Below, in pieces: positions 1-64,000 of a stretch of 64,000 nucleotides of DNA (positions are counted from its first letter, which is position 1; each line of letters begins with the position of its first letter). The position numbers and the translations under genes are program-made. The notes under the pieces were generated by a model, which ran no database searches, was not told where the DNA came from, and was given only the letters and a program-made list of their open reading frames with translations. Source of the stretch: a virus (lineage: Duplodnaviria > Heunggongvirae > Uroviricota > Caudoviricetes); the IMG/VR virus record IMGVR_UViG_2675903675_000001, positions 1 to 64,000 of that record. One strand, written 5' to 3'.

Positions 1-354
1 AAAGATCGCATCGGTGATATTGTCACCGCCAATGTCATTAAAAACAAAGTTGCGCCTCCATTTAAAAAGGCATCATGGAACTTCTTTTATGACACCGACA
101 TCGGCATTGATTCAATGGATTCGCTTATCGATCACATGTTGGCAATCGGGTACATGAAGAAAAACGCATCAGGCAAAATAATGATAGGCGAAAAGTCTTA
201 CTCTCGAAAAGATGCGGTCGAAATGATTAAGCGCATTGAAAAAGACAAGCTGGTTGATTCCTTGGAGAAGTGGCACGAAGACAACAAAGAAGCCGCTGAC
301 GCTGCGATGGAAGGTGAGAAAGCAGAAGAAGTAGAGGAAGAAAGCGAAGATTAA
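1..354 (+). CDS. recA: RecA-like recombinase, C-terminal part (5' end lies outside window)
   Basis: Frame-1 translation '...NVIKNKVAPPFKKASWNFFYDTDIGID...' matches the conserved C-terminal region of bacterial RecA (E. coli '...[25 protein letters not shown]...'); acidic tail; stop at 352-354. Confidence 0.7.
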   Translation, partial: KDRIGDIVTANVIKNKVAPPFKKASWNFFYDTDIGIDSMDSLIDHMLAIGYMKKNASGKIMIGEKSYSRKDAVEMIKRIEKDKLVDSLEKWHEDNKEAADAAMEGEKAEEVEEESED

Positions 355-499
355 TTAAACCACAAAAGGGCGCACATAGCGCTCTTTTCTTTACCACCAA
401 TCCCAACCCCACCTTTGAAACTTATATAAATATCTTGTATGCCTTTGCTTAATTGATATCATACTGAAAATAAGTAATCAGATACATACAGAGGTATCA

Positions 500-679
500 A
501 TGTTTGAACAAGCCATGTTTAGAAAAACGGTAGATGCAAACAAAAGTATTCTTTCATTAATCCCAAAAGAAAAGAATAACTTAAAGAAAAGATCTATCTA
601 TATCAAAGCAGCAATATCAGCTAAGCGTGAGCTGATTAAATTAAAGGTAAAAAGTAATGAGCAAAATGGAAAAAACTGA
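500..679 (+). CDS. small basic protein (59 aa), hypothetical
   Basis: ATG at 500 preceded by GAGG at 491-494; lysine-rich ORF overlapping the start of the next gene; below the ORF-track cutoff. Confidence 0.3.
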   Translation: MFEQAMFRKTVDANKSILSLIPKEKNNLKKRSIYIKAAISAKRELIKLKVKSNEQNGKN

Positions 680-1403
680 TCCTGTTATTACCGAACGCGA
701 CAGAGACAGAACTGTAAGCCAGCACCCATCTTACGGGATTGTTTCTTTGTCCGTGACTCAAACAAACGGCACTCATCTTTACGGCTCTGATTTGAACCAT
801 CAAAGCTATATGCGCTTTGTCGTTTCATTGGGAGAAGAGCAGCGCGGTTCTGAATCTGATATTCACTACTCAAAAGCCTATGGTTTGGGTAAAAGCCCCG
901 TGTTGGTTGAGTTTTCTATGTCTATGAGTCAATACGTCTCTCTGATCACAACCCCAAACACCAGCTCTGGCGTTCCCTGTACGCTTAATCGTTATCGATC
1001 TAACGATATGGTTGTCCCACCAATGGCAACACGCCCTGCCCCATTCCATGAACGATTAGCGGATGACGTTGACGCTGCCGCCGCGAAAGAAGTTGAAAAG
1101 CTAAAACAGACACTCCGCTTTGTTAATGAACTTGTTGAAAAAGGGAAAGCAGGTAAGAAAGAAATATCTGAGTTGCAACGGATGCTTGAAAATCAAATTG
1201 GCAATCTACCGGGTAATTTAGCCTTTTCCGTCACGTTGGCAAAAGAGGCTGTAGACAAGACCGTTGAGCGTGGGAAAACAGAATTAGAAGCCTCGGTGGT
1301 TAATTCAATGATTCGTTTAGGTATATCAACGATTGGGCAGAGTGAAGACGGTCTTGCGTTGCGAGTACCCGACATTACTTTAATTTCTAAACAAGATGAA
1401 TAA
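657..1403 (+). CDS. hypothetical protein (248 aa)
   Basis: Long ORF with AAGG RBS; C-terminal half predicted helical; no recognisable motif. Confidence 0.55.
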   Translation: MSKMEKTDPVITERDRDRTVSQHPSYGIVSLSVTQTNGTHLYGSDLNHQSYMRFVVSLGEEQRGSESDIHYSKAYGLGKSPVLVEFSMSMSQYVSLITTPNTSSGVPCTLNRYRSNDMVVPPMATRPAPFHERLADDVDAAAAKEVEKLKQTLRFVNELVEKGKAGKKEISELQRMLENQIGNLPGNLAFSVTLAKEAVDKTVERGKTELEASVVNSMIRLGISTIGQSEDGLALRVPDITLISKQDE

Positions 1404-1451
1404 ATTATCTTTAAAAATAACCAATATATATAAATAAATTAAGGAAATAAA

Positions 1452-2234
1452 ATGCCTAACCATGTTAAGAACGTTATTACCGTTAACAACGGAACGAACA
1501 AAGAAAAACTTGCTTTTTTAAATGCCGTGGTTAATAGCGAAGGTTACTTTGATTTCAATCGGTTGGTGTACCGCCCTAAGTCGCTGGAAATTACAAGCGG
1601 CGGTCATACCGCGTCGTTTGCCAGTGCTCTTGTATCGGGGAAATTAGGTAAAAAGTCATTAGCGGAGTTAAGAAATAAACTAGGCGAAGAAGCCTATAGA
1701 CGAGGGTTAAGAGAGGGAAAACTGTACCATGAAAATATAGAAAAATATGGATGCGGTACATGGTATGAATGGAGTCGTGATAATTGGGGAACTAAATGGA
1801 ATGCCTACTCTCAAGAAATGCCTGTTAAAAAACGCAAAAGCCGCACTCAGTATGGTCACAACCATAAACCTACTCATGTCAAAGCTTATGAAAAACGTTT
1901 ATACAAAAAACAACTGAAAGCCTATATCGCTAATGGTGGTGATTTGATTATTAGCTTTGATACCGCTTGGTGCATACCTGAACCAATTTATCACGCAATG
2001 GCTGAACGATTCCCTCATTTAGATATTGAAGTCAAATACGCCGATGAAGATTGGGGTTCTAACTGCGGTCATTTACGAACAAAAAATGGGGTTTTGTTAG
2101 AGGTGGACGTTGCACCTTTATGGCGTGAACAGTCAGAAGAAGAACATATCAAATGGAGAGGGTTTGCGTTTCATCTTAATCATGGCGATGACGCTGATCC
2201 GAAAGATTTTGATATGGATGAAAACTACGAATAG
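1452..2234 (+). CDS. hypothetical protein (260 aa) with conserved NWGTKW block
   Basis: ORF with RBS 'aaggaaataaaATG'; Cys/His and Trp-rich motif 'GCGTWYEWSRDNWGTKWN'. Confidence 0.55.
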   Translation: MPNHVKNVITVNNGTNKEKLAFLNAVVNSEGYFDFNRLVYRPKSLEITSGGHTASFASALVSGKLGKKSLAELRNKLGEEAYRRGLREGKLYHENIEKYGCGTWYEWSRDNWGTKWNAYSQEMPVKKRKSRTQYGHNHKPTHVKAYEKRLYKKQLKAYIANGGDLIISFDTAWCIPEPIYHAMAERFPHLDIEVKYADEDWGSNCGHLRTKNGVLLEVDVAPLWREQSEEEHIKWRGFAFHLNHGDDADPKDFDMDENYE

Positions 2235-2351
2235 ACGTAGCGACTTGACTGAGTTTCTTCGTGAAATAGAGGTCAGCGAGTCTGAATATGAAGAAATCGA
2301 AGCTTGGTTTTCAAAGTACGAAATTAAAATTTAACACTCATTAAATATAAA

Positions 2352-2377
2352 ACACCGCTTCGTCGGTGTTTTTTTTG
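2352..2377 (+). terminator. rho-independent terminator
   Basis: Hairpin acaccg-cttcgt-cggtgt followed by T8. Confidence 0.7.
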
Positions 2378-2441
2378 ATGTAGGTATTTACTTACCTATG
2401 AATATGTATAAGAATCAACACCAACCTAACCGGAGATCATT

Positions 2442-2630
2442 ATGAAATATTATTTATTATCGATCACAACTTTGTTGTTGGTTCTATTTTTAGTGTTTTA
2501 TCTAGCACCGACTTTATTCTCAGCTAAAAGCGACTTTGGTGTATTAGGCGCTCTTGTTGTTCTGTTTTTTATCACGCCCTCTGTGGCAGTTTTCAGTTTT
2601 AGCAAAATCAAGAAATGGAGAAGTAAATAA
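2442..2630 (+). CDS. small integral membrane protein (2 TM), NfeD-like partner of SPFH protein
   Basis: 62 aa, two hydrophobic helices, stop overlaps start of downstream SPFH gene (ATGA overlap at 2627-2633). Confidence 0.6.
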   Translation: MKYYLLSITTLLLVLFLVFYLAPTLFSAKSDFGVLGALVVLFFITPSVAVFSFSKIKKWRSK

Positions 2631-3481
2631 TGCGTATTCGTAAAGGGATTTTAGGTATTGTATTAGCCATTGTCGCAATCACTGGATTGTCTGGTTGCGA
2701 ACGCGCCAAAGTACCTGCTGGTAATGTTGGTATCAAAGTTGATTTGTACGGTGGTGACAAAGGTGTGCAAAACGAAAAGCTGGGCACAGGTAAATACTGG
2801 CTGAGTTGGAATGAAGAGGTTTATCTGTTCCCTCTATTCAAGCAATTGCATCAATATGAACAACCTTTTATGTTCCAAACCTCTGATAGTATGACTATCA
2901 CAGCCGCAGTTGGTATCGAGTACCGTGTTATTGAAGATAAGGTTATCGATGTGTTTAAAACATATCGAAAAGGCGTTCAAGAAATCACTGATAACAATAT
3001 TCGACAACTGATCGCTGACTCACTGATTAACCACGGCTCAAAGCTTGATATTGATAAACTTGCGGCAGGTGGCAAAGCTGGTCTACTTGAAAGCGTCACT
3101 GTTGATTTACGCAAACAGCTTTCACCCGTAGGGATCGAAGTTCAGAAGGTTAGTTGGTTAGGTAAAATGGAATATCCGCCAGAAGTTGTTGAAGCAATCA
3201 ACAAGAAAAACCGAGCCGTTCAAGAAACTCAAATGCGACAAAATGAAGTTGAAAAATCCAAAGCAGAGGCTCAAAAATCGATTGAGGAAGCTAAGGGTAT
3301 TGCCGAATCAACTCGACTAAGAGCGGTTGCTGAGTCCGAAGCTATTTCCTTACGCGGTGATGCTTTACGCAAAAATCCAGAAGTTATCCAGTTAGAAGCT
3401 GTTAATAAATGGAATGGAGTAACGCCTCAATACATGGGCGGCGACGCGCCTCTTCCGTTTTTATCGGTTGGTTCTAAATAA
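2630..3481 (+). CDS. SPFH/band-7 (prohibitin-like) domain lipoprotein
   Basis: Signal peptide with lipobox 'LSGC'; SPFH-like core followed by a long coiled-coil, as in YqiK/HflC-type proteins. Confidence 0.65.
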   Translation: MRIRKGILGIVLAIVAITGLSGCERAKVPAGNVGIKVDLYGGDKGVQNEKLGTGKYWLSWNEEVYLFPLFKQLHQYEQPFMFQTSDSMTITAAVGIEYRVIEDKVIDVFKTYRKGVQEITDNNIRQLIADSLINHGSKLDIDKLAAGGKAGLLESVTVDLRKQLSPVGIEVQKVSWLGKMEYPPEVVEAINKKNRAVQETQMRQNEVEKSKAEAQKSIEEAKGIAESTRLRAVAESEAISLRGDALRKNPEVIQLEAVNKWNGVTPQYMGGDAPLPFLSVGSK

Positions 3482-3501
3482 TTTATTTACCAAACTTTCA
3501 A

Positions 3502-3527
3502 AAGGCGCTTATTTAGCGCCTTTTTTA
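3502..3527 (+). terminator. rho-independent terminator
   Basis: aaggcgct-tattt-agcgcctt followed by T6. Confidence 0.7.
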
Positions 3528-3680
3528 ATGTGCAAAAATAACTTCATTAATTAATCTATTTAATTTTCTTATCGAGATAAATATGGAAAGCAAGATTTAA
3601 GTTATCAGTCATCACACCTTGACTTTCATTTTTTTGCAAACTATAAAATAGGTATTCGCTTACTTAAAATCAGGTAAACA

Positions 3681-3857
3681 ATGAACCATTTACTCACAAT
3701 CTCAATCTTAATTTATATCGGTGGCGCAGGGTTAATGCTTGAGTCTCTTTTCCGCAACAAGGAGAAACTTCCGCTGATGAAGTGCTGGATTTGGATGTTT
3801 ATTTGTCTACCTAGCGTTAAATCTGAAATTGCAAAAATAAGGAAGCATTGCAAATGA
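3681..3857 (+). CDS. small membrane protein (58 aa)
   Basis: ATG at 3681 with AGGT RBS; hydrophobic 'LLTISILIYIGGAGLML'; stop overlaps next start. Confidence 0.4.
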   Translation: MNHLLTISILIYIGGAGLMLESLFRNKEKLPLMKCWIWMFICLPSVKSEIAKIRKHCK

Positions 3858-4051
3858 CCTCACCTATCATGGAATTTTTCAAATACGAACACCTACCAGA
3901 CCGCCTAAAAGCTATCAGCAAGCCTATTTGTGATTTGGCGATGCAAATGGATGAAACACTGCCGGAATCGGCTGAGAAGTCTGTAGGTTTACGAAAACTG
4001 CTGGAAGCTAAAGACGCTTTGGTTAGAGCCTCGTTAGGTGCAGGGAAATGA
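3854..4051 (+). CDS. hypothetical protein (65 aa)
   Basis: ATG 3854 with AAGGAAG RBS; translationally coupled to the next two small ORFs. Confidence 0.45.
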   Translation: MTSPIMEFFKYEHLPDRLKAISKPICDLAMQMDETLPESAEKSVGLRKLLEAKDALVRASLGAGK

Positions 4052-4263
4052 AAATTCTTATTAGCGGCGGCGGCAAAGCATTGCACGAACTTCGCAGAAG
4101 TTTATTGGGTCTATCACCCTCTTTTTTAACATTCGATGAATTTGACGGCTTTTTACCACAACCTTTCTATCAATCTACCCCGAACAAAAACAGATTAACG
4201 GGTGTTTTGAAAATGAAGCGTCTTTCAAGAACAAGAAGAAATAAGGCTAAGAACAAATGCTAA
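4048..4263 (+). CDS. hypothetical basic protein (71 aa)
   Basis: ATGA overlap with upstream ORF; Lys/Arg-rich C-terminus. Confidence 0.4.
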   Translation: MKILISGGGKALHELRRSLLGLSPSFLTFDEFDGFLPQPFYQSTPNKNRLTGVLKMKRLSRTRRNKAKNKC

Positions 4264-4601
4264 AAAAATTTTTACTCTCTATAGCGGTCTTTTTGTCTTT
4301 TGTTTTACTAAGCTCGGCTTACGCATCTAAAACAACGACCGACACTGCGAGCTTTACGAAGCAAGTCTCTAATTGCCGCGCTTATATTGACGGGATGACT
4401 TTTCCAGCGGTTGTTGTTGATACTCGTCGAAGTTTTATTGTTTTTGTTGATGGTCGAGAATACGCATCACCAGCTTTAGTCAACGGTTCTGGGGATTTGG
4501 TTTCAAGCGCGGAAAGCGATAAATTTAAGATAACAAGCGAAGGTTACACGGTATCAACGCCTGATGGTGTTTTTGATATAAGAAAATGCCAACTTTCTTG
4601 A
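4257..4601 (+). CDS. secreted protein with signal peptide (114 aa)
   Basis: N-terminal 'MLKKFLLSIAVFLSFVLLSSAYA' signal peptide. Confidence 0.5.
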   Translation: MLKKFLLSIAVFLSFVLLSSAYASKTTTDTASFTKQVSNCRAYIDGMTFPAVVVDTRRSFIVFVDGREYASPALVNGSGDLVSSAESDKFKITSEGYTVSTPDGVFDIRKCQLS

Positions 4602-4635
4602 TACTCTTTTTTAACGACCGCTGTGGTGAGTGCTG

Positions 4636-4794
4636 CTCTCGATAGTGGTCGTTTTGTTTTTGCTCTCTATAGCGGTCGTTCATTCCCTATTTCTTTGATT
4701 TTCTGATTTTTTCTAATAATTCCAACTCTTCCCTAGTCAATTCAGCCAAAACAGTATCTCCACTCTCTATAGCGGTCTTACTCTCTATAGCGGT
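4636..4794. repeat. iteron set downstream of repA (incA-like): 4 copies of CTCTC[T/G]ATAG[C/T]GGTC
   Basis: 15-mers at 4636-4650, 4663-4677, 4762-4776, 4780-4794; the last two lie inside the repA 3' coding end and encode the duplicated 'KTAIES'. Confidence 0.8.
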
Positions 4795-5703
4795 CTTACC
4801 CTTCTTGGGTTGCTTAGGCGTTTTTGTTTTGTTGAGTTTTGGCATTCTTTCGTGGATTAAAAAGTAAACTGCGTTACCTCTTTTAGTCTCAGTGCAGTCC
4901 AAATACCCTATTTCTTTTAACTGATCTAAAGCTCTTCTGACTGTCGCATTTTGCGTATTGACCCTAGATTTTAAGTTTAATCTCGCTCTTAGCCTCGCCA
5001 TAGATACCGGAGCAGGGTTGCTTGGCAAGCTCTCAATGAACGTATACAAAGCCTGTGCGCTCTCTTTCCTAGGTAATTCGTTGATGGCCCTCAACTGCAA
5101 CAAAACCTTGTGATCAAACTGGTATAACTCAAATATCTTTGGGTCTGCTTGAATAGTTACGGTATCGGCATCCATGTCGTAAGAAGCTGATTGAACAAGA
5201 TGCGTGTGGTAAGCCTTTTTATCATTTGTAAACGATAGCGTTGTTGACACAATACGTCTTAGGGACTCGTCCAGCCTTTCTCTTAGTCGCTTTGACGATC
5301 TGGACGAGGGTATTCCACAAAGTTTAACAAAATCAACAAACTTCAACGTTACCTTGTCACCTATCACCTTATGTTTAGCGAAAGAGTGAATAATGCCGAT
5401 CCATGTTTTGAAATCATTATCCATATCAAGACGTTCACCAGTTATCTTGATATTGGTGTAACCTTCTGATTTAGCTAAAGACAATTGCCTCAATTCATCA
5501 GTAGCATCCATCACCGCCATGAGATTTCGCTTACTGTTTTTGGTTGATTTAAGCGTAGGAACAAACAAGCCCAGTCTCATCAGTGCGACTGGCTGTACGG
5601 TGTTGTTACCGTTGGGAGATAACGTTACAAGCTCACCCGTATCTTTGTTAGCTTCTGAAAAATAAGGTAATAATTTACCATCTTCGCTTTTTTTAGTAGG
5701 CAA
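4687..5703 (-). CDS. repA: plasmid-type replication initiator, RepA-like (iteron-binding)
   Basis: 338-aa ORF sitting between two arrays of the same 15-bp iteron, as in P1 and other iteron-replicon plasmids; basic C-terminus; the protein family call is by context, not by a recognised motif. Confidence 0.6.
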
Positions 5704-5751
5704 GAATACACCCCTTTCGTTAAATCAGCTCTCACAGCGGTCTATTATTAC

Positions 5752-5941
5752 CTCTCTACATCGGTCGTGTCACTGTCTACAGCCGTTTATTTGCTCTCTA
5801 TAGCGGTCGTTGTTTGGTGAAATATCAGCGGTGATTCGTGTGTGGATAGTTTTATGCGCTGCTCTCTATAGTGGTCGTTAATCACTGTCTATAGTGGTCG
5901 GTCTGCTCTCTATAGTGGTCGTTTTACTCTCTATAGTGGTC
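5752..5941. repeat. iteron set upstream of repA (origin iterons): 7 copies, mostly at 21-bp phasing
   Basis: CTCTCTA[C/T]A[G/T][C/T]GGTC-type 15-mers at 5752, 5773, 5794, 5862, 5885, 5906 and 5927; 21-bp spacing within each triplet, i.e. two helical turns. Confidence 0.8.
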
Positions 5942-5981
5942 ATCAACCCCCTCTCAGGTCTTATGCACCAAGGGCTGCGGC

Positions 5982-6051
5982 GATCGGGGATCTTATAGGA
6001 TCTATTTAGGGATCTTATTATTGGATCTATCCTGTTGATAAGTGGATAACT
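5982..6051. promoter_or_regulatory. origin accessory region: 5 GATC sites within 46 bp plus two DnaA-box-like 9-mers
   Basis: GATC at 5982, 5989, 5999, 6011 and 6024 within GGATCT[T]AT repeats; 'tgttgataa' (6033-6041) and 'gtggataac' (6043-6051) are each 8/9 to the reverse complement of TTATCCACA. Confidence 0.6.
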
Positions 6052-6128
6052 CACCTGCTCGTTTTTCTTTTTCGCCTTCGTGGATGTTTGATAATTCAAT
6101 TACACACAAAACGAGAAGGAAATTTAAA

Positions 6129-6434
6129 ATGAATATTGGTGATGAAGTTGTAGCATGTGTCGGTATTAGAAGACACGAGGGATCTAAGTGTATCGCGATT
6201 TATGGCGTAGGTGAATTTTTAGGTGAACTAATGCCAGAACCGCATCATCCATTAACAGCAAAGGAGCGGGTTCAGAACACTCGTTTACCTCAAAATATGG
6301 CTAATATCGGCGGTGTTGTTGTTTCTGAGTGGCAATCACCATTCTATACGGTGGATGAGTTTAATCTCATCGTTGCAAAGAATGTTGAGTTAGAGGTAAT
6401 TAAGTTCCCGATCATCGTTAAAACACTTATTTAA
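6129..6434 (+). CDS. hypothetical protein (101 aa)
   Basis: ATG 6129 with AAGGA RBS; the upstream part of the track ORF crosses the origin and is unlikely to be coding. Confidence 0.45.
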   Translation: MNIGDEVVACVGIRRHEGSKCIAIYGVGEFLGELMPEPHHPLTAKERVQNTRLPQNMANIGGVVVSEWQSPFYTVDEFNLIVAKNVELEVIKFPIIVKTLI

Positions 6435-6512
6435 AAATAAATAGGCATTTCGGCACAACATTAAAAAAATCAGATATGATTTGCCTATAACTAGATTAAC
6501 AAGGCAAATCTA

Positions 6513-7145
6513 ATGAAAGACAATTCAATTAAGCAAAAGCATAAACGTGTAAGACGTCTAGAATCCGGCGTCTACACCATTGAACCTAACTCTGTTCTCG
6601 CTAGAAATGATCATCTATGCCAAATTTGCTCCATATCTTCCAACTGTCCGATTCAAATAGCTCTAAAACAAACTCAGGGGCACGCAGAAGCCACAATAAA
6701 AACTTGCGCTAGGTTTGTGCCATCTATCTCATTTAAATCGCCCTACGTGGGTTTAAACTCGTCTCTGTTTAATACATTAAGGGCTGGTACAACGTGGCAG
6801 GAAAGATTAGTCAAAGATAAAGTGATTGCATTAACCGACTCTGAAACCGGAGATATTATTCGTTTTGGGAAGGTTAGAAGTGTTGTTAGCGGTAACGTTG
6901 ATAAAATGCTAACCATACATGCGAAGTTCAATCACTTGGTTATGGGCGGTCAAACTGTTGATGACGTAAAGAAAGTAATTAAACAATCCTATGGTCATTT
7001 CCTAAAAGAAGACTCGAAGTTAACCGCAGTTTATATAGAACAAGTTAGCCATTCACTTATTGATAAAATAGATAAGAAACTAGGAACTCCGCCTACCGAC
7101 GTGCAATCCAATGTTATGAATTTAGACTGGTATCGCAACGTTTAA
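6513..7145 (+). CDS. hypothetical protein (210 aa)
   Basis: Long ORF, RBS 'aaggcaaatctaATG'; no motif recognised. Confidence 0.5.
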   Translation: MKDNSIKQKHKRVRRLESGVYTIEPNSVLARNDHLCQICSISSNCPIQIALKQTQGHAEATIKTCARFVPSISFKSPYVGLNSSLFNTLRAGTTWQERLVKDKVIALTDSETGDIIRFGKVRSVVSGNVDKMLTIHAKFNHLVMGGQTVDDVKKVIKQSYGHFLKEDSKLTAVYIEQVSHSLIDKIDKKLGTPPTDVQSNVMNLDWYRNV

Positions 7146-7265
7146 CCCGAATTAAGGCGTTCGATTTACTCAGCGCCTTACTCTTTTTAGTTCCTCGCCT
7201 TTGTCTTTCTGATATTATTCTTTTACTTAATAAGTAACCAAATACTTAATAAAAGGTAAAAGTAA

Positions 7266-8351
7266 ATGAAGAAAGCACTTTACGGTTTAATATCCGACAC
7301 TCATTACCATGTTTGGAACGCCTTCGCTTCAACATCTCATGACGGAATGAACTCACGTCTTAAAATTCAGCTTGATGCTACTTGGGAAGCCGCTGTTGCT
7401 GCTAAAAATGCAGGTGCAAAGTATCTATTCCACGCTGGTGATGTTTTCCATGTACGCGGCTCAATCGCGCCAACTGTTTTAAACAACACGTCGGATTTGT
7501 ACAACAAGATTAGAAATGAGTTAGGTTTGGAAATTTTTATTCTTGCTGGAAACCATGATCTTGAAACCAACGAATCTGTTTTATCAGCCAACGCCTCAAC
7601 CTCGTTTTCAAAAATTGGTGCAGAAATTGTTTGTTCACAAACGCCAAAAACGTTCAAGGTTGATGATGTTTGCGTTCACATGATTAGTTGGCATAGCGAC
7701 CACAAGGCATTACTGAATACAGTAAAAGAGTTAGCCAAAACATTAGATCCATCAGTGCCTAATGACTTGATTATTCATACCTCAATCAACAAAGCCATTC
7801 CCGGTATGCCGGATGTTGGTATGGAAGCTGAGGAGTTTGAAGGTCTTGGTTTTCGCTACGTATTGTCAGGTCATTACCACAACCACAAAGAGGTTATACC
7901 CGGAGTTGTCTCTATCGGCGCATTGACTCATCAAAATTGGGGTGATGTTGGTACAACGGCAGGGTATATGCTCATCAACGAAGACGGCTCGTATTCGCAA
8001 CATGAAACCAAATCCCCTAAATTTTTGGAGCTGGATGCTGATCTGGACGCTGAAAAAGTCAAAGGTAACTATGTCCGTATCAGTGCAGTAATCAAAAACG
8101 ACGAAGACGGTAAAAAGCTCGAAGAATTAGCGAAGCTGTGGGGTGCTAAAGGCGTTGCGCGAAACTTCACGAAAGAATCATCATTGGTTGGTGCGACAGC
8201 AGCAACGGCTGGGACGGCGAAGATTGACGGCTTGAAAGAGTCGGTCGGCAACTATTGTGTGTTGCTTGGCAAGTCGAGCAGCGATATTGACGTGTCGAAG
8301 TTAACCGGTATTTGTAACGATATTATGTCTCAAGCGGAAGGTGCTGAATAA
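7266..8351 (+). CDS. sbcD: SbcD/Mre11-family recombination nuclease (T4 gp47-like)
   Basis: Calcineurin-like phosphoesterase motifs in order: 'ISDTHYH', 'AGDVFH', 'LAGNHD', 'SGHYHNH'; stop overlaps the start of the SbcC-like gene. Confidence 0.8.
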   Translation: MKKALYGLISDTHYHVWNAFASTSHDGMNSRLKIQLDATWEAAVAAKNAGAKYLFHAGDVFHVRGSIAPTVLNNTSDLYNKIRNELGLEIFILAGNHDLETNESVLSANASTSFSKIGAEIVCSQTPKTFKVDDVCVHMISWHSDHKALLNTVKELAKTLDPSVPNDLIIHTSINKAIPGMPDVGMEAEEFEGLGFRYVLSGHYHNHKEVIPGVVSIGALTHQNWGDVGTTAGYMLINEDGSYSQHETKSPKFLELDADLDAEKVKGNYVRISAVIKNDEDGKKLEELAKLWGAKGVARNFTKESSLVGATAATAGTAKIDGLKESVGNYCVLLGKSSSDIDVSKLTGICNDIMSQAEGAE

Positions 8352-10270
8352 TGAAATTTATTAACATGACGATCGAAAACTTTATGCGTATTGCCGAAGC
8401 TAAGGTTGAGCTTAATGATCGTGGTTTGATTTTAATTCAAGGTAAGAACACTGACGATACTTCCGCTGATAGTAACGGTTCTGGTAAATCAACGCTAATG
8501 AACGCCTTGTGCTGGGCTATCTACGGCGAAACTGCCAACGGCATGAAGTCCGATGATGTTCTCAGTACAGGGTTTGAGAAAAACTGTCGTGTTATGGTTA
8601 TTGTCGAAGATGAAGACGGTAAGCGATACTCAATCATGCGTCATCGCGCTCACGTCGCCAACAAGAACCGTCTTATGATTTCAAACGAAGATGGGGATCT
8701 AACTAAAGGCACTGACAGACTCACCCAAGAATTTATCGAGAAGCTTATCGGCGCGTCAAAAGAAGTCTTTTTGGCATCCATATACGCAAGCCAAGAAAAC
8801 ATGCCCGATCTACCCGGCATGACAGACAAAAACTTAAAAGCGATTGTAGAAGAAGCGGCTGGTGTAAATCGTCTGACTCTTTCTTATGAGATTTCTCGTG
8901 ACCGTCACAATGCGAAGTTGGCTGAATTAGGGGGTGTAGAAGGTAAAATCACAATCGCGGATCGTGCTTTTATTAGCGCACTCGAAACATCGGAAGAAAC
9001 AGAGTCATCAGCCGTAAAGTGGGAGTCGCAACGAAAAGAACGTATAGAGGAAGCTAAAAAGAGTATCAACTATGCCGAAATCACACTTACTGAACTCTCT
9101 TTTGCAAATAAAGATTTGGAAAGTGCCGCCAACATTGATGAAAAAATAATAGCGATTCGAGCCGAAATATCTAGCGTCAGTGAGCATGATAAAAAAATTG
9201 AAACTATCAGAAAAGGTATTTCAACGGCTAACTCAAATCTTGCTGTGAAAAACAGCGACTTGACTCGATTGAAAAATCGGGCTGGTTCTGAAATGGAAAG
9301 AGCTAAAACGGTATCCGCGAAAGTTGGATCGCCATGTTCCGAATGTGGCAAGCCTTACTGCGAAGCTGACTTAGAAACCGTAAAAAACAGTCACACCTCA
9401 AAAGCAAGGGATTATTTAGTTGAGATTAAATCAACTATTCAGCCTGAAATTGAGCGTATTCAGGAAACTGTAGAAAAAGGCGAAAAAATGCTTGAGGTTT
9501 TAAAATCCTCTCGACCTAATGTTGATTCTCAAATTGAGAAAATCGCCCTTCTGCAAAAAAACAAAAGCGCTATTGAAAAATCTCTCAGCGAAGAACGTTC
9601 CGCCGATAAAGTCTACAAAGATGAGAAAAGTAAATTAAGCATAATCGAAGCTGAGAAAAACCCATTTGCCGCGCTCATTGAAAAGACAAAGAAAGAAGCC
9701 GCGCTCCTGAAAGATAATTTAAAAGATTTAAAGGAAGTTAAGAAGAAATTAGAAGATGAATGTTTTCTACTCGAGGCTGCTCGGAAAGTATTCTCACCAT
9801 CCGGTGTCCGCAGTCATATTTTGTCTAACGTAACGCCTTTCTTAAATTCAAGAACAGCGGAGTATCTCAATACATTATCTGACGGCACGATTGAAGCTGT
9901 TTGGTCTACCATGGAAACCACGAAGAAAGGTGAAGTTAGAGACAAGTTTAACATTGCGGTGTCGAAAGTGGGTGCATCTAAATCATTTGGCGGTCTGTCT
10001 GGTGGTGAGAAGCGTAAAGTTAGAATTGCAACGGCGTTGGCTTTGCAAGATCTCGTCGCTAGTCGTGCAACTAAAAACATTCAATTGTTTATTGGTGATG
10101 AAATCGACGACGCTTTAGATACAGCAGGTTTAGAGCGTTTGATGGGTATTTTGGAAGTTAAGGCTCGTGAGCGAGGCACTGTAATGATTATCTCTCACAA
10201 AGAAATGAAATCATGGTTTAGAGAGACGATAACGGTTGAATCTAAGGACGGTCGTTCTTATGTCAGCTAA
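8351..10270 (+). CDS. sbcC: SbcC/Rad50-family ATPase (T4 gp46-like)
   Basis: Walker A 'GSGKST', long central coiled-coil with zinc-hook-like 'CSECGKPYC', ABC signature 'LSGGEKRKV', Walker B 'LFIGDEID'. Confidence 0.8.
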   Translation: MKFINMTIENFMRIAEAKVELNDRGLILIQGKNTDDTSADSNGSGKSTLMNALCWAIYGETANGMKSDDVLSTGFEKNCRVMVIVEDEDGKRYSIMRHRAHVANKNRLMISNEDGDLTKGTDRLTQEFIEKLIGASKEVFLASIYASQENMPDLPGMTDKNLKAIVEEAAGVNRLTLSYEISRDRHNAKLAELGGVEGKITIADRAFISALETSEETESSAVKWESQRKERIEEAKKSINYAEITLTELSFANKDLESAANIDEKIIAIRAEISSVSEHDKKIETIRKGISTANSNLAVKNSDLTRLKNRAGSEMERAKTVSAKVGSPCSECGKPYCEADLETVKNSHTSKARDYLVEIKSTIQPEIERIQETVEKGEKMLEVLKSSRPNVDSQIEKIALLQKNKSAIEKSLSEERSADKVYKDEKSKLSIIEAEKNPFAALIEKTKKEAALLKDNLKDLKEVKKKLEDECFLLEAARKVFSPSGVRSHILSNVTPFLNSRTAEYLNTLSDGTIEAVWSTMETTKKGEVRDKFNIAVSKVGASKSFGGLSGGEKRKVRIATALALQDLVASRATKNIQLFIGDEIDDALDTAGLERLMGILEVKARERGTVMIISHKEMKSWFRETITVESKDGRSYVS

Positions 10271-11126
10271 GTTTAATTTAGCAACGGCTATTGCTTCGGC
10301 AATAGCTATCTCTGATGTGATACGTCTGTCTACCATTTACGGTGAGAGTATCGTTAAGAAAAAGGTGGATTACTCAACGGCATCCTCAAAAGATATCAAC
10401 TCAAGGATATTGGTTGCTGCCGGAAAATTCGCAAAAGATGATATTAGCGGTGGCTTTGTTATTTCGGCGAAGCAGTGGGCGAAAGACAAAAGCAGACTAG
10501 CTAACATTTTGACCGAAGAGAATATTGCTAGAATCGACGCTTGGTTATCTTTGCAAATGTTGGAAGGCATAGAGGAAGAGTTTTTATCAATTAGTGTGGT
10601 GCGTATTCACACGAACCTTAAAGGTAAAAGTGACTACATCGTCATGCCTTTTATCAAAGCTGAAAAAGACTTTGCTATAAAAGGCGATCGAATTGTTCTG
10701 TACTGTGAAATTAATCATTTAGATTTAGCGGCAGCGTTACAGTTATCGACAACTTACCATGCGGAATTGGAAAAGCTCGTCAGTGGCATTATGGCGCTAG
10801 GTTTTACCAAAGATGAGGGTTCACACGAAAAACCATCAAAATATCGCTCAAACGACAGCACAGTTGCAATTTTCGGGTGTACGTGTGGTAACACCACGTT
10901 CAAGTTTCGTGTTGATGTTGAAAGTGAAGAAATCACAAGAGATCTCAATCGTATCGCCGCAATATCGAGTTTTTACACCGTCTCGTCAGATTTTGACACG
11001 TTGGATATAAACAACGTTGCCGATAAGACTTTGGTGAAAGAGATTATGAAAAATGAAACCGTAAAAAACGTCAGTTCGGATAGCGTTACCGTAAACGGTA
11101 ATCAGTTCTTATTTGGTTCGTTTTAA
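10259..11126 (+). CDS. hypothetical protein (289 aa)
   Basis: ATG 10259 with AAGGA RBS, overlapping the sbcC stop; no motif recognised. Confidence 0.5.
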
Positions 11127-11161
11127 ACACAAAAACACACACAATTAGGTACAAATATATT

Positions 11162-11734
11162 ATGAGTAAAATTATTAAAGTGGCTGGCGTTGATCCTTCA
11201 ATGTCGAATTTCGGAATTGTTTTCGGTGAAATTGATATTGAAACCAACAAAGTCATTTCAATTAACCGAATGGAGTTAGCACAAACGTCATCCGGTGATA
11301 CAAAAAAATCAGTTCGAGTTAACAGCGACGACTTACGCCGAGCGAGTGAAATATGGAAAAAAGCCAAACCCATTATACAACAGGCTCAATTGGTTTTTTG
11401 CGAGCTTCCGGTCGGAAGTCAATCCAGTCGAGCACAAACCTCATACGGTATTTGTATTGGTGTTCTGGCTTGTATCGATAAACCGTTAATCCAAGTAACA
11501 CCAATCGAAATCAAAAAATTTGTTGCTGGTAAAAAAACAACCTCGAAAGAAGAAATTATTGAATGGGCGACCAGTAAGCATCCAGAAGCACCTTGGATTA
11601 CTCGAAAGGAAAAAGGTGAAATTAAGTTTGCTAATAAAAATGAACACTTAGCCGATGCCGTTGCCGCTATTTATACTGGAATGGAAACCGATCAGTATCG
11701 CCAAATCTCCGCAGTTCTCGCCACTCTAATCTAA
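11162..11734 (+). CDS. RuvC-like Holliday-junction resolvase (phage type)
   Basis: N-terminal 'VAGVDPSMSNFGIV' (RuvC motif I Asp), central 'CELP' (catalytic Glu), C-terminal 'HLADAVAAIYTG' resembling RuvC 'DAADAxAIA'. Confidence 0.55.
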   Translation: MSKIIKVAGVDPSMSNFGIVFGEIDIETNKVISINRMELAQTSSGDTKKSVRVNSDDLRRASEIWKKAKPIIQQAQLVFCELPVGSQSSRAQTSYGICIGVLACIDKPLIQVTPIEIKKFVAGKKTTSKEEIIEWATSKHPEAPWITRKEKGEIKFANKNEHLADAVAAIYTGMETDQYRQISAVLATLI

Positions 11735-11756
11735 TCAACATATAGGTTACTTATAG

Positions 11757-11790
11757 GTCAACCACACAGCATATTGTTTTGTGTGGTTGA
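11757..11790. other. inverted repeat caaccacac(ag)...gtgtggttg (hairpin)
   Basis: 9-bp arms with a 13-nt loop; the same arm sequence recurs at 19199-19236. Confidence 0.6.
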
Positions 11791-11849
11791 TAATAGGTAT
11801 ATACTTACCTATTATAATTAACCAATAATCAATAAGGTGGATTTAACAA

Positions 11850-14147
11850 ATGACTCTACGAGTGACTAAACGTGACGGCACACTTGTACCGTTCGATGCA
11901 ACTAAATTTAATCAAGTGGCGGAATACGGAACGATTGGAATTTCCGGCGTTAGCGCATCGGCTATCGCAATGAAAGTTCATATCGGTGCTCACAATGGCG
12001 TTAAAACTACTGATATTCACGCAATGATGGTGAAAGCAGCGGCAGATTTGATATCCAAAGAATCACCAAATTATGAAAAAGTTGCTGCGCGTTTAAACAT
12101 CGGCTTAATTCACAAAGAAGCTTTTGGTCAGTATGGCTACCCTGACTTATTTACCCATATTCAAACCAACGTTGCGCGTAAAAAATATGATAATGATTTA
12201 CTGACTAAATACTCTGAGTCAGAAATTAATGAATTAGGTGAATATCTCGATCCGTCTCGTGATGAACTTTTTGGTTACGCGGCCACAATCCAGTTACGCG
12301 GCAAATATCTTGTCCAGAATCGAGTAACTGGCGAAATCTACGAAGCGCCTCAACACGTCTATATGCTTGCTGCAATGTGTTTCTTCCAAGATTGGAAACA
12401 CAAAAGTATTAGCCGAATGAAAATGGTAAAAGATTTTTATGATGCCACATCTACTTTCAAGTTATCTCTACCTACGCCTATCATGTCAGGCTTACGCACT
12501 CCGACTCGTCAATTCAGCTCATGCGTTGTTATGGAAGCCGGGGACTCACTCTCGTCTATTAACGCAACCTCAGCCGCTATCGTTAATTATGTGTCACAAC
12601 GAGCCGGTATTGGTTTTGGTTTCGGGCGTATTCGCGCTCTTGGTAGTGAAATTAGAGGCGGTGAAGCGAATCATACAGGCGTTATTCCGTTCTTAAAGCT
12701 ATTCCAAGCAGCAGTGAAGTCTTGTTCACAAGGCGGCGTTCGTGGTGGAGCAGCAACAGCGTTTTACCCAATCTGGCATCGTGAAGCTGAAAATCTTCTC
12801 GTTATCAAAAACAACCGTGGTGTTGAAGAAAACCGTGTCCGTCACCTTGATTACGGTGTGATGATTAATGGCTATTTCTACAAGCGCCTTATTGCTCAAA
12901 AGAATATCTCGTTATTCAGCCCTCATGATGTGCCTGATTTGTATGAAGCTTTCTTTGCTGATCAAGATAAATTTGCTCTTCTATACGAAGCGGCGGAAGC
13001 CAACGAGTCTATTCAACGCATTTCTGTTCCGGCTGTAGAGCTGTTTTCCTCTTTGATGCAGGAACGTGCATCAACTGGTCGTATTTATATTGCTAACGTT
13101 GATCACATCAACACTCACGGCGCATTTAAGCCAGAACTAGCCCCTGTTCGACAATCAAATCTTTGTTTGGAAATTACACTACCAACGAAGCCGCTTGAAT
13201 TTACCAACGATCCTGATGGTGAAATCGCGTTATGTACGCTTTCGGCGTTTAACTTGGGTGCAATTGAAAATTTTGCTGAGTTTGAGCATCTTTCATTCCT
13301 GATTGTCGCCGCGCTTGATTCTTTGCTTGATTACCAAAACTACCCACTATTAGCGGCTGAACGCTCTACTAAACGTCGTCGTAGCTTAGGTGTTGGCGCA
13401 ACAAACCTCGCTTATTACTTAGCGAAGAACGGTTTTAAGTATTCTGACAATTTAGGCAATCAGTTTTTGCATGACACGTTTGAAGCCATTCAGTATTTCT
13501 TACTTAAAGCCTCAAATGAATTAGCCAAAGAAGTCGGTGCTTGTGAGTTGTTCCATGAAACCCGTTATTCCGCTGGTGAGCTGCCAATCGACCACTACCG
13601 CAAGCAATTAGACAAAATGGACATTGGTGTCACAGAGCCTCTGAAAATGGATTGGGATGCGTTACGCGCTGATATTTTAACGCATGGACTCCGCAACTCT
13701 ACCCTAACAGCTTTGATGCCATGTGAAACATCAAGTCAAATTACAAACAGCACAAACGGCATCGAGCCGCCTCGTGGACCTGTCTCTGTGAAAATGAGCA
13801 AGGAAGGTGCTGTCAAAATGGTTGTTCCTGAGTATGAGCGTTTAAAAGATCAATATGAATACTTATGGGAGCTAGGCGGTAATACGGGTTATCTGACGAA
13901 AGTTGCAATCATGCAAAAATTCGTTGATCAGGCTATTTCTGCTAACACCAACTACGACCCAGAGATTTACCCAGAAGGTCGAGTTCCAATGAATCAACTA
14001 CTTCAAGATTTACTAACGGCTTACTCAACCGGAGTTAAAACGCTGTATTACCACAATACACGCGATCGCTCAGGTGAAGAAGATGACGAGGTAGAAACGA
14101 TTGTTGCACCAGGCGGTGATGATTGCGGCGACGCCTGTAAATTGTAA
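11850..14147 (+). CDS. nrdA: ribonucleoside-diphosphate reductase class Ia, alpha subunit
   Basis: 765 aa; N-terminal ATP-cone, catalytic 'NLCLEI', C-terminal Cys pair 'CGDAC' typical of NrdA. Confidence 0.9.
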   Translation: MTLRVTKRDGTLVPFDATKFNQVAEYGTIGISGVSASAIAMKVHIGAHNGVKTTDIHAMMVKAAADLISKESPNYEKVAARLNIGLIHKEAFGQYGYPDLFTHIQTNVARKKYDNDLLTKYSESEINELGEYLDPSRDELFGYAATIQLRGKYLVQNRVTGEIYEAPQHVYMLAAMCFFQDWKHKSISRMKMVKDFYDATSTFKLSLPTPIMSGLRTPTRQFSSCVVMEAGDSLSSINATSAAIVNYVSQRAGIGFGFGRIRALGSEIRGGEANHTGVIPFLKLFQAAVKSCSQGGVRGGAATAFYPIWHREAENLLVIKNNRGVEENRVRHLDYGVMINGYFYKRLIAQKNISLFSPHDVPDLYEAFFADQDKFALLYEAAEANESIQRISVPAVELFSSLMQERASTGRIYIANVDHINTHGAFKPELAPVRQSNLCLEITLPTKPLEFTNDPDGEIALCTLSAFNLGAIENFAEFEHLSFLIVAALDSLLDYQNYPLLAAERSTKRRRSLGVGATNLAYYLAKNGFKYSDNLGNQFLHDTFEAIQYFLLKASNELAKEVGACELFHETRYSAGELPIDHYRKQLDKMDIGVTEPLKMDWDALRADILTHGLRNSTLTALMPCETSSQITNSTNGIEPPRGPVSVKMSKEGAVKMVVPEYERLKDQYEYLWELGGNTGYLTKVAIMQKFVDQAISANTNYDPEIYPEGRVPMNQLLQDLLTAYSTGVKTLYYHNTRDRSGEEDDEVETIVAPGGDDCGDACKL

Positions 14148-14166
14148 TTAACCGTTTTTAAAGACA

Positions 14167-14192
14167 AAGGTGGGCTTATGCTCACCTTTTTA
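14167..14192 (+). terminator. rho-independent terminator
   Basis: aaggtgggc-ttat-gctcacctt followed by a T-run. Confidence 0.65.
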
Positions 14193-14256
14193 TTCGTCTT
14201 GAGTGCCGATTTAGTTAATCCAAAATGAACTCGATACAAATTAAAAGGAAAAATGT

Positions 14257-15378
14257 ATGTCCGGTTATTCCACATTTAGACAAACAAAAAATGACGCGAC
14301 AAAAGAACCTATGTTTTTAGGGTTGAGCGTTAATATTTCTCGTTATGATCAGCAGAAGTATCGTCTTTTTGAAAAAGCGATTGAACGCCAGTTAAGTTTC
14401 TTCTGGCGACCGGAAGAAGTTGATGTATCGAAAGATCGCATTGACTACCAAAACATGCCTGAGCATGAAAAACACATATTTATCAGTAATCTAAAATACC
14501 AAACATTATTGGATTCAGTTCAAGGTCGCGGCCCTAACATTGCTTTTTTGCCTATATGTTCTATCCCTGAGTTGGAAACTTGGATTGAAACTTGGTCATT
14601 CTCTGAGACAATTCATAGCCGCAGTTACACACATATTATTCGTAATCTGGTGAATGACCCTGATCGGATATTTGACGGCATTGTCGAAGATGACATGATT
14701 TTAGCAAGGGCAGCGGCAGTAACGGGTGAGTATGACAAGTTGATTGAAATGACAGCCTCTCGTCAATATCTTGGTCTTGAAGCTTTTAACCATGAATACG
14801 GCGAGACTGCAATTCACGATCAAATATTCAAGACTTTGGTTGCGGTTAACGCTTTAGAAGCCATTCGTTTTTATGTTAGCTTCGCTTGTACATTCGCCTT
14901 TGGTGAACGCGGTATTATGGAAGCCAACGCCAAGATCATGAAATTCATTGCGCGTGATGAGGCTTTGCACTGCCACGTTACACAAGAAATGATTAAGCTG
15001 ATGTACAGCGGTCGTGAAGGTGATTTGTGGAAGGCGATCGCGGAAAATAATCGCCAATTTATCATCGATACCATGAAAGCCGTTGCAGAGCAGGAAATGG
15101 CATGGGCCGACTATCTATTTAAAGACGGTTCCATGATTGGGTTAAACGCAGATATGTTAAAGCAGTACGTTAAACATAGAACCAACGTTTCAATGAAACG
15201 TATTGGCTTTTCTTATATTTTCCCAGAAATCACCTCTGATCCGTTACCATGGATGAATAGTTGGTTGCTTTCCGACAACGTTCAGGTAGCACCACAAGAG
15301 GCTGAGAAGTCCGACTATCTGACAGGGCAAATTGACTCAACTATCGACGCTGGTGCGTTAGCCTCGTTTGATATTTAG
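14257..15378 (+). CDS. nrdB: ribonucleoside-diphosphate reductase beta subunit
   Basis: 373 aa; ferritin-like di-iron ligands (E..H, 'EAIRFY', 'DEALH'), C-terminal acidic tail for R1 binding. Confidence 0.85.
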
Positions 15379-15393
15379 AGCCTTTTGAAAAAC

Positions 15394-15424
15394 GAGTGAC
15401 TACAGTTGTCACTCATTTATTATT
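15394..15424 (+). terminator. rho-independent terminator
   Basis: gagtgac-tacagtt-gtcactc followed by an AT/T-rich tail. Confidence 0.6.
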
Positions 15425-15473
15425 ATCATCAATAAATAAACAAGATAAATTATTAATTTAAGGAAATAACTAA

Positions 15474-16280
15474 ATGATCAACACAATGAATTCTTTAAGT
15501 CTGAAAGCCGTGAACGCGCCTTCTCTTCAGAAAAACAAGTACATCACAAGCTTACACGCGCTGGTTAAAGAATTTCACCAAGTTTTTGATCACCCTATAA
15601 ACAGCAAAAATATCACTCCCGAATTGCTACGCTTACGTGCTTCGTTGATTCGAGAAGAAGCAAAAGAAGGGGAAGCTGCTTGGAATGATGAAGATGAAAT
15701 TGAGTTGTTGGATGCGATCGGTGACACGGTTTATGTTTTAGTCGGCACTCTCGTTTCTTTTGACAATTCGATGAGTCGCGTTTTGTCTTTAAAACACGGC
15801 GACTTGGAAAATCCCACAGTTTACACAAAAGCTATTTCAAATCTTTACAGCTCTTTTTCTTCCGACTTAGAACAAAGTTTTGAAATGGCTATGGCAACCG
15901 CCGATGGGCTTGAAGAAATCGCTGGTGATTTGGAGAAAGGTCGATTAGAAATAGCGGAAAATGCGCTTTCTCTTCTCCCTTATTTTATCTCTGATTGTTT
16001 ATCAATGTTCAACTACACGCTTGAAATGGCGGGGGTTTCTCTTATTGAGGTTGTTTCGGCTATTCATGAATCAAATATGACTAAGCTATGGGCTAGCAAT
16101 GCCGAAGAGCGTCAAAAGCAGATTGAGGAATGTAAATATGAGCGTGAGTCCTTAGCTTTCCGCCCTTGTCTGTCTCGTGATGGGATGATCGGCTATCGTT
16201 TAGCTGACGGAAAAATACTTAAATCCCCTAGTTACACGCCTGTAGACCTAAGTGTTTTTGCCGATCAATTATCGTACTAA
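15474..16280 (+). CDS. mazG: MazG-like nucleoside triphosphate pyrophosphohydrolase
   Basis: N-terminal 'LHALVKEFHQVFDHP...LIREEAKEGEAAWNDEDEIELLDAIGDTVYVLVGT' fits the MazG/HisE EExxE...D metal-binding helix pair; a second, weaker repeat in the C-terminal half. Confidence 0.5.
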   Translation: MINTMNSLSLKAVNAPSLQKNKYITSLHALVKEFHQVFDHPINSKNITPELLRLRASLIREEAKEGEAAWNDEDEIELLDAIGDTVYVLVGTLVSFDNSMSRVLSLKHGDLENPTVYTKAISNLYSSFSSDLEQSFEMAMATADGLEEIAGDLEKGRLEIAENALSLLPYFISDCLSMFNYTLEMAGVSLIEVVSAIHESNMTKLWASNAEERQKQIEECKYERESLAFRPCLSRDGMIGYRLADGKILKSPSYTPVDLSVFADQLSY

Positions 16281-16372
16281 TGTAAATGCATTTGATAAGT
16301 AGGTGAATACGTACTATTATTCACTCGCCTTGTTAGAAAGTTGTAATTTGTTGCACTTACTCTGGTTTTATT

Positions 16373-16401
16373 AGCGTACCTATATGGTGCGCTTTTTTTT
16401 T
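16373..16401 (+). terminator. rho-independent terminator
   Basis: agcgtacc-tatat-ggtgcgc followed by T9. Confidence 0.65.
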
Positions 16402-16456
16402 ATTTACTGCCTATCAAACTTATATAGAATATAGTAAGTAAGTATATACATAACAG

Positions 16457-17596
16457 GTGGATAAAATGGAATATATGGATAGTGAAGAAAAAAAAGATAT
16501 GTATGAAGGTAATTTATCGTTATCCAACGACGACTCATACCGTCAAATCATCGAATCGGTAGCAGATAGCGGTTTTGATTCAGGGAAAAACAGAACTGGG
16601 GTTAATACAGTAGGTTTGAGTTTTATCCCTAGCTTTTACTTTTTAAGCGGCGGCGTTGTTCCGATGATCTCCGGCAAAGCCGTTAATGGTAAACCTCTTC
16701 TTGTGGAGTTGGATTGGTATCTTCGAGGCGAAGGCAATATCAATTTCATGAGCGAAAACGGCGTGAAAATTTGGGATCAATGGGCTAATGCAAATGGCGA
16801 TTTAGGACCTGTGTACGGTAAGCAGTGGCGCAAGTGGCGTGACACTCGCGTTGTTACCCCTGAACAGTACGAACTAATCAAAGAACGCGGTTATGAAGTT
16901 GACGGTGAGCTGAAAGATGGTCGATTGGCAATTACTCGCGAAATAGATCAGCTACAACGCATCGTGGACAATCTACGCAACGATCCTGAAAACCGCCGTA
17001 ATATCATGTCAGCGTGGAACGTAGGCGAGTTGGAAGACATGGCTCTACCACCTTGTCATTTTGCGTTTGGTGCATGGAGCAGAGAATTAGATCCAGCATC
17101 ACGATTAACCATGGCTATTTGCACAGGTGTCAATCACATCGAACATGACGTCTGTTCAAAATACGCAGAAATCGCCGAAGAAATTAGAGAAATTGGCGGT
17201 GACTTAGATGAATTCCTCCAAACGGTTACGCATGAGTGGCTTGATTGCCGAGATATACCGCGTCGTGTACTAAACACGGGTATGGTTCAACGCAGTGTTG
17301 ATACTTTTGTTGGTATGCCTTTCAACATTGCAGGTTACGGCATTTTAACTCATTTCCTTGCTCACATTACAGGGCACATGGCTGGCAACTTCACTCACTT
17401 TGGTTTCGATGTTCATCTTTACGAAAATCACAAAGAAGGGTTTGAAGAATATGCAAGTCGTGAAGATATCGAAGAGAACAAGCCAATTGTGGTGTTCCCT
17501 GACTCATGGAAAGAGCTGGCGGATTTTAACTGGCAAGAAATACAAATTCACGGGTACAAATCCCACCCTTGGATCAAAGTTCCAGTTGCTAAGTAA
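16457..17596 (+). CDS. thyA: thymidylate synthase family protein (ThyA-like; possibly a dUMP/dCMP hydroxymethylase) with an internal insertion of about 60-70 aa
   Basis: Conserved blocks 'DLGPVYGKQWRKWRD', 'RRNIMSAWNVGELEDMALPPCH' (catalytic Cys), 'RSVDTFVGMPFNIAGYGILTHFLAHITG'. The protein is 379 aa versus about 264 for canonical ThyA, with the extra segment between the PPCH block and the QRS block. Confidence 0.75.
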   Translation: MDKMEYMDSEEKKDMYEGNLSLSNDDSYRQIIESVADSGFDSGKNRTGVNTVGLSFIPSFYFLSGGVVPMISGKAVNGKPLLVELDWYLRGEGNINFMSENGVKIWDQWANANGDLGPVYGKQWRKWRDTRVVTPEQYELIKERGYEVDGELKDGRLAITREIDQLQRIVDNLRNDPENRRNIMSAWNVGELEDMALPPCHFAFGAWSRELDPASRLTMAICTGVNHIEHDVCSKYAEIAEEIREIGGDLDEFLQTVTHEWLDCRDIPRRVLNTGMVQRSVDTFVGMPFNIAGYGILTHFLAHITGHMAGNFTHFGFDVHLYENHKEGFEEYASREDIEENKPIVVFPDSWKELADFNWQEIQIHGYKSHPWIKVPVAK

Positions 17597-17608
17597 GGAA
17601 ACGACTCA

Positions 17609-18046
17609 ATGCAACCTTTAGTAATTTGCACCCTAGATGGGGTGCTTTGCGACGATTTAGACAGACGGAATTTACTCAATGACGGCAGTCTGTCTGAGTA
17701 CCATGAACGCCATGAACGCGACACATCCATTATCTCAACTGTTCGTATGTTGAAGGGGTTTCAACGTACAGGCTGTGACATATTGATTGTCGATAATAGA
17801 CCTGATGAACACTTAGCCTCTACAGAAGCTTGGTTGAGTGAGTATGGCGTCTTTTTTGATTATCTCTATTTACCCAAAGCAAAAGAAGCCGGACGCAACT
17901 TTAAAATGAAAGCTGTTCGTGAACATTTGCGAGAAAACGGCGGGCAAATTTTGGCCGTTATTTGCTCCGAAAGGCAAGATGAGCATGATTTTAGAAACCA
18001 CCCTCACCGACCGATTGTTTATTCAGTTACGAGAGGCGCGTCGTGA
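17609..18046 (+). CDS. hypothetical protein, possibly HAD-like nucleotidase (145 aa)
   Basis: N-terminal 'VICTLDGVLCDD' weakly resembles HAD/5'(3')-deoxyribonucleotidase motif I, with only one Asp where DxD is expected; sits within the nucleotide-metabolism operon. Confidence 0.3.
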   Translation: MQPLVICTLDGVLCDDLDRRNLLNDGSLSEYHERHERDTSIISTVRMLKGFQRTGCDILIVDNRPDEHLASTEAWLSEYGVFFDYLYLPKAKEAGRNFKMKAVREHLRENGGQILAVICSERQDEHDFRNHPHRPIVYSVTRGAS

Positions 18047-18537
18047 TTTCTATTATCGCAGCAGTATCAAAAAATAATGGGATCGGTGCTAACAATGACT
18101 TGCCTTGGCATTGTCCTCGTGACTTGAAACTGTTTAAGCAAAAGACCACCGATGAAATCGTTGTAATGGGCCGAAAGACAGCCGAAAGCTTAGGGAAGCC
18201 TTTAAAGGGGCGTCTTAACTTTGTGTTGTCTCATGATCCGAGCCGAGTGCCTTACGGTTTTTCAATTATTCGAGATATTGAAGAGGTGGTTGAGTTATCC
18301 AACTACCATGCCGTTTATATCATCGGTGGTGCTGAAATTTACCGACAGTTTATCGATATCGCAGATCGCGCCTTTATCTCTCACATTGAAATCGACACGC
18401 CAGAAGCTGATACCTTTTTTCCAATGGATGAGCTTGAAGCTAAATTCACCCGTCGGATGACACTCAATTATTACGATGAACTCATTAACGAACCGGGCTT
18501 TAGTCACACAATGTATTGGAAGGAAAACAATGAATAA
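18043..18537 (+). CDS. folA: dihydrofolate reductase
   Basis: 'ISIIAAVSKNNGIGANNDLPW' followed by 'VVMGRKTAESLGKPLKGRLNFVLS' and 'IIGGAEIY' match the DHFR NADPH/folate-binding blocks. Confidence 0.85.
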   Translation: MISIIAAVSKNNGIGANNDLPWHCPRDLKLFKQKTTDEIVVMGRKTAESLGKPLKGRLNFVLSHDPSRVPYGFSIIRDIEEVVELSNYHAVYIIGGAEIYRQFIDIADRAFISHIEIDTPEADTFFPMDELEAKFTRRMTLNYYDELINEPGFSHTMYWKENNE

Positions 18538-19189
18538 GCCTTTTTTTGGTTTAGGTTTAACTGGCGCACAGGGAACTGGAAAAACGACACTTGCCAAGGC
18601 GTTGTCTGATAAAACTGGTATTCCTTATTTTGATGCAAATGTACGTGGGATCGTTAAAAAGCATGGATTTAATTTAAGAGAGCCTATGAGCACTCTTGAC
18701 CGTTTTAAAATGCAAACGTTGATTGCAAAGGAGCTGTTCGAGGGCTACCCCGATGAGAACTTTATTACGGACAGAACACCCGTTGATGTTGTTGCTTACA
18801 CAATGGCATACGTTCCGCCTGATTTAGTCCAAGGATCTGAGCTTGAGAAAGAAATCTCATGTTTGATGATAGATCTCATTACCGAAGCTCGAATAACGCT
18901 GGCTAAAAAATTTACGCATGTTGTTTTGGTTCGAGGCGGAATTTCGCTAAACGAAGAAGATGCTTCTCGTGAGGACCGAGCACCGATGGATTTTAGCTAT
19001 AGACTGAAAATTGAAAGTCTGATGGAAGGTGAGATTTTTCGTTTCTCTAATTTTGATTGTATGTCAGATATCCAATTTCTCTGTATGCCTAGAGAAATGA
19101 CTGCTTTGGAACGACGGGTAAATGCTCTTTTCCAAACATACAAACAGTCATTTGATATCGATGGCTTGAAAGAAAACACCTTCCACTAA
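18530..19189 (+). CDS. P-loop (d)NMP/nucleoside kinase-like protein
   Basis: ATG 18530 with GGAA RBS, overlapping the DHFR stop; Walker A 'GLTGAQGTGKTTLAKAL' at the N-terminus as in dNMP/thymidylate-kinase-like NTPases. Confidence 0.5.
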   Translation: MNKPFFGLGLTGAQGTGKTTLAKALSDKTGIPYFDANVRGIVKKHGFNLREPMSTLDRFKMQTLIAKELFEGYPDENFITDRTPVDVVAYTMAYVPPDLVQGSELEKEISCLMIDLITEARITLAKKFTHVVLVRGGISLNEEDASREDRAPMDFSYRLKIESLMEGEIFRFSNFDCMSDIQFLCMPREMTALERRVNALFQTYKQSFDIDGLKENTFH

Positions 19190-19198
19190 TACTTTAAT

Positions 19199-19236
19199 GC
19201 CTGTGTGGTTGATTTAATCTTTATCAACCACACAGC
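19199..19236. other. inverted repeat ctgtgtggttga...tcaaccacacag (12-bp arms)
   Basis: Perfect 12-bp inverted repeat with an 11-nt loop; arm sequence shared with 11757-11790. Confidence 0.6.
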
Positions 19237-19249
19237 GGAGATTTAAAAA

Positions 19250-19705
19250 ATGTCAGATATGGTTAATTATGATGATCACGAAGACACTGGTCTTATTGAT
19301 TTACGCGAAGAGATAGACCGCAAAACTTTGATCGCAATTGAGAAAATTGTAGAGAACTTAGAAAAGCGAATTTACACTCGCCGAGAAGCGGTTGTTGCAA
19401 TCAATGCGGTGTTTGATTCAGTTCAGGGCTTGGTTGGTGTTGAAGTTGGCGAAACGTTGAATGAAGTTCTGACGGGAATTCAAAAATCAGACAAGGAAGA
19501 TATGTTCCCCATGGTGTTTACTCACAAAGGGGTTGTTGTTATTTTAAACTTAGACTTGTTTAATTTAAGTGTCACAACGTCAATGATAACAGCCACAGGT
19601 AAGAAGATAGATAGTGTTGATCATGGCGAAAACGAACCTGAAACACTTAAAATAGCGGTCACAAAAGCCATGACAATCAAGAAAAACGGGGCTATTAAAT
19701 TATGA
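19250..19705 (+). CDS. hypothetical protein (151 aa)
   Basis: ORF with RBS 'gcggagatttaaaaaATG'; translationally coupled to the downstream exonuclease. Confidence 0.5.
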   Translation: MSDMVNYDDHEDTGLIDLREEIDRKTLIAIEKIVENLEKRIYTRREAVVAINAVFDSVQGLVGVEVGETLNEVLTGIQKSDKEDMFPMVFTHKGVVVILNLDLFNLSVTTSMITATGKKIDSVDHGENEPETLKIAVTKAMTIKKNGAIKL

Positions 19706-20259
19706 GAATTGCCGTTGGTGTTGACCTTGAATCGACAGGTTTAGACTACCAGAAAGACGGTCATCGTATAATTGAAATAGCACTTTGCGCTCGTGACTTA
19801 GATACCGGAAAAACGGTAAAAGATTTGGCGCTTCGATTCAACCCTCGTCGTGAGATATCAGCTAAAGCGTATGATGTTCACGGTATTAAGTTATCGGATT
19901 TAGTAGCTGAACCCTTGTTCGCTGATAAATGCGCTATGATAGCGTCGATACTCAACAACGCAGCCGTCATTGTCGCTCATAATGGCTTAGGGTTTGATAA
20001 GCCGTTTCTTGAGTATGAAATGGGATTGAGTGGCGTAAGTTTAAGGCAGGATCTAGTTTGGTTAGATACAATGCTTCATGGGTTATGGGCGACTCAAGAC
20101 GGCAAAAGACCAAGCCTCCGTGAGTTGGCTTTTTCTTTGGGTTTTGAGTATGACGAAGAAAAGGCGCATGGCGCTTTGTATGATGCCCAACTTATGATGG
20201 ATTGTTTTTTTACAGCTCGTGAAAAATACAATCTATTTAAGCTCCCTGATGAAGAGTGA
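19702..20259 (+). CDS. DnaQ-like DEDDh 3'-5' exonuclease
   Basis: Exo I 'VGVDLESTG', Exo II 'VAHNGLGFDKPFL', Exo III 'HGALYDAQLM'. Confidence 0.8.
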   Translation: MRIAVGVDLESTGLDYQKDGHRIIEIALCARDLDTGKTVKDLALRFNPRREISAKAYDVHGIKLSDLVAEPLFADKCAMIASILNNAAVIVAHNGLGFDKPFLEYEMGLSGVSLRQDLVWLDTMLHGLWATQDGKRPSLRELAFSLGFEYDEEKAHGALYDAQLMMDCFFTAREKYNLFKLPDEE

Positions 20260-20271
20260 TATTGAAATTTA

Positions 20272-20302
20272 GGGCTGGCTAATGTCAGCCTTTTCTTTTT
20301 TC
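20272..20302 (+). terminator. rho-independent terminator
   Basis: ggctg-gctaatgt-cagcc followed by ttttctttttt. Confidence 0.65.
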
Positions 20303-20397
20303 CCAAAGCCTACCCATTCCACTTCCTCGCCTTGTTAAACACATCATAATAAACGCATCAAACAAAATGTTAACGAACAAGCAAAAGGAAAAAGAAA

Positions 20398-21171
20398 ATG
20401 TCTATGATCACAACTGAGGGTTCAAAAATCGATTCTTTAGAAGCTATGTTGGCGGCGCTAGATACTAATTCTGAAACGGTTGAAGTGGGTGGATCTGATT
20501 TGGCTGGTTTCAGTGAGTTGGAGAAAATGGCGGCTGAGTTAAACCAGCTAGAAGGCGTTTCTCTTGAACCTGCTAAGAAAGGCAGTGTGAAGGGAATAAC
20601 AATTGTAGAGGAGGTTATCGAGGAAATGGATCTAGAATCCGTCTTGATGGAACTAACTGAAAAGATTGACCCTAGTGTTGGCTCAACTTCCCCGGAGTTA
20701 CCGGAAATTAAAGAGGAAGTTGGGGTCGAAGCTGCGGAAATCACCAAGCCAAAAAAAGAAAAGGCTTCTAGACCTCGCTTTCAGCTATCAGATCTCAGTG
20801 AAGAAGATTGTTCTAAAATCGGCTTATCGAAAGAAGTTATGTTAACTTCGGTTGATAGCTGTCCGGTAAAAGCCAAAGACAAGGCTCTTAATCTCGCTCA
20901 ATGGGCGCTGCGAGGTAGCGAATTGTCGATTTACACAAAATTAGGTTTAGAGTGCATTGTCAAAAACGGCTCTGCAACATCGGAATCGTTTAGAATTTAC
21001 ATGATGAGCAATCCATCAAAGCCCTATCCCACGGGTACGGCTGGAACACAAGCAGGTCAACTTATGGCGGTTTTTCCAGCTTTGGGGATCGCAACTAGAG
21101 AAGGACGTGAGTTAACCCTAAACAAAGAAAGTCCATTGGTTAAATTGTTTATCTCTCAATTGGGAGGGTAG
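20398..21171 (+). CDS. acidic hypothetical protein (257 aa)
   Basis: Strong RBS 'aaggaaaaagaaaATG'; N-terminal half highly acidic and helical; C-terminal half Cys-containing. Confidence 0.55.
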   Translation: MSMITTEGSKIDSLEAMLAALDTNSETVEVGGSDLAGFSELEKMAAELNQLEGVSLEPAKKGSVKGITIVEEVIEEMDLESVLMELTEKIDPSVGSTSPELPEIKEEVGVEAAEITKPKKEKASRPRFQLSDLSEEDCSKIGLSKEVMLTSVDSCPVKAKDKALNLAQWALRGSELSIYTKLGLECIVKNGSATSESFRIYMMSNPSKPYPTGTAGTQAGQLMAVFPALGIATREGRELTLNKESPLVKLFISQLGG

Positions 21172-21336
21172 CTGTAATCGATTAAGGGAGCGTTTAGTTG
21201 GTTAGCTATATGTTTCCTTGGGTTTTCCAATTAATCCTCTTAAAATCGCGTACAAGCTCAATTTATACCAATAAACACTTGAAGATCGATCCGCATTCTA
21301 TAGAATTGCTTATTTGTAATAGGTATATAGTTACTT

Positions 21337-21945
21337 ATGGTAAATAATAAAACAAGCGTTTCTTTAAAAAGAGACAAATCATTAAAAGATCTGTGGAGAA
21401 CGCCTAAATGGTTAGTTCAAGCGATTCAAACCGTATTATCGATTGAGTTCGAGGTTGATGTTGCTTGTAACAAACAAAACGCGCTTTTTGCTAATTACAT
21501 AGGCGTTGAAAAAGATGCTTTGACCTGTAGTTGGGGTTCACCAGGCACAAAGGCATTTTTGAACCCACCTTACTCTAACATTACGCCTTGGGTATATGCC
21601 GCAATTAGAGAGCAGTCTCGCGGCGTAACAACGGTCATGCTTATTCCGCAATCTATCGATACTAAGTGGTATTTGCTTGCTAGAGATTACGCAAATGAGG
21701 TCTTGCTTATTATCGGTGGGAGAATTGCGTTTCTTGAGCCAGATGTTGCCATGGGGTTTAAAGAAAATCGAAAAAATACAGGCGGAAGTATGTTAGTCGT
21801 TTTCCGTGGTTATTCTGATAAAGCAGGTTGCGTTATTCGAGAGGTCCCTATCTCAACGATGAAAGATATCGGTGGTTATATTCCGCCAGTGAGCGCCAAA
21901 GGAGCACCTAAAAAGAAACCCAAAAAATTGTGTACCGCAGCATAG
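21337..21945 (+). CDS. dam: phage-type DNA N6-adenine methyltransferase (Dam family)
   Basis: 'DLWRTPKWLVQAI', 'FEVDVACN...ALF', 'AFLNPPYSNITPWV' are the diagnostic blocks of the small phage Dam family (NPPY catalytic motif). Confidence 0.8.
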   Translation: MVNNKTSVSLKRDKSLKDLWRTPKWLVQAIQTVLSIEFEVDVACNKQNALFANYIGVEKDALTCSWGSPGTKAFLNPPYSNITPWVYAAIREQSRGVTTVMLIPQSIDTKWYLLARDYANEVLLIIGGRIAFLEPDVAMGFKENRKNTGGSMLVVFRGYSDKAGCVIREVPISTMKDIGGYIPPVSAKGAPKKKPKKLCTAA

Positions 21946-21954
21946 TTTTATTAA

Positions 21955-22032
21955 CCTAGCTCCCATAAGTATTTAATAGATTTTAATAGAAGTAACTTAA
22001 TAAGAAATTATATAAATACTATGGGAGCTAGG
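21955..22032. promoter_or_regulatory. 78-bp near-perfect inverted repeat built from two copies of the CCTAGCTCCCATAAGTATTT element
   Basis: Left arm 21955-21974 and right arm 22014-22032 are reverse complements (1 indel) around an AT-rich 39-nt centre; the same element recurs at 37035, 47313 and 63842. Confidence 0.75.
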
Positions 22033-22052
22033 CATTGAAATAACACTGCGGA

Positions 22053-22304
22053 ATGAAATTAAACAGTGGAGATTTAACAATGACAACCCCCGTTAATGTC
22101 GTAGCATTCGTGGAAACTGAATTTACTGAAATGGTAAGACGGCGGCTTGAAAGTAAAGATCAATCTTTTGAACTCGCGGAGTGGGCTTTTCGTTGTATTG
22201 AAGCAAGCGAACACAAAGATAACATGCGGCAGATGGTCGGTGTGTTGATCAATGAGGTGTTTGCTCAACGAAAAATAATTGCAAGTATGGAACTTGATCG
22301 GTAA
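22053..22304 (+). CDS. hypothetical protein (83 aa; the start may instead be ATG 22080)
   Basis: ORF immediately downstream of the conserved 'cactgcggaa' element, which also precedes terS; acidic. Confidence 0.45.
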   Translation: MKLNSGDLTMTTPVNVVAFVETEFTEMVRRRLESKDQSFELAEWAFRCIEASEHKDNMRQMVGVLINEVFAQRKIIASMELDR

Positions 22305-22315
22305 CGGTTCTTTTG

Positions 22316-22346
22316 GGGCGTAGAATTGACTCTACGCTTTTATTTT
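22316..22346 (+). terminator. rho-independent terminator
   Basis: ggcgtaga-attgac-tctacgc followed by ttttatttt. Confidence 0.7.
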
Positions 22347-22415
22347 CAAACAATAAGTACAAGATAAATATTGTAGTAAAAATGTCATAGAGAGCTTTTG
22401 GTTGACGAGGTGTTT

Positions 22416-22757
22416 ATGCGAATACATTTAAGTAAATTTGACGGTGAAAGATTGAGATTTGTTGGAGTGGTTACTCGACATGGCAGTAAGAAAAAAGGTT
22501 ACAAAGATTTGACATTACCAACTCTACTGCTTTCACCTGTAGAAACATTGTCAGGCGAATTTGTTGCCGATCATCTTTGGATGAATGTTACTAAACATCT
22601 ACAAGATGCTAGGGTTGGAGATACGGTTGAATTTGATGCTAGGGTTGGCATGTACGAAAAAGGATATAAAGGTAAAAAGAATGGGATCAATAAGCCAATT
22701 AGCAAAGATTATCGCCTCGAAAGACCTACCAAGATAGTTTTGCGTAAAAAAATATAA
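22416..22757 (+). CDS. hypothetical protein (113 aa)
   Basis: ATG 22416 with GAGGTG RBS; Lys-rich. Confidence 0.45.
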   Translation: MRIHLSKFDGERLRFVGVVTRHGSKKKGYKDLTLPTLLLSPVETLSGEFVADHLWMNVTKHLQDARVGDTVEFDARVGMYEKGYKGKKNGINKPISKDYRLERPTKIVLRKKI

Positions 22758-23728
22758 CTGATTAACTTTGTTATTTTTATTTCAAACTGGGTCGAAGATT
22801 TTGATCCGGTTTTTGCTTTGAAGAATTTTAGGCAAAATTATCTTATTGACCTTGGGTGGCATAGTATCGTGGAGGACACTAGGGCATTAATCTTTTCATT
22901 ACCTATTTATTTATAATCATTAAAATAAGATGAAAAGAAACCACAAAATCATAATAAAATTCAAGACACGGTATGCAGAACCTTATTTGGGAAAGGTCAA
23001 CCCGGCATCCAAGCGGCTTTTACGACATTGTTCGTAATGTGCGGTATTGTTTACACATCAGCCTTACTAGCTTGGGTAGTTATCGCATCGTACACGGTAC
23101 GGTTGAAAAAATTGCCACCATCACCTGCTTTATCCTCGGTCGAAAGTTATCGCCTTGAAAGTTTCCGCAATTGTCACTGATCTTATGCACTGTTTGTTTG
23201 TTTTCAGGGGAGGAGGTGCAAATACCTAACCATCGTTGCCATTTACTGAATAATATGCGGTATTTATGCAGTTATTGGGCGACTATCAGCCTTAGCATGA
23301 TAAACTTATTAATGCATTTACTCAATAAGTAAATACATACATAAAGCCATGTGTAAATATACGCTAAAGCCTTTCTGGCTAAGCTATAAGTAAAGGTTCT
23401 TACTTGTGGGGTTTTATGATTTAAAATTAATTTATTAAATATAGGTCAATAAAAGTAATCAAATACCTATTGCATTTAATTGTTTTGTGTTGCATATTGT
23501 CATTGTCATGGGATGACGCATATCGGCTAGCGCTGAGATTACTCAGGATGAGTGAACAGGGTTGTAGAGTCTGGAGATGTTTCCCGACTCTCGCCCGACC
23601 TGCCACGAGACAGGCTTACATTAAACCATTGCTTACTCCTGAAAACCCCACTCGCCACGGCAGGTTTTCATTTTCATAGGCAAAAACATTGAGTGAAGAC
23701 ACGAGAGATTTAAAACCCCCGATTGATA

Positions 23729-26700
23729 TCAGATTTTTCCACCGACACCTTTGAACTTTTCAATAAAATTGACGAACTTCTGGTATACCGTCTGTTTCTT
23801 GGTTTTGTATTGAGGGTTCAGTGGACTGAGTTTAGGTAATGTATCATTCAGTGCTGTGCCGTTTTCCGTGGCATATTCACGCTTGAGGGCATTTCTGATG
23901 TAGCGTCTGGTGGCGTCTTCATTCAGATTTTCCTCTTTTATTAAGGCGTCAGCCTCACGCAACTGAGCTTCTTGAGCGAACGTGTAGAATGCTTCAATAA
24001 TTCCTTCTCTATTCGTCATATCATCGAGGTTGGTCTGTTCGATAAAATCAACCATCAGCCCCTCCTTGGCTCTATTGCCGAGACTAGCACGAATCAACCG
24101 TTTCACTTCCTCTTTCACGGTGGCTTTGTCGGTATTTTTTTTGTGGTAGTCGTAAATTAGCCCCAGAATATAGTCGAGGTTAATCTCCTGAGACTTCAGC
24201 AAATCTATTTCAAAGACCACATCATCCCAGTCAACGTTCGTGCTATCCTTTTCATTGGCAGAGCGCTCACGGCGTTGCCAGTCACGAATATCGTTGTAGC
24301 TTGAGCGGTAGTCCTGAATTTTTCGCTCAGCCGGTAATCGTATGATTTGAAGTTCAGCAAATTTCTCATCATCCAGATAATGCTCGTTTTTAAATGCTTC
24401 CACAGCAACCGGATCGCTAAGATTAACGGTTTGCAGGGCTTTCAGTGAGGTAAATTCATCATAGTTTTGTAGGATACTCTCTGCTCGCAAGTACTCACCA
24501 AACAGTTTAACAAAGGCTTTCTTCTCTTTCTCCGATTCAATATCTGCTGGGTTCGGAAAGCGCGTTTCTAGCTCGGTGACGATATTCATAAAACCACGGC
24601 GAGCCTCACCCGTTACCGCATCTGTAAAACCTTCCATGTACTCTGTGTAACTTTTTTCCATCACCACACTTTTAGTATTACTTTTTCCAAACAGGGTGAT
24701 GGCATCAATGGTTGCCTGCTCTAAATCGCGGAAGGTGACAATGTTACCGAAAGTTTTCGTCGCATTGTAAATCCGGTTAGTCCGGGAAAATGCCTGCATC
24801 AATCCGTGATAACGCAGGTTTTTATCCACAAACAAGGTGTTAAGCGTCGGAGCATCAAAACCGGTCAGGAACATACCAACCACAATCAGCAGGTCAACCT
24901 CCTGCCCTTTAACCCGTTTTGCAAGGTCACGGTAGTAGTTTTGAAAGCTATTTCCGTCGGTACTGAAGTTGGTTTTAAAGCTGGCATTATAGTCGCCAAT
25001 CGCTGATTCCAGAAACTCTCGGGCGCTGCTGTTCATTGCCGTGACATCAAAGCTCTCATCATTAATATCCCCGACCGCGTCCTGCTCTTCATTGGCGGCA
25101 AAAGAGAAGATGGTGGCAACGGTCAGGGGCTTGTAGCTGCTATCTTGTTCAATGGCAGCCTGCTGGATGTGTTTAAACGCTTCGTAGTAAGCTTTTGCGG
25201 CATCAACACTGCTGACGGCAAACATGGCATTGAAGCCCGTTGCACCCGGGAAAGCGCGGTGTGTTTTTTTTCGAAAGTTTTTTAGAATGTAGTGGGTGAC
25301 TTCACTAATTCGCATGGGGTGCAGCAGAGCGTGCTTGTTTTCAGCAGCAGTGAGTTTTTTCTCATCCGTCTCAGTTTCTATTTCTTTAAATTGCGGGCGA
25401 ACATCATTGTAATCCACCTTAAACTTCAGCACTTTCTCATCACTAATGGCATCGGTGATAATGTAGGAATGCAGTTCTGCACCAAAAACGCTGGCAGTAT
25501 CTTCTGCACCTAAGGCATTTTTACCCGCAAAAATCGGCGTCCCCGTAAATCCGAACTGATAGAAACGTTTGAATTTCTTTTTCAGGTTCTTCTGAGCTTC
25601 ACCAAACTGACTGCGGTGACACTCATCGAAAATAAAAACAACTTGTTGCTGATATACCGGTAAATCAGCTTCTGCTTTTATCAGGTTGTTCAGTTTTTGA
25701 ATAGTAGTGACAATAATTTTGTTATCATCTTTTTCTAAATTACGTTTCAGCCCTGCCGTGCTATCAGAGCCATTCACGCTATCAGGGGAAAAGCGCTGAT
25801 ACTCTTTCATGGTCTGGTAATCGAGGTCTTTACGGTCAACCACGAAGAACACTTTATCTATGAAATCCAGTTCGGTCGCCAATCGTGCCGCTTTAAAGCT
25901 GGTCAGAGTCTTTCCTGAACCTGTGGTGTGCCAAATAAAGCCACCACTTTCTTTGCTGCTCCAGTTTTTGGCGTGGTAGGTACTGTTAATTTTCCACAAA
26001 ATACGCTCAGTAGCGGCTATCTGGTAAGGACGCATAATCAGCAGGTTATTACTGATATCAAAGACAGAATAATTGAACAAAATGTTCAGTAGAGTATTTT
26101 TTTGGAAGAATGTCGCCGTGAAATCTTTTAGGTCTTTAATTAGCGTATTGTCAGACCTAGCCCAATTCATGGTGAAATCAAAACTGTTCTTATCCCGTTT
26201 TGTGGTATTAGCAAAGTAACGGGTATCTGTGCCGTTTGAAATGATGAACACTTGCAGATATTTAAACAGAGAATTGTCGGTGTTGAAACTCTCTTTACTG
26301 TAGCGATGTATCTGGTTAAAGGCTTCTTTAATCGCGACACCACGTTTTTTAAGCTCAATTTGCACCAAGGGTAAACCGTTAACTAAGATAGTGACATCAT
26401 AACGATTAGCGTGGGTGCCCGTTTGTTCAAATTGCTGAATGACCTGCACTTTGTTACGAAGAAGATTTTTCTTATCAACAAGGTAGATATTTTCTAATCG
26501 TCCATCATCAAAAGTGAAGTCGCAGATATAATCGATATGAATTTTTCGGGTCTTATCAACAATTGAATCGCTTGGGTTATCCAAATACTGCTCAGTAAAA
26601 CGCCGCCATTCACTTTCAGTAAAAAACACTTTATTCAACGTTTGAAGCTGTGCACGTACGTTTGCTAGCATCGTGGATTGTGATGTTATATCAGGGACAA

Positions 26701-26851
26701 ACTCATACCCTTGATTACGTAAATCCTGAATCAGTTCGCATTCTAAATCTGCTTCACTTTGATAGCGGTCATTCTCATCCCACTCAGTCACGTATTTATC
26801 CAGCACAATAAAGTTATTGGATTCGGCAATGGTTTTTATTTGCTGCGTCAT
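23729..26851 (-). CDS. hsdR: Type I restriction enzyme, restriction subunit HsdR
   Basis: 1040 aa; SF2 helicase motifs '[12 protein letters not shown]' (I), '[10 protein letters not shown]' (II, DEAH-type), 'FGFTGTP' (III); size and order typical of HsdR. Confidence 0.9.
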
Positions 26852-26929
26852 ACGGCTCCCTGCTTTTTCATTCTGTTGTGCTGAATGCCGGTAAAACCGG
26901 CATAACAGACGTTATCAGGCGGTCATGTG

Positions 26930-28140
<1,211 letters not shown>

Positions 28141-28144
<4 letters not shown>

Positions 28145-29697
28145 ACCTGCACCTCGCTGCTTTCAATTTCTGCCACTATCGCATCGATATCTGTACGTAG
28201 CTGGTCAATTCTGGCAACTGTCTTTTTCAACTCAGCATTCAGTTCAGTAATGTTAACGATTTCGCGGGTGTCTTCGGCTACCACATAGCTACTGACTGAC
28301 AGGTTATAGTCATTGGCAGCTACAGCTTCAGACGTGACAGATTTTGCTAGATAGTCTGTATCTTCTTTGCTGTCGAAGACCTGCATGATTTGTGCGATTT
28401 GTTCATCCGTCAGGACGTTGTTATTGGTCTCTTTTTTGAATAAGCCGCTGGCATCAATAAACTGCACGTTCGTATCTGTTTTATGCTTTGACAGCACCAG
28501 AATATTCACGGCAATGGTTGTTCCGAAGAACAGGTTAGGCGCTAAAGAAATCACCGTTTCAACATAGTTATTATCAACCAAATATTGCCGAATTTTTTGC
28601 TCTGCACCACCACGGTAGAAAATCCCCGGAAAACAGACTATTGCCGCACGTCCCTTGGATGACAGATAATTTAGTGCATGGAGGACAAACGCAAAATCCG
28701 CTTTTGATTTTGGTGCCAACACCCCCGCTGGGGCGAAGCGATCATCATTAATCAGTGTCGGGTCATCACTGCCAATCCATTTCACCGAATAAGGTGGATT
28801 AGACACAATCGCATCAAACGGCTTGTCATCCTTAAATTCAGGTGCAAGTAAGGTGTTGCCCAGTTTAATGTTGAATTTATCGTAGTTGATGTTGTGCAGG
28901 AACATGTTCATACGCGCAAGGTTAAAGGTCGTATGATTAATCTCCTGACCAAAGAAGCCGTCTTCGATGATGTGATTATCAAAGTGTTTTTTCGCCTGAA
29001 GCAGCAGTGAACCGGAACCACAGGCAGGGTCATAGATTTTATTCACGTGAGTCTGACCGTGCATAGCCAACTGAGCAATCAGTTTTGACACATGCTGAGG
29101 TGTAAAGAACTCACCGCCTGACTTACCGGCATTGGCTGCATAATTAGAAATCAGAAACTCATACGCATCGCCGAACAGGTCTATTTGATGCTCGATAAAG
29201 TTACCGAGCTTTAATCCCTCCACGCCTTTCAGCACAGCGGCAAGCCGGATGTTTTTATCTTTGACGGTGCTTCCCAGTCGATTACTGGTGGTATCAAAAT
29301 CGGCGAACAAGCCTTTGATATCCGGTTCAGATGGGAAGCCAGACGCAGAGCTTTCAATTGCCACAAAAATACTGTTTAAATCTGCGTTTAGTCGGTCATT
29401 GGTGTTCGCTTTAGCCGCCACATTGCAAAACAGTTGACTCGGATAAATAAAATACCCTTTCGTTCTGACAGCATCTTCTTTGATATCGTTAGTGATTATA
29501 CTGTCATCAAGCGCCGCATACCGGATACTGTCATCACCGGCTTCAATGTAATTAGCGAAGTTTTCACTGATAAATCGGTAAAACAGCGCCCCAAGAACAT
29601 ATTGCTTAAAGTCCCATCCATCCACTGAACCTCGGACATCGTTAGCTATTGCCCATATCTGGCGGTGTAGTTCTGCTCGCTGTTGTAAACTTGTCAT
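28141..29697 (-). CDS. hsdM: Type I restriction-modification N6-adenine DNA methyltransferase HsdM
   Basis: 518 aa; motif I '[12 protein letters not shown]', motif IV 'NPPYSVKW'; N-terminal HsdM_N-like helical domain. Confidence 0.9.
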
Positions 29698-30293
29698 AAT
29701 TCATCCTGTTAAAAACTGATCATGCATTCTTGCTAATCACACTTAAAAGCAATAGTCATTCTGAGGTTAATATTGTTTTTTTGAAAATTATACTCTAACT
29801 ACTACTTTTTAGCGAAAACTGGGATTTTCAATTAGAAGACTCATTAGCGCATAAATACTTCGGGATTGAAGTCATTAAGCGTGTTAAAGATCCCTCTGCT
29901 GTGTCTACAATGTTTAATGTCAATAATTCGTTTATTTATGGCAAAGAATGCGGGGATATTGTTTATGATATTTAAACCTGAAACATACGTTCACTCAAAA
30001 GGCTTTGGAGCCTAATTTATGAAGCAGCATGGCGTGTCGGTTGGAGAGCATTAAAAACGATTTGCTGGCTGGTGCTATGGCACGGTTTCTACCTAACTAG
30101 GTATTTGCTGTTGCTCAATATATTGCCTGATGATGGATATTGGCGCTCCGCCGCGTTAGCTTGTTGAGAGATGGTGCAGCCAGACCGAGGAACCCACTGA
30201 GGTGAATCAGACTTCTGTCTGAGTGCTATAGGAATCCTCGTCCTTTAGGACGAGGAGGATGTCAAAGGGTCTGTAGTATTTGATTATTAATAA

Positions 30294-30860
30294 TCAGAAA
30301 CGGTAACCAACGCCAAGATTAAAGCCATTAATAGAATGACTGCCATTCATATCAATCTTCGTACCTTCATAGCCTAAGTTAACAGATACATTTTTGATTG
30401 GATTAATGACAATTCCCGCACCGTAAGCGAAATTGGTTTTTGTGGTAGATGCTGATTCATACTCATAATAACCTTGCTCTTTATAAGAACTTTCCACATC
30501 AGCTTTCATGCGCGCAGCACCAATTAATCCATATAAACTAACATAGTCATTAATACGATACGCAGGCCCTGCAAGTAATGAATAATATTTCAGATCTGCT
30601 TTAGCTTTTAAATAGTCACCCATGTCATTGCTTTCATGAGCAGAATCATCACCCTTCATATAAGTGAATGAACCAACAATACTGACAGGTGAATCCCACT
30701 CATAACGATACTGTAAATTTACGCCATGAATATTTTTAAAATCTTGGACTTTACTCTGAGCATAACCTATAGATACCGTTTGATTGTCAGCGTAAGCCAT
30801 ACTTCCAAACAAGCACCCTGCAACAATAATTGCTGATAAATATTTATTTTTTGTATTCAT
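30294..30860 (-). CDS. Ail/Lom/OmpX-family outer-membrane beta-barrel protein
   Basis: ATG at 30860 on the minus strand; signal peptide 'MNTKNKYLSAIIVAGCLFGSMAYA'; alternating amphipathic strands and a C-terminal 'GVGYRF' ending in Phe, typical of 8-strand OMPs of the Ail/Lom/PagC family. Confidence 0.75.
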   Translation of the reverse strand: MNTKNKYLSAIIVAGCLFGSMAYADNQTVSIGYAQSKVQDFKNIHGVNLQYRYEWDSPVSIVGSFTYMKGDDSAHESNDMGDYLKAKADLKYYSLLAGPAYRINDYVSLYGLIGAARMKADVESSYKEQGYYEYESASTTKTNFAYGAGIVINPIKNVSVNLGYEGTKIDMNGSHSINGFNLGVGYRF

Positions 30861-31359
30861 GTTTAATGTAATCCATTGATTTAAAATTAATAAAAATAAA
30901 ACAACCACTAAAAACTACTAACAATTAAGAATAAATTAAATCATTACATAATGTTATTATCAATGTATTTTTGTGATTTAGTGTAAAAAATACAAGATGT
31001 TTATTTTGTATTACTTAGTTGTTTTTGTTCTGATATAAGAATGATCTTTTTTGTTTTGGCTTAATTTTCCAAGCCGCCGTCTCAGGTTTAATCTCTAAGA
31101 GACAATGAACGCGATAAACTAGTTTATGTTTAAAGGGGGAGCCTTGGAATATTAGTCGGAAATAGAATTCCCAGAAACTTGACTGAAGTGAGTCAAAAAC
31201 TGCTCCTTACTTAAAGAAACTGGCATTGTTTTTTCTTATAAAAACTAACGTTTTGACGATTGAAATAAATACCTTTATTTGCTTATTGTCAGCCTTTTTT
31301 TACATGTGAAAATAAAATCAATAAGAAATTGATATTAATTACATGATGAGGTTAACAAT

Positions 31360-33051
31360 ATGGGCACTTTAGTTGCTTCCACCGCTGATTTACTGTTCCA
31401 ACAAAACGATGTGGCTTTCCGTGAGGAAGTTAATCAAATCAGAAGCGTGATTGCCGAGTATCAACGTGAAGAAGCTGAACGTGAAATGCTTCATAAAATC
31501 TTATTTTCTGGTGATCGAGTTTCTAAGATTAATCAGTTATTAGATGAAGCATCAAAACCTGGTGAAAGAAATTCAGGTTTTTACCGATTACCCAATCAAA
31601 TTGACTTCGATTATGTTCGTTCAAATTTAAGAGCGCAGTATTGGCAAAAGGTTGTCGATATGACAAACGTTCTTCAACTAATGCCAGCAAACCGTCGTGA
31701 GCAGTGGAGAAGCCAATTCATTGAAGGCAAAATGACGCTGGATAATCCGCTAGAACATGGTAAACGTCGCGTTACAGGTGATTATGTTGGTGTGCCTGAG
31801 TTTAATGAGAATACGGTAGTTCCAACGCTTTTAGGTTTGCTAAACGACAGAAACATGTATTTGAATGAGCGTGTTTATAATGTGTTCAGCGTTCTAAGCC
31901 CTAAGCACAAAACTAATAAAAGCTATGGCTTTTCTGAAAAATTGATTGTCGCCGACGTGGTATCACAGTTTTGGGGCAACAGCGTTTGGCTGAATACCTA
32001 TCGAGAAGACAACATTGACGATCTAAGAATGACATTGCGGTTCTTCGCTCACGGTAGATTTGGTCGCGTTCAGAGTTTGAAGGATGTGTTGAGTAAAGTA
32101 TACACGGACGGTAATGTTGGAAAGTGGGCTTCAATTGACGGCAATGTGATGCGTGTGAAGATGTTTAAGAATGGCAATTTACATATTGAAATTCACCCTG
32201 ACGTTGCATGGCGGCTCAACGAAGTGCTGGCGGCATCATTACCGTACGCAATCCCATCCGAATTTAGAAGTGTACCTAATTCACGTTCAGCGGTGAAAGA
32301 TTTTGGGGAAATTATCCATATCTTAGATGAAGATATGATATCGCTAATCGCCAACACCTACATAGATAAGAAAACAGGCAAATACAAGTGTTTGGATAAC
32401 AACTGGAACCGCCACAAAGCATCACATAAAGAATATAATTCGATTATGCAAAAGTTAGGAGGCGAGTTCGATCCTGAGATTAAATCATGGTCATTTAGTT
32501 ATGATTTTGATTGTGTGAGAGGTTACATTGTCGAAAATCGTTCAATGCCAGATCAGAAAAGTTACCAGTTCTACCCTACACCGGAGACTATTCAAGTTTA
32601 CGTTTCGGATTTAATCACGTTACAGGACGACGAAACCCTATTAGAGCCATCAGCAGGACGGGGTGACTTGATTTCACCAATAAACCAACCAGAGCAAACA
32701 ACGTGTATTGAGCTTTCCCCTTTGTTCTGCCAGATATTAAAGTCAAAAGGGTATGAGTCAATCAATGAAGACTTTTTGAAATGGTCGAGTAATAACGAAG
32801 GCGTTTATTTTGATAAAATAGCCATGAACCCACCTTACTCAGAAGGTAGAGCAAAGGTCCATGTGAAAGCGGCAATCAGTCATTTAAAATCAGGTGGTCG
32901 TTGTGTTGCGGTTGTACCCGGAAGTGAGCGTATGGATTGGGTTGATAAGTCGCTATACTCGGTTGAGGACTGCGCCACGTTCAGTAATGAATTTGAAGAC
33001 ACAGGCGTAACAGTGAAAGTATTTACGATAGATAAGCGTCGGAAATTATAG
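31360..33051 (+). CDS. 563-aa protein with a C-terminal gamma-class-like SAM methyltransferase domain (motif X 'FYPTP', motif I 'LLEPSAGRGDL', motif IV 'NPPY'); the N-terminal 400 aa are unknown
   Basis: Motif order X-I-IV within residues about 405-500 as in gamma-type N6-adenine/N4-cytosine MTases; only about 50 aa follow NPPY, so no C-terminal TRD. Confidence 0.6.
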   Translation: MGTLVASTADLLFQQNDVAFREEVNQIRSVIAEYQREEAEREMLHKILFSGDRVSKINQLLDEASKPGERNSGFYRLPNQIDFDYVRSNLRAQYWQKVVDMTNVLQLMPANRREQWRSQFIEGKMTLDNPLEHGKRRVTGDYVGVPEFNENTVVPTLLGLLNDRNMYLNERVYNVFSVLSPKHKTNKSYGFSEKLIVADVVSQFWGNSVWLNTYREDNIDDLRMTLRFFAHGRFGRVQSLKDVLSKVYTDGNVGKWASIDGNVMRVKMFKNGNLHIEIHPDVAWRLNEVLAASLPYAIPSEFRSVPNSRSAVKDFGEIIHILDEDMISLIANTYIDKKTGKYKCLDNNWNRHKASHKEYNSIMQKLGGEFDPEIKSWSFSYDFDCVRGYIVENRSMPDQKSYQFYPTPETIQVYVSDLITLQDDETLLEPSAGRGDLISPINQPEQTTCIELSPLFCQILKSKGYESINEDFLKWSSNNEGVYFDKIAMNPPYSEGRAKVHVKAAISHLKSGGRCVAVVPGSERMDWVDKSLYSVEDCATFSNEFEDTGVTVKVFTIDKRRKL

Positions 33052-33339
33052 AGCGAAATAGCCACGTCAAAGGTGTTGACGTAAAATCTGTCATATTGAC
33101 GTTTTCTATAAGTGCGAATTGACTATCATTTTAAGCCTCTTTTTGAGGTTTTTTTGTTAATTAAATCAAGTAGTTGAGTATGTGTAAGAGTGCGAAAGCC
33201 TAGATCAACGTAAAGTCAACGAAAAAGTGACTTTTGAAGAGCAAAAAGTTGATCTATTTACAAACCAATTCTTACACAATTAAAACCAGAATTGGAGGCT
33301 CAGCGAACAAACAAATTAAATAGAATAAATCTAAAACGC

Positions 33340-34060
33340 CACCCAAAGATGACCCAACAAATCCACCCTAAATTCATTCCTGAACATTGCGGAATATCAA
33401 CCAACCAAAGAACCCAAAGAGCAGCCCAAAGCAAACCGCAAATAACAACCCACCTAACTACACCAGGTTAAATGACCCACCTAATATCCAAAGGCAACCA
33501 ACCAAAGTTTCCAAGGCGATTAACACTCCGCAAGAAAAACCTAGAAGAGACAAACAATCAATAAATCCCAATACGTCACCACCAACAGTAACAACAACTA
33601 AGAGTGAACGAAAACAAAGGGAAAGCCCACACGTCAACCATCACAGCAAGGAATAAGCCATAGATAAACAATCCCACTAAGCAAACCGCAAAGATAACTA
33701 AATAATACAATTTCCCAATACGTCATCACTAACAGCAATAAGAAAACAAGAGAAGCAACCAAACAACCACAGCAAGCAATAACCCAATAGAACACCCATA
33801 GAGACAACCAACAATCAAACGCAGATACAAGCCATTACAGGAAGCATTACACGCAATACATTAAAAGCAACCCCATAGGAAGAACCGCAGTAAAGAACGA
33901 AAGTAACCTCGTAGGAAGATAAGCAGTAAGACAGCGGATATTGTTATAGGAAATACAGCCCTTAAAACGGAGACAGTTGAACGTTTAAGACAGCAAATAT
34001 TCAGAGGAGTAAGTCAGGAAGGTAGGACAGAAGATAAGTTAGGAAGTATAAGGCGGTAAA
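33340..34060 (+). other. T-depleted noncoding block: about 450 nt A+C-rich (33400-33840), then about 220 nt A+G-rich (33840-34060); no ORF on either strand
   Basis: Hand counts give 4-12 T per 60 nt, about 10-13% against about 30% elsewhere; G is also very low in the first part; nine GGA/AGGA motifs in the purine-rich part. Confidence 0.8.
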
Positions 34061-34069
34061 AAGTGAAGC

Positions 34070-34450
34070 GGGCGCGTTCAATCGCCGTATTTATCGGTCA
34101 TATCATTAGCCTTTACCTCAGCCAGCCGACGGGAAGCTCCCTACGGTTGGAAACGGGAAACGGCGGCGAATTCCCTTCGGTCGGCTTCGGGAAACGGCGA
34201 GCAATCGGTACTATGGAAAAACGTGTCGGCGGAAAGTTGTCCCGAGAAAATCGGTAGAGATGAGAAATTCTGATTAGCGGCAAATTCACCGCTAGACAAT
34301 AAGGGAGAAGTGGCTTGTTTGCATCAAGCGCCTAGCAGCACATTCACATACCATATTATACACGACCCTCAGAGGGTGGAGTAACGAAATAAGTCGGTCT
34401 TGGTTCCCCTTCGGCTACCTTCGGTTACCGTCGGTTCAATTTAACCTAAC
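34070..34450 (+). ncRNA. GC-rich, UUCG-tetraloop-rich candidate structured RNA/DNA element
   Basis: At least four local hairpins with cTTCGg loops (e.g. 'cccttcggtcggcttcggg', 'ccccttcggctaccttcggttaccgtcgg') and the motif TTCGGGAAACGG, which also appears in each 33-bp repeat at 38247-38399. Confidence 0.3.
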
Positions 34451-34452
34451 TT

Positions 34453-34560
34453 TGCCTGTTGATAGTTCTCTACGCCTTGTTGATTTAATTTCCTGCCTAT
34501 TTGAATGCTTCATAATTATCTCATCGAAACAAAAACAACGAATTTAAAATTAAGGATTTC
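34453..34560 (+). promoter_or_regulatory. promoter/leader module P2 (copy 1), duplicated at 34932-35040
   Basis: About 95-nt near-identical block 'gcctgttgatagtt...cataattatctcatcgaaacaaaaacaacgaattYaaa' followed by an AAGGA RBS. Confidence 0.6.
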
Positions 34561-34562
34561 AC

Positions 34563-34814
34563 ATGAGTAAATTAATTAACTGTCGTACAGCACGTTTATA
34601 TCAAGCAGGTCATGAGTTGGACGAAGCGGTAAAGCGTGGCGCAAATGCCAACTTATTTATGCAATATGACGAAAAGTACAAAGGTGGCTCAATTCCCTAT
34701 CATGACCTGTATGGAACAACACCAACTAAGCCGTATAGCTGTGAATATCATACAGGCGGTCGTATGGGGGAGCAGTTGAGACAAGGGGCAAGTAGTAGAC
34801 GAGATCATCAGTAA
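34563..34814 (+). CDS. hypothetical small protein (83 aa)
   Basis: RBS 'aaggatttcacATG'; own promoter module and own terminator. Confidence 0.55.
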   Translation: MSKLINCRTARLYQAGHELDEAVKRGANANLFMQYDEKYKGGSIPYHDLYGTTPTKPYSCEYHTGGRMGEQLRQGASSRRDHQ

Positions 34815-34848
34815 ATAATTTTAGATGCGCCTTGTATCAGGGAAACAG

Positions 34849-34873
34849 AGTGGACTTCGGTCCACTTTTTTTA
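34849..34873 (+). terminator. UUCG-tetraloop rho-independent terminator (module T, copy 1)
   Basis: agtggac-ttcg-gtccact followed by T7; the whole block 34818-34875 is duplicated at 35806-35865. Confidence 0.8.
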
Positions 34874-35040
34874 ATTGCGCTAACCTTCGACAATAACATC
34901 GATAAGAAAACAATTTCATTGTGATAAATTTGCCTGTTGATAGTTTTCTTCGCCTTTCTTATTTAGTTCTACGCCTACTTGATTCCGTCATAATTATCTC
35001 ATCGAAACAAAAACAACGAATTCAAATAAAGGATCACAAG

Positions 35041-35802
35041 ATGGAATTTTTATACGGCATTGATCAAAAAACTAAAGAACGTTTTGTTATTATCGGTTAT
35101 CAGTGTGATTTGAGTTCTAGTGACGACAAAGAGCAAAAAACACTTAGCCAATACAACAAAGTATTATCGAAGATTAATAGCATTGAAAGTCCAGCGGTTG
35201 GCAAAGATGCGATGTTATTGATTAGCAAAAACAGGAATGAGGCATCAGAAAAGGTAGATAAATTATTCAACAAGCTGTTTTCCGGCATTAATGATGAATT
35301 GGACTTTGAGAAAGCAAAAGAAAAATTAGTCGGGACAAAAAATGGTAGACGTTGGAAAAAAGCTCATGAGGGAATGATAGCCAGTTTTAACAAATCTACA
35401 GACGCGGCTAGTATAGGTGGAAAGAGACAAATTGCGGATTGGAATAAGCTAGAAAAAAGAGCTAAAAAAATAATAAACGGAGCTAATTGCAAATCTGTTA
35501 ATGCGGCCATAATTGCAAAATTTGAGCGTGACGACAGTTTAAGGGTTTTGTTTGTAGATGAACAAATGATTTCAGATTTTTACCACTCTCACAACAGAGT
35601 CCCAGATTTTAAAAATTTGTTATGTGAAGGGTTGTTAGTTGAAGATGCTTTTTTATGTTGTCAGCCAAGGTTTGGGAAGTACAACTTTGATGTGAATTTA
35701 AGTCACTCGTCGGGCGGTGTTGTGAAAAACAAAGTGACAGTTCATTTTCTTCATGGTGAGTCTTACATTGATGACAACGGCTGCATTCAAGTAGGTGGTT
35801 GA
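35041..35802 (+). CDS. hypothetical protein (253 aa)
   Basis: ATG 35041 preceded by the duplicated leader and AAGGA; the upstream part of the track ORF is the promoter duplicate and is not coding. Confidence 0.55.
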   Translation: MEFLYGIDQKTKERFVIIGYQCDLSSSDDKEQKTLSQYNKVLSKINSIESPAVGKDAMLLISKNRNEASEKVDKLFNKLFSGINDELDFEKAKEKLVGTKNGRRWKKAHEGMIASFNKSTDAASIGGKRQIADWNKLEKRAKKIINGANCKSVNAAIIAKFERDDSLRVLFVDEQMISDFYHSHNRVPDFKNLLCEGLLVEDAFLCCQPRFGKYNFDVNLSHSSGGVVKNKVTVHFLHGESYIDDNGCIQVGG

Positions 35803-35836
35803 TAGATTTTAGATGCGTCTTGCATCAGAGAAACAG

Positions 35837-35861
35837 AGTGGGCTTCGGCTCACTTTTTTTA
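35837..35861 (+). terminator. UUCG-tetraloop rho-independent terminator (module T, copy 2)
   Basis: agtgggc-ttcg-gctcact followed by T8. Confidence 0.8.
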
Positions 35862-35969
35862 ATTGAGTCAACCGACGGGAATAACATCGATAAGAAAACA
35901 ATTTCATTGTGATAAATTTACCGTTAAGATATCGGCGTTATTTACACAATCATCGATAAGGAAATCGAT

Positions 35970-36407
35970 ATGCCTATTTTCAAAAAAGAAAACGTTAAAA
36001 TCGACCTCTACTACGCTTCCGGTAAACACGAAGAAAGCGGCAGTAAAGTTGCAGAGGCGACTATCCTCATTAACAACCGCGAAGACAATACTGAAATTGC
36101 GGCAATCACTCTTCGTCGTGCAACTGACAAGGCTCGTAAACAAACCTACGGCATGGGTTCTGTTCGCATGGAATTCGGGGCTGATAAATTTACAAACGCC
36201 GTCCATCAGCATTTCTGCGCCGATATTGAGAAACGCTTCAAGGAAGTGATGAGTGAGGTGAATGATTTCTTCGAGAGCGGTTTGGACAGTTCTACTTGGA
36301 TCGGAGCTTTCGGTTTGAAAATCTTCTCAGATGCCGAAGCTGGCGCTCTTCTCCCCGAGTCGGTGATTAATCTGCTTACCGATGGCACGGCGGAAGTAAC
36401 CGAATAA
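35970..36407 (+). CDS. hypothetical protein (145 aa)
   Basis: RBS 'aaggaaatcgatATG'; preceded by module P1 (caataacatcgataagaaaacaatttcattgtgataaattt), which is also present at 34891-34931. Confidence 0.55.
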   Translation: MPIFKKENVKIDLYYASGKHEESGSKVAEATILINNREDNTEIAAITLRRATDKARKQTYGMGSVRMEFGADKFTNAVHQHFCADIEKRFKEVMSEVNDFFESGLDSSTWIGAFGLKIFSDAEAGALLPESVINLLTDGTAEVTE

Positions 36408-36431
36408 CACCTGCGGTTCCCGAAGGTCTAA

Positions 36432-36460
36432 AGCGCGGTCTTGCACACTGCGCTTTTTTA
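36432..36460 (+). terminator. rho-independent terminator
   Basis: agcgc-13-nt loop-gcgct followed by T6. Confidence 0.5.
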
Positions 36461-36550
36461 TTTGTGCCCTTTCGTTAATCCTTTTGTGCCTATCTGCTGG
36501 TGGCAAAATACATCCATCAAAACGAGAAACATAAATAAAAGGATTACAGT

Positions 36551-36871
36551 ATGAGCAACGAATTAACCACCACCATTAACACAATCTTTCCTGATGACTG
36601 TCGTGAAATTGAAGTAGGCGAAAGGTTGCTTCATGTGGAGATTGGCAAATCTTTATTTGAACTGGTGGAGGAAGAAGTTTACCGCAAAAACAGTAATGAA
36701 CTGATTGATTCACGGATAGCCATGATCCGCAAAAACTGGAATGGCAGAAGTTACACAACTTCAACGGTAAGACATTTTCCACAAAGCCAACGTGACCAAG
36801 CGATTAATGAGTTTTTGGCGGTAACACAATGGGCGTTAGTGGAAGCGGCACAACAAAAGTTGTCGAAATAA
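36551..36871 (+). CDS. hypothetical protein (106 aa)
   Basis: RBS 'aaggattacagtATG'; upstream 'ctatctgctggtggcaaaatacatc' is shared with the promoter of the 37799 gene. Confidence 0.55.
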   Translation: MSNELTTTINTIFPDDCREIEVGERLLHVEIGKSLFELVEEEVYRKNSNELIDSRIAMIRKNWNGRSYTTSTVRHFPQSQRDQAINEFLAVTQWALVEAAQQKLSK

Positions 36872-36974
36872 CCGAATTAACGTGGGTGACACTGGACGTC
36901 GCTCATTGAAGAATTTGTAATGCTGTGAAATAACAGGGACGTCCTTTAAGATATTCATTCCCGACCAATTGGTC

Positions 36975-36999
36975 TGCCATCTTCGGGTGGCTTTTTTTT
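36975..36999 (+). terminator. rho-independent terminator (UUCG loop)
   Basis: tgccatc-ttcg-ggtggc followed by T8. Confidence 0.5.
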
Positions 37000-37159
37000 G
37001 GTTAATATCCGCCGAAGGGTAAATAAACACAATGCCTAGCTCCCATAGTATTTAATAGATTTATTTCAATCCCGTTGGTAAAAACTATTTCGCCTTTTCC
37101 TACATGTAATAATTACTTCATTAAGAAATACAACTAAACAAATTAATGGAGTAAACAGT

Positions 37160-37534
37160 ATGAGCAATATCGTTAAGAAATTCGAAAAGGCAATTGTAGC
37201 TTGTTTTAGTGACGCTAAGGTGACGGTTGTTTTCCCGTTCAACGATAAAATTCGCCGTTCTAAAAATCTTGATTTTGATCTATCTTATCAAACTTCCAGT
37301 GAGCTAATTGCGGTTGCAGAAGAACGCGGGGTAAAATTGTCGGTAGATGATATTGTTCATCTCGTTAACTGTCGGATCTCTCACGTCTCTTCTATTTATC
37401 AAGATGTTGAGATTGAGGATGTTGAGCTAAAGCTCAGGGACGGGTCAACTAAACTAACTCGCACTCTCAGAACGCCTAGTATGACTTTAAGTAATTATGA
37501 TCGCAGTCATATTCGCATTTTGAGTGGCGCGTAA
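37160..37534 (+). CDS. hypothetical protein (124 aa)
   Basis: Leader 'cattaagaaatacaactaaacaaattaatggagtaaacagtATG' is nearly identical to the leader of the 37799 gene. Confidence 0.55.
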   Translation: MSNIVKKFEKAIVACFSDAKVTVVFPFNDKIRRSKNLDFDLSYQTSSELIAVAEERGVKLSVDDIVHLVNCRISHVSSIYQDVEIEDVELKLRDGSTKLTRTLRTPSMTLSNYDRSHIRILSGA

Positions 37535-37562
37535 CTCTCAGCTTAAACACCAGCCAACACAA

Positions 37563-37582
37563 AGCGGCTAACGCCGCTTTTC
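37563..37582 (+). terminator. rho-independent terminator
   Basis: agcggc-taac-gccgct followed by tttt. Confidence 0.5.
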
Positions 37583-37584
37583 AA

Positions 37585-37656
37585 CCCACCTCTTTTAATC
37601 AGGCAAACAACCCACCTCTTTTAATCAGGCAAACAGCCCACCTCTTTTTATCAGGC
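37585..37656. repeat. 24-bp tandem direct repeat x3 (caacccacctcttttaatcaggcaaa)
   Basis: Units at 37585-37608 and 37609-37632 are identical; 37633-37656 has 4 mismatches. Confidence 0.85.
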
Positions 37657-37798
37657 GTTTAATCTAGAAGCCGTAGGTAGCCTAAGATGTGGTGAATATA
37701 ATCTCAAGACCCGTCAATCATTACTTTTTGCCCTATCTGCTGGTGGCATAATTACATCATTAAGAAAAACAACTAAATAAATTAATGGAGCAAACAAT

Positions 37799-38104
37799 AT
37801 GCGACCTAATGCCTATAGCCACAGCCACGTAAACAACCTTTTTCTCGATAACGCTCAGTTAGAACGTGAGCAACTTTTGGATGCGGCAATTGAAAAGCAG
37901 ATTATAGAAAGTCGCGACAATCTTCACCGCAAGATACGATTGGCTGACCGCATTCGTAACGCCAATGATGAAACTAAACGTCCGTCTGCTTGTGAGAAGA
38001 TTACACTGGTCGCCTTTTCTCTGAACAAAGAGCCGCTGTATTCCGATGGTGAGTCGTTCTATACGCTTGATAAGCAATTCAATCGAACCCTATTTAGTCT
38101 GTAA
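37799..38104 (+). CDS. hypothetical protein (101 aa)
   Basis: Duplicated leader and RBS GGAG; promoter-like 'tgccctatctgctggtggcataattacatc' (TGn-CATAAT extended -10) upstream. Confidence 0.55.
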   Translation: MRPNAYSHSHVNNLFLDNAQLEREQLLDAAIEKQIIESRDNLHRKIRLADRIRNANDETKRPSACEKITLVAFSLNKEPLYSDGESFYTLDKQFNRTLFSL

Positions 38105-38129
38105 CGTTGTGTGTGTTGTGTGTAATTAA

Positions 38130-38157
38130 GATGCGGGGTTGCTCCCGCATCTTTTTG
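38130..38157 (+). terminator. rho-independent terminator
   Basis: gatgcggg-gttgct-cccgcatc followed by T5. Confidence 0.75.
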
Positions 38158-38246
38158 TTCCAGAGTTTGCCGTCGGTAGCCTTCGAGTGATAGCCGGACA
38201 GATTTGCGGTTTGCGTCGGGCAGCGGTTGCGCCGTCGGCTGGTGGT

Positions 38247-38399
38247 GGTTTCGGGAAACGGGTAGAAAAGGCAATGGTAGGTTTCGGGAAACGGGTAGAA
38301 AAGGCAATGGTAGGTTTCGGGAAACGGGTAGAAAAGGCAATGGTAGGTTTCGGGAAACGGGTAGAAACGGCAGTTGTCGGTTTCGGGAAACGGGGCGAG
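38247..38399. repeat. 33-bp tandem direct repeat, about 4.6 copies (ggtttcgggaaacgggtagaaaaggcaatggta)
   Basis: Copies at 38247, 38280 and 38313 are identical; 38346 is diverged; a partial unit at 38379; no intervening spacers. Confidence 0.9.
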
Positions 38400-38439
38400 T
38401 TTCGCCTCATGCGAACGATGAGGAAAGTTAAATGAGACT

Positions 38440-38550
38440 GATTGTTATTTGATGGATTATCTCATTTGAGGGTTGCCCTTGTTTGATGACTATTCTCATT
38501 TGAGAACCGTCCTTATTTGAGAACCTCCCTTATTTGAGAATTAATCTCAA
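38440..38550. repeat. cluster of 5 degenerate [T]ATTTGAG[A] 9-mers at roughly 20-bp spacing, followed by an AT-rich stretch
   Basis: 'ctcatttgagg', 'ctcatttgagaa', 'cttatttgagaa', 'cttatttgagaa', 'tctcaatacg'-type repeats visible between 38451 and 38545. Confidence 0.6.
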
Positions 38551-38920
38551 TACGTGTTTTTCTATAGATAAACTATGGCTTAACTATCTAGCCAAACAAG
38601 CAAAATAAGAAGGTAATAAAGGGAAATACTTATTTGTTTAAACGAACTATAATCCAATTTAAGCGATTTTGTAATTAAGTAATGCAATTTATCATTTGAT
38701 TAAATAAAGTCGCTTAGAATCGCTCTGGCTGGCTCTGTTTAGTGGTGTTATGTCGTTTGATGCAAGCAATTATAACCAGCCAACGAAAATAAACGCTGTA
38801 AGCCAGTGTAAGCGCGTGAATTGTTTAAGCAGTGCAATAGTGCGAAAAGCGCAAAAAAATGATTGTGGTGTGATTGGTGGAGTATAACGCGGATTGTAGT
38901 CTAGCGGCGTGAGCGACGAA

Positions 38921-38956
38921 AAACAAATAAAAAAATCCGCTCAATTGAACGGATTC
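38921..38956 (-). terminator. rho-independent terminator for the minus-strand operon ending at 38973
   Basis: On the minus strand: hairpin aatccg-10-nt loop-cggatt followed by a T-run (A-run 38921-38935 on plus). Confidence 0.6.
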
Positions 38957-38972
38957 TATTAAATGAGATTGT

Positions 38973-39644
38973 TTATTCTGCTGCTAAATCTAACTCGGTT
39001 TGCGCTGCTTTGTCTTTTGTGAATACAGATTTTAAATATTTGACCAGCTCATTATCTGTATTTATTTTATACTCGCCATAACCTAAACTGATTTTTCCGC
39101 CAGTATATGTAACAATCCCTAAACGTTGGCATAATTTCAACGCTTGATTAGTTTGTGTAAATCCGTCATCAATATCGCGATCAATCTGTTTTTTATATTC
39201 GCCCATTCTTGCGCGATATTCGCGCATCGTAAATTTATTTTTATCCGCTTTGATAAAATCTAATGCTGCAATGATATTCGACGCGCTCATGTCTGATATA
39301 TCATAACTATAGAAACCATTAGCAACGCTTTTAATCACTAAACCAAACTTGTTTAAGCTGTAAGAATTGGCAGCAATTTCTTTTAATAAATCCATCGGAT
39401 CAGCTTTTGCGCTTTTAACTATGTAATAAAGTGCCGTCACTGATTTTTCATTCATTGAAACCAAAGAGGAAAGATTTTGAAAATATTTTGCTTTTGTCTG
39501 CGCTGCCTGCAATTCCTTTTTTTCCGCGCTTGATAATTTAGCAACATCAGATAAACGCTGTTCAACTTGCGCTAAATTATCATCAAATAAAGAAAGAGTT
39601 GATGCAACTGAAGAAACGATAAAAGATTTAGATAATTGAGCCAT
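38973..39644 (-). CDS. hypothetical protein (223 aa)
   Basis: Long minus-strand ORF with RBS; helical; no motif recognised. Confidence 0.5.
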   Translation of the reverse strand: MAQLSKSFIVSSVASTLSLFDDNLAQVEQRLSDVAKLSSAEKKELQAAQTKAKYFQNLSSLVSMNEKSVTALYYIVKSAKADPMDLLKEIAANSYSLNKFGLVIKSVANGFYSYDISDMSASNIIAALDFIKADKNKFTMREYRARMGEYKKQIDRDIDDGFTQTNQALKLCQRLGIVTYTGGKISLGYGEYKINTDNELVKYLKSVFTKDKAAQTELDLAAE

Positions 39645-40090
39645 GATGTGATCCTATTTTAAATTCGCTATATTGCGAGTGATTGTAATTTATGTTTCGT
39701 TGGCGTTGTTCGCTTTCGATGTGACACATATTATCAGTTCTTTTTTTTCTTGCAAGCGTTTTATTGAGTGGTTTATAAGTTTTTTTTGTTTCTATATGCG
39801 GTGAGAGTCTTAGAAAAAACAGTCACTTATCTGTAGGTCATCCATGAAAATATTCCCTTTTATGATCTTTAGCCTTATATATAACCCAAAGGCTAATAAG
39901 TTATCATTATATTGATGTGTATTACGTGCTTTTGGTGATTAAGATGATTAAGATAGACAGGTGAGGTGAGACTTCTGGTGATTAAGATAGGCAGGTGCTT
40001 CTGGTGCGTAAAAATAATTGCGTATTAGGTGCTGAGAGAGCCTTATATAAATTAGCCTGAACAAGTCAGGCTAACAATTAACTGTCTGCG

Positions 40091-40618
40091 TTACTCTGCT
40101 AATGATCCGTCATCTTCAAGCGGAACAATACGTTTAACCGCATCATACATAATCAAGACCTGACCTGTGGATGTGGCTATCTGCAAAGAATCTAAGTCGT
40201 GGCTAAAACTAAAGCCCTTATATATTTTTCCGCTTTTTAGAAGCACCGAAACGTCTTTCTTGGTCGCGTGGGCTTTTCTCAAAATTGGATGGAAAGTTTT
40301 AAATTTAGGTAAGGTGGATTTGTCAAAATACTGAGTTTTCGAATCCGACTCATCGAATTCTCTTCTTTCGATAACCTCAACTGTAGCAATTTCCGCCAAT
40401 AACATTCTCCTATCAGAAAAAACGACCACGCCTCTTCTGGCGTTTATCTTCACAGGGTTGGTTGTAAAAATTTCGCCGTTGAGTTTTGTTACCTTAACAG
40501 ATTTGTTTTTAGCTTTTGCTAAATTGGAAATCAGAGTTAACGCTCCACGATATATTCTTTCGTTAAATCGATTAATGCCATATGTAACATCCACCTTTGG
40601 CAATTCACTGTTAATCAT
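40091..40618 (-). CDS. hypothetical protein (175 aa)
   Basis: Minus-strand ORF; basic; no motif recognised. Confidence 0.5.
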   Translation of the reverse strand: MINSELPKVDVTYGINRFNERIYRGALTLISNLAKAKNKSVKVTKLNGEIFTTNPVKINARRGVVVFSDRRMLLAEIATVEVIERREFDESDSKTQYFDKSTLPKFKTFHPILRKAHATKKDVSVLLKSGKIYKGFSFSHDLDSLQIATSTGQVLIMYDAVKRIVPLEDDGSLAE

Positions 40619-40797
40619 TTCTCGTCTCTCTATCGATAATATTTTATTGTCGCTATGGTAACAGAACGACAGCGGCGTAATAAGATGCCTTTAAATGACC
40701 CTTGATATAAACACTTACGTAAATATACAATGAGAAATATTCTCAGGTATTGGAAAATGTATGAAAAATAAGATTTTACTCACCATTTTAGTATCGA

Positions 40798-41193
40798 TTG
40801 GATGCGGTTGCGTCAAAAGAGGTTCCGATTGAGAGAATGTATTGGGAGTCAGGTAGAGAAAGCAGCAATGGAGACAGTGTTATTATTGTCAAGCGAGATT
40901 CAGGGCCTACCTACTCCGCCTGTACTGCGAATATCTTTTTTCAAGGTACTCGGGTTTCTGAGTTAGAACCTGGTGAAAAGGTTACGATGTACGTTAATAG
41001 CGGTGAATACGTTATTGGTGAGTTCCTAAGTGGAGCCGGTTGTTTACCGTTTCTAAAAACATTGGTTGCGGTGATAAAGCCGAACTCTAATAACGTCTTT
41101 AGAGTAAAAACTACGTTCATGGGTGCTAACGGTGGTGATGCTCTTATTCGTGACAATGACATATCCATGGTGCTGATGAACAGCTTAAATTAA
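40798..41193 (+). CDS. hypothetical protein; possibly a frameshifted lipoprotein (see findings)
   Basis: 131-aa ORF; an upstream 24-codon ORF in another frame (40761-40832) encodes a lipoprotein signal peptide 'MKNKILLTILVSIGC'. Confidence 0.4.
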   Translation: MDAVASKEVPIERMYWESGRESSNGDSVIIVKRDSGPTYSACTANIFFQGTRVSELEPGEKVTMYVNSGEYVIGEFLSGAGCLPFLKTLVAVIKPNSNNVFRVKTTFMGANGGDALIRDNDISMVLMNSLN

Positions 41194-41223
41194 AAAAAGA
41201 GGGCGGATATCCGCCCTCTTTTA
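41191..41223. terminator. bidirectional rho-independent terminator
   Basis: A7-agagggcgg-atat-ccgccctct-T4; serves the convergent genes on both sides. Confidence 0.8.
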
Positions 41224-41225
41224 AG

Positions 41226-41855
41226 TTAAACAATCATACTTTTAATCGTCGCAATGCCTTTCTCGGTTAAAGCCCAAGTTATCTTGTCGCGGCTAGGGTC
41301 TAATCGCATAAAATCACCATCTAAAGATCGCTTAGTTGGCATGTCGTCAGATTTTTTTAACCAACCTAATAATTGAAGTGTGGTAATTAGTCGAGATACC
41401 GGAATGTTCAATTCTTTTGATGCTGGCAATCTGTTGTAGGTCTTTGTTTCATCATTTTCAATTTGCTCTAAACTATCCAACTCGGTTAAAAAGTTTTTCG
41501 ACCACTCATCTTCTATTCTCGTTTTTTCTAACATTTCCATGATGGACGAGACTGAAACAACTTTGTTAACAAGGATGTGTTCAACCATTTGCAAGAAACC
41601 TAGTGAGGTTCTGTCTTGTTTACTTCCTTTTGTTAGCGCCATATCAGCTAAAATTGACTTCAATAAATTCGCCCCTGATAGATGGGGATGTGCTCTCATG
41701 AAATCAATAAATTCAGCCGCGTATGTTTGACCCAAAGAATGATCGTCTTTATTAGCTGGTTTCCAATAGACTATCTTTGATGGAGATTTTCCGCCAATGA
41801 ATGGAAGATTTAAAAATAAATTGATGGTTTGATTGTTGTTTAGCTGCTTTGCCAT
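41226..41855 (-). CDS. hypothetical protein (209 aa)
   Basis: Minus-strand ORF; no motif recognised. Confidence 0.5.
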   Translation of the reverse strand: MAKQLNNNQTINLFLNLPFIGGKSPSKIVYWKPANKDDHSLGQTYAAEFIDFMRAHPHLSGANLLKSILADMALTKGSKQDRTSLGFLQMVEHILVNKVVSVSSIMEMLEKTRIEDEWSKNFLTELDSLEQIENDETKTYNRLPASKELNIPVSRLITTLQLLGWLKKSDDMPTKRSLDGDFMRLDPSRDKITWALTEKGIATIKSMIV

Positions 41856-41926
41856 TTTGCTTATCTCGTTTGTGTGTGTTTGTGGGACGAGATGGATATT
41901 AAAATGGCGAAGCAGGGTAAAAAGTT

Positions 41927-42232
41927 TTAGTTATCGGTGTTTTCGGTTTGTGAAAATCTTGAGTTCATTAAGCTATCAAGCATTTCTTTGTTGATCTTAC
42001 CTTCCTTATACATCTTGGTTAACTTAGATATTACATCGTTTTCAGTTGCTAGCTTTTCAATCATCTTATCAAAGTCGGTAAGCGTGATATTTTCGAGAAT
42101 GGCATTAAGTAACAATTCGATACTCGGTTTAATCCTCTTTTCCTTTAAGCGATTTTTTAACACATCAAGTTTATCTTGGGATTTTGCGGTTGCTCTGAAT
42201 TGAACAACTTTATCTTTTCTAACTAAACTCAT
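41927..42232 (-). CDS. hypothetical protein (101 aa)
   Basis: Minus-strand ORF, Lys-rich and helical. Confidence 0.45.
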   Translation of the reverse strand: MSLVRKDKVVQFRATAKSQDKLDVLKNRLKEKRIKPSIELLLNAILENITLTDFDKMIEKLATENDVISKLTKMYKEGKINKEMLDSLMNSRFSQTENTDN

Positions 42233-42273
42233 AATAAAAATACCTTTAAAAAATACCTTTAAAATAATTATAT

Positions 42274-43926
42274 CTACGCATTAAGTAAATTAAAAGGTAA
42301 TTCACTACCTTCTGGTAATATACCTTGGTGAAAGCCGTCAGTTTCCTTAATAATTACGCGCCGCTCGAATGAATGCTTTAACAGATGGTTGTTGGAGTAA
42401 TCAAGGAAGTCAATGACGAAGCAAATGTTAGCCTGATCCTTTTTCTTACGTAATCCCCTACCTACTCGTTGACGTAATTCCACTTCCGCTTTGCCGCCGC
42501 CAGCCAAAATAACGCCACCGACACCGGGAACATCGACACCAACATCAAGAATGGTTGAGCCGATAAGAACATCAATTTCACGGTTACGAAGTTTGTTAAG
42601 TTGTTGTAGACGTTCTTTTTGCTTACTTTCACCGAAGATAAACTCGGTCCTAATGCCTAAATCAGTCAACATTTCTTTGAGTATTTGACCATGGCGTTTT
42701 AGACGAACAAGCAGCATTGTTGATAAGCCGTGGTCAAAGAGTTCTTTTGCGTGCTTAACGACTAATTTATTTCTAGCGAGATTGTAGGTGATCCCAAGTT
42801 GCGCGGCTCTTGTGTAAGGTGAGGTTCGACCCAATCGGCTATTACCCATTTTGTCAGCTAAATCTTCTTTGATTCTTGCTTCATCGGGGATGTAGTCAGT
42901 TTTGAGATAAAGAAAGTAAGGTTTAGCAAGAATACCTCTATCAATCAGATATTTTTCACTCACTTTAATGCCGATTGAGCCTGTTACTGCCATTAATCGC
43001 ATATTGGCTTCCGCTGAGTCTTTCATAAATGGCGTGGCGGTAAGTCCTAATCGATAATCGGCGTTGACACACATCCGAGAAACATCATAAAAGCCATTGC
43101 CCGAAGACTCGTGAGCTTCTTCTAAAATAAGCAGAATAGTTTCTTTGAGCATCATTTTGATAGCGGCTTGTCTGCGGTAGTGAAATTCACGCTTTTTAGC
43201 CCATTCAATACGTTGTTCTTCTTTGGAAGGGTGGGGCTTTTTGGTTTTTTCAGACTTTTTGGTTTTTGGTGGGAGTTTTTCGACAAAACGAGGGTACTCA
43301 TCTAAAAAGCTCGTCAATGTTTGGATAGTAGCAACGTTAATATGTCGTGAAAAATGAAACATACCGTCACCGATGATCCCAATCTTTTCACCTTTCAGCT
43401 CAGGTTCGCCATTTTCAGCTCGGTAGTCTAAAGATTGCTGGAAGTTGTCACGCATTTGGTGCATCAGAACAGAACGAGTTGTAATAAACAACGTTAAACG
43501 CTTAACACGGGCTGCCGCCTTACATGCCACAACACTTTTGCCTCCGCCTGTGGCGACTTGAGCGATCATACCGCCGATATTCACCATTCTTTCAACGGTT
43601 TCATCTTGGTAAAGATAATCAGGATTGAAAGGAAAGTCGTTTACTTCAGGGTTTGGTTTGCCAAGCGGTTCAGCCATGGGTTTTCGATTGAGTAAAACGC
43701 GGTGACCAGAGGATTCGAGCTTTTTGCGAACAGCGGAAACAAAACCTGATGGAAAGCTACGAGTTGACCAGTTAAACATGGTCGATTTTCCATCCCAATC
43801 TTTGGACATAAACTCAGCGCCTGCTATTTCATAACTCAGTGCTTCCTGTATGCACTTTTTCACGGATTCGTCGGCATTATCGCTAACAATAGCGTTAACA
43901 GCGTTATAGACGATAGCGATATTCAT
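42274..43926 (-). CDS. SF2 DEAD/DEAH-box helicase (phage replication/recombination helicase, UvsW-like class)
   Basis: ATG at 43926 with AAGG RBS; motif I 'ATGGGKSVVA', motif II 'LEEAHES', motif III 'LTATP', motif VI 'QRVGRGLR'. Confidence 0.75.
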   Translation of the reverse strand: MNIAIVYNAVNAIVSDNADESVKKCIQEALSYEIAGAEFMSKDWDGKSTMFNWSTRSFPSGFVSAVRKKLESSGHRVLLNRKPMAEPLGKPNPEVNDFPFNPDYLYQDETVERMVNIGGMIAQVATGGGKSVVACKAAARVKRLTLFITTRSVLMHQMRDNFQQSLDYRAENGEPELKGEKIGIIGDGMFHFSRHINVATIQTLTSFLDEYPRFVEKLPPKTKKSEKTKKPHPSKEEQRIEWAKKREFHYRRQAAIKMMLKETILLILEEAHESSGNGFYDVSRMCVNADYRLGLTATPFMKDSAEANMRLMAVTGSIGIKVSEKYLIDRGILAKPYFLYLKTDYIPDEARIKEDLADKMGNSRLGRTSPYTRAAQLGITYNLARNKLVVKHAKELFDHGLSTMLLVRLKRHGQILKEMLTDLGIRTEFIFGESKQKERLQQLNKLRNREIDVLIGSTILDVGVDVPGVGGVILAGGGKAEVELRQRVGRGLRKKKDQANICFVIDFLDYSNNHLLKHSFERRVIIKETDGFHQGILPEGSELPFNLLNA

Positions 43927-44004
43927 AAATAATACCTTATATTTTAGTAAAACAATCATTATACTAAGTAAGTTAATACTTATGGAAAGTATGGGAAAAA
44001 TACA

Positions 44005-44706
44005 ATGGAATGTAAAACTAATTTTTTAGAGGTCGAGACGGGAAAGCTGATTCCTAACGGCTGGAACACAAATAGCGTCCCGATCGCAAACATGGACAAG
44101 CTAAAAGCGTCGGTCGAGCGACTAGGTTTGTTTAAGCCGGTTATTGTTCGTGAAGTCGGTGATAAATATGAAATCCTTGGCGGTGAACATCGTTGGCGAG
44201 TTGCTGTTGAGCTAGGTTTACCTACTATCATGATTGCCAATCTAGGCGCAATTGATGAAAAAACCGCAAAGCAGATCTCAGTAGTGGACAACGAGCGGTA
44301 CGGTGAAGACGATGCCGAAAGCTTCTCTCGTTTGTTGGAAGATATTCAATTAGATCTTGATTACAGCTTTGCTGATTTAGCCCCTATCGAAGATATTTTG
44401 AAAGATGTAATGCCCTCTATTTCCTCAGAGTCAGCTTTTCGTGAGCTTGAAGCACTAAGTAGTGAAATGGGTATGAGTTCAGGCATGGACGAGTCTGAAC
44501 CCGAGCCTTTACGCGATCGCGCCGAAAAAACCGAAATTGGGAAAAGCCAAATGATGCGATTCAAAGTTTCCGCAGATGCGGCTGAAACTATTGAAGCGGT
44601 CATTGCGGCTGTTATCCGTGATGAAGGTATTAAAACAGGTAACAAAATGGAAGATGTGGGAGAAGCCTTTCTCTTCATCGCTGAAAAATACAAGGAAGTG
44701 CGCTAA
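44005..44706 (+). CDS. ParB-like nuclease (ParBc/Srx fold) domain protein 1
   Basis: 'KPVIVREVGDKYEILGGEHRWRVAVELGLPTI' matches the ParB N-terminal domain GxxR box; acidic C-terminal half. Confidence 0.65.
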   Translation: MECKTNFLEVETGKLIPNGWNTNSVPIANMDKLKASVERLGLFKPVIVREVGDKYEILGGEHRWRVAVELGLPTIMIANLGAIDEKTAKQISVVDNERYGEDDAESFSRLLEDIQLDLDYSFADLAPIEDILKDVMPSISSESAFRELEALSSEMGMSSGMDESEPEPLRDRAEKTEIGKSQMMRFKVSADAAETIEAVIAAVIRDEGIKTGNKMEDVGEAFLFIAEKYKEVR

Positions 44707-45380
44707 TGGAACATAAATTCGAGATTGTTTATTTAGACCCTCGCACTCTTACCCCGTATGCGAAGAACGCGAAGAAGCACAACGAGCAGCAAATCAAAGA
44801 CCTCGCGGAAGCTATCAAAAAGCGTGGATTTGACCAGCCGATTACGGTCGATAAAGACATGGTGATTATCACAGGTCATGGTCGAACAGAGGCGTCAATT
44901 TTCGCCGGGTTAAAATTGGTTCCGGTTATTATTCGTGATGATTTAAGCGAAAAAGAAGTTGCTGCTAAACGTCTTGAAGATAACCGTCTATCGAGCACCG
45001 ACTATGATGCGCTGCTGATCCAAGAAGAGCTTAAAGGCTTAATTGATGACGATATCGCGGTTTACGGATTTTCTGAGCGTGAATTGAGTGTTTTGGTTGA
45101 AGACATGACGGCGAATATTTCTACGGAAGATTTGGTTACTGATTTAGCAAGCGAAACCGAGCGTCAACGTGACGAGCATGAAGAGGTTACTCGCGAAGTT
45201 GCAAAATCAGATGTTCGTTTGGTGGACGTGATGGGCTTTAAATCGCTCCCTGCCAGCGTTGCGATTGAAGTGGGTGATTTGCTGTCACACATGGAAGAAG
45301 TCACGGGAAAAGAAGGGGTAGACGCTTTCGTGGCATTTGCACAGAAGATCTCAAAAGAAATGTACGGGGATAACGCATGA
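44706..45380 (+). CDS. ParB-like nuclease domain protein 2
   Basis: 'QPITVDKDMVIITGHGRTEASIFAGLKLVPVII' ParBc-like; translationally coupled to genes on both sides. Confidence 0.6.
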   Translation: MEHKFEIVYLDPRTLTPYAKNAKKHNEQQIKDLAEAIKKRGFDQPITVDKDMVIITGHGRTEASIFAGLKLVPVIIRDDLSEKEVAAKRLEDNRLSSTDYDALLIQEELKGLIDDDIAVYGFSERELSVLVEDMTANISTEDLVTDLASETERQRDEHEEVTREVAKSDVRLVDVMGFKSLPASVAIEVGDLLSHMEEVTGKEGVDAFVAFAQKISKEMYGDNA

Positions 45381-46033
45381 GCGAATATCTAATCAACGTA
45401 TCTTTTGATACGCGAGTCACAAAGACAACCCGAACCTTGGAAGTGGCAGAGTCTTTCGGCTTAGGTATGGACAATAAGCAATTCACGCTTTACGACAACC
45501 TTTCGGTAAAAATAGACCAGGGGGAGGTTGTTTACATTACCGGGCAATCAGGATCAGGTAAGTCGGTTATTTTACGTGAATTACAAAGGCTGATGAAAGA
45601 GAGCGGTAAAACGGTCGCGTCCATTGACGACATTGTGTTTGATGACAATGTGAACGTTATCGATCAGGTTGGCAAAACCACCGCAGAGGCTTTGAGTTTG
45701 CTGTCTATGGCTGGTTTGAACGACGCTTACCTATTTATCCGCAAACCTTCTGAAATGTCTGACGGCCAAAGATACCGACTCAAAATTGCTATGTTGATTG
45801 AATCCGGTGCGAACGTATGGGCCGCAGATGAATTTGGGGCCGTGTTAGACCGTGTTACAGCACAAGCCGTCGCTTCTAACTTCCAAAGAGCCGCACGCAA
45901 TGTCGGTGCTACCGTTATGGTGGCAACAACGCATGAGGATCTAATCAATGCTTTGCGTCCTAGCGTTACGATCACAAAGCATTACAAAGAGCGCGTGAAG
46001 GTCGATTATTCGGAGGATAGTGGCAATGAATGA
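45377..46033 (+). CDS. ABC-type/SMC-like P-loop ATPase (218 aa)
   Basis: Walker A 'GQSGSGKS', ABC signature-like 'MSDGQRYRL', Walker B 'VWAADEFGAVLD', H-loop 'ATTHE'. Confidence 0.6.
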   Translation: MSEYLINVSFDTRVTKTTRTLEVAESFGLGMDNKQFTLYDNLSVKIDQGEVVYITGQSGSGKSVILRELQRLMKESGKTVASIDDIVFDDNVNVIDQVGKTTAEALSLLSMAGLNDAYLFIRKPSEMSDGQRYRLKIAMLIESGANVWAADEFGAVLDRVTAQAVASNFQRAARNVGATVMVATTHEDLINALRPSVTITKHYKERVKVDYSEDSGNE

Positions 46034-46922
46034 TGTTGTTATTCAACGTCACCAGCTTGAGGACTTCCCAAAGCACCTCGACTTCATGAAAGATATGGTC
46101 GTGTCGAAAGGTACGATTGAAGATTGGCATGAGTTGAAGTCACTGCACTACAAGACCGATGGTAAGCCATTTGCGCCTTGTTATTACAAATGTACGCTAC
46201 ACGGTCGATTAGTGGGTGTCGTGGTCATGGCATACCCGAAATTGCTTCTAGCACCTCGCCACCGAATGTTTCCGAAACTCAAGCCGACAACCAACACAAC
46301 GATTGCTAATCAGTATTGGGGCAAGTATGTGAACGCCAGTTTTGCGGTGGTGAGCCGATGTGTGGTTGATACGCTATATCGCGGTTTAGGCGTGAGTTAT
46401 CGGTTAATCAACATTGCTTCTCGTATGCACAACAAGCCGATCATTGAAATTCAATCCTCGATGAGTAAATACAATCCGTTTGCAATGAAAGCAGGTTTTG
46501 AGTTCATCAGACCGGAAAGACCGAAAACGTATGAAAGCGCGTTGAGAGTATATCAGCGGCATTTTCGTTCTGACGCCGGCGATACCGAATCTATCGTGAT
46601 AGAGCTTTTCGCTATGACGGAAAGCCGTCGTCGTCGTGCATTGTCTGATTTAGTGACTAATTACCACAAGAATTCATCACTGGCGAAGGCAGGTAGAAAC
46701 AGAGGCACAACGATTCAGGATATTTTAGACACGTTGTGTACCGAAGAGGCGATTGTGAAGTTGTTGAAGGAAATTCATAACCTCAGTTTCACCACACCGC
46801 TGTATGGGGCATATCGTAACCCTGACTTTGATAGAGAGCTTCCAAGCGAAATCTGTCTTCTGGCATTCGATAACCAAGAAACGCGCTCAGAATTGGATTT
46901 AACGCGCTTAAAATCGATTTAA
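46026..46922 (+). CDS. hypothetical protein with GNAT-like acetyl-CoA-binding motif (298 aa)
   Basis: ATG 46026 with GGAGG RBS; 'VVSRCVVDTLYRGLGVSYRLI' resembles GNAT motif A (Q/R-x-x-G-x-G/A). Confidence 0.4.
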   Translation: MNDVVIQRHQLEDFPKHLDFMKDMVVSKGTIEDWHELKSLHYKTDGKPFAPCYYKCTLHGRLVGVVVMAYPKLLLAPRHRMFPKLKPTTNTTIANQYWGKYVNASFAVVSRCVVDTLYRGLGVSYRLINIASRMHNKPIIEIQSSMSKYNPFAMKAGFEFIRPERPKTYESALRVYQRHFRSDAGDTESIVIELFAMTESRRRRALSDLVTNYHKNSSLAKAGRNRGTTIQDILDTLCTEEAIVKLLKEIHNLSFTTPLYGAYRNPDFDRELPSEICLLAFDNQETRSELDLTRLKSI

Positions 46923-46940
46923 CAATGGAGTTTTAAAAAC

Positions 46941-47204
46941 ATGGACGTAACACACAAGCAAAAATTAATCATTGGCACAATCTGGATCGGAATGGAACGA
47001 TTTGACCCGATAGATATGGATGAGCTTTTAGAAATGCTGCCGTACAAAACAACAAAGCAGTCAATGCAATTCTCAATCCGCGCTTTGATTAAAAAAGGGT
47101 TGGTTATTAAAAGTGGTTTAAAAAAGCGAAGCACTAACGGCTACAACCGTGTGACATTTGAATTAACAGAGTTAGGTTCTGCTATTGCTAAAATGTATCG
47201 CTAA
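46941..47204 (+). CDS. small hypothetical protein, possible winged-helix DNA-binding protein (87 aa)
   Basis: ORF directly upstream of the terminase genes; basic helical C-terminus. Confidence 0.45.
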   Translation: MDVTHKQKLIIGTIWIGMERFDPIDMDELLEMLPYKTTKQSMQFSIRALIKKGLVIKSGLKKRSTNGYNRVTFELTELGSAIAKMYR

Positions 47205-47312
47205 ACAATACCGCGTTCCCATTAAGATATATTAGTAATTAATAGGAATTAGTTATTTTTATTATTTATTTATTTTCATGTTTTTATTAATTAAAGCAGT
47301 AAGAAATTATAT

Positions 47313-47352
47313 AAATACTATGGGAGCTAGGTCTTCAATCACACTGCGGAAA
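47313..47352 (+). promoter_or_regulatory. conserved element aaatactatgggagctagg...cactgcggaa upstream of terS
   Basis: Same about 40-nt element as at 22014-22052, upstream of gene 22053. Confidence 0.6.
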
Positions 47353-47365
47353 AAGGAATTTTCGA

Positions 47366-47968
47366 GTGACTGTCAAAGAAGAAAAAACGCGGTTAACATC
47401 TGCAAAGTGGGCAGAAGCAGAGGCGGCATGGTCGTCTGGTGAGTTTTCACTATCTCAGTTAGAAGCGAAGTTTGGTGTCAGACGTGAAACGTTGTCCCGT
47501 CATTTCAAAAAAAGAAAAATCACCAAAGGGGTTGATGTTGTTGGGAAGATGGTGCGTGACGCTATCAAATCCGACGCGGAAGTGAGAGCTAAAGAGCGGT
47601 CAATGCTGATAGAAGAGCGTCGGAGCAAGTACGATCGCTTTGCTGTCAATATAGCGGCTCTGGTGATGAGAGAGGTTACTGAGGGTTCTAAAGCTATCGC
47701 TTCCGGTGAGATATCTGGCTTCGCTAAACATGAAGGAAATATAAAGGCCCTTCAAAGAGCTTCAATCACACTCGGAAAATGTTTTGAGGTTTCAAGTAAA
47801 GCTCTAAACATGGATCGTGTTGAAATGGAAGAAGATGATCTACCGTCGCTGATGTTCGGGGAGTTAACCCAAGGTCAAGTTGCGGAACTTCGTAAGAGTG
47901 ATGAGCCAGTTGATTTAAGTGAGGAAATCGACTTCGAGGGAGATGAAGACGAGGAAGGTGAAGAATAA
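47366..47968 (+). CDS. terS: terminase small subunit
   Basis: GTG start with AAGGA RBS; N-terminal HTH 'SLSQLEAKFGVRRETLSRHFKK', acidic C-terminal tail; immediately precedes the large subunit with overlapping stop/start. Confidence 0.7.
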   Translation: MTVKEEKTRLTSAKWAEAEAAWSSGEFSLSQLEAKFGVRRETLSRHFKKRKITKGVDVVGKMVRDAIKSDAEVRAKERSMLIEERRSKYDRFAVNIAALVMREVTEGSKAIASGEISGFAKHEGNIKALQRASITLGKCFEVSSKALNMDRVEMEEDDLPSLMFGELTQGQVAELRKSDEPVDLSEEIDFEGDEDEEGEE

Positions 47969-49227
47969 TGGCTAATAAACAAGGACGTTTACAGCTAGTT
48001 CAACTTCACGCAGGTCAGATGGAGGTGTTTAAATCACCCCATCGATTTAAGGTGGTTTGTGCTGGTCGTCGTTGGGGGAAATCAAGATTATCGATATCGA
48101 AGACAATCAAGGCGGCTGTCAAAGCGCCTAAGCAGCGTGTTTGGTACATAGCCCCGACCTACCAAATGGCACGACAAATTATGTGGGATGATATTCAAGA
48201 AATTATCCCTCGTAAGTGGATCAGGAAGAAAAATGACACAACGATGACTATCGTTCTCAAGAACGGTAGTGAAGTAGCGTTAAAAGGTGCTGACAAGCCA
48301 GATACCTTGCGTGGTGTTGCGCTTAACTTTGTGGTTCTCGATGAGTTCCAAGACATGAAGGCTGACACCTGGTACAAGGTTATACGTCCAACTCTTTCGA
48401 CAACGAAAGGTGAAGCGTTAATCATCGGTACACCAAAAGGTTACTCGGCATTTCATAAATTGTGGACGATCGGCCAAAACAAATCCATGCAGAAAAAGGG
48501 GCATTGGAAAAGCTGGCAGTTTGTCACTGCTGACTCACCTTTCGTTTCTGAGGCTGAGGTTGCGGCAGCACAAGAGGATATGGACCCGAAATCATTCGCA
48601 CAAGAGTACCTTGCTTCGTTTGAAAACATGTCGGGTCGTGTCTATTATCCGTTTGACAGTAAGATCCATGTTCGGAAATGCGAGTTCAACCCTAAATTAC
48701 CTATTTGGGTAGGTCAGGACTTTAACATTGATCCAATGTCCTCAGTAATACTGCAACCACAACCTAATGGAGAGATTTGGGCTGTTGATGAGATAGTTTT
48801 ATTTTCATCGAATACAGCGGAGGTTTGTGATGAGTTGGAGCGTAAATACTGGCGTTGGAAGAGTCAAATTACCATTTTTCCCGATCCAGCAGGTAGCTAT
48901 CGTCAACATGCTAGAGGCGAGTCGGATATTGATATTTTCAAAGAAAAAGGGTTTACTCGTATCGATTTCCCCAAGAAGCATCCACCGATAGCTGATAGGG
49001 TTAACTCAACAAACAGGATGTTGATGAGTGCGGCGGGAACTGTAAGATTTTTTGTAGATCCGAAATGCAAACATTTAATTGAATCGTTTGAAAAGGTTAT
49101 TTACAAACCGGGTTCGCGAGATGTGGATAAGAAAGCAGGTGTCGAGCACAGTGCGGATGCTGTTGGGTACTCTATCCATCGTAAATTCCCGATCAAAAAG
49201 CGCAAAGTATTGGGTGGGTCTCGATAA
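47968..49227 (+). CDS. terL: terminase large subunit (ATPase + RNaseH-like nuclease)
   Basis: Walker A 'CAGRRWGKS', Walker B 'VVLDEFQD', C-terminal nuclease Asp 'IFPDPAGS'. Confidence 0.85.
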   Translation: MANKQGRLQLVQLHAGQMEVFKSPHRFKVVCAGRRWGKSRLSISKTIKAAVKAPKQRVWYIAPTYQMARQIMWDDIQEIIPRKWIRKKNDTTMTIVLKNGSEVALKGADKPDTLRGVALNFVVLDEFQDMKADTWYKVIRPTLSTTKGEALIIGTPKGYSAFHKLWTIGQNKSMQKKGHWKSWQFVTADSPFVSEAEVAAAQEDMDPKSFAQEYLASFENMSGRVYYPFDSKIHVRKCEFNPKLPIWVGQDFNIDPMSSVILQPQPNGEIWAVDEIVLFSSNTAEVCDELERKYWRWKSQITIFPDPAGSYRQHARGESDIDIFKEKGFTRIDFPKKHPPIADRVNSTNRMLMSAAGTVRFFVDPKCKHLIESFEKVIYKPGSRDVDKKAGVEHSADAVGYSIHRKFPIKKRKVLGGSR

Positions 49228-49268
49228 TATTAATAGGTATTTACCCGCATAACAAAAGGATTTGTTTT

Positions 49269-50828
49269 ATGAGTATCAACAATAACCTCCAGAAAAAATA
49301 TAAAGATTTGGTTTCACGTAGACACCCTGAATATGAGGAAAGGCTTTCTCATTGGAATTTCTTATCCGCGACTTATGCAGGTGGTAGAAAATGGTTCAAA
49401 GAGAATATTTTCCGATACTACAAGGAAGGCGATAAGGATTTCGGAGAGCGACTGGAACGTGCTTACCGCTTCAATCACACTCGAGAGGTCGTTAATTTAA
49501 TTAACAAGTATATCTTTCGTGAAAACATTTCCCGTGAGCGAGAAGATGCGCCAGATTCTATTGTTGGCTTTTGGGATAGAGCGACTAGAGAGCAAGCAGG
49601 GATTGATGAGCTTATGTCATCTATTGATATTCAAACGTCAATTTTTGGGCGTATTTGGGTTGTTGTCGATTCCACAATGAAAGCAAGTGGTGACGTGGCT
49701 TCGGTCGCTGATGAGAAGAAAGCAAACGCCAGACCTTACGCATATTGGATTCCACCACAGCAAATGCTTGATTTCGCTTACGATGATGACGGTGACATGC
49801 TTTGGGCGTTAACGCATGAAGTTGCGAGAGATGATAAAGATCCATTTACTTCAAGCGGCAAACAGGAAAATCGTTATCGTTTATGGACTCAGAATGAGTG
49901 GTATCTTTTCCGTGAAGTGAAGAAAGGTACTGGTAAGTCTGTTGTTATTGAACTTGAAGATCAGGGTTCTCATGGGCTTGATATGGTTCCTGTTTTCCCT
50001 GTTGATTGTATGGGAAATTCACAATCAGTTTATTTTAGCCCTTCACTAATTGATGATATCGCTTACTTAGATCGCGCTGTTGCCAACTACTTATCCAACC
50101 TCGATGCAATCATCCAAGACCAGACTTTTAGCCAATTGGCGATTCCGGTTCAATCAATGATGCCGGGCGATGACGACCATAAAAAAGTTTTGGAGTTTGG
50201 GACGAAGAGAGTGTTTACCTACGACGCGGAAGGCGGAGCACAGCCTTTTTACATGTCGCCAGACCCAAAGCAAGCATCGATGATCATCCAGACGGTTCAA
50301 ACTGTTATTAATGAAATCTATCACTCTGTAGGTGTGGCTGGTGAGCGAACCAAGCAAGATAACGCGAAGGGGATTGACAACAGTTCAGGTGCGGCTAAAG
50401 CGTATGATTTTCAGCGTGTAAACAGTTTGCTTGTCACAAAGGCTGAGCGTTTGCAGCGGGCGGAGCGTCAAATGCTGTTTATTGCCGCTAAATGGATGGG
50501 GCAAGAGACGTCGGAAGAGGATATTGCTAAATATCTTTCATACCCTGAAAGTTTCGACGTTCGTGGTTTGATGGATGAGTTTGAGGTATCTAAACAGCTC
50601 AAAGAAATTGACGCGCCTGACTCAGTTCGTCGTCATCAAATGGATATCCTGATTGATAAAATTTTTCCAAACGTTTCAAAAGATATGAAAAGTGACTTCG
50701 AAATAGATCTGAAAGCTTTTCCACCTAAAAATGATAAATTAATGCTTGATAATAAGTCGGCACTTACTTATGATTCAGGTAATAGAGATCGAGAAACTGA
50801 TCCTGAATCTACTCAAGAAACCGAGTGA
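49269..50828 (+). CDS. portal protein
   Basis: 519 aa immediately after terL; size and position as lambda gpB; acidic C-terminus. Confidence 0.75.
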   Translation: MSINNNLQKKYKDLVSRRHPEYEERLSHWNFLSATYAGGRKWFKENIFRYYKEGDKDFGERLERAYRFNHTREVVNLINKYIFRENISREREDAPDSIVGFWDRATREQAGIDELMSSIDIQTSIFGRIWVVVDSTMKASGDVASVADEKKANARPYAYWIPPQQMLDFAYDDDGDMLWALTHEVARDDKDPFTSSGKQENRYRLWTQNEWYLFREVKKGTGKSVVIELEDQGSHGLDMVPVFPVDCMGNSQSVYFSPSLIDDIAYLDRAVANYLSNLDAIIQDQTFSQLAIPVQSMMPGDDDHKKVLEFGTKRVFTYDAEGGAQPFYMSPDPKQASMIIQTVQTVINEIYHSVGVAGERTKQDNAKGIDNSSGAAKAYDFQRVNSLLVTKAERLQRAERQMLFIAAKWMGQETSEEDIAKYLSYPESFDVRGLMDEFEVSKQLKEIDAPDSVRRHQMDILIDKIFPNVSKDMKSDFEIDLKAFPPKNDKLMLDNKSALTYDSGNRDRETDPESTQETE

Positions 50829-50853
50829 TTTATTTTTACAAGGAATGTAATAC

Positions 50854-51714
50854 ATGAATTTATTTCAAATGCTAATGGCTCGTCGTGGGCTTTTGATGGA
50901 TATCGAGACGGGTGGTAACGGTTCTGGTGGTGCAGGTGACCCACCTCAGCCAGAAAAAAGCCCAGAAGCTCGTAACGACGGTTATTCAAGTCTGTCGCAA
51001 GAAGAAATGCTTGCTCGACTCGTCGCTGCCGATGCGGAAAAAGCAACGCTCATCAAGGAAACGATGAAGCGTAAGGCTGACAACAAAACGTTGACCGAAA
51101 AGTTAACTGCTTTTGGTGACGCGACCCCTGAGCAAATTTCTGAGCTTTTGGAGTCTAAACGTCTTGCGGAAGAAGAAAGCCAGCGACGTGAGCAGGAAGA
51201 GCAAGAGAAGCGCGGTGAGTTTGACGCTGTTAAAAAGCAGATGGTTGAAGCGCACAAGGTTGAAGTTCAGTCTCGTGACGAAAAGCTTCAAGCAGTCGAA
51301 ACGGAAAACCAATCTTTACGCGCTCAAATTCTTGAAATGACTGTAGGCACAGCATTTGGCGGCTCTAACTTCTTACGTGAAGAAACACTGATCACACCTG
51401 CAAAAGCGCGAGTGATTTACGGTGCTCACTTTGAAGTGAATGAAGAAGGTAAGGTTGTTGGGTTCGACAAACCAGCCGGTTCTAAAGATCGTGCTGTCTT
51501 AGTTGACGGCAGCGGTAACGCTTTAGACTTCGAGCAAGCGATTGAGCGGGTTTTAAAGTCTGATCCAGAGGTTGATTCTTTGCTGCGTAGCAAAGCTAAG
51601 CAAGGGGCTGGTTCAAAGTCTGAACCTCAACCTACGCAGCAAGCCAAAGGTCGTGAATTAGACTCGCTAGGAAAAATCAGCGCAGGTTTGTCTAAGTTAC
51701 ACGCCAAGAAGTAG
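50854..51714 (+). CDS. head scaffolding protein
   Basis: 286 aa; central Glu/Gln/Arg-rich coiled-coil; position between portal and capsid. Confidence 0.6.
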   Translation: MNLFQMLMARRGLLMDIETGGNGSGGAGDPPQPEKSPEARNDGYSSLSQEEMLARLVAADAEKATLIKETMKRKADNKTLTEKLTAFGDATPEQISELLESKRLAEEESQRREQEEQEKRGEFDAVKKQMVEAHKVEVQSRDEKLQAVETENQSLRAQILEMTVGTAFGGSNFLREETLITPAKARVIYGAHFEVNEEGKVVGFDKPAGSKDRAVLVDGSGNALDFEQAIERVLKSDPEVDSLLRSKAKQGAGSKSEPQPTQQAKGRELDSLGKISAGLSKLHAKK

Positions 51715-51776
51715 TAAAGCGGAGGCAGGACGCCTCCGTAACAATTAAACAAGTGTGCATATAAAGGGAATTTACG

Positions 51777-52661
51777 ATGCCATTACTGCGTGACGAAGCT
51801 GAAAAGCTATCGAACAACACCTTAGAGCAAGGTGTTATCGAAACCATCATTGACCGCGAAGATTTATTCGCCGTTCTCCCGTTCATGAAAGTGGACTCTA
51901 AAGCTTACCTTTATAACCGTGAAGCTGAGTTGAGCGAAGCTGCGTTTATCGATGTGAATGACGTTGTTCCTGAAGGAGCGGCTAAGTTCACAGAGCATGT
52001 TGCTAAGCTGCGTATCTTGGCAGGTGATGTTGATGTGGATAAATTCCTCGCAACGACCATGGCAGATACCAATAGCCAGTTGGCGATTCAGATCCGCTCT
52101 AAAGTAAAAGGTCTTGCTCGTGCTTTCCGTCGCAACCTGATTTTAGGTGACTCAACCACTAACGCGAAAACGTTTGACGGTATTCCTAAGCTTCTTCACA
52201 AAGACCAGAAAATTATCGCCGATAGTGCAATGACCTTCTCAATGCTGGATGAGTTGGTGGATGCTGTTAAAGATTTAGGCGCTGACGCAATCATGATGCG
52301 TTCTGAGCATATTCGTGCTTACCGCGCATTGCTACGTACTGTCAATGTCGGTCCTACCGAAATCATGATCGAAAACTTCGGTCGCCCAATGCTGACGCAT
52401 AACGGTATTCCATTCATCGTCAATGACTTCATCCCTACTGTTGGTGATACGAAGGCGAAGAAGGCGGATATCTACTGTCTGCATATGAGCGAAGAAAACG
52501 GTCTGACGGGTCTGTATGGCGGCGAAAGCGCAGGTATTGTTGTTGAAGATATTGGCACAGTCCAAAACAAAGATTCAACCCGTACTCGTGTTAAATGGTA
52601 CTGCTCTTTGGCTAACAAGCATGACAAAGCACTAGCCGCTCTAACAGGCGTTGCTATCTAA
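51777..52661 (+). CDS. major capsid protein
   Basis: 294 aa following the scaffold gene; strong RBS 'aagggaatttacgATG'; position and size fit the lambda gpE position. Confidence 0.65.
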   Translation: MPLLRDEAEKLSNNTLEQGVIETIIDREDLFAVLPFMKVDSKAYLYNREAELSEAAFIDVNDVVPEGAAKFTEHVAKLRILAGDVDVDKFLATTMADTNSQLAIQIRSKVKGLARAFRRNLILGDSTTNAKTFDGIPKLLHKDQKIIADSAMTFSMLDELVDAVKDLGADAIMMRSEHIRAYRALLRTVNVGPTEIMIENFGRPMLTHNGIPFIVNDFIPTVGDTKAKKADIYCLHMSEENGLTGLYGGESAGIVVEDIGTVQNKDSTRTRVKWYCSLANKHDKALAALTGVAI

Positions 52662-52729
52662 GTTGGTGTTAAGCAGGACAATTTGGGGTGAGGCGTAAGC
52701 CCACCCCTTTTTATTTTCAGAGAGGTTAT

Positions 52730-52996
52730 ATGAATTTTGGTGAAGCGTTGGAAGCTGCGAAAGTAGGTTGTCGTATAGCGCGATTAGGTTGGAACGGAAA
52801 AAATCAATTTGTAATAAAAGCTGGTGGTTATACGGTTGCCGAAGCCCGTCCGGGTAGTGATTACGCAAAGGCTGGAATTGAGGGTGAGTTTAACATATCA
52901 CCACACCTTGATTTAAAAAATGCTCAAGGAGATATGCAGCCGGGTTGGGTTCCTTCTCAGGGTGATTTGTTTGCTGACGATTGGGTGATTTTATAA
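52730..52996 (+). CDS. DUF2829-like small protein (candidate Tad2-like anti-Thoeris sponge)
   Basis: ATG 52730 with GAGG RBS; N-terminal 'MNFGEALEAAKVGCRIARLGWNGKNQFV' matches, from memory, the DUF2829 signature (M-F-x-EAL-x-x-K-x-G-x-x-V-x-R-x-GWNG). Confidence 0.45.
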   Translation: MNFGEALEAAKVGCRIARLGWNGKNQFVIKAGGYTVAEARPGSDYAKAGIEGEFNISPHLDLKNAQGDMQPGWVPSQGDLFADDWVIL

Positions 52997-53057
52997 TTTC
53001 GCCAAAGTTTAAAACGATGGCTGTCTAGGTGATTTGTTAAAAATTTAGTGAGGTTGT

Positions 53058-53321
53058 ATGGCTAGTAAGAAAGTAAAGATCACTGAAAGCTCGATGCGCG
53101 GTTACACAGGTCATTTATTCATGACCGAATTTGAAGATGGTGTTTCGATTTCACCGCTGCCAAAGCGGAAACTTGAGAAAATTTTATCAACGGTGAGATC
53201 GAGCGTTGTTGAGAAGCCTAAGCCTCCTGTTGTTGAGAAGCCTAAGCCTCCTGTTGTTGAGAAGCCTAAGCCTCCTGTTGTTGAGAAGCCTCCTGTTGTT
53301 GAAGAAGATTTAGAGTCTTAA
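53058..53321 (+). CDS. small head-associated protein with 4x 'VEKPKPPV' repeats
   Basis: 87 aa; 24-bp DNA tandem repeats at 53205-53300; the N-terminal 45 aa are paralogous to the next gene. Confidence 0.55.
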   Translation: MASKKVKITESSMRGYTGHLFMTEFEDGVSISPLPKRKLEKILSTVRSSVVEKPKPPVVEKPKPPVVEKPKPPVVEKPPVVEEDLES

Positions 53322-53373
53322 TAACACTTAAACAGCGGTTGATTAACAGCCGCTTTGTATAGAAAGAGAACCC

Positions 53374-53814
53374 ATGAAACCTGCAAAAATTAAATTACTT
53401 GAATCCGCTTTTGCATCTTACACAGGCTATATGTCTGGTGTTGAATTTAAAAATGGCGAAAGCATCGGTGAAGTGCCTTTTGTCGATCAGCAGCGTATTT
53501 GCTCTATCATGAAAGCACAAACAATTGAAGGTGTTAACGTAAGTGGCGCGTCAGCTTTGGCGATGTCGCGAGAATTAACATCTTTCTCCGCCTTAGAAAA
53601 TGAGAAAAAAGCTGATTTGGTTATCGACTCACCTCGCGGTGAAGATGGTGGCGGTAGCAATGATGAAATTATTCGATTTACTCGCGCTGAATTAGAAGCG
53701 GTCGCTGACGATGGTGGCATTGCTGGTTTACGTGACATCGGTAACAGATTTGATGTCAAAGCTACTTCGATTGAAAAAATGATCGATGCTATTTTGGCGG
53801 TTGCGGGGGAATAA
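53374..53814 (+). CDS. head-associated protein, paralog of the preceding gene (146 aa)
   Basis: N-terminal 'KIKLLESAFASYTGYMSGVEFKNGESIG' aligns with 'KVKITESSMRGYTGHLFMTEFEDGVSIS' of the 53058 protein. Confidence 0.55.
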   Translation: MKPAKIKLLESAFASYTGYMSGVEFKNGESIGEVPFVDQQRICSIMKAQTIEGVNVSGASALAMSRELTSFSALENEKKADLVIDSPRGEDGGGSNDEIIRFTRAELEAVADDGGIAGLRDIGNRFDVKATSIEKMIDAILAVAGE

Positions 53815-54650
53815 TGGCACAACTCAACGTTGTTAAATCAGGAAAGCCGGCAGATATTACCGTTACGTTTGATGCTCTCGATGTTGTGAGCGCCACATAC
53901 TCTGTTTATGACGGCGAAGGTAATGAGTTAGCAAAAGACGTAAAAATTAATATCAAAAGTGGTGATTTGTCGGCGTCGTTTAGTGTCTCTGAGTCGTTAA
54001 ATACTTTGAATGACTCAGACAAAGATATGCGTATAGTTACTGTTAAAACAAAGACAGCAACCGGTATGGTGGCAGAGTTCGATCACTATTATGCCGTTAT
54101 GGCTTCTTTGAATCTGATGGTACCTAAGCAATCATTCATCCCACTGATGAAAGCGAAACTTGCCGCCATGGATATGTATGACGCTGACGATTTTTTGTTA
54201 CTTAGCGATCATACTCAACGTCAGGCTCTTATTGAGGCGACAAGCAAGATAAAGGCAATGAGTTTTAGCTTAAAACGGATCTATAAGATTTCTGATACAG
54301 AATACGATAGACCTCAAAATATATTGACTACCAATACCTTACCGTTCTATTTGGCTGGTGATTTTAGACGTAATATTATTGACTTCACCGAATTAACTGA
54401 TGAGCAGTTCGCTTCTTTGCCTGAATACTTCCTAAATGATTTAGCTCAAGCTTGTATGATTGAGGCTGTTTCGATCATCAAAACAAACGGGGCGGCGGAT
54501 GCTAGAGAGGAAGGGTTGTTATCTGAGTCTATCGGTGAAACAACCAACATGTACAGAACGGGGCGTTCGGCAACACAAGCTCTTTCGCGCAAAACATGGC
54601 GATTGTTGGGTCGGTACATTGATGGAACGATTCGATTAAGTAGAGGTTGA
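53814..54650 (+). CDS. hypothetical head protein (278 aa)
   Basis: Translationally coupled within the head gene block. Confidence 0.5.
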   Translation: MAQLNVVKSGKPADITVTFDALDVVSATYSVYDGEGNELAKDVKINIKSGDLSASFSVSESLNTLNDSDKDMRIVTVKTKTATGMVAEFDHYYAVMASLNLMVPKQSFIPLMKAKLAAMDMYDADDFLLLSDHTQRQALIEATSKIKAMSFSLKRIYKISDTEYDRPQNILTTNTLPFYLAGDFRRNIIDFTELTDEQFASLPEYFLNDLAQACMIEAVSIIKTNGAADAREEGLLSESIGETTNMYRTGRSATQALSRKTWRLLGRYIDGTIRLSRG

Positions 54651-54653
54651 TTT

Positions 54654-55007
54654 ATGAACATTAGTTACCAATCAACCGCAACCGTTTATCGTAAATCTCG
54701 TAAGTTGGATATTTACGGTCAGCCGACTCTTAGCTTTGCTGGAAAATACCCGGTTGGGTTTATTCGGTTTATCAAGGCTTATGATAAAACTTCTGTGCGT
54801 GCTGACAGTTCAGCCTCAAAAGGTAAAGCTGACATTACTCTTTTTGATGCGGCTTTTGTAATGCCTAAATCTTCTCGATTGGAGATTGATGACGTGTTGC
54901 TTGTTGAAGGCGTTAAGCTGGAAGTTAAAAGCATTCATGATCGCTTTGGTTTACGTGGTAAAGAAGGTCATTACGAAGTGGGGGCTAATCTGTGGGTATC
55001 TCAGTAA
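54654..55007 (+). CDS. head-tail joining protein (lambda gpFII-like by size and position)
   Basis: 117 aa, same length as lambda FII; gene order. Confidence 0.45.
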   Translation: MNISYQSTATVYRKSRKLDIYGQPTLSFAGKYPVGFIRFIKAYDKTSVRADSSASKGKADITLFDAAFVMPKSSRLEIDDVLLVEGVKLEVKSIHDRFGLRGKEGHYEVGANLWVSQ

Positions 55008-55489
55008 ACATAGGATCATTTAAACGCGCTCAGGAACGATTGACACACAGCCAAAACGCTTTAAAGCGTAATTTGCTCAATGAGCTTCGGGCAATGGCTA
55101 AAACCATGGAAAGATACGCTCGCGCTATGTCTCCAAGAGAGACAGGGAGTTTGGAAAAGTCTATACATGCTCGTGTCGTCAATTCCAAAAATGAGGTTCA
55201 TGTTGAGCTATCAGTATCGGGAGCCGCACCACGTCAAGGCACAAATAACCGAGGCGGAGCGGTTCGTCGTGCTTTAGTGGGCCGATACGCAGGTTATATG
55301 CACGACAACCAATATCGGCTCGGAGCTATGTCTCGCGAAAAGCAAAGACAAAATTATGCCGCTGGTGTGAAAGTGAAGGTGGGGAAAGGCTTTGTTGAAA
55401 GAGCAGGTAACACGGTGTGGAAGCGATACCGTGACAACTTAAAAGAGGTTGGTGTTAAAGCTGGTTTTGGTAAAGGACGCTGGAAATGA
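54992..55489 (+). CDS. tail-component/head-tail joining protein (gpZ-like by position)
   Basis: 165 aa, overlapping starts and stops within the tail operon. Confidence 0.4.
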   Translation: MGISVNIGSFKRAQERLTHSQNALKRNLLNELRAMAKTMERYARAMSPRETGSLEKSIHARVVNSKNEVHVELSVSGAAPRQGTNNRGGAVRRALVGRYAGYMHDNQYRLGAMSREKQRQNYAAGVKVKVGKGFVERAGNTVWKRYRDNLKEVGVKAGFGKGRWK

Positions 55490-55872
55490 TACTAGAGGCT
55501 TTTGCTCGATATCTAGAAAGTAAAAATTTGGGTGAGGTAGGTGTTGACCTATTTTGTTATTACATGCCACCAAAAGTACCTCGTGGTATTATGGTTATGA
55601 CGCCCAATGATGGTATTTTGATAGATCCTGAGTTAAAAGGTTATTATCAAGATATTTTCCCTGTAATGATTAGAGCGGAGAATATAAATTTACTCAACAA
55701 CCTTAGCGAAAGAGTATTAAAAGAGATGGATGCTAGAGATTTCGAGGTTGATGGTGTATATTTTAACTTTATTCGAGCAGCTACCTTTCCTTCGATTTAC
55801 CCCCAAAATAACGGTGGTTCGTTTGAGGCAGGTTTTGTTGTTGAGTTTAGTTGTTATTTTTCAAGTGAGTAA
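55486..55872 (+). CDS. tail terminator protein (gpU-like by size and position)
   Basis: 128 aa, immediately upstream of the major tail protein. Confidence 0.45.
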   Translation: MILEAFARYLESKNLGEVGVDLFCYYMPPKVPRGIMVMTPNDGILIDPELKGYYQDIFPVMIRAENINLLNNLSERVLKEMDARDFEVDGVYFNFIRAATFPSIYPQNNGGSFEAGFVVEFSCYFSSE

Positions 55873-55933
55873 GTGATTACTTTCTTGCAGTAATAACTGT
55901 AAAATTTATTTTTTTATAGGTAAAGGAATACTT

Positions 55934-56425
55934 ATGGCTGGCAATAAAGTAGAAAACATTAAATTAGGCGCTTGTAACGTTTCGTTCAAAGGTGAAGATT
56001 TAGGCTTTACCAAAGGCGGTGTTGAGGTGGAAATTTCAACCGACACATTAAAAGTTAACGTCGATCAGATGGGTGAAACTGTTGTTTCAGAGTTTATCCA
56101 AGGTCGAAACATCAAAGTAACGGTTCCTTTGGCAGAAACGGTTCTTGAGCGATTAGCCGCCATCATGCCGGGCAGTACGCTATCAGCAGAAAAAGATGTT
56201 ATTAGCATTATGACAGGTATCGGGGTTAACTTGGTTGAAGTGGCACAGGAGCTGGTTTTAACACCGACAAACAAGGACGACTACATTCTAACATTGCCAA
56301 AAACAGCAACCGCCGGTAGCTTCAATATGGCATATAAGCATGATGACGTTCGCGTCTACAGCATTGAGTTTACTGCTTATCCTGATGAAAAAGGTGTATT
56401 GGGAAAACTAGGAAAAAAAAAGTAG
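55934..56425 (+). CDS. major tail tube protein
   Basis: 163 aa with strong RBS 'aaggaatacttATG', between the terminator protein and the G/GT chaperones. Confidence 0.6.
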   Translation: MAGNKVENIKLGACNVSFKGEDLGFTKGGVEVEISTDTLKVNVDQMGETVVSEFIQGRNIKVTVPLAETVLERLAAIMPGSTLSAEKDVISIMTGIGVNLVEVAQELVLTPTNKDDYILTLPKTATAGSFNMAYKHDDVRVYSIEFTAYPDEKGVLGKLGKKK

Positions 56426-56592
56426 ACAAATTACAGCCGCCCCAAGAGTTTCCACCAATAACTGAAACGGAAACTGACGCCGTTACACCATCCACTGGAA
56501 AGGGCGGAAATAAAGCTAGTAAGTAATCAAGTACCTATTATAATATAAGGCTTCAATTAAGAAGCCTTTTTTATTTACATGGAGTTTACCCA

Positions 56593-56910
56593 ATGGCTAA
56601 GTTACTAGATTTAGATGCTATCGCACCGACAAAAAAAGAAATTTCTCTGCGTGGAAAAATTCATGCGCTTTTGCCTGTCACCGTGGGCTTATTCGCCATG
56701 GCACAAAAATTCCAAGCGCAAGGTGTGGAAACCATGTCGGTGACTGAACAGTTGAAGGCTGGTGTTGATCTGGTTGGTGCATTAATTCCCACAATGAAAA
56801 AAAATGACATTGAGTCACTGACACCAGATCAGATTCAGCAGATTGTCATGTTCGCCTTTAAAGAGGGTGAAGAAATTAATGAAAAACACGCAGGTGAAGA
56901 TGCAAAGTAA
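56593..56910 (+). CDS. tail assembly chaperone G
   Basis: 105 aa, acidic, immediately upstream of the tape measure with an overlapping -1 frame ORF. Confidence 0.6.
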   Translation: MAKLLDLDAIAPTKKEISLRGKIHALLPVTVGLFAMAQKFQAQGVETMSVTEQLKAGVDLVGALIPTMKKNDIESLTPDQIQQIVMFAFKEGEEINEKHAGEDAK

Positions 56911-57254
56911 CAACCCGTGATGAAAAGGGAGTCGAGGTTGTTACAATCGACTTCGGTTTCTATTTTTGCCGTGTTGTTTCCTTTTACGGTGACCCATCAG
57001 ATTCAGTAATTAATATGCCTCTTGAGCGATTTTGGCTGCTTAGCAGAAACATAGACCGCATAAAGGCAGAAGACGATATTCGCCGTTTGCAGATTGCAAG
57101 AGTTGGTCAAGCGACGGCGGAAAGTTACGGGGCATTTGAGAAAAGTTTACAACAGCGATTGGGGCAACCTATAGTTACAAAAGAAGTTCGTTCACCTATC
57201 AATGTCGAAGCCGATCCAGATGCCAGAATGAAGTTAGAAAGAATATTCGGTTGA
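56593..57254 (+). CDS. tail assembly chaperone GT (predicted -1 frameshift product; slip at CAAAG 56902-56907)
   Basis: Frame 0 is open from 56898 to 57254 with no internal ATG before 57015; G ends 'gca aag taa', so a -1 slip of tRNA-Lys from AAG to AAA next to the stop would fuse the frames, as in lambda G/GT (GGGAAAG). Confidence 0.45.
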
Positions 57255-60200
57255 GGCTAAGGATGGCTGATTCGTTAGGTTTTAGGTTGTCATTGGATGA
57301 CAAAGATTTTGAGATCAAGATAACAAACGCCGGACGTTTGCTTGGTCGTCTTCCAGCCCACGCGAACAAGGCAAACGCGGGGATAAAAAGATTAGAGGGC
57401 GGTTTCAGCGGATTTAGTAAAACCTTGTCAGAGACGATTACAACAATCGGTATGGCATCGTTTGCTATTGGCACAATGAAATCAGCCCTTTTTGATTGGC
57501 AGAAGTCAATCTTAGACAGTGCTGGTAAATTAGAACGTCTTCAAGTCATGCTTCAAGGCTTGGCTACTTCATCAGACAGAGCTAAAGAGTCAATATCTGA
57601 CTTTAATTACATTGTTAACAAAGCAAAAAGCGCACCCTTCTCAATTGATGCCATATCAGACAGTTTCGTTAAATTAAAATCAGCAGGAATAGACCCGACA
57701 AATGGCTCGTTAAACTCCATGGTTGACGCTGTGGCTCGTTTTGGCGGCGACAGTGAGCTTCTCAAGCGTGCAACCATTGCGATCCAGCAAATGGCTGGTA
57801 AGGGCGTTGTGTCGATGGAAGAACTTCGCCAACAATTAGGTGAAGCTGTTCCAACCGCCATGCAAGCTATGGCAACCAGTATGAACCTGTCTATGGGCGA
57901 GTTAACCAAAGCCGTATCTTCGGGTAAGGTTGAGGCAACGACCGCCGTAACCGGTATGTTGAACATCATGGAGATGTCTTATAAAGGCTCCGCTAAGCGC
58001 ATGATGAATACCTACACTGGTATCGTTTCTCAAATTCAAACCAACATGGCATTGTTGGCAAAAGAGATCGGCGATGCAGGTTACATGGACGCGGTTAAGG
58101 GCGCTCTTAAAGATGTAAATAGCCTTCTGACTAGCGACGCTGCCTCTTATTACGGCAAGCAATTTGGTGATATGGCTAAAACCGTGATTGATGGTGCGAG
58201 GGAAATGTTTACATGGATCTTAAACAACCAATCCACACTTACCTCGTTGCTTCAAATTATTTTAGCTGTCGCAGGGGCTAAAATTTTCCTGTCCTTCTTT
58301 AAATCAGCAACAAGTGCAATAACCTCGTTCAACGGCGCTATTGCAAGAGCGGTGAGTGGTGGAGGTGCTGGTCTTATTGGGTTTGGTAGAGGCATTTCTG
58401 ATGTTGCAAATCGGTCGCAGCGAATGGGCGGCTCTCTTAATGTTGCTACGGTAGCAATAGGGAAAATGACTCACGCTTGGCGCGGATTAAATGGAGTGAT
58501 GAAAGCCAATCTGATTGTCGCAGCTATTACGACGGTCATTGAGATTGTGGCGTCTTTAGCATGGTGGTTTGGTCGTGTTGAGGAAAAGACAAAAGACGCC
58601 TCTGACGCAGCCAGAAATATGCCGAGTATGGTGACCGACGAACAGCTTGCCTTACTGAAAAAAAATCTTCATGAGCAGGAAAAAGAGGTTGATGAGTCGA
58701 ATAAACGACTAAGAAAAGCGAAGCAATATCGTGATCAGATTCACGACAACAAAAAAAGAGGGGTTTGGGTCGGTGATGGTAAGGTTGAGTCAGTTAACAA
58801 AGAATATGAAGAAGCCTTAAAAGAGCGCAACGATTTGGAGCAAAAATACAGCGACGACAAAAATTTAATTGAAGTTTCTGAAATGGCTCGTTCTAAAGAG
58901 GCTATGCGAAAAAAACTCGATTTGATTATGGAAGCTAATCAGAAAGAGAGTGATGTTCGTAAAGCCGACTATGAAGCTAAAAAGAAAGAGATTGAAACCA
59001 ATCGAGACAAAGAGCTTTTGGCTAATAAAGGTAATACAGAAAAACAAGAAGCTGTGCGAAAAGAATCTGCCGATAAGCTTCGTGAGATCTACGAGAATGA
59101 GGCTGAGGCTGATAGAGTTGGCTTAGAAAAAGTTCGTAAAGAGTACGATAAGCAACAGAAAGAAATTAGTGACAAAATTGTCGAAAGAACCGCTGAGTTA
59201 GGTGATGCTATGGCGGAGAAGAATGACATTTTGTTAAACAAGTTGATTTCTCAAAAAGCGCAGATTGGCATTCATTACACCGACATAGCTAACCAGATCA
59301 ACACGCTTGCTCAGGCGGTTGCTAACGGTAGAGATTTAATGTTTAAAGGTTGGAAAGGTCAAGATGGCAGTTTTAACGATGGCGGTGATGACACCTTTGA
59401 GAAGGGTGTAGATGTTATCAGAAGGAAAAATCAATTACTGGCGTTAGGTGACAAGATTGACAATGGCGAAAGTATAGCAACCATTGACGGTCGTATTTCA
59501 AAAGGCAAGGCGGAAGCTAAGGCAAGTATGGAAATTGTCGAGGTGATGAAGAAGCGAGGTCTTGCCGTTGATAATTTGAAAGAAGCCTACGATAAACTGT
59601 CTGTCTCAGAAAGAGCTAAAGTTGACGATACGCTTGCCGATGCTCGAATTCAAGATGAGGCTGATAGAAAAAAAGCTAAATTTATGGAGTCAAAAAAAGG
59701 TGAGTCAGCCGCAGAAAAAGCCAAGCGTCAAGCTGAAAAACTCGCAGCCGAGCACGTAAAAGTTATCGAACAAGCCGAGCAAATGGCGGAGAAAGTTGGT
59801 TTCGGTAGTCAAGAAGTCGTTAAGTATGATCAAAGCATTAAAGATTTGACCGACAGTCTGAAAAAACTATCCGAGTCTAAGCCTCAAGCTGGTGTTTTAA
59901 GTCAGGAGCAGATTGACGAAGCTAAAAAGCAACTTGAAGAAATCCGCGATACGTCAGAAGACTACAGAAAATCGTTAGCCAAAGACTCATCCGATCAGCT
60001 AATTTCTAAATGGGCCGGCTTCTCTAAAACAGTTGTTGGCAATATGACAACAAGTGTTGAAGAACAAAGAGTTGAGTTCAATAAAAGCTATGACGAGGCG
60101 GATAGATATTTCAAAAAAATCATTGAAAGATCTAAAGACAACAAAGAGGTTAAAGAGCATTTAGAAAACGAATACGCGAAGTTCCAAGCCGGAAAACAAG

Positions 60201-61309
60201 AAGCCTTAGTTCGCATGACGGAAACCGCCACGGCTAAAATGGCGTATGACTATCAGAACTTAGGTAACTTAATTGACGAGAACATCAAAGGTGTCTTCGA
60301 TAATTTAGAAGATAAGTTGATGAATTTCATCAGCACAGGTGAGTTTTCAATTAAAGAGTTTGGAGATTTCATTTTCACTGAGTTGCAGCGAACCTTTGTC
60401 AGAAGCATGGTTGTTTCACCAATTATCAATAGTCTAGGTTTAGGGGCTGGTGGTGATACTGGCGCAAGTCTTGTTAAATCGATGGGCACAGCCATGAGTG
60501 GTATTTTTGGCTCAGGGGGCGACAGTGGTAAAGATCCGAATGCCAAAGCCACTGATGCGCTGGGTAAAGCGGCGGAAGACACCACTGGCGCATTACAAAA
60601 TATGCAATCACAAGGAATATTCGCAACGATTGCGGCTTACGCTAAACAACTGTGGGCGACTATTACAGGGACAGCAGCGACAGAGACGAAAGCAACCGCC
60701 GAAATAACAGCAACCACCACAATCGGTACATTCACAGGTTCAGTGATTGGGGCAACAACAGCGCTTAGTGCGTTTATCGCATCTTTGGGTACTGAGAGCG
60801 CAGCAAGTGGATTGCAGGGGATCATCGGTATTGGAGCCGCTGTCGGTGGTGCCGTTGCTGGTGGTGCTTCTGGTGCTGGTGGTGCCGCCGCAGCGGGCGC
60901 GGGAAGTAATGGCTTTGCCACGGGTAGTTTTGCCGCCAACATTCCTGCATTTGCTAACGGTGGCATCATGAGTGCGCTAGGTGAGGTGCCATTAAAAACC
61001 TATGCGAGAGGAGGCATTGCGTCCTCGCCTCAATTAGCGTTATTTGGTGAAGGCAAGTACAACGAAGCCTACGTTCCACTGCCGGATGGTCGAAGCATAC
61101 CTGTTAACATGAACGTCAATGGTGGAGAATCTAGTGGCGAGGGTGGTGTGGTTATTTCTATCTCGGTGATAAACCAAGATGGTGAAAGCAAAGATTCGTC
61201 AAGCATGAGCCAAGATAAGCTTTGGAACGGCGCGGCTGAGAAAATTAAGGCGATTGTTGTTGATACAATCACAGAGAACAAAAGACCAGGCGGTATATTG
61301 TCGGAGTAA
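57251..61309 (+). CDS. tail tape measure protein
   Basis: 1352 aa; helical and coiled-coil rich; Gly/Ala-rich hydrophobic segments near the C-terminus; position after G/GT. Confidence 0.85.
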   Translation: MRLRMADSLGFRLSLDDKDFEIKITNAGRLLGRLPAHANKANAGIKRLEGGFSGFSKTLSETITTIGMASFAIGTMKSALFDWQKSILDSAGKLERLQVMLQGLATSSDRAKESISDFNYIVNKAKSAPFSIDAISDSFVKLKSAGIDPTNGSLNSMVDAVARFGGDSELLKRATIAIQQMAGKGVVSMEELRQQLGEAVPTAMQAMATSMNLSMGELTKAVSSGKVEATTAVTGMLNIMEMSYKGSAKRMMNTYTGIVSQIQTNMALLAKEIGDAGYMDAVKGALKDVNSLLTSDAASYYGKQFGDMAKTVIDGAREMFTWILNNQSTLTSLLQIILAVAGAKIFLSFFKSATSAITSFNGAIARAVSGGGAGLIGFGRGISDVANRSQRMGGSLNVATVAIGKMTHAWRGLNGVMKANLIVAAITTVIEIVASLAWWFGRVEEKTKDASDAARNMPSMVTDEQLALLKKNLHEQEKEVDESNKRLRKAKQYRDQIHDNKKRGVWVGDGKVESVNKEYEEALKERNDLEQKYSDDKNLIEVSEMARSKEAMRKKLDLIMEANQKESDVRKADYEAKKKEIETNRDKELLANKGNTEKQEAVRKESADKLREIYENEAEADRVGLEKVRKEYDKQQKEISDKIVERTAELGDAMAEKNDILLNKLISQKAQIGIHYTDIANQINTLAQAVANGRDLMFKGWKGQDGSFNDGGDDTFEKGVDVIRRKNQLLALGDKIDNGESIATIDGRISKGKAEAKASMEIVEVMKKRGLAVDNLKEAYDKLSVSERAKVDDTLADARIQDEADRKKAKFMESKKGESAAEKAKRQAEKLAAEHVKVIEQAEQMAEKVGFGSQEVVKYDQSIKDLTDSLKKLSESKPQAGVLSQEQIDEAKKQLEEIRDTSEDYRKSLAKDSSDQLISKWAGFSKTVVGNMTTSVEEQRVEFNKSYDEADRYFKKIIERSKDNKEVKEHLENEYAKFQAGKQEALVRMTETATAKMAYDYQNLGNLIDENIKGVFDNLEDKLMNFISTGEFSIKEFGDFIFTELQRTFVRSMVVSPIINSLGLGAGGDTGASLVKSMGTAMSGIFGSGGDSGKDPNAKATDALGKAAEDTTGALQNMQSQGIFATIAAYAKQLWATITGTAATETKATAEITATTTIGTFTGSVIGATTALSAFIASLGTESAASGLQGIIGIGAAVGGAVAGGASGAGGAAAAGAGSNGFATGSFAANIPAFANGGIMSALGEVPLKTYARGGIASSPQLALFGEGKYNEAYVPLPDGRSIPVNMNVNGGESSGEGGVVISISVINQDGESKDSSSMSQDKLWNGAAEKIKAIVVDTITENKRPGGILSE

Positions 61310-61312
61310 TAC

Positions 61313-61645
61313 ATGGAACGTAAAACCTTTAAATGGCACCCGAAGTTTGAATCGAGAAAAAATTTCAAAACCAATGTGGATAAGCAAGTTTTCGACGATG
61401 GTTATGAGCAGCGTTATTCATCAGGCTTCAACTGGCGTAAATTGGAGTGGAGTTTGGTCTTTGAAGGCAGCTACGCCCTTATTGATGAGATTGATAATTT
61501 CCTCTTTGAACATGGAGGTAAAAAATCATTCAAATGGGTATCGCCAGACAAGAAAAGTTATATAATTGTTTGTGATGAGTTCAATGTAGTTAAAAATCAA
61601 GGAACTAAGATTTTAACCGCATCGTTTAGACAAGTATTTGAATAA
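61313..61645 (+). CDS. minor tail protein (lambda gpM-like)
   Basis: 110 aa (lambda M is 109), directly after the tape measure. Confidence 0.6.
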   Translation: MERKTFKWHPKFESRKNFKTNVDKQVFDDGYEQRYSSGFNWRKLEWSLVFEGSYALIDEIDNFLFEHGGKKSFKWVSPDKKSYIIVCDEFNVVKNQGTKILTASFRQVFE

Positions 61646-61696
61646 ATCTACGCTACCCTCTAAACAGGGGTAGCCTGTTTCAAGGAATGAAGCACA

Positions 61697-62404
61697 ATGG
61701 CTAATAAAACGATTAGACAGCAAATTCAACAACTTTCACCTGATTCTATTTTTGAGTTCTTTGTTATCGATCTGCCTAAACGTTTCGGCGGTGGCGAGTT
61801 TTACTTTCATTCTGGCGTGAATGGGGTTTTAGGGCCGATTGTGTGGCAAGGTAAGACTTATGAGCCTATGCCAATCGAAGCAACCGGTTTTGAGATGAGC
61901 GGTGAAGGTAAGCTGCCTAGACCTAAGCTGAGAGTTGCTAATATGAACGGCATCATTTCCGCTGAGCTACAGACCAAAGATGATCTCCTTGGTTGTCAGG
62001 TAACGAGAAAAAGGACAATGCAGTGCTTTCTCGACGCGGAAAACTTCCCAAGCAAAACCAATCCAGAAGCCGACCCTAATCAACACTTCCCTGATGATAT
62101 TTGGTTTATTGACCAAAAGGCGATTGAAACGCCAGATCTTGTTGAGTTCGATCTCGCTTCCGTTTATGACCTTATGGGTGTTCAGCTACCAAACCGACAA
62201 ATCATCAGAAACTCATGCCAGTGGGAATACCGCTCTGCTGAATGCGGCTATACCGGACCTGCTTTTGATAAAGACAATAAACAAACTCTCATAGCCGGAG
62301 CCGACCACTGCCCTAAGCGGTTGGTTAGTTGCCAAGCTCGACGTAATTACTTCGCCGACGGCATTATTATGTTTGGCGGTTTTCCGGGGGCGACACGTTC
62401 ATGA
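61697..62404 (+). CDS. minor tail protein (lambda gpL-like)
   Basis: 235 aa (lambda L is 232); C-terminal Cys cluster 'CQWEYRSAECGY...CPKRLVSC' as in the gpL Fe-S site. Confidence 0.7.
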   Translation: MANKTIRQQIQQLSPDSIFEFFVIDLPKRFGGGEFYFHSGVNGVLGPIVWQGKTYEPMPIEATGFEMSGEGKLPRPKLRVANMNGIISAELQTKDDLLGCQVTRKRTMQCFLDAENFPSKTNPEADPNQHFPDDIWFIDQKAIETPDLVEFDLASVYDLMGVQLPNRQIIRNSCQWEYRSAECGYTGPAFDKDNKQTLIAGADHCPKRLVSCQARRNYFADGIIMFGGFPGATRS

Positions 62405-63174
62405 TTAAAAATATGATGAGCGCCGATCTCTACAGTTCCATGCAACTTGCGGCAGTGAAATCATACCCTGACGAAGCGTGTGGCTTGCTTGTGAACACGA
62501 AAGCGAACAAGTACGAATTGGTGCTGTGTCGCAATGTAGCGACTGACCCCGAGAATTTCTTTGTTATGGACGCTGATGACCAAATAAACGCGGAGAAGCA
62601 GGGAGACGTCGTTGGAGTGTGGCATAGCCATACAGATCAGACAAACGAAGCAAGTGAAGCGGATAAAGCAGGGTGCGAAGCATCAGAACTGCCTTGGTTT
62701 ATTATCAATGTTACGAAAAACTACGATCCCAATATTGAAGCCGACTTTCTTGTGAGTGATGTTAATGTTATCTCACCAAGCGGTTTTGAAATGCCCTATG
62801 AAGGTCGTCCATATGCTTTCGGGGTATTTGATTGCTGGATGTTATGTCGAGACTATCTAAAGAGAGAATTTGGTGTTCATGTAGACGCCTGTCCATTACT
62901 TCATATCCCTAATTGGTGGGATGGTGATGTTGATATTCTTGGCGACAACTACGAAGGTCAGGGATTGGTTAAGTTACCGCACGGCACAGAGCCTCAGCGT
63001 GGTGATTTATTCTTTATGAAGATGGGCGCAAAAATGCCCGATCATTGCGCGGTTTATATTGGTGATAACTTAATACTCCACCATCAAACAAACCGTCTCA
63101 GCAGTAAAGCCATTTATGGCGGTATGTATCAAAAATGCACTATTCACCACTTACGGCACAAGGATTTGCTATGA
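62401..63174 (+). CDS. tail assembly protein (lambda gpK-like; MPN/JAB + NlpC/P60 domains)
   Basis: JAB motif 'VGVWHSHTDQTNEASEAD' with upstream 'DEACGLL'; C-terminal NlpC/P60 Cys-His ('FDCWMLCRDY', 'HCAVYIG'). Confidence 0.75.
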   Translation: MIKNMMSADLYSSMQLAAVKSYPDEACGLLVNTKANKYELVLCRNVATDPENFFVMDADDQINAEKQGDVVGVWHSHTDQTNEASEADKAGCEASELPWFIINVTKNYDPNIEADFLVSDVNVISPSGFEMPYEGRPYAFGVFDCWMLCRDYLKREFGVHVDACPLLHIPNWWDGDVDILGDNYEGQGLVKLPHGTEPQRGDLFFMKMGAKMPDHCAVYIGDNLILHHQTNRLSSKAIYGGMYQKCTIHHLRHKDLL

Positions 63175-63794
63175 GCGAAGCAACAAGTAATTTCGTCACT
63201 TTTGAACTAGGTGGCGTTTTGGGTAAACGATTTGGAAAAGAGCACAAAATAAGATGCGCTAATGTTAGACAAGGTTTGGGGATCATCGATTGTAATCGCA
63301 GTGGTTTTCTGGCGTGGATGAAGCTAAACGCCAACAAATATCAGAAATACCATATCCGCGTTACCAAAGCCAACGGCGTAGTGCGTGACATGAGCGAAGC
63401 TGAGTTTAAGATGGAAAATCAAGGTGAGTTAGCCAACGTTCGAGTTACTCCGATTTACCGTGGCTCAGGGGGTAAAGTTTTAAGCGGCATTCAGGTTGCG
63501 GTGGGTGTTTCTCTCATCCTTGTTGGTGCATTTTCATCCGCGTTTACCGGAGGTGCGAGTATTTCAATGATGGTTGCTGGTGCGTCAATGCTGGCATCTG
63601 GCGTTATCGGTTTGTTATCTAAACAGCCTAAAATTAAAGTAGGCGTGGATAATCGGAAAAACTCAACCTACTTTGATGGGCCTCAAAACACCATCGAACA
63701 AGGCGATCCGGTTCCGCTAATTTACGGTGACGAGATACTGGTCGGTTCCAAGTTAATCAGTCTTAAACTTTCCGTAGATCAAATCCCAACTTAA
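63171..63794 (+). CDS. tail assembly protein (lambda gpI-like)
   Basis: ATG 63171 with AAGGA RBS, ATGA overlap with the gpK-like stop; C-terminal hydrophobic segment 'VAVGVSLILVGAF...MMVAGASMLASGVIGLL' as in gpI. Confidence 0.65.
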   Translation: MSEATSNFVTFELGGVLGKRFGKEHKIRCANVRQGLGIIDCNRSGFLAWMKLNANKYQKYHIRVTKANGVVRDMSEAEFKMENQGELANVRVTPIYRGSGGKVLSGIQVAVGVSLILVGAFSSAFTGGASISMMVAGASMLASGVIGLLSKQPKIKVGVDNRKNSTYFDGPQNTIEQGDPVPLIYGDEILVGSKLISLKLSVDQIPT

Positions 63795-63804
63795 CACATC
63801 AAAA

Positions 63805-63835
63805 GAGGGTGCATTCCGCGCCCTTTCTTATTTTA
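63805..63835 (+). terminator. rho-independent terminator
   Basis: gagggtgc-attcc-gcgccctt followed by tcttatttt. Confidence 0.6.
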
Positions 63836-63942
63836 CTTAGCCTAGCTCCCATAAGATATATAACAATCTTTACTCTACAATAATCTTAAATATTCATTAT
63901 AATAAGTAGGTGGATACTTATATAATATATGGAGATTAAAAG

Positions 63943-64000
63943 TGAAGAAAAATATCCCTTTGGCTGGTGCTGGTGGCGGAGGAAAGCAAAGCTCTCGAAC
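63943..64000 (+). CDS. host specificity/central tail fibre protein (lambda gpJ-like), N-terminal 19 codons only
   Basis: GGTGGA RBS; 'MEIKSEEKYPFGWCWWRRKAKLS' begins like J-family proteins; gene order after gpI. Confidence 0.5.

What the first reader, a model, noticed from the sequence alone, without database searches (positions are those of the whole stretch)
52730..52996. DUF2829/Tad2-like small protein encoded between the major capsid gene and the head-completion genes
The N-terminus 'MNFGEALEAAKVGCRIARLGWNGKNQFV' matches my recollection of the DUF2829 signature. That family includes Tad2, a phage sponge that sequesters the gcADPR signal of the Thoeris defence system. The gene has its own RBS and sits as a moron in the late structural operon. 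It would be an anti-defence gene expressed with virion genes.
Basis: partly seen in the sequence, partly recalled or inferred. Interest (0 to 1): 0.6.

Follow-up and report, generated by a model that had tools for sequence, protein, structure and literature searches.

The report
Tad2-like immune-signal sponge gene
A small gene sitting right after the capsid gene of a Moellerella phage-plasmid is a genuine member of the known Tad2 family of phage proteins that soak up bacterial alarm molecules, so it is a correct but fairly ordinary finding.

Summary
The ORF at 52730-52996 (+, 88 aa) is real. It matches Pfam PF11195 (Tad2-like/DUF2829) over its full length (E 2.5e-23, 82.8 bits against a cut-off of 25). 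It also matches the solved Tad2 proteins by sequence (1e-13 to 1e-10). By predicted fold (pLDDT 95.7), all 24 significant PDB hits are Tad2-family chains, with TM up to 0.83.

The ribose/phosphate-contacting pocket residues of SPO1 Tad2 are kept: W25/N26/W73/S76/D79 correspond to W21/N22/W73/S76/D79. The adenine-side residues differ (T78 to G, T65 to N, D67 to Q, H71 to Q), so ligand specificity cannot be read from the sequence.

The window is an SSU5-like phage-plasmid of Moellerella wisconsensis. Two plasmids that are 98% identical lack the gene. It lies in a cassette whose flanking repeat copies start 328 bp apart (a 324-bp gap in the alignment). The cassette sits between the capsid-gene terminator and the next gene's start codon, has no promoter or terminator of its own, and is bounded by a duplicated ribosome-binding/start motif. 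Close homologues are under strong purifying selection and mostly sit in late or head modules of unrelated phages.

This is a new member of a known kind, and its function is inferred, not tested.

The parts
52730..52996 (+). tad2-like gene (88 aa, Pfam PF11195 Tad2-like/DUF2829)
   Evidence: Pfam E 2.5e-23 over the full length. PDB sequence hits SptTad2 1.2e-13, ModTad2 2e-12, SPO1 Tad2 1.1e-10. AF2 pLDDT 95.7. All 24 Foldseek hits with E<=0.001 are Tad2-family chains.
52720..52725 (+). Shine-Dalgarno GAGAGG, 4 nt upstream of the ATG. The matching motif in plasmids that lack the cassette serves the downstream gene.
   Evidence: Sequence; alignment A1; empty site read.
52685..52717 (+). Intrinsic-terminator-like hairpin (GGGGTG-A-GGC GTAA GCC CACCCC) followed by TTTTTATTTT, immediately after the capsid gene. 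It is native to the element and not part of the cassette.
   Evidence: RNA fold. Conserved in all four related elements, including those without tad2. The simple terminator scan missed it.
52716..52732 (+). Left copy of the 17-nt imperfect direct repeat (TTCAGAGAGGTTATATG) bounding the cassette
   Evidence: the repeat finder family D2, 14 of 17 identical, spacing 328 nt.
53044..53060 (+). Right copy of the repeat (TTTAGTGAGGTTGTATG). It supplies the SD and ATG of the downstream phrog_916 gene.
52728..53051 (+). Stretch absent from Moellerella plasmids pW1-b and pW18-2-b (a 324-bp gap as placed by the aligner; the boundaries are ambiguous within the repeat)
   Evidence: Alignment A1; annotated regions.
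51777..52661 (+). Major capsid protein gene immediately upstream
   Evidence: phrog_212 E 5e-100; 83.7% identical to the SSU5 major capsid protein.
53058..53321 (+). Downstream gene (87 aa, phrog_916 N-terminal domain plus PKPPVVEK repeats), co-transcribed with tad2

Best explanation
The gene encodes a Tad2-family 'sponge'. By analogy with the solved family members, four copies of this small protein would assemble into a tetramer whose inter-subunit pockets bind and sequester a nucleotide-derived alarm molecule made by a host defence system. The most likely ligand is a TIR-made ADP-ribose derivative such as 3'cADPR (1''-3' gcADPR) of type I Thoeris. Sequestering it would keep the effector from being switched on and let the phage complete its cycle.

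In this SSU5-like phage-plasmid the gene is a recently acquired accessory cassette placed between the capsid-gene terminator and the next head gene. It would therefore be transcribed only by read-through of the late operon, during lytic growth and together with the capsid protein.

Shown here: family membership, fold, conservation of the core pocket residues, accessory (present/absent) status, operon placement and purifying selection. Inferred: tetramer formation, the ligand, the timing of expression and the anti-defence effect.
For: - **Family match:** Pfam PF11195, E 2.5e-23, full length. PHROGs 1048 and 872, E 1e-25 and 8e-23.
- **Solved relatives:** sequence matches to SptTad2, ModTad2, HgmTad2 and SPO1 Tad2.
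- **Fold:** AF2 model with pLDDT 95.7. The only significant PDB fold matches are 24 Tad2-family chains, with TM-score by query length 0.67-0.83.
- **Pocket residues:** mapping onto SPO1 Tad2 (10.1101/2023.05.01.538930) via one search gives W25/N26 to W21/N22, with W73, S76 and D79 retained. W21, N22, G23, W73 and D79 are invariant across 63 homologues.
- **Purifying selection:** dN 0.12-0.24 against saturated dS (omega 0.05-0.12 in the pairs where dS could be estimated), compared with homologues 71-87% identical in protein but only 65-76% in DNA.
- **Accessory status:** present in three Moellerella elements and absent from two that are 98% identical.
- **Anti-signalling company in homologues:** Acb4 (PF13876) is the upstream neighbour in 2 loci and Acb3 in 1. 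An 80%-identical homologue is fused to PF21825/Sequestin (PMC12265669).
- **Rationale for late co-expression:** Thoeris TIR proteins are activated by phage major capsid proteins (PMC12578639).
Against: - No binding or infection assay could be run.
- No member of this close subgroup is known to me to have been tested.
- The residues that contact the adenine base in SPO1 Tad2 and HgmTad2 are changed: T78/T92 to G78, T65 to N64, D67 to Q66, H71 to Q70.
- ModTad2, which has S at position 78, does not inhibit type I Thoeris (10.1101/2024.01.03.573942).
- No Thoeris, CBASS or Pycsar gene was seen among the 43 proteins of window positions 1-47968 that were scanned with PADLOC. The host's defence repertoire was not examined.
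- The gene lies downstream of a strong-looking terminator and has no promoter of its own. This could limit the amount made, and a sponge must be abundant to work.
Confidence: 0.72

Rival explanations
1. It is a Tad2-family sponge, but its physiological ligand is not gcADPR. It could sequester His-ADPR (type II Thoeris), N7-cADPR (type IV Thoeris), a cyclic mono- or dinucleotide (Pycsar/CBASS), or a signal from an uncharacterised TIR system of Enterobacterales.
For: - Tad2 homologues inhibit CBASS, Pycsar and Thoeris types I, II and IV in various combinations (PMC12393519).
- The adenine-side pocket residues differ from SPO1 and HgmTad2, and N64, A65, Q66, P71, G72, Q77 and G78 are at least 90% conserved in the 63-sequence alignment.
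- One viral contig (L026) carries a T-type 113-aa Tad2 and a G-type 89-aa Tad2 (70% identical to this one) 3 nt apart, which suggests non-redundant specificities.
Against: - The ribose/phosphate contacts (W21, N22, G23, W73, D79) are those of gcADPR binders.
- Position 78 is simply variable in the family: G 35, S 18, T 11 and A 12 of 76 distinct sequences. An 81%-identical homologue has S there, so it is not a clean specificity marker.
- The region between beta2 and beta5 is about 25 residues, against about 39 in HgmTad2, and N85 of the cGG pocket is P71 here. HgmTad2-type dinucleotide binding is therefore unlikely (PMC10680739).
Confidence: 0.2
2. It is an AcrIIA7-like anti-CRISPR that inhibits Cas9.
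For: AcrIIA7 chains (8kbi, 9kzr) share the DUF2829 domain and match the query (E 5e-11 and 3e-9).
Against: The match to AcrIIA7 covers only the N- and C-terminal segments. HgmTad2/AcrIIA7 showed no anti-Cas9 activity when re-tested in vitro and in vivo (PMC10680739).
Confidence: 0.02
3. It is a virion or assembly accessory protein (for example a head decoration or completion factor), or it has some other function unrelated to defence. Its position after the capsid gene would then reflect a structural role.
For: The slot after the capsid gene holds an Ig-domain structural protein in SSU5. About a quarter to a third of the 70 family members sampled have a head-module gene as upstream neighbour.
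Against: The gene is dispensable: nearly identical phage-plasmids lack it. Close homologues occur next to four unrelated capsid types and also after lysis genes and in an early operon. Every characterised relative is a soluble small-molecule sponge.
Confidence: 0.04
4. It is an unexpressed or decaying passenger with no current function.
For: No promoter of its own was found, and it lies behind a terminator.
Against: The ORF is intact and has a Shine-Dalgarno sequence. The protein sequence is identical in three assemblies, where the only coding difference seen is synonymous (GAC/GAT). Purifying selection is strong across the subgroup.
Confidence: 0.02

Closest known systems
SPO1 Tad2 (gp34.65; PDB 8SME/8SMF/8SMG), founding member, sequesters 1''-3' and 1''-2' gcADPR
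   Same: Same Pfam domain and nearly the same length (88 vs 89 aa). Same fold (TM 0.67-0.74). Same short beta2-beta5 region. W25/N26/W73/S76/D79 are conserved.
   Different: Only 33-39% identity in the Foldseek alignments. The adenine contacts T78, T65, I63 and the water-coordinating D67 and H71 are replaced by G78, N64, L62, Q66 and Q70. The host is a Gram-negative Morganellaceae species, and the element is a temperate phage-plasmid rather than a lytic myovirus.
ModTad2 (Myroides odoratus prophage; PDB 8V3E/9EIB), sequesters His-ADPR and cUMP/cCMP, not type I Thoeris
   Same: Best fold match by E-value (8.4e-08, TM 0.80, 38% identity). Same size. Small residue (S) at position 78.
   Different: The motif before W73 differs (TVDNDIA-TW vs NAQGDMQPGW). 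No evidence of the second pocket here.
HgmTad2 / AcrIIA7 and SptTad2 (PDB 8KBI-8KBM, 8WJD), bind gcADPR plus cGG/cGAMP
   Same: SptTad2 is the best sequence match (1.2e-13). W21/N22 numbering is identical to HgmTad2. S90/D93 correspond to S76/D79.
   Different: It lacks the 35-41-residue insertion that forms the dinucleotide pocket. N85 becomes P71 and T92 becomes G78.
Tad2 genes of P1/D6-group phage-plasmids and the 173-aa DUF2829 protein of Klebsiella SSU5-like plasmids
   Same: Tad2-family genes carried by phage-plasmids of Enterobacterales (10.1101/2025.09.12.675607).
   Different: Only 39-42% identical. The Klebsiella gene is a two-domain T-type protein next to phoH/ligase in the early/metabolic region, not in the head operon. 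A survey of 1,227 SSU5-group contigs from E. coli, Shigella and Salmonella reported only the Rad anti-retron system, and no anti-defence system at all in S. enterica.
Close homologues (71-87% identity) in Yersinia, Pectobacterium and Klebsiella prophages and in coliphages IME_EC2, sortsyn, EK010 and Bas86-88
   Same: Same subgroup with the NAQG-MQPGW-PSQ(G/S)D motif. Mostly placed in late or head modules.
   Different: Carried by unrelated virion types (P22-like, T7-like podovirus, other siphoviruses, Murrayvirus). None is known to me to have been tested experimentally.

Membership tests
Tad2 / DUF2829 (Pfam PF11195) | Sequence matches the family profile above the curated threshold over the whole domain | tested here: met
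   82.8 bits against a cut-off of 25, E 2.5e-23, profile positions 1-73 of 73.
Tad2 / DUF2829 (Pfam PF11195) | [quoted passage not shown] | tested here: met
   AF2 model with pLDDT 95.7: helix 3-11, then strands, then short helices 44-47 and 77-81. The only significant Foldseek PDB hits are Tad2-family chains, TM up to 0.83.
Tad2 / DUF2829 (Pfam PF11195) | Core ligand-pocket residues (SPO1 W25, N26, W73, D79; HgmTad2 W21, N22, S90, D93) | tested here: met
   W21, N22, W73, S76 and D79 are present. W21, N22, G23, W73 and D79 are invariant in 63 homologues.
Tad2 / DUF2829 (Pfam PF11195) | Adenine-contacting residues of gcADPR binders (SPO1 T78, T65, I63; HgmTad2 T92) | tested here: inconclusive
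   They are G78, N64 and L62 here. Position 78 is variable across the family (G/S/T/A), so its bearing on ligand choice is unknown.
Tad2 / DUF2829 (Pfam PF11195) | Homotetramer with pockets at protomer interfaces | not testable with these tools
   Only monomer prediction was available.
Tad2 / DUF2829 (Pfam PF11195) | Binds and sequesters a TIR- or cGAS-type immune signal and rescues phage from the defence system | not testable with these tools
   This needs biochemistry and plaque assays.
HgmTad2-type dual sponge (gcADPR plus cyclic dinucleotide) | Insertion of 35-41 residues between beta2 and beta5 forming the dinucleotide pocket (R31, S47, F70, N85) | tested here: not met
   The region is about 25 residues (30-54) against about 39 in HgmTad2. 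It does not align, and N85 corresponds to P71 (PMC10680739).
Moron (autonomous accessory gene in a phage late operon) | Present in some and absent from other closely related genomes at the same site | tested here: met
   A 324-bp gap relative to pW1-b and pW18-2-b, which are 98% identical in the flanks.
Moron (autonomous accessory gene in a phage late operon) | Own promoter and terminator allowing expression independent of the operon | tested here: not met
   No sigma-70-like site between 52046 and 54000 and no terminator after the gene. The consensus scan is crude, so weak or non-canonical promoters are not excluded.
SSU5-like phage-plasmid (the carrier element) | SSU5-type virion genes plus plasmid replication and partition genes on a circular replicon of about 100-110 kb | tested here: met
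   Capsid protein 84% identical to SSU5. The identical tad2 protein lies on the 108-kb plasmid CP129024, and the 98% identical flanking region lies on the complete circular plasmids pW1-b and pW18-2-b (103-108 kb). Rep3_N initiator and ParB_N proteins are present in the window.

The most novel reading that the evidence does not exclude
This protein may represent a distinct, mostly late-expressed Tad2 subgroup. Its motif is NAQG-x-MQPGW-x-PSQ(G/S)D, and the threonine that reads the adenine base in the characterised gcADPR binders is missing. Its genes have repeatedly been inserted next to capsid genes of unrelated phages: SSU5-type, P22 coat, phrog_247-type and T7-like. The placement could couple production of the sponge to production of the capsid protein, which is what triggers TIR sensors. 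The altered pocket could bind a signal other than 3'cADPR, possibly from a TIR system of Enterobacterales that has not yet been characterised.
Probability: 0.2. Interest if true: 0.55.

Novelty: new member of a known kind. Interest (0 to 1): 0.3.

Why it matters
It adds an anti-defence cargo gene to SSU5-group phage-plasmids, a group in which a large survey of clinical Enterobacteriaceae reported only the Rad anti-retron system. It also supplies natural near-isogenic elements with and without the cassette, which would make a clean test system. The recurrent placement of this subgroup beside capsid genes fits the finding that Thoeris TIR proteins sense capsid proteins. It suggests that sponge genes of temperate elements may be kept in late operons so that the host's immunity is not disarmed during lysogeny. 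None of this changes the basic picture: Tad2 sponges are well known and widespread, with 3,308 cluster representatives matching this protein.

Tried and rejected
- **Whole structural region against phage genomes:** a megablast search found nothing. The element was identified instead through the exact protein, the plasmid collection and a capsid tblastn.
- **Terminator scan:** the built-in scan missed the hairpin after the capsid gene because of its bulge. Folding showed it.
- **G78 as a subgroup or specificity marker:** rejected. The position varies (G/S/T/A) across the family, and an 81%-identical homologue has S.
- **DNA donor of the cassette:** none was found among 94 loci. The best match is 76% nucleotide identity, and the 3' spacer matches only the two sister Moellerella elements. 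GC content of the cassette (41.5%) is the same as the surroundings.
- **Second DUF2829 gene in the window:** none was found with the Klebsiella SSU5-like homologue as query.
- **Signalling defence systems on the element:** PADLOC found only a type I restriction-modification system.
- **NCBIfam:** it has no model for this protein.
- **Supplementary tables of the 18 tested Tad2 homologues (PMC12393519):** these are not held, so I could not check whether any belongs to this subgroup.
- **Anti-CRISPR reading:** rejected on published re-tests.

Full report
**1. The observation**

The + strand carries an ATG-initiated ORF at 52730-52996 (88 codons plus TAA). It encodes MNFGEALEAAKVGCRIARLGWNGKNQFVIKAGGYTVAEARPGSDYAKAGIEGEFNISPHLDLKNAQGDMQPGWVPSQGDLFADDWVIL. 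GAGAGG lies at 52720-52725, 4 nt before the ATG. The mechanical ORF list extends the frame back to a GTG at 52688. That start lies inside a hairpin, and all homologues, as well as the NCBI record of the identical protein, begin at MNF.

The gene upstream (51777-52661) is the major head protein (phrog_212, E 5e-100). Further upstream are the scaffold, portal and large terminase genes. Downstream are two phrog_916 proteins, phrog_912, phrog_911, a Neck1/tail-completion protein, a tail terminator and an Ig-domain protein with a weak major-tail-protein match.

**2. What the protein is**

- **Family.** Pfam gives one hit, PF11195 'Tad2-like', at E 2.5e-23 and 82.8 bits (cut-off 25), covering the whole profile. 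PHROGs 1048 and 872 match at 1e-25 and 8e-23.
- **Solved relatives.** Against PDB sequences the seven significant matches are SptTad2 (1.2e-13), ModTad2 (2e-12), HgmTad2/AcrIIA7 (5e-11), SPO1 Tad2 gp34.65 (1e-10) and a second AcrIIA7 entry.
- **Fold.** An AlphaFold2 model built on 63 homologues has mean pLDDT 95.7. In a Foldseek search of the PDB, all 24 hits with E<=0.001 are Tad2-family chains (TM-score by query length 0.67-0.83). The next hit has E 0.78.
- **Family size.** The family is large: 3,308 representatives at 50% identity match at E<=0.001, and many are fusions.

**3. Pocket residues**

Yirmiya et al. (10.1101/2023.05.01.538930) list the SPO1 Tad2 contacts as follows:

- W25, W73 (van der Waals) and N26, D79 (phosphates and hydroxyls);
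- T78, I63, T65 (adenine);
- D67, H71, S76 (waters).

Li et al. (PMC10680739) show that W21A/N22A and S90A/T92A/D93A mutations abolish gcADPR binding in HgmTad2.

Using the residue-by-residue alignments, the equivalents here are W21, N22, W73, S76 and D79, all kept. In contrast T78 becomes G78, T65 becomes N64, I63 becomes L62, D67 becomes Q66 and H71 becomes Q70.

In the 63-sequence alignment, R18, W21, N22, G23, W73, D79, D84 and W85 are invariant. N64, A65, Q66, P71, G72, P75, S76, Q77 and G78 are at least 90% conserved. The ribose/phosphate side of the pocket is therefore canonical, and the base side is different.

I first took G78 for a subgroup marker. Among 76 distinct homologues from viral contigs, however, the position is G in 35, S in 18, T in 11 and A in 12, and an 81%-identical Pectobacterium homologue has S. 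It is a variable position, not a diagnostic one.

The region between beta2 and beta5 is about 25 residues, as in SPO1 Tad2. It is not the 35-41 residues that form the cyclic-dinucleotide pocket of HgmTad2 and SptTad2, and N85 of that pocket is P71 here.

Tad2 homologues have been shown to inhibit CBASS, Pycsar and Thoeris types I, II and IV in different combinations (PMC12393519). For that reason the ligand cannot be assigned from sequence.

**4. The carrier element**

The identical protein is annotated 'DUF2829 domain-containing protein [Moellerella wisconsensis]' and lies on the 108-kb plasmid CP129024 and on contig JBEGYC010000013. The capsid protein is 84% identical to that of Salmonella phage SSU5 and to Klebsiella and E. 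coli SSU5-like phage-plasmids.

The window also encodes the following:

- a Rep3-type initiator and two ParB_N proteins;
- ribonucleotide reductase, thymidylate synthase, DHFR and Dam;
- a complete type I restriction-modification system;
- an Ail/Lom outer-membrane protein.

The window is therefore part of an SSU5-like phage-plasmid.

**5. Accessory status and anatomy of the insertion**

Two complete Moellerella plasmids, pW1-b and pW18-2-b, match the 6-kb structural region at 97.7-98.2% identity but lack about 5% of it. Their annotation goes from the capsid gene straight to the small downstream gene.

The alignment shows a single clean gap of 324 bp. The empty site reads ...CCCCTTTTTATTTTCAGAGAGATTGATTCTATGGCT.... 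In the window the same terminator and CAGAGAG are followed by GTTATATG (the tad2 start), the ORF, a 61-bp spacer, and then TTTAGTGAGGTTGTATGGCT. The cassette is thus bounded by a 17-nt imperfect direct repeat (14 of 17 identical, 328 nt apart) that contains the Shine-Dalgarno sequence and the ATG.

In this arrangement tad2 uses the SD motif that, in plasmids lacking the cassette, serves the downstream gene, and the downstream gene uses the second copy.

The hairpin GGGGTG-A-GGC-GTAA-GCC-CACCCC followed by TTTTTATTTT, just after the capsid gene, is conserved with or without the cassette. No sigma-70-like promoter lies between 52046 and 54000, and there is no terminator after tad2.

The gene is therefore an in-operon accessory cassette rather than an autonomous moron. 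Its transcription should depend on read-through from the late promoter; this is inferred.

SSU5 itself has an Ig-domain structural gene in this slot and no tad2.

No DNA donor was found: the best nucleotide identity is 76%, and GC content equals that of the flanks.

**6. Selection and relatives**

Compared with homologues that are 71-87% identical in protein, DNA identity is only 65-76%. dN is 0.12-0.24 and dS is saturated (omega 0.05-0.12 in the pairs where dS could be estimated), which indicates strong purifying selection.

The close homologues sit in unrelated phages, as follows:

- directly after the P22 coat gene in a Yersinia ruckeri prophage;
- directly after a phrog_247/Gp13-like capsid gene in a siphovirus contig;
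- about 420 nt after a phrog_247 capsid gene in L021, and just before a head-tail adaptor gene in L023;
- between the gene after Bbp19 (probably the scaffold) and the capsid gene, or between portal and Bbp19, in T7-like podovirus elements;
- after lysis genes or before the small terminase gene in P22-like prophages;
- at the end of the early operon in coliphage IME_EC2.

Among 70 upstream neighbours across the wider family the counts are: 8 Mu-F and 7 minor-capsid-2 matches (these may overlap), 4 portals, 4 capsid proteins, 5 lysis proteins, 2 Acb4 and 1 Acb3. An 80%-identical homologue is fused to PF21825, which Sorek's group named Sequestin (PMC12265669).

Late or head-module placement is therefore common for the family, and especially for this subgroup. 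The gene also keeps company with other anti-signalling genes.

One contig (L026) has a long T-type and a short G-type Tad2 gene 3 nt apart. This hints that the two types are not redundant.

**7. How it most likely works**

*Shown:* this is a Tad2-family protein with the canonical core pocket. It is dispensable for the virion, under purifying selection, and placed in the late operon.

*Inferred from the solved relatives:* it forms a homotetramer whose interfaces bind an ADP-ribose-derived TIR signal and so prevent effector activation.

Late co-expression with the capsid is plausible for two reasons. Staphylococcal and streptococcal Thoeris TIR proteins are activated by major capsid proteins (PMC12578639). 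A temperate element also gains nothing from disarming its host during lysogeny. Both points are inference.

I put 0.72 on 'sponge for a TIR-type ADPR signal, most likely 3'cADPR' and 0.2 on 'sponge with another ligand'. The remainder is spread over the anti-CRISPR reading (re-tests were negative), a structural role, and an inactive gene.

**8. Comparison with what is known, and novelty**

This is a new member of a well-known, very widespread family. NCBI already labels the identical protein DUF2829.

Three points are mildly new. First, the carrier: a survey of 2,304 phage-plasmid contigs found Tad2 in 56-93% of P1/D6 elements, but in the SSU5 group it reported only the Rad anti-retron system (10.1101/2025.09.12.675607). 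Klebsiella SSU5-like plasmids carry a different, two-domain T-type homologue next to phoH. Second, there is a clean natural presence/absence pair. Third, there is the recurrent placement next to capsid genes.

Interest is modest (0.3). The most novel reading still open is a late-expressed subgroup tuned to capsid-triggered signalling, or to a different ligand. I give it a probability of 0.2 and an interest of 0.55 if true.

Noticed in passing
window 23729-29697 (- strand): A complete type I restriction-modification system is carried by the phage-plasmid: HsdR 1040 aa, HsdS 404 aa and HsdM 518 aa. It is the only defence system PADLOC found among the 43 scanned proteins of window positions 1-47968.
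   Followed up: partly
window 30294-30908 (- strand): An Ail/Lom-family outer-membrane beta-barrel protein (204 aa) lies next to the restriction-modification system. It is a typical lysogenic-conversion cargo gene.
   Followed up: no
window 53205-53307, within gene 53058-53321: A perfect 24-nt tandem repeat (3.6 copies) encodes PKPPVVEK units. The copy number differs between Moellerella strains, giving proteins of 87, 76, 71 and 65 aa. The N-terminal 50 residues are paralogous to the next gene (53374-53814); both match phrog_916, of unknown function.
   Followed up: partly
window 52685-52717: A bulged GC-rich hairpin with a GTAA loop and a T-run lies right after the capsid gene. It is conserved in relatives with and without the cassette, and the simple terminator scan missed it. 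It probably lowers expression of downstream head genes relative to the capsid protein.
   Followed up: partly
L026 3656-4270 (IMGVR_UViG_2619619259_000001): Two Tad2-family genes sit in tandem, 3 nt apart. One is a 113-aa HgmTad2-like type (WLASQTD) and the other an 89-aa type 70% identical to the window protein (WIPSQGD).
   Followed up: partly
L094 4728-5249 (Klebsiella pneumoniae plasmid CP068974): Klebsiella SSU5-like plasmids of 108-112 kb carry a different 173-aa two-domain DUF2829 protein (39% identical in the domain). It lies between phoH and a glutaredoxin gene in the early/metabolic region.
   Followed up: partly
window 8351-15378 and elsewhere within 1-47000: The window has a nucleotide-metabolism and replication set typical of SSU5-like elements: an SMC/AAA_23 ATPase, ribonucleotide reductase large and small subunits, thymidylate synthase, DHFR, Dam methylase, a Rep3-type initiator and two ParB_N proteins.
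   Followed up: partly
homologue loci L014-L093 and protein P0028: Anti-signalling genes lie beside Tad2 homologues: Acb4 (PF13876) upstream in 2 loci and Acb3 in 1. An 80%-identical homologue is fused to PF21825 (Sequestin).
   Followed up: no
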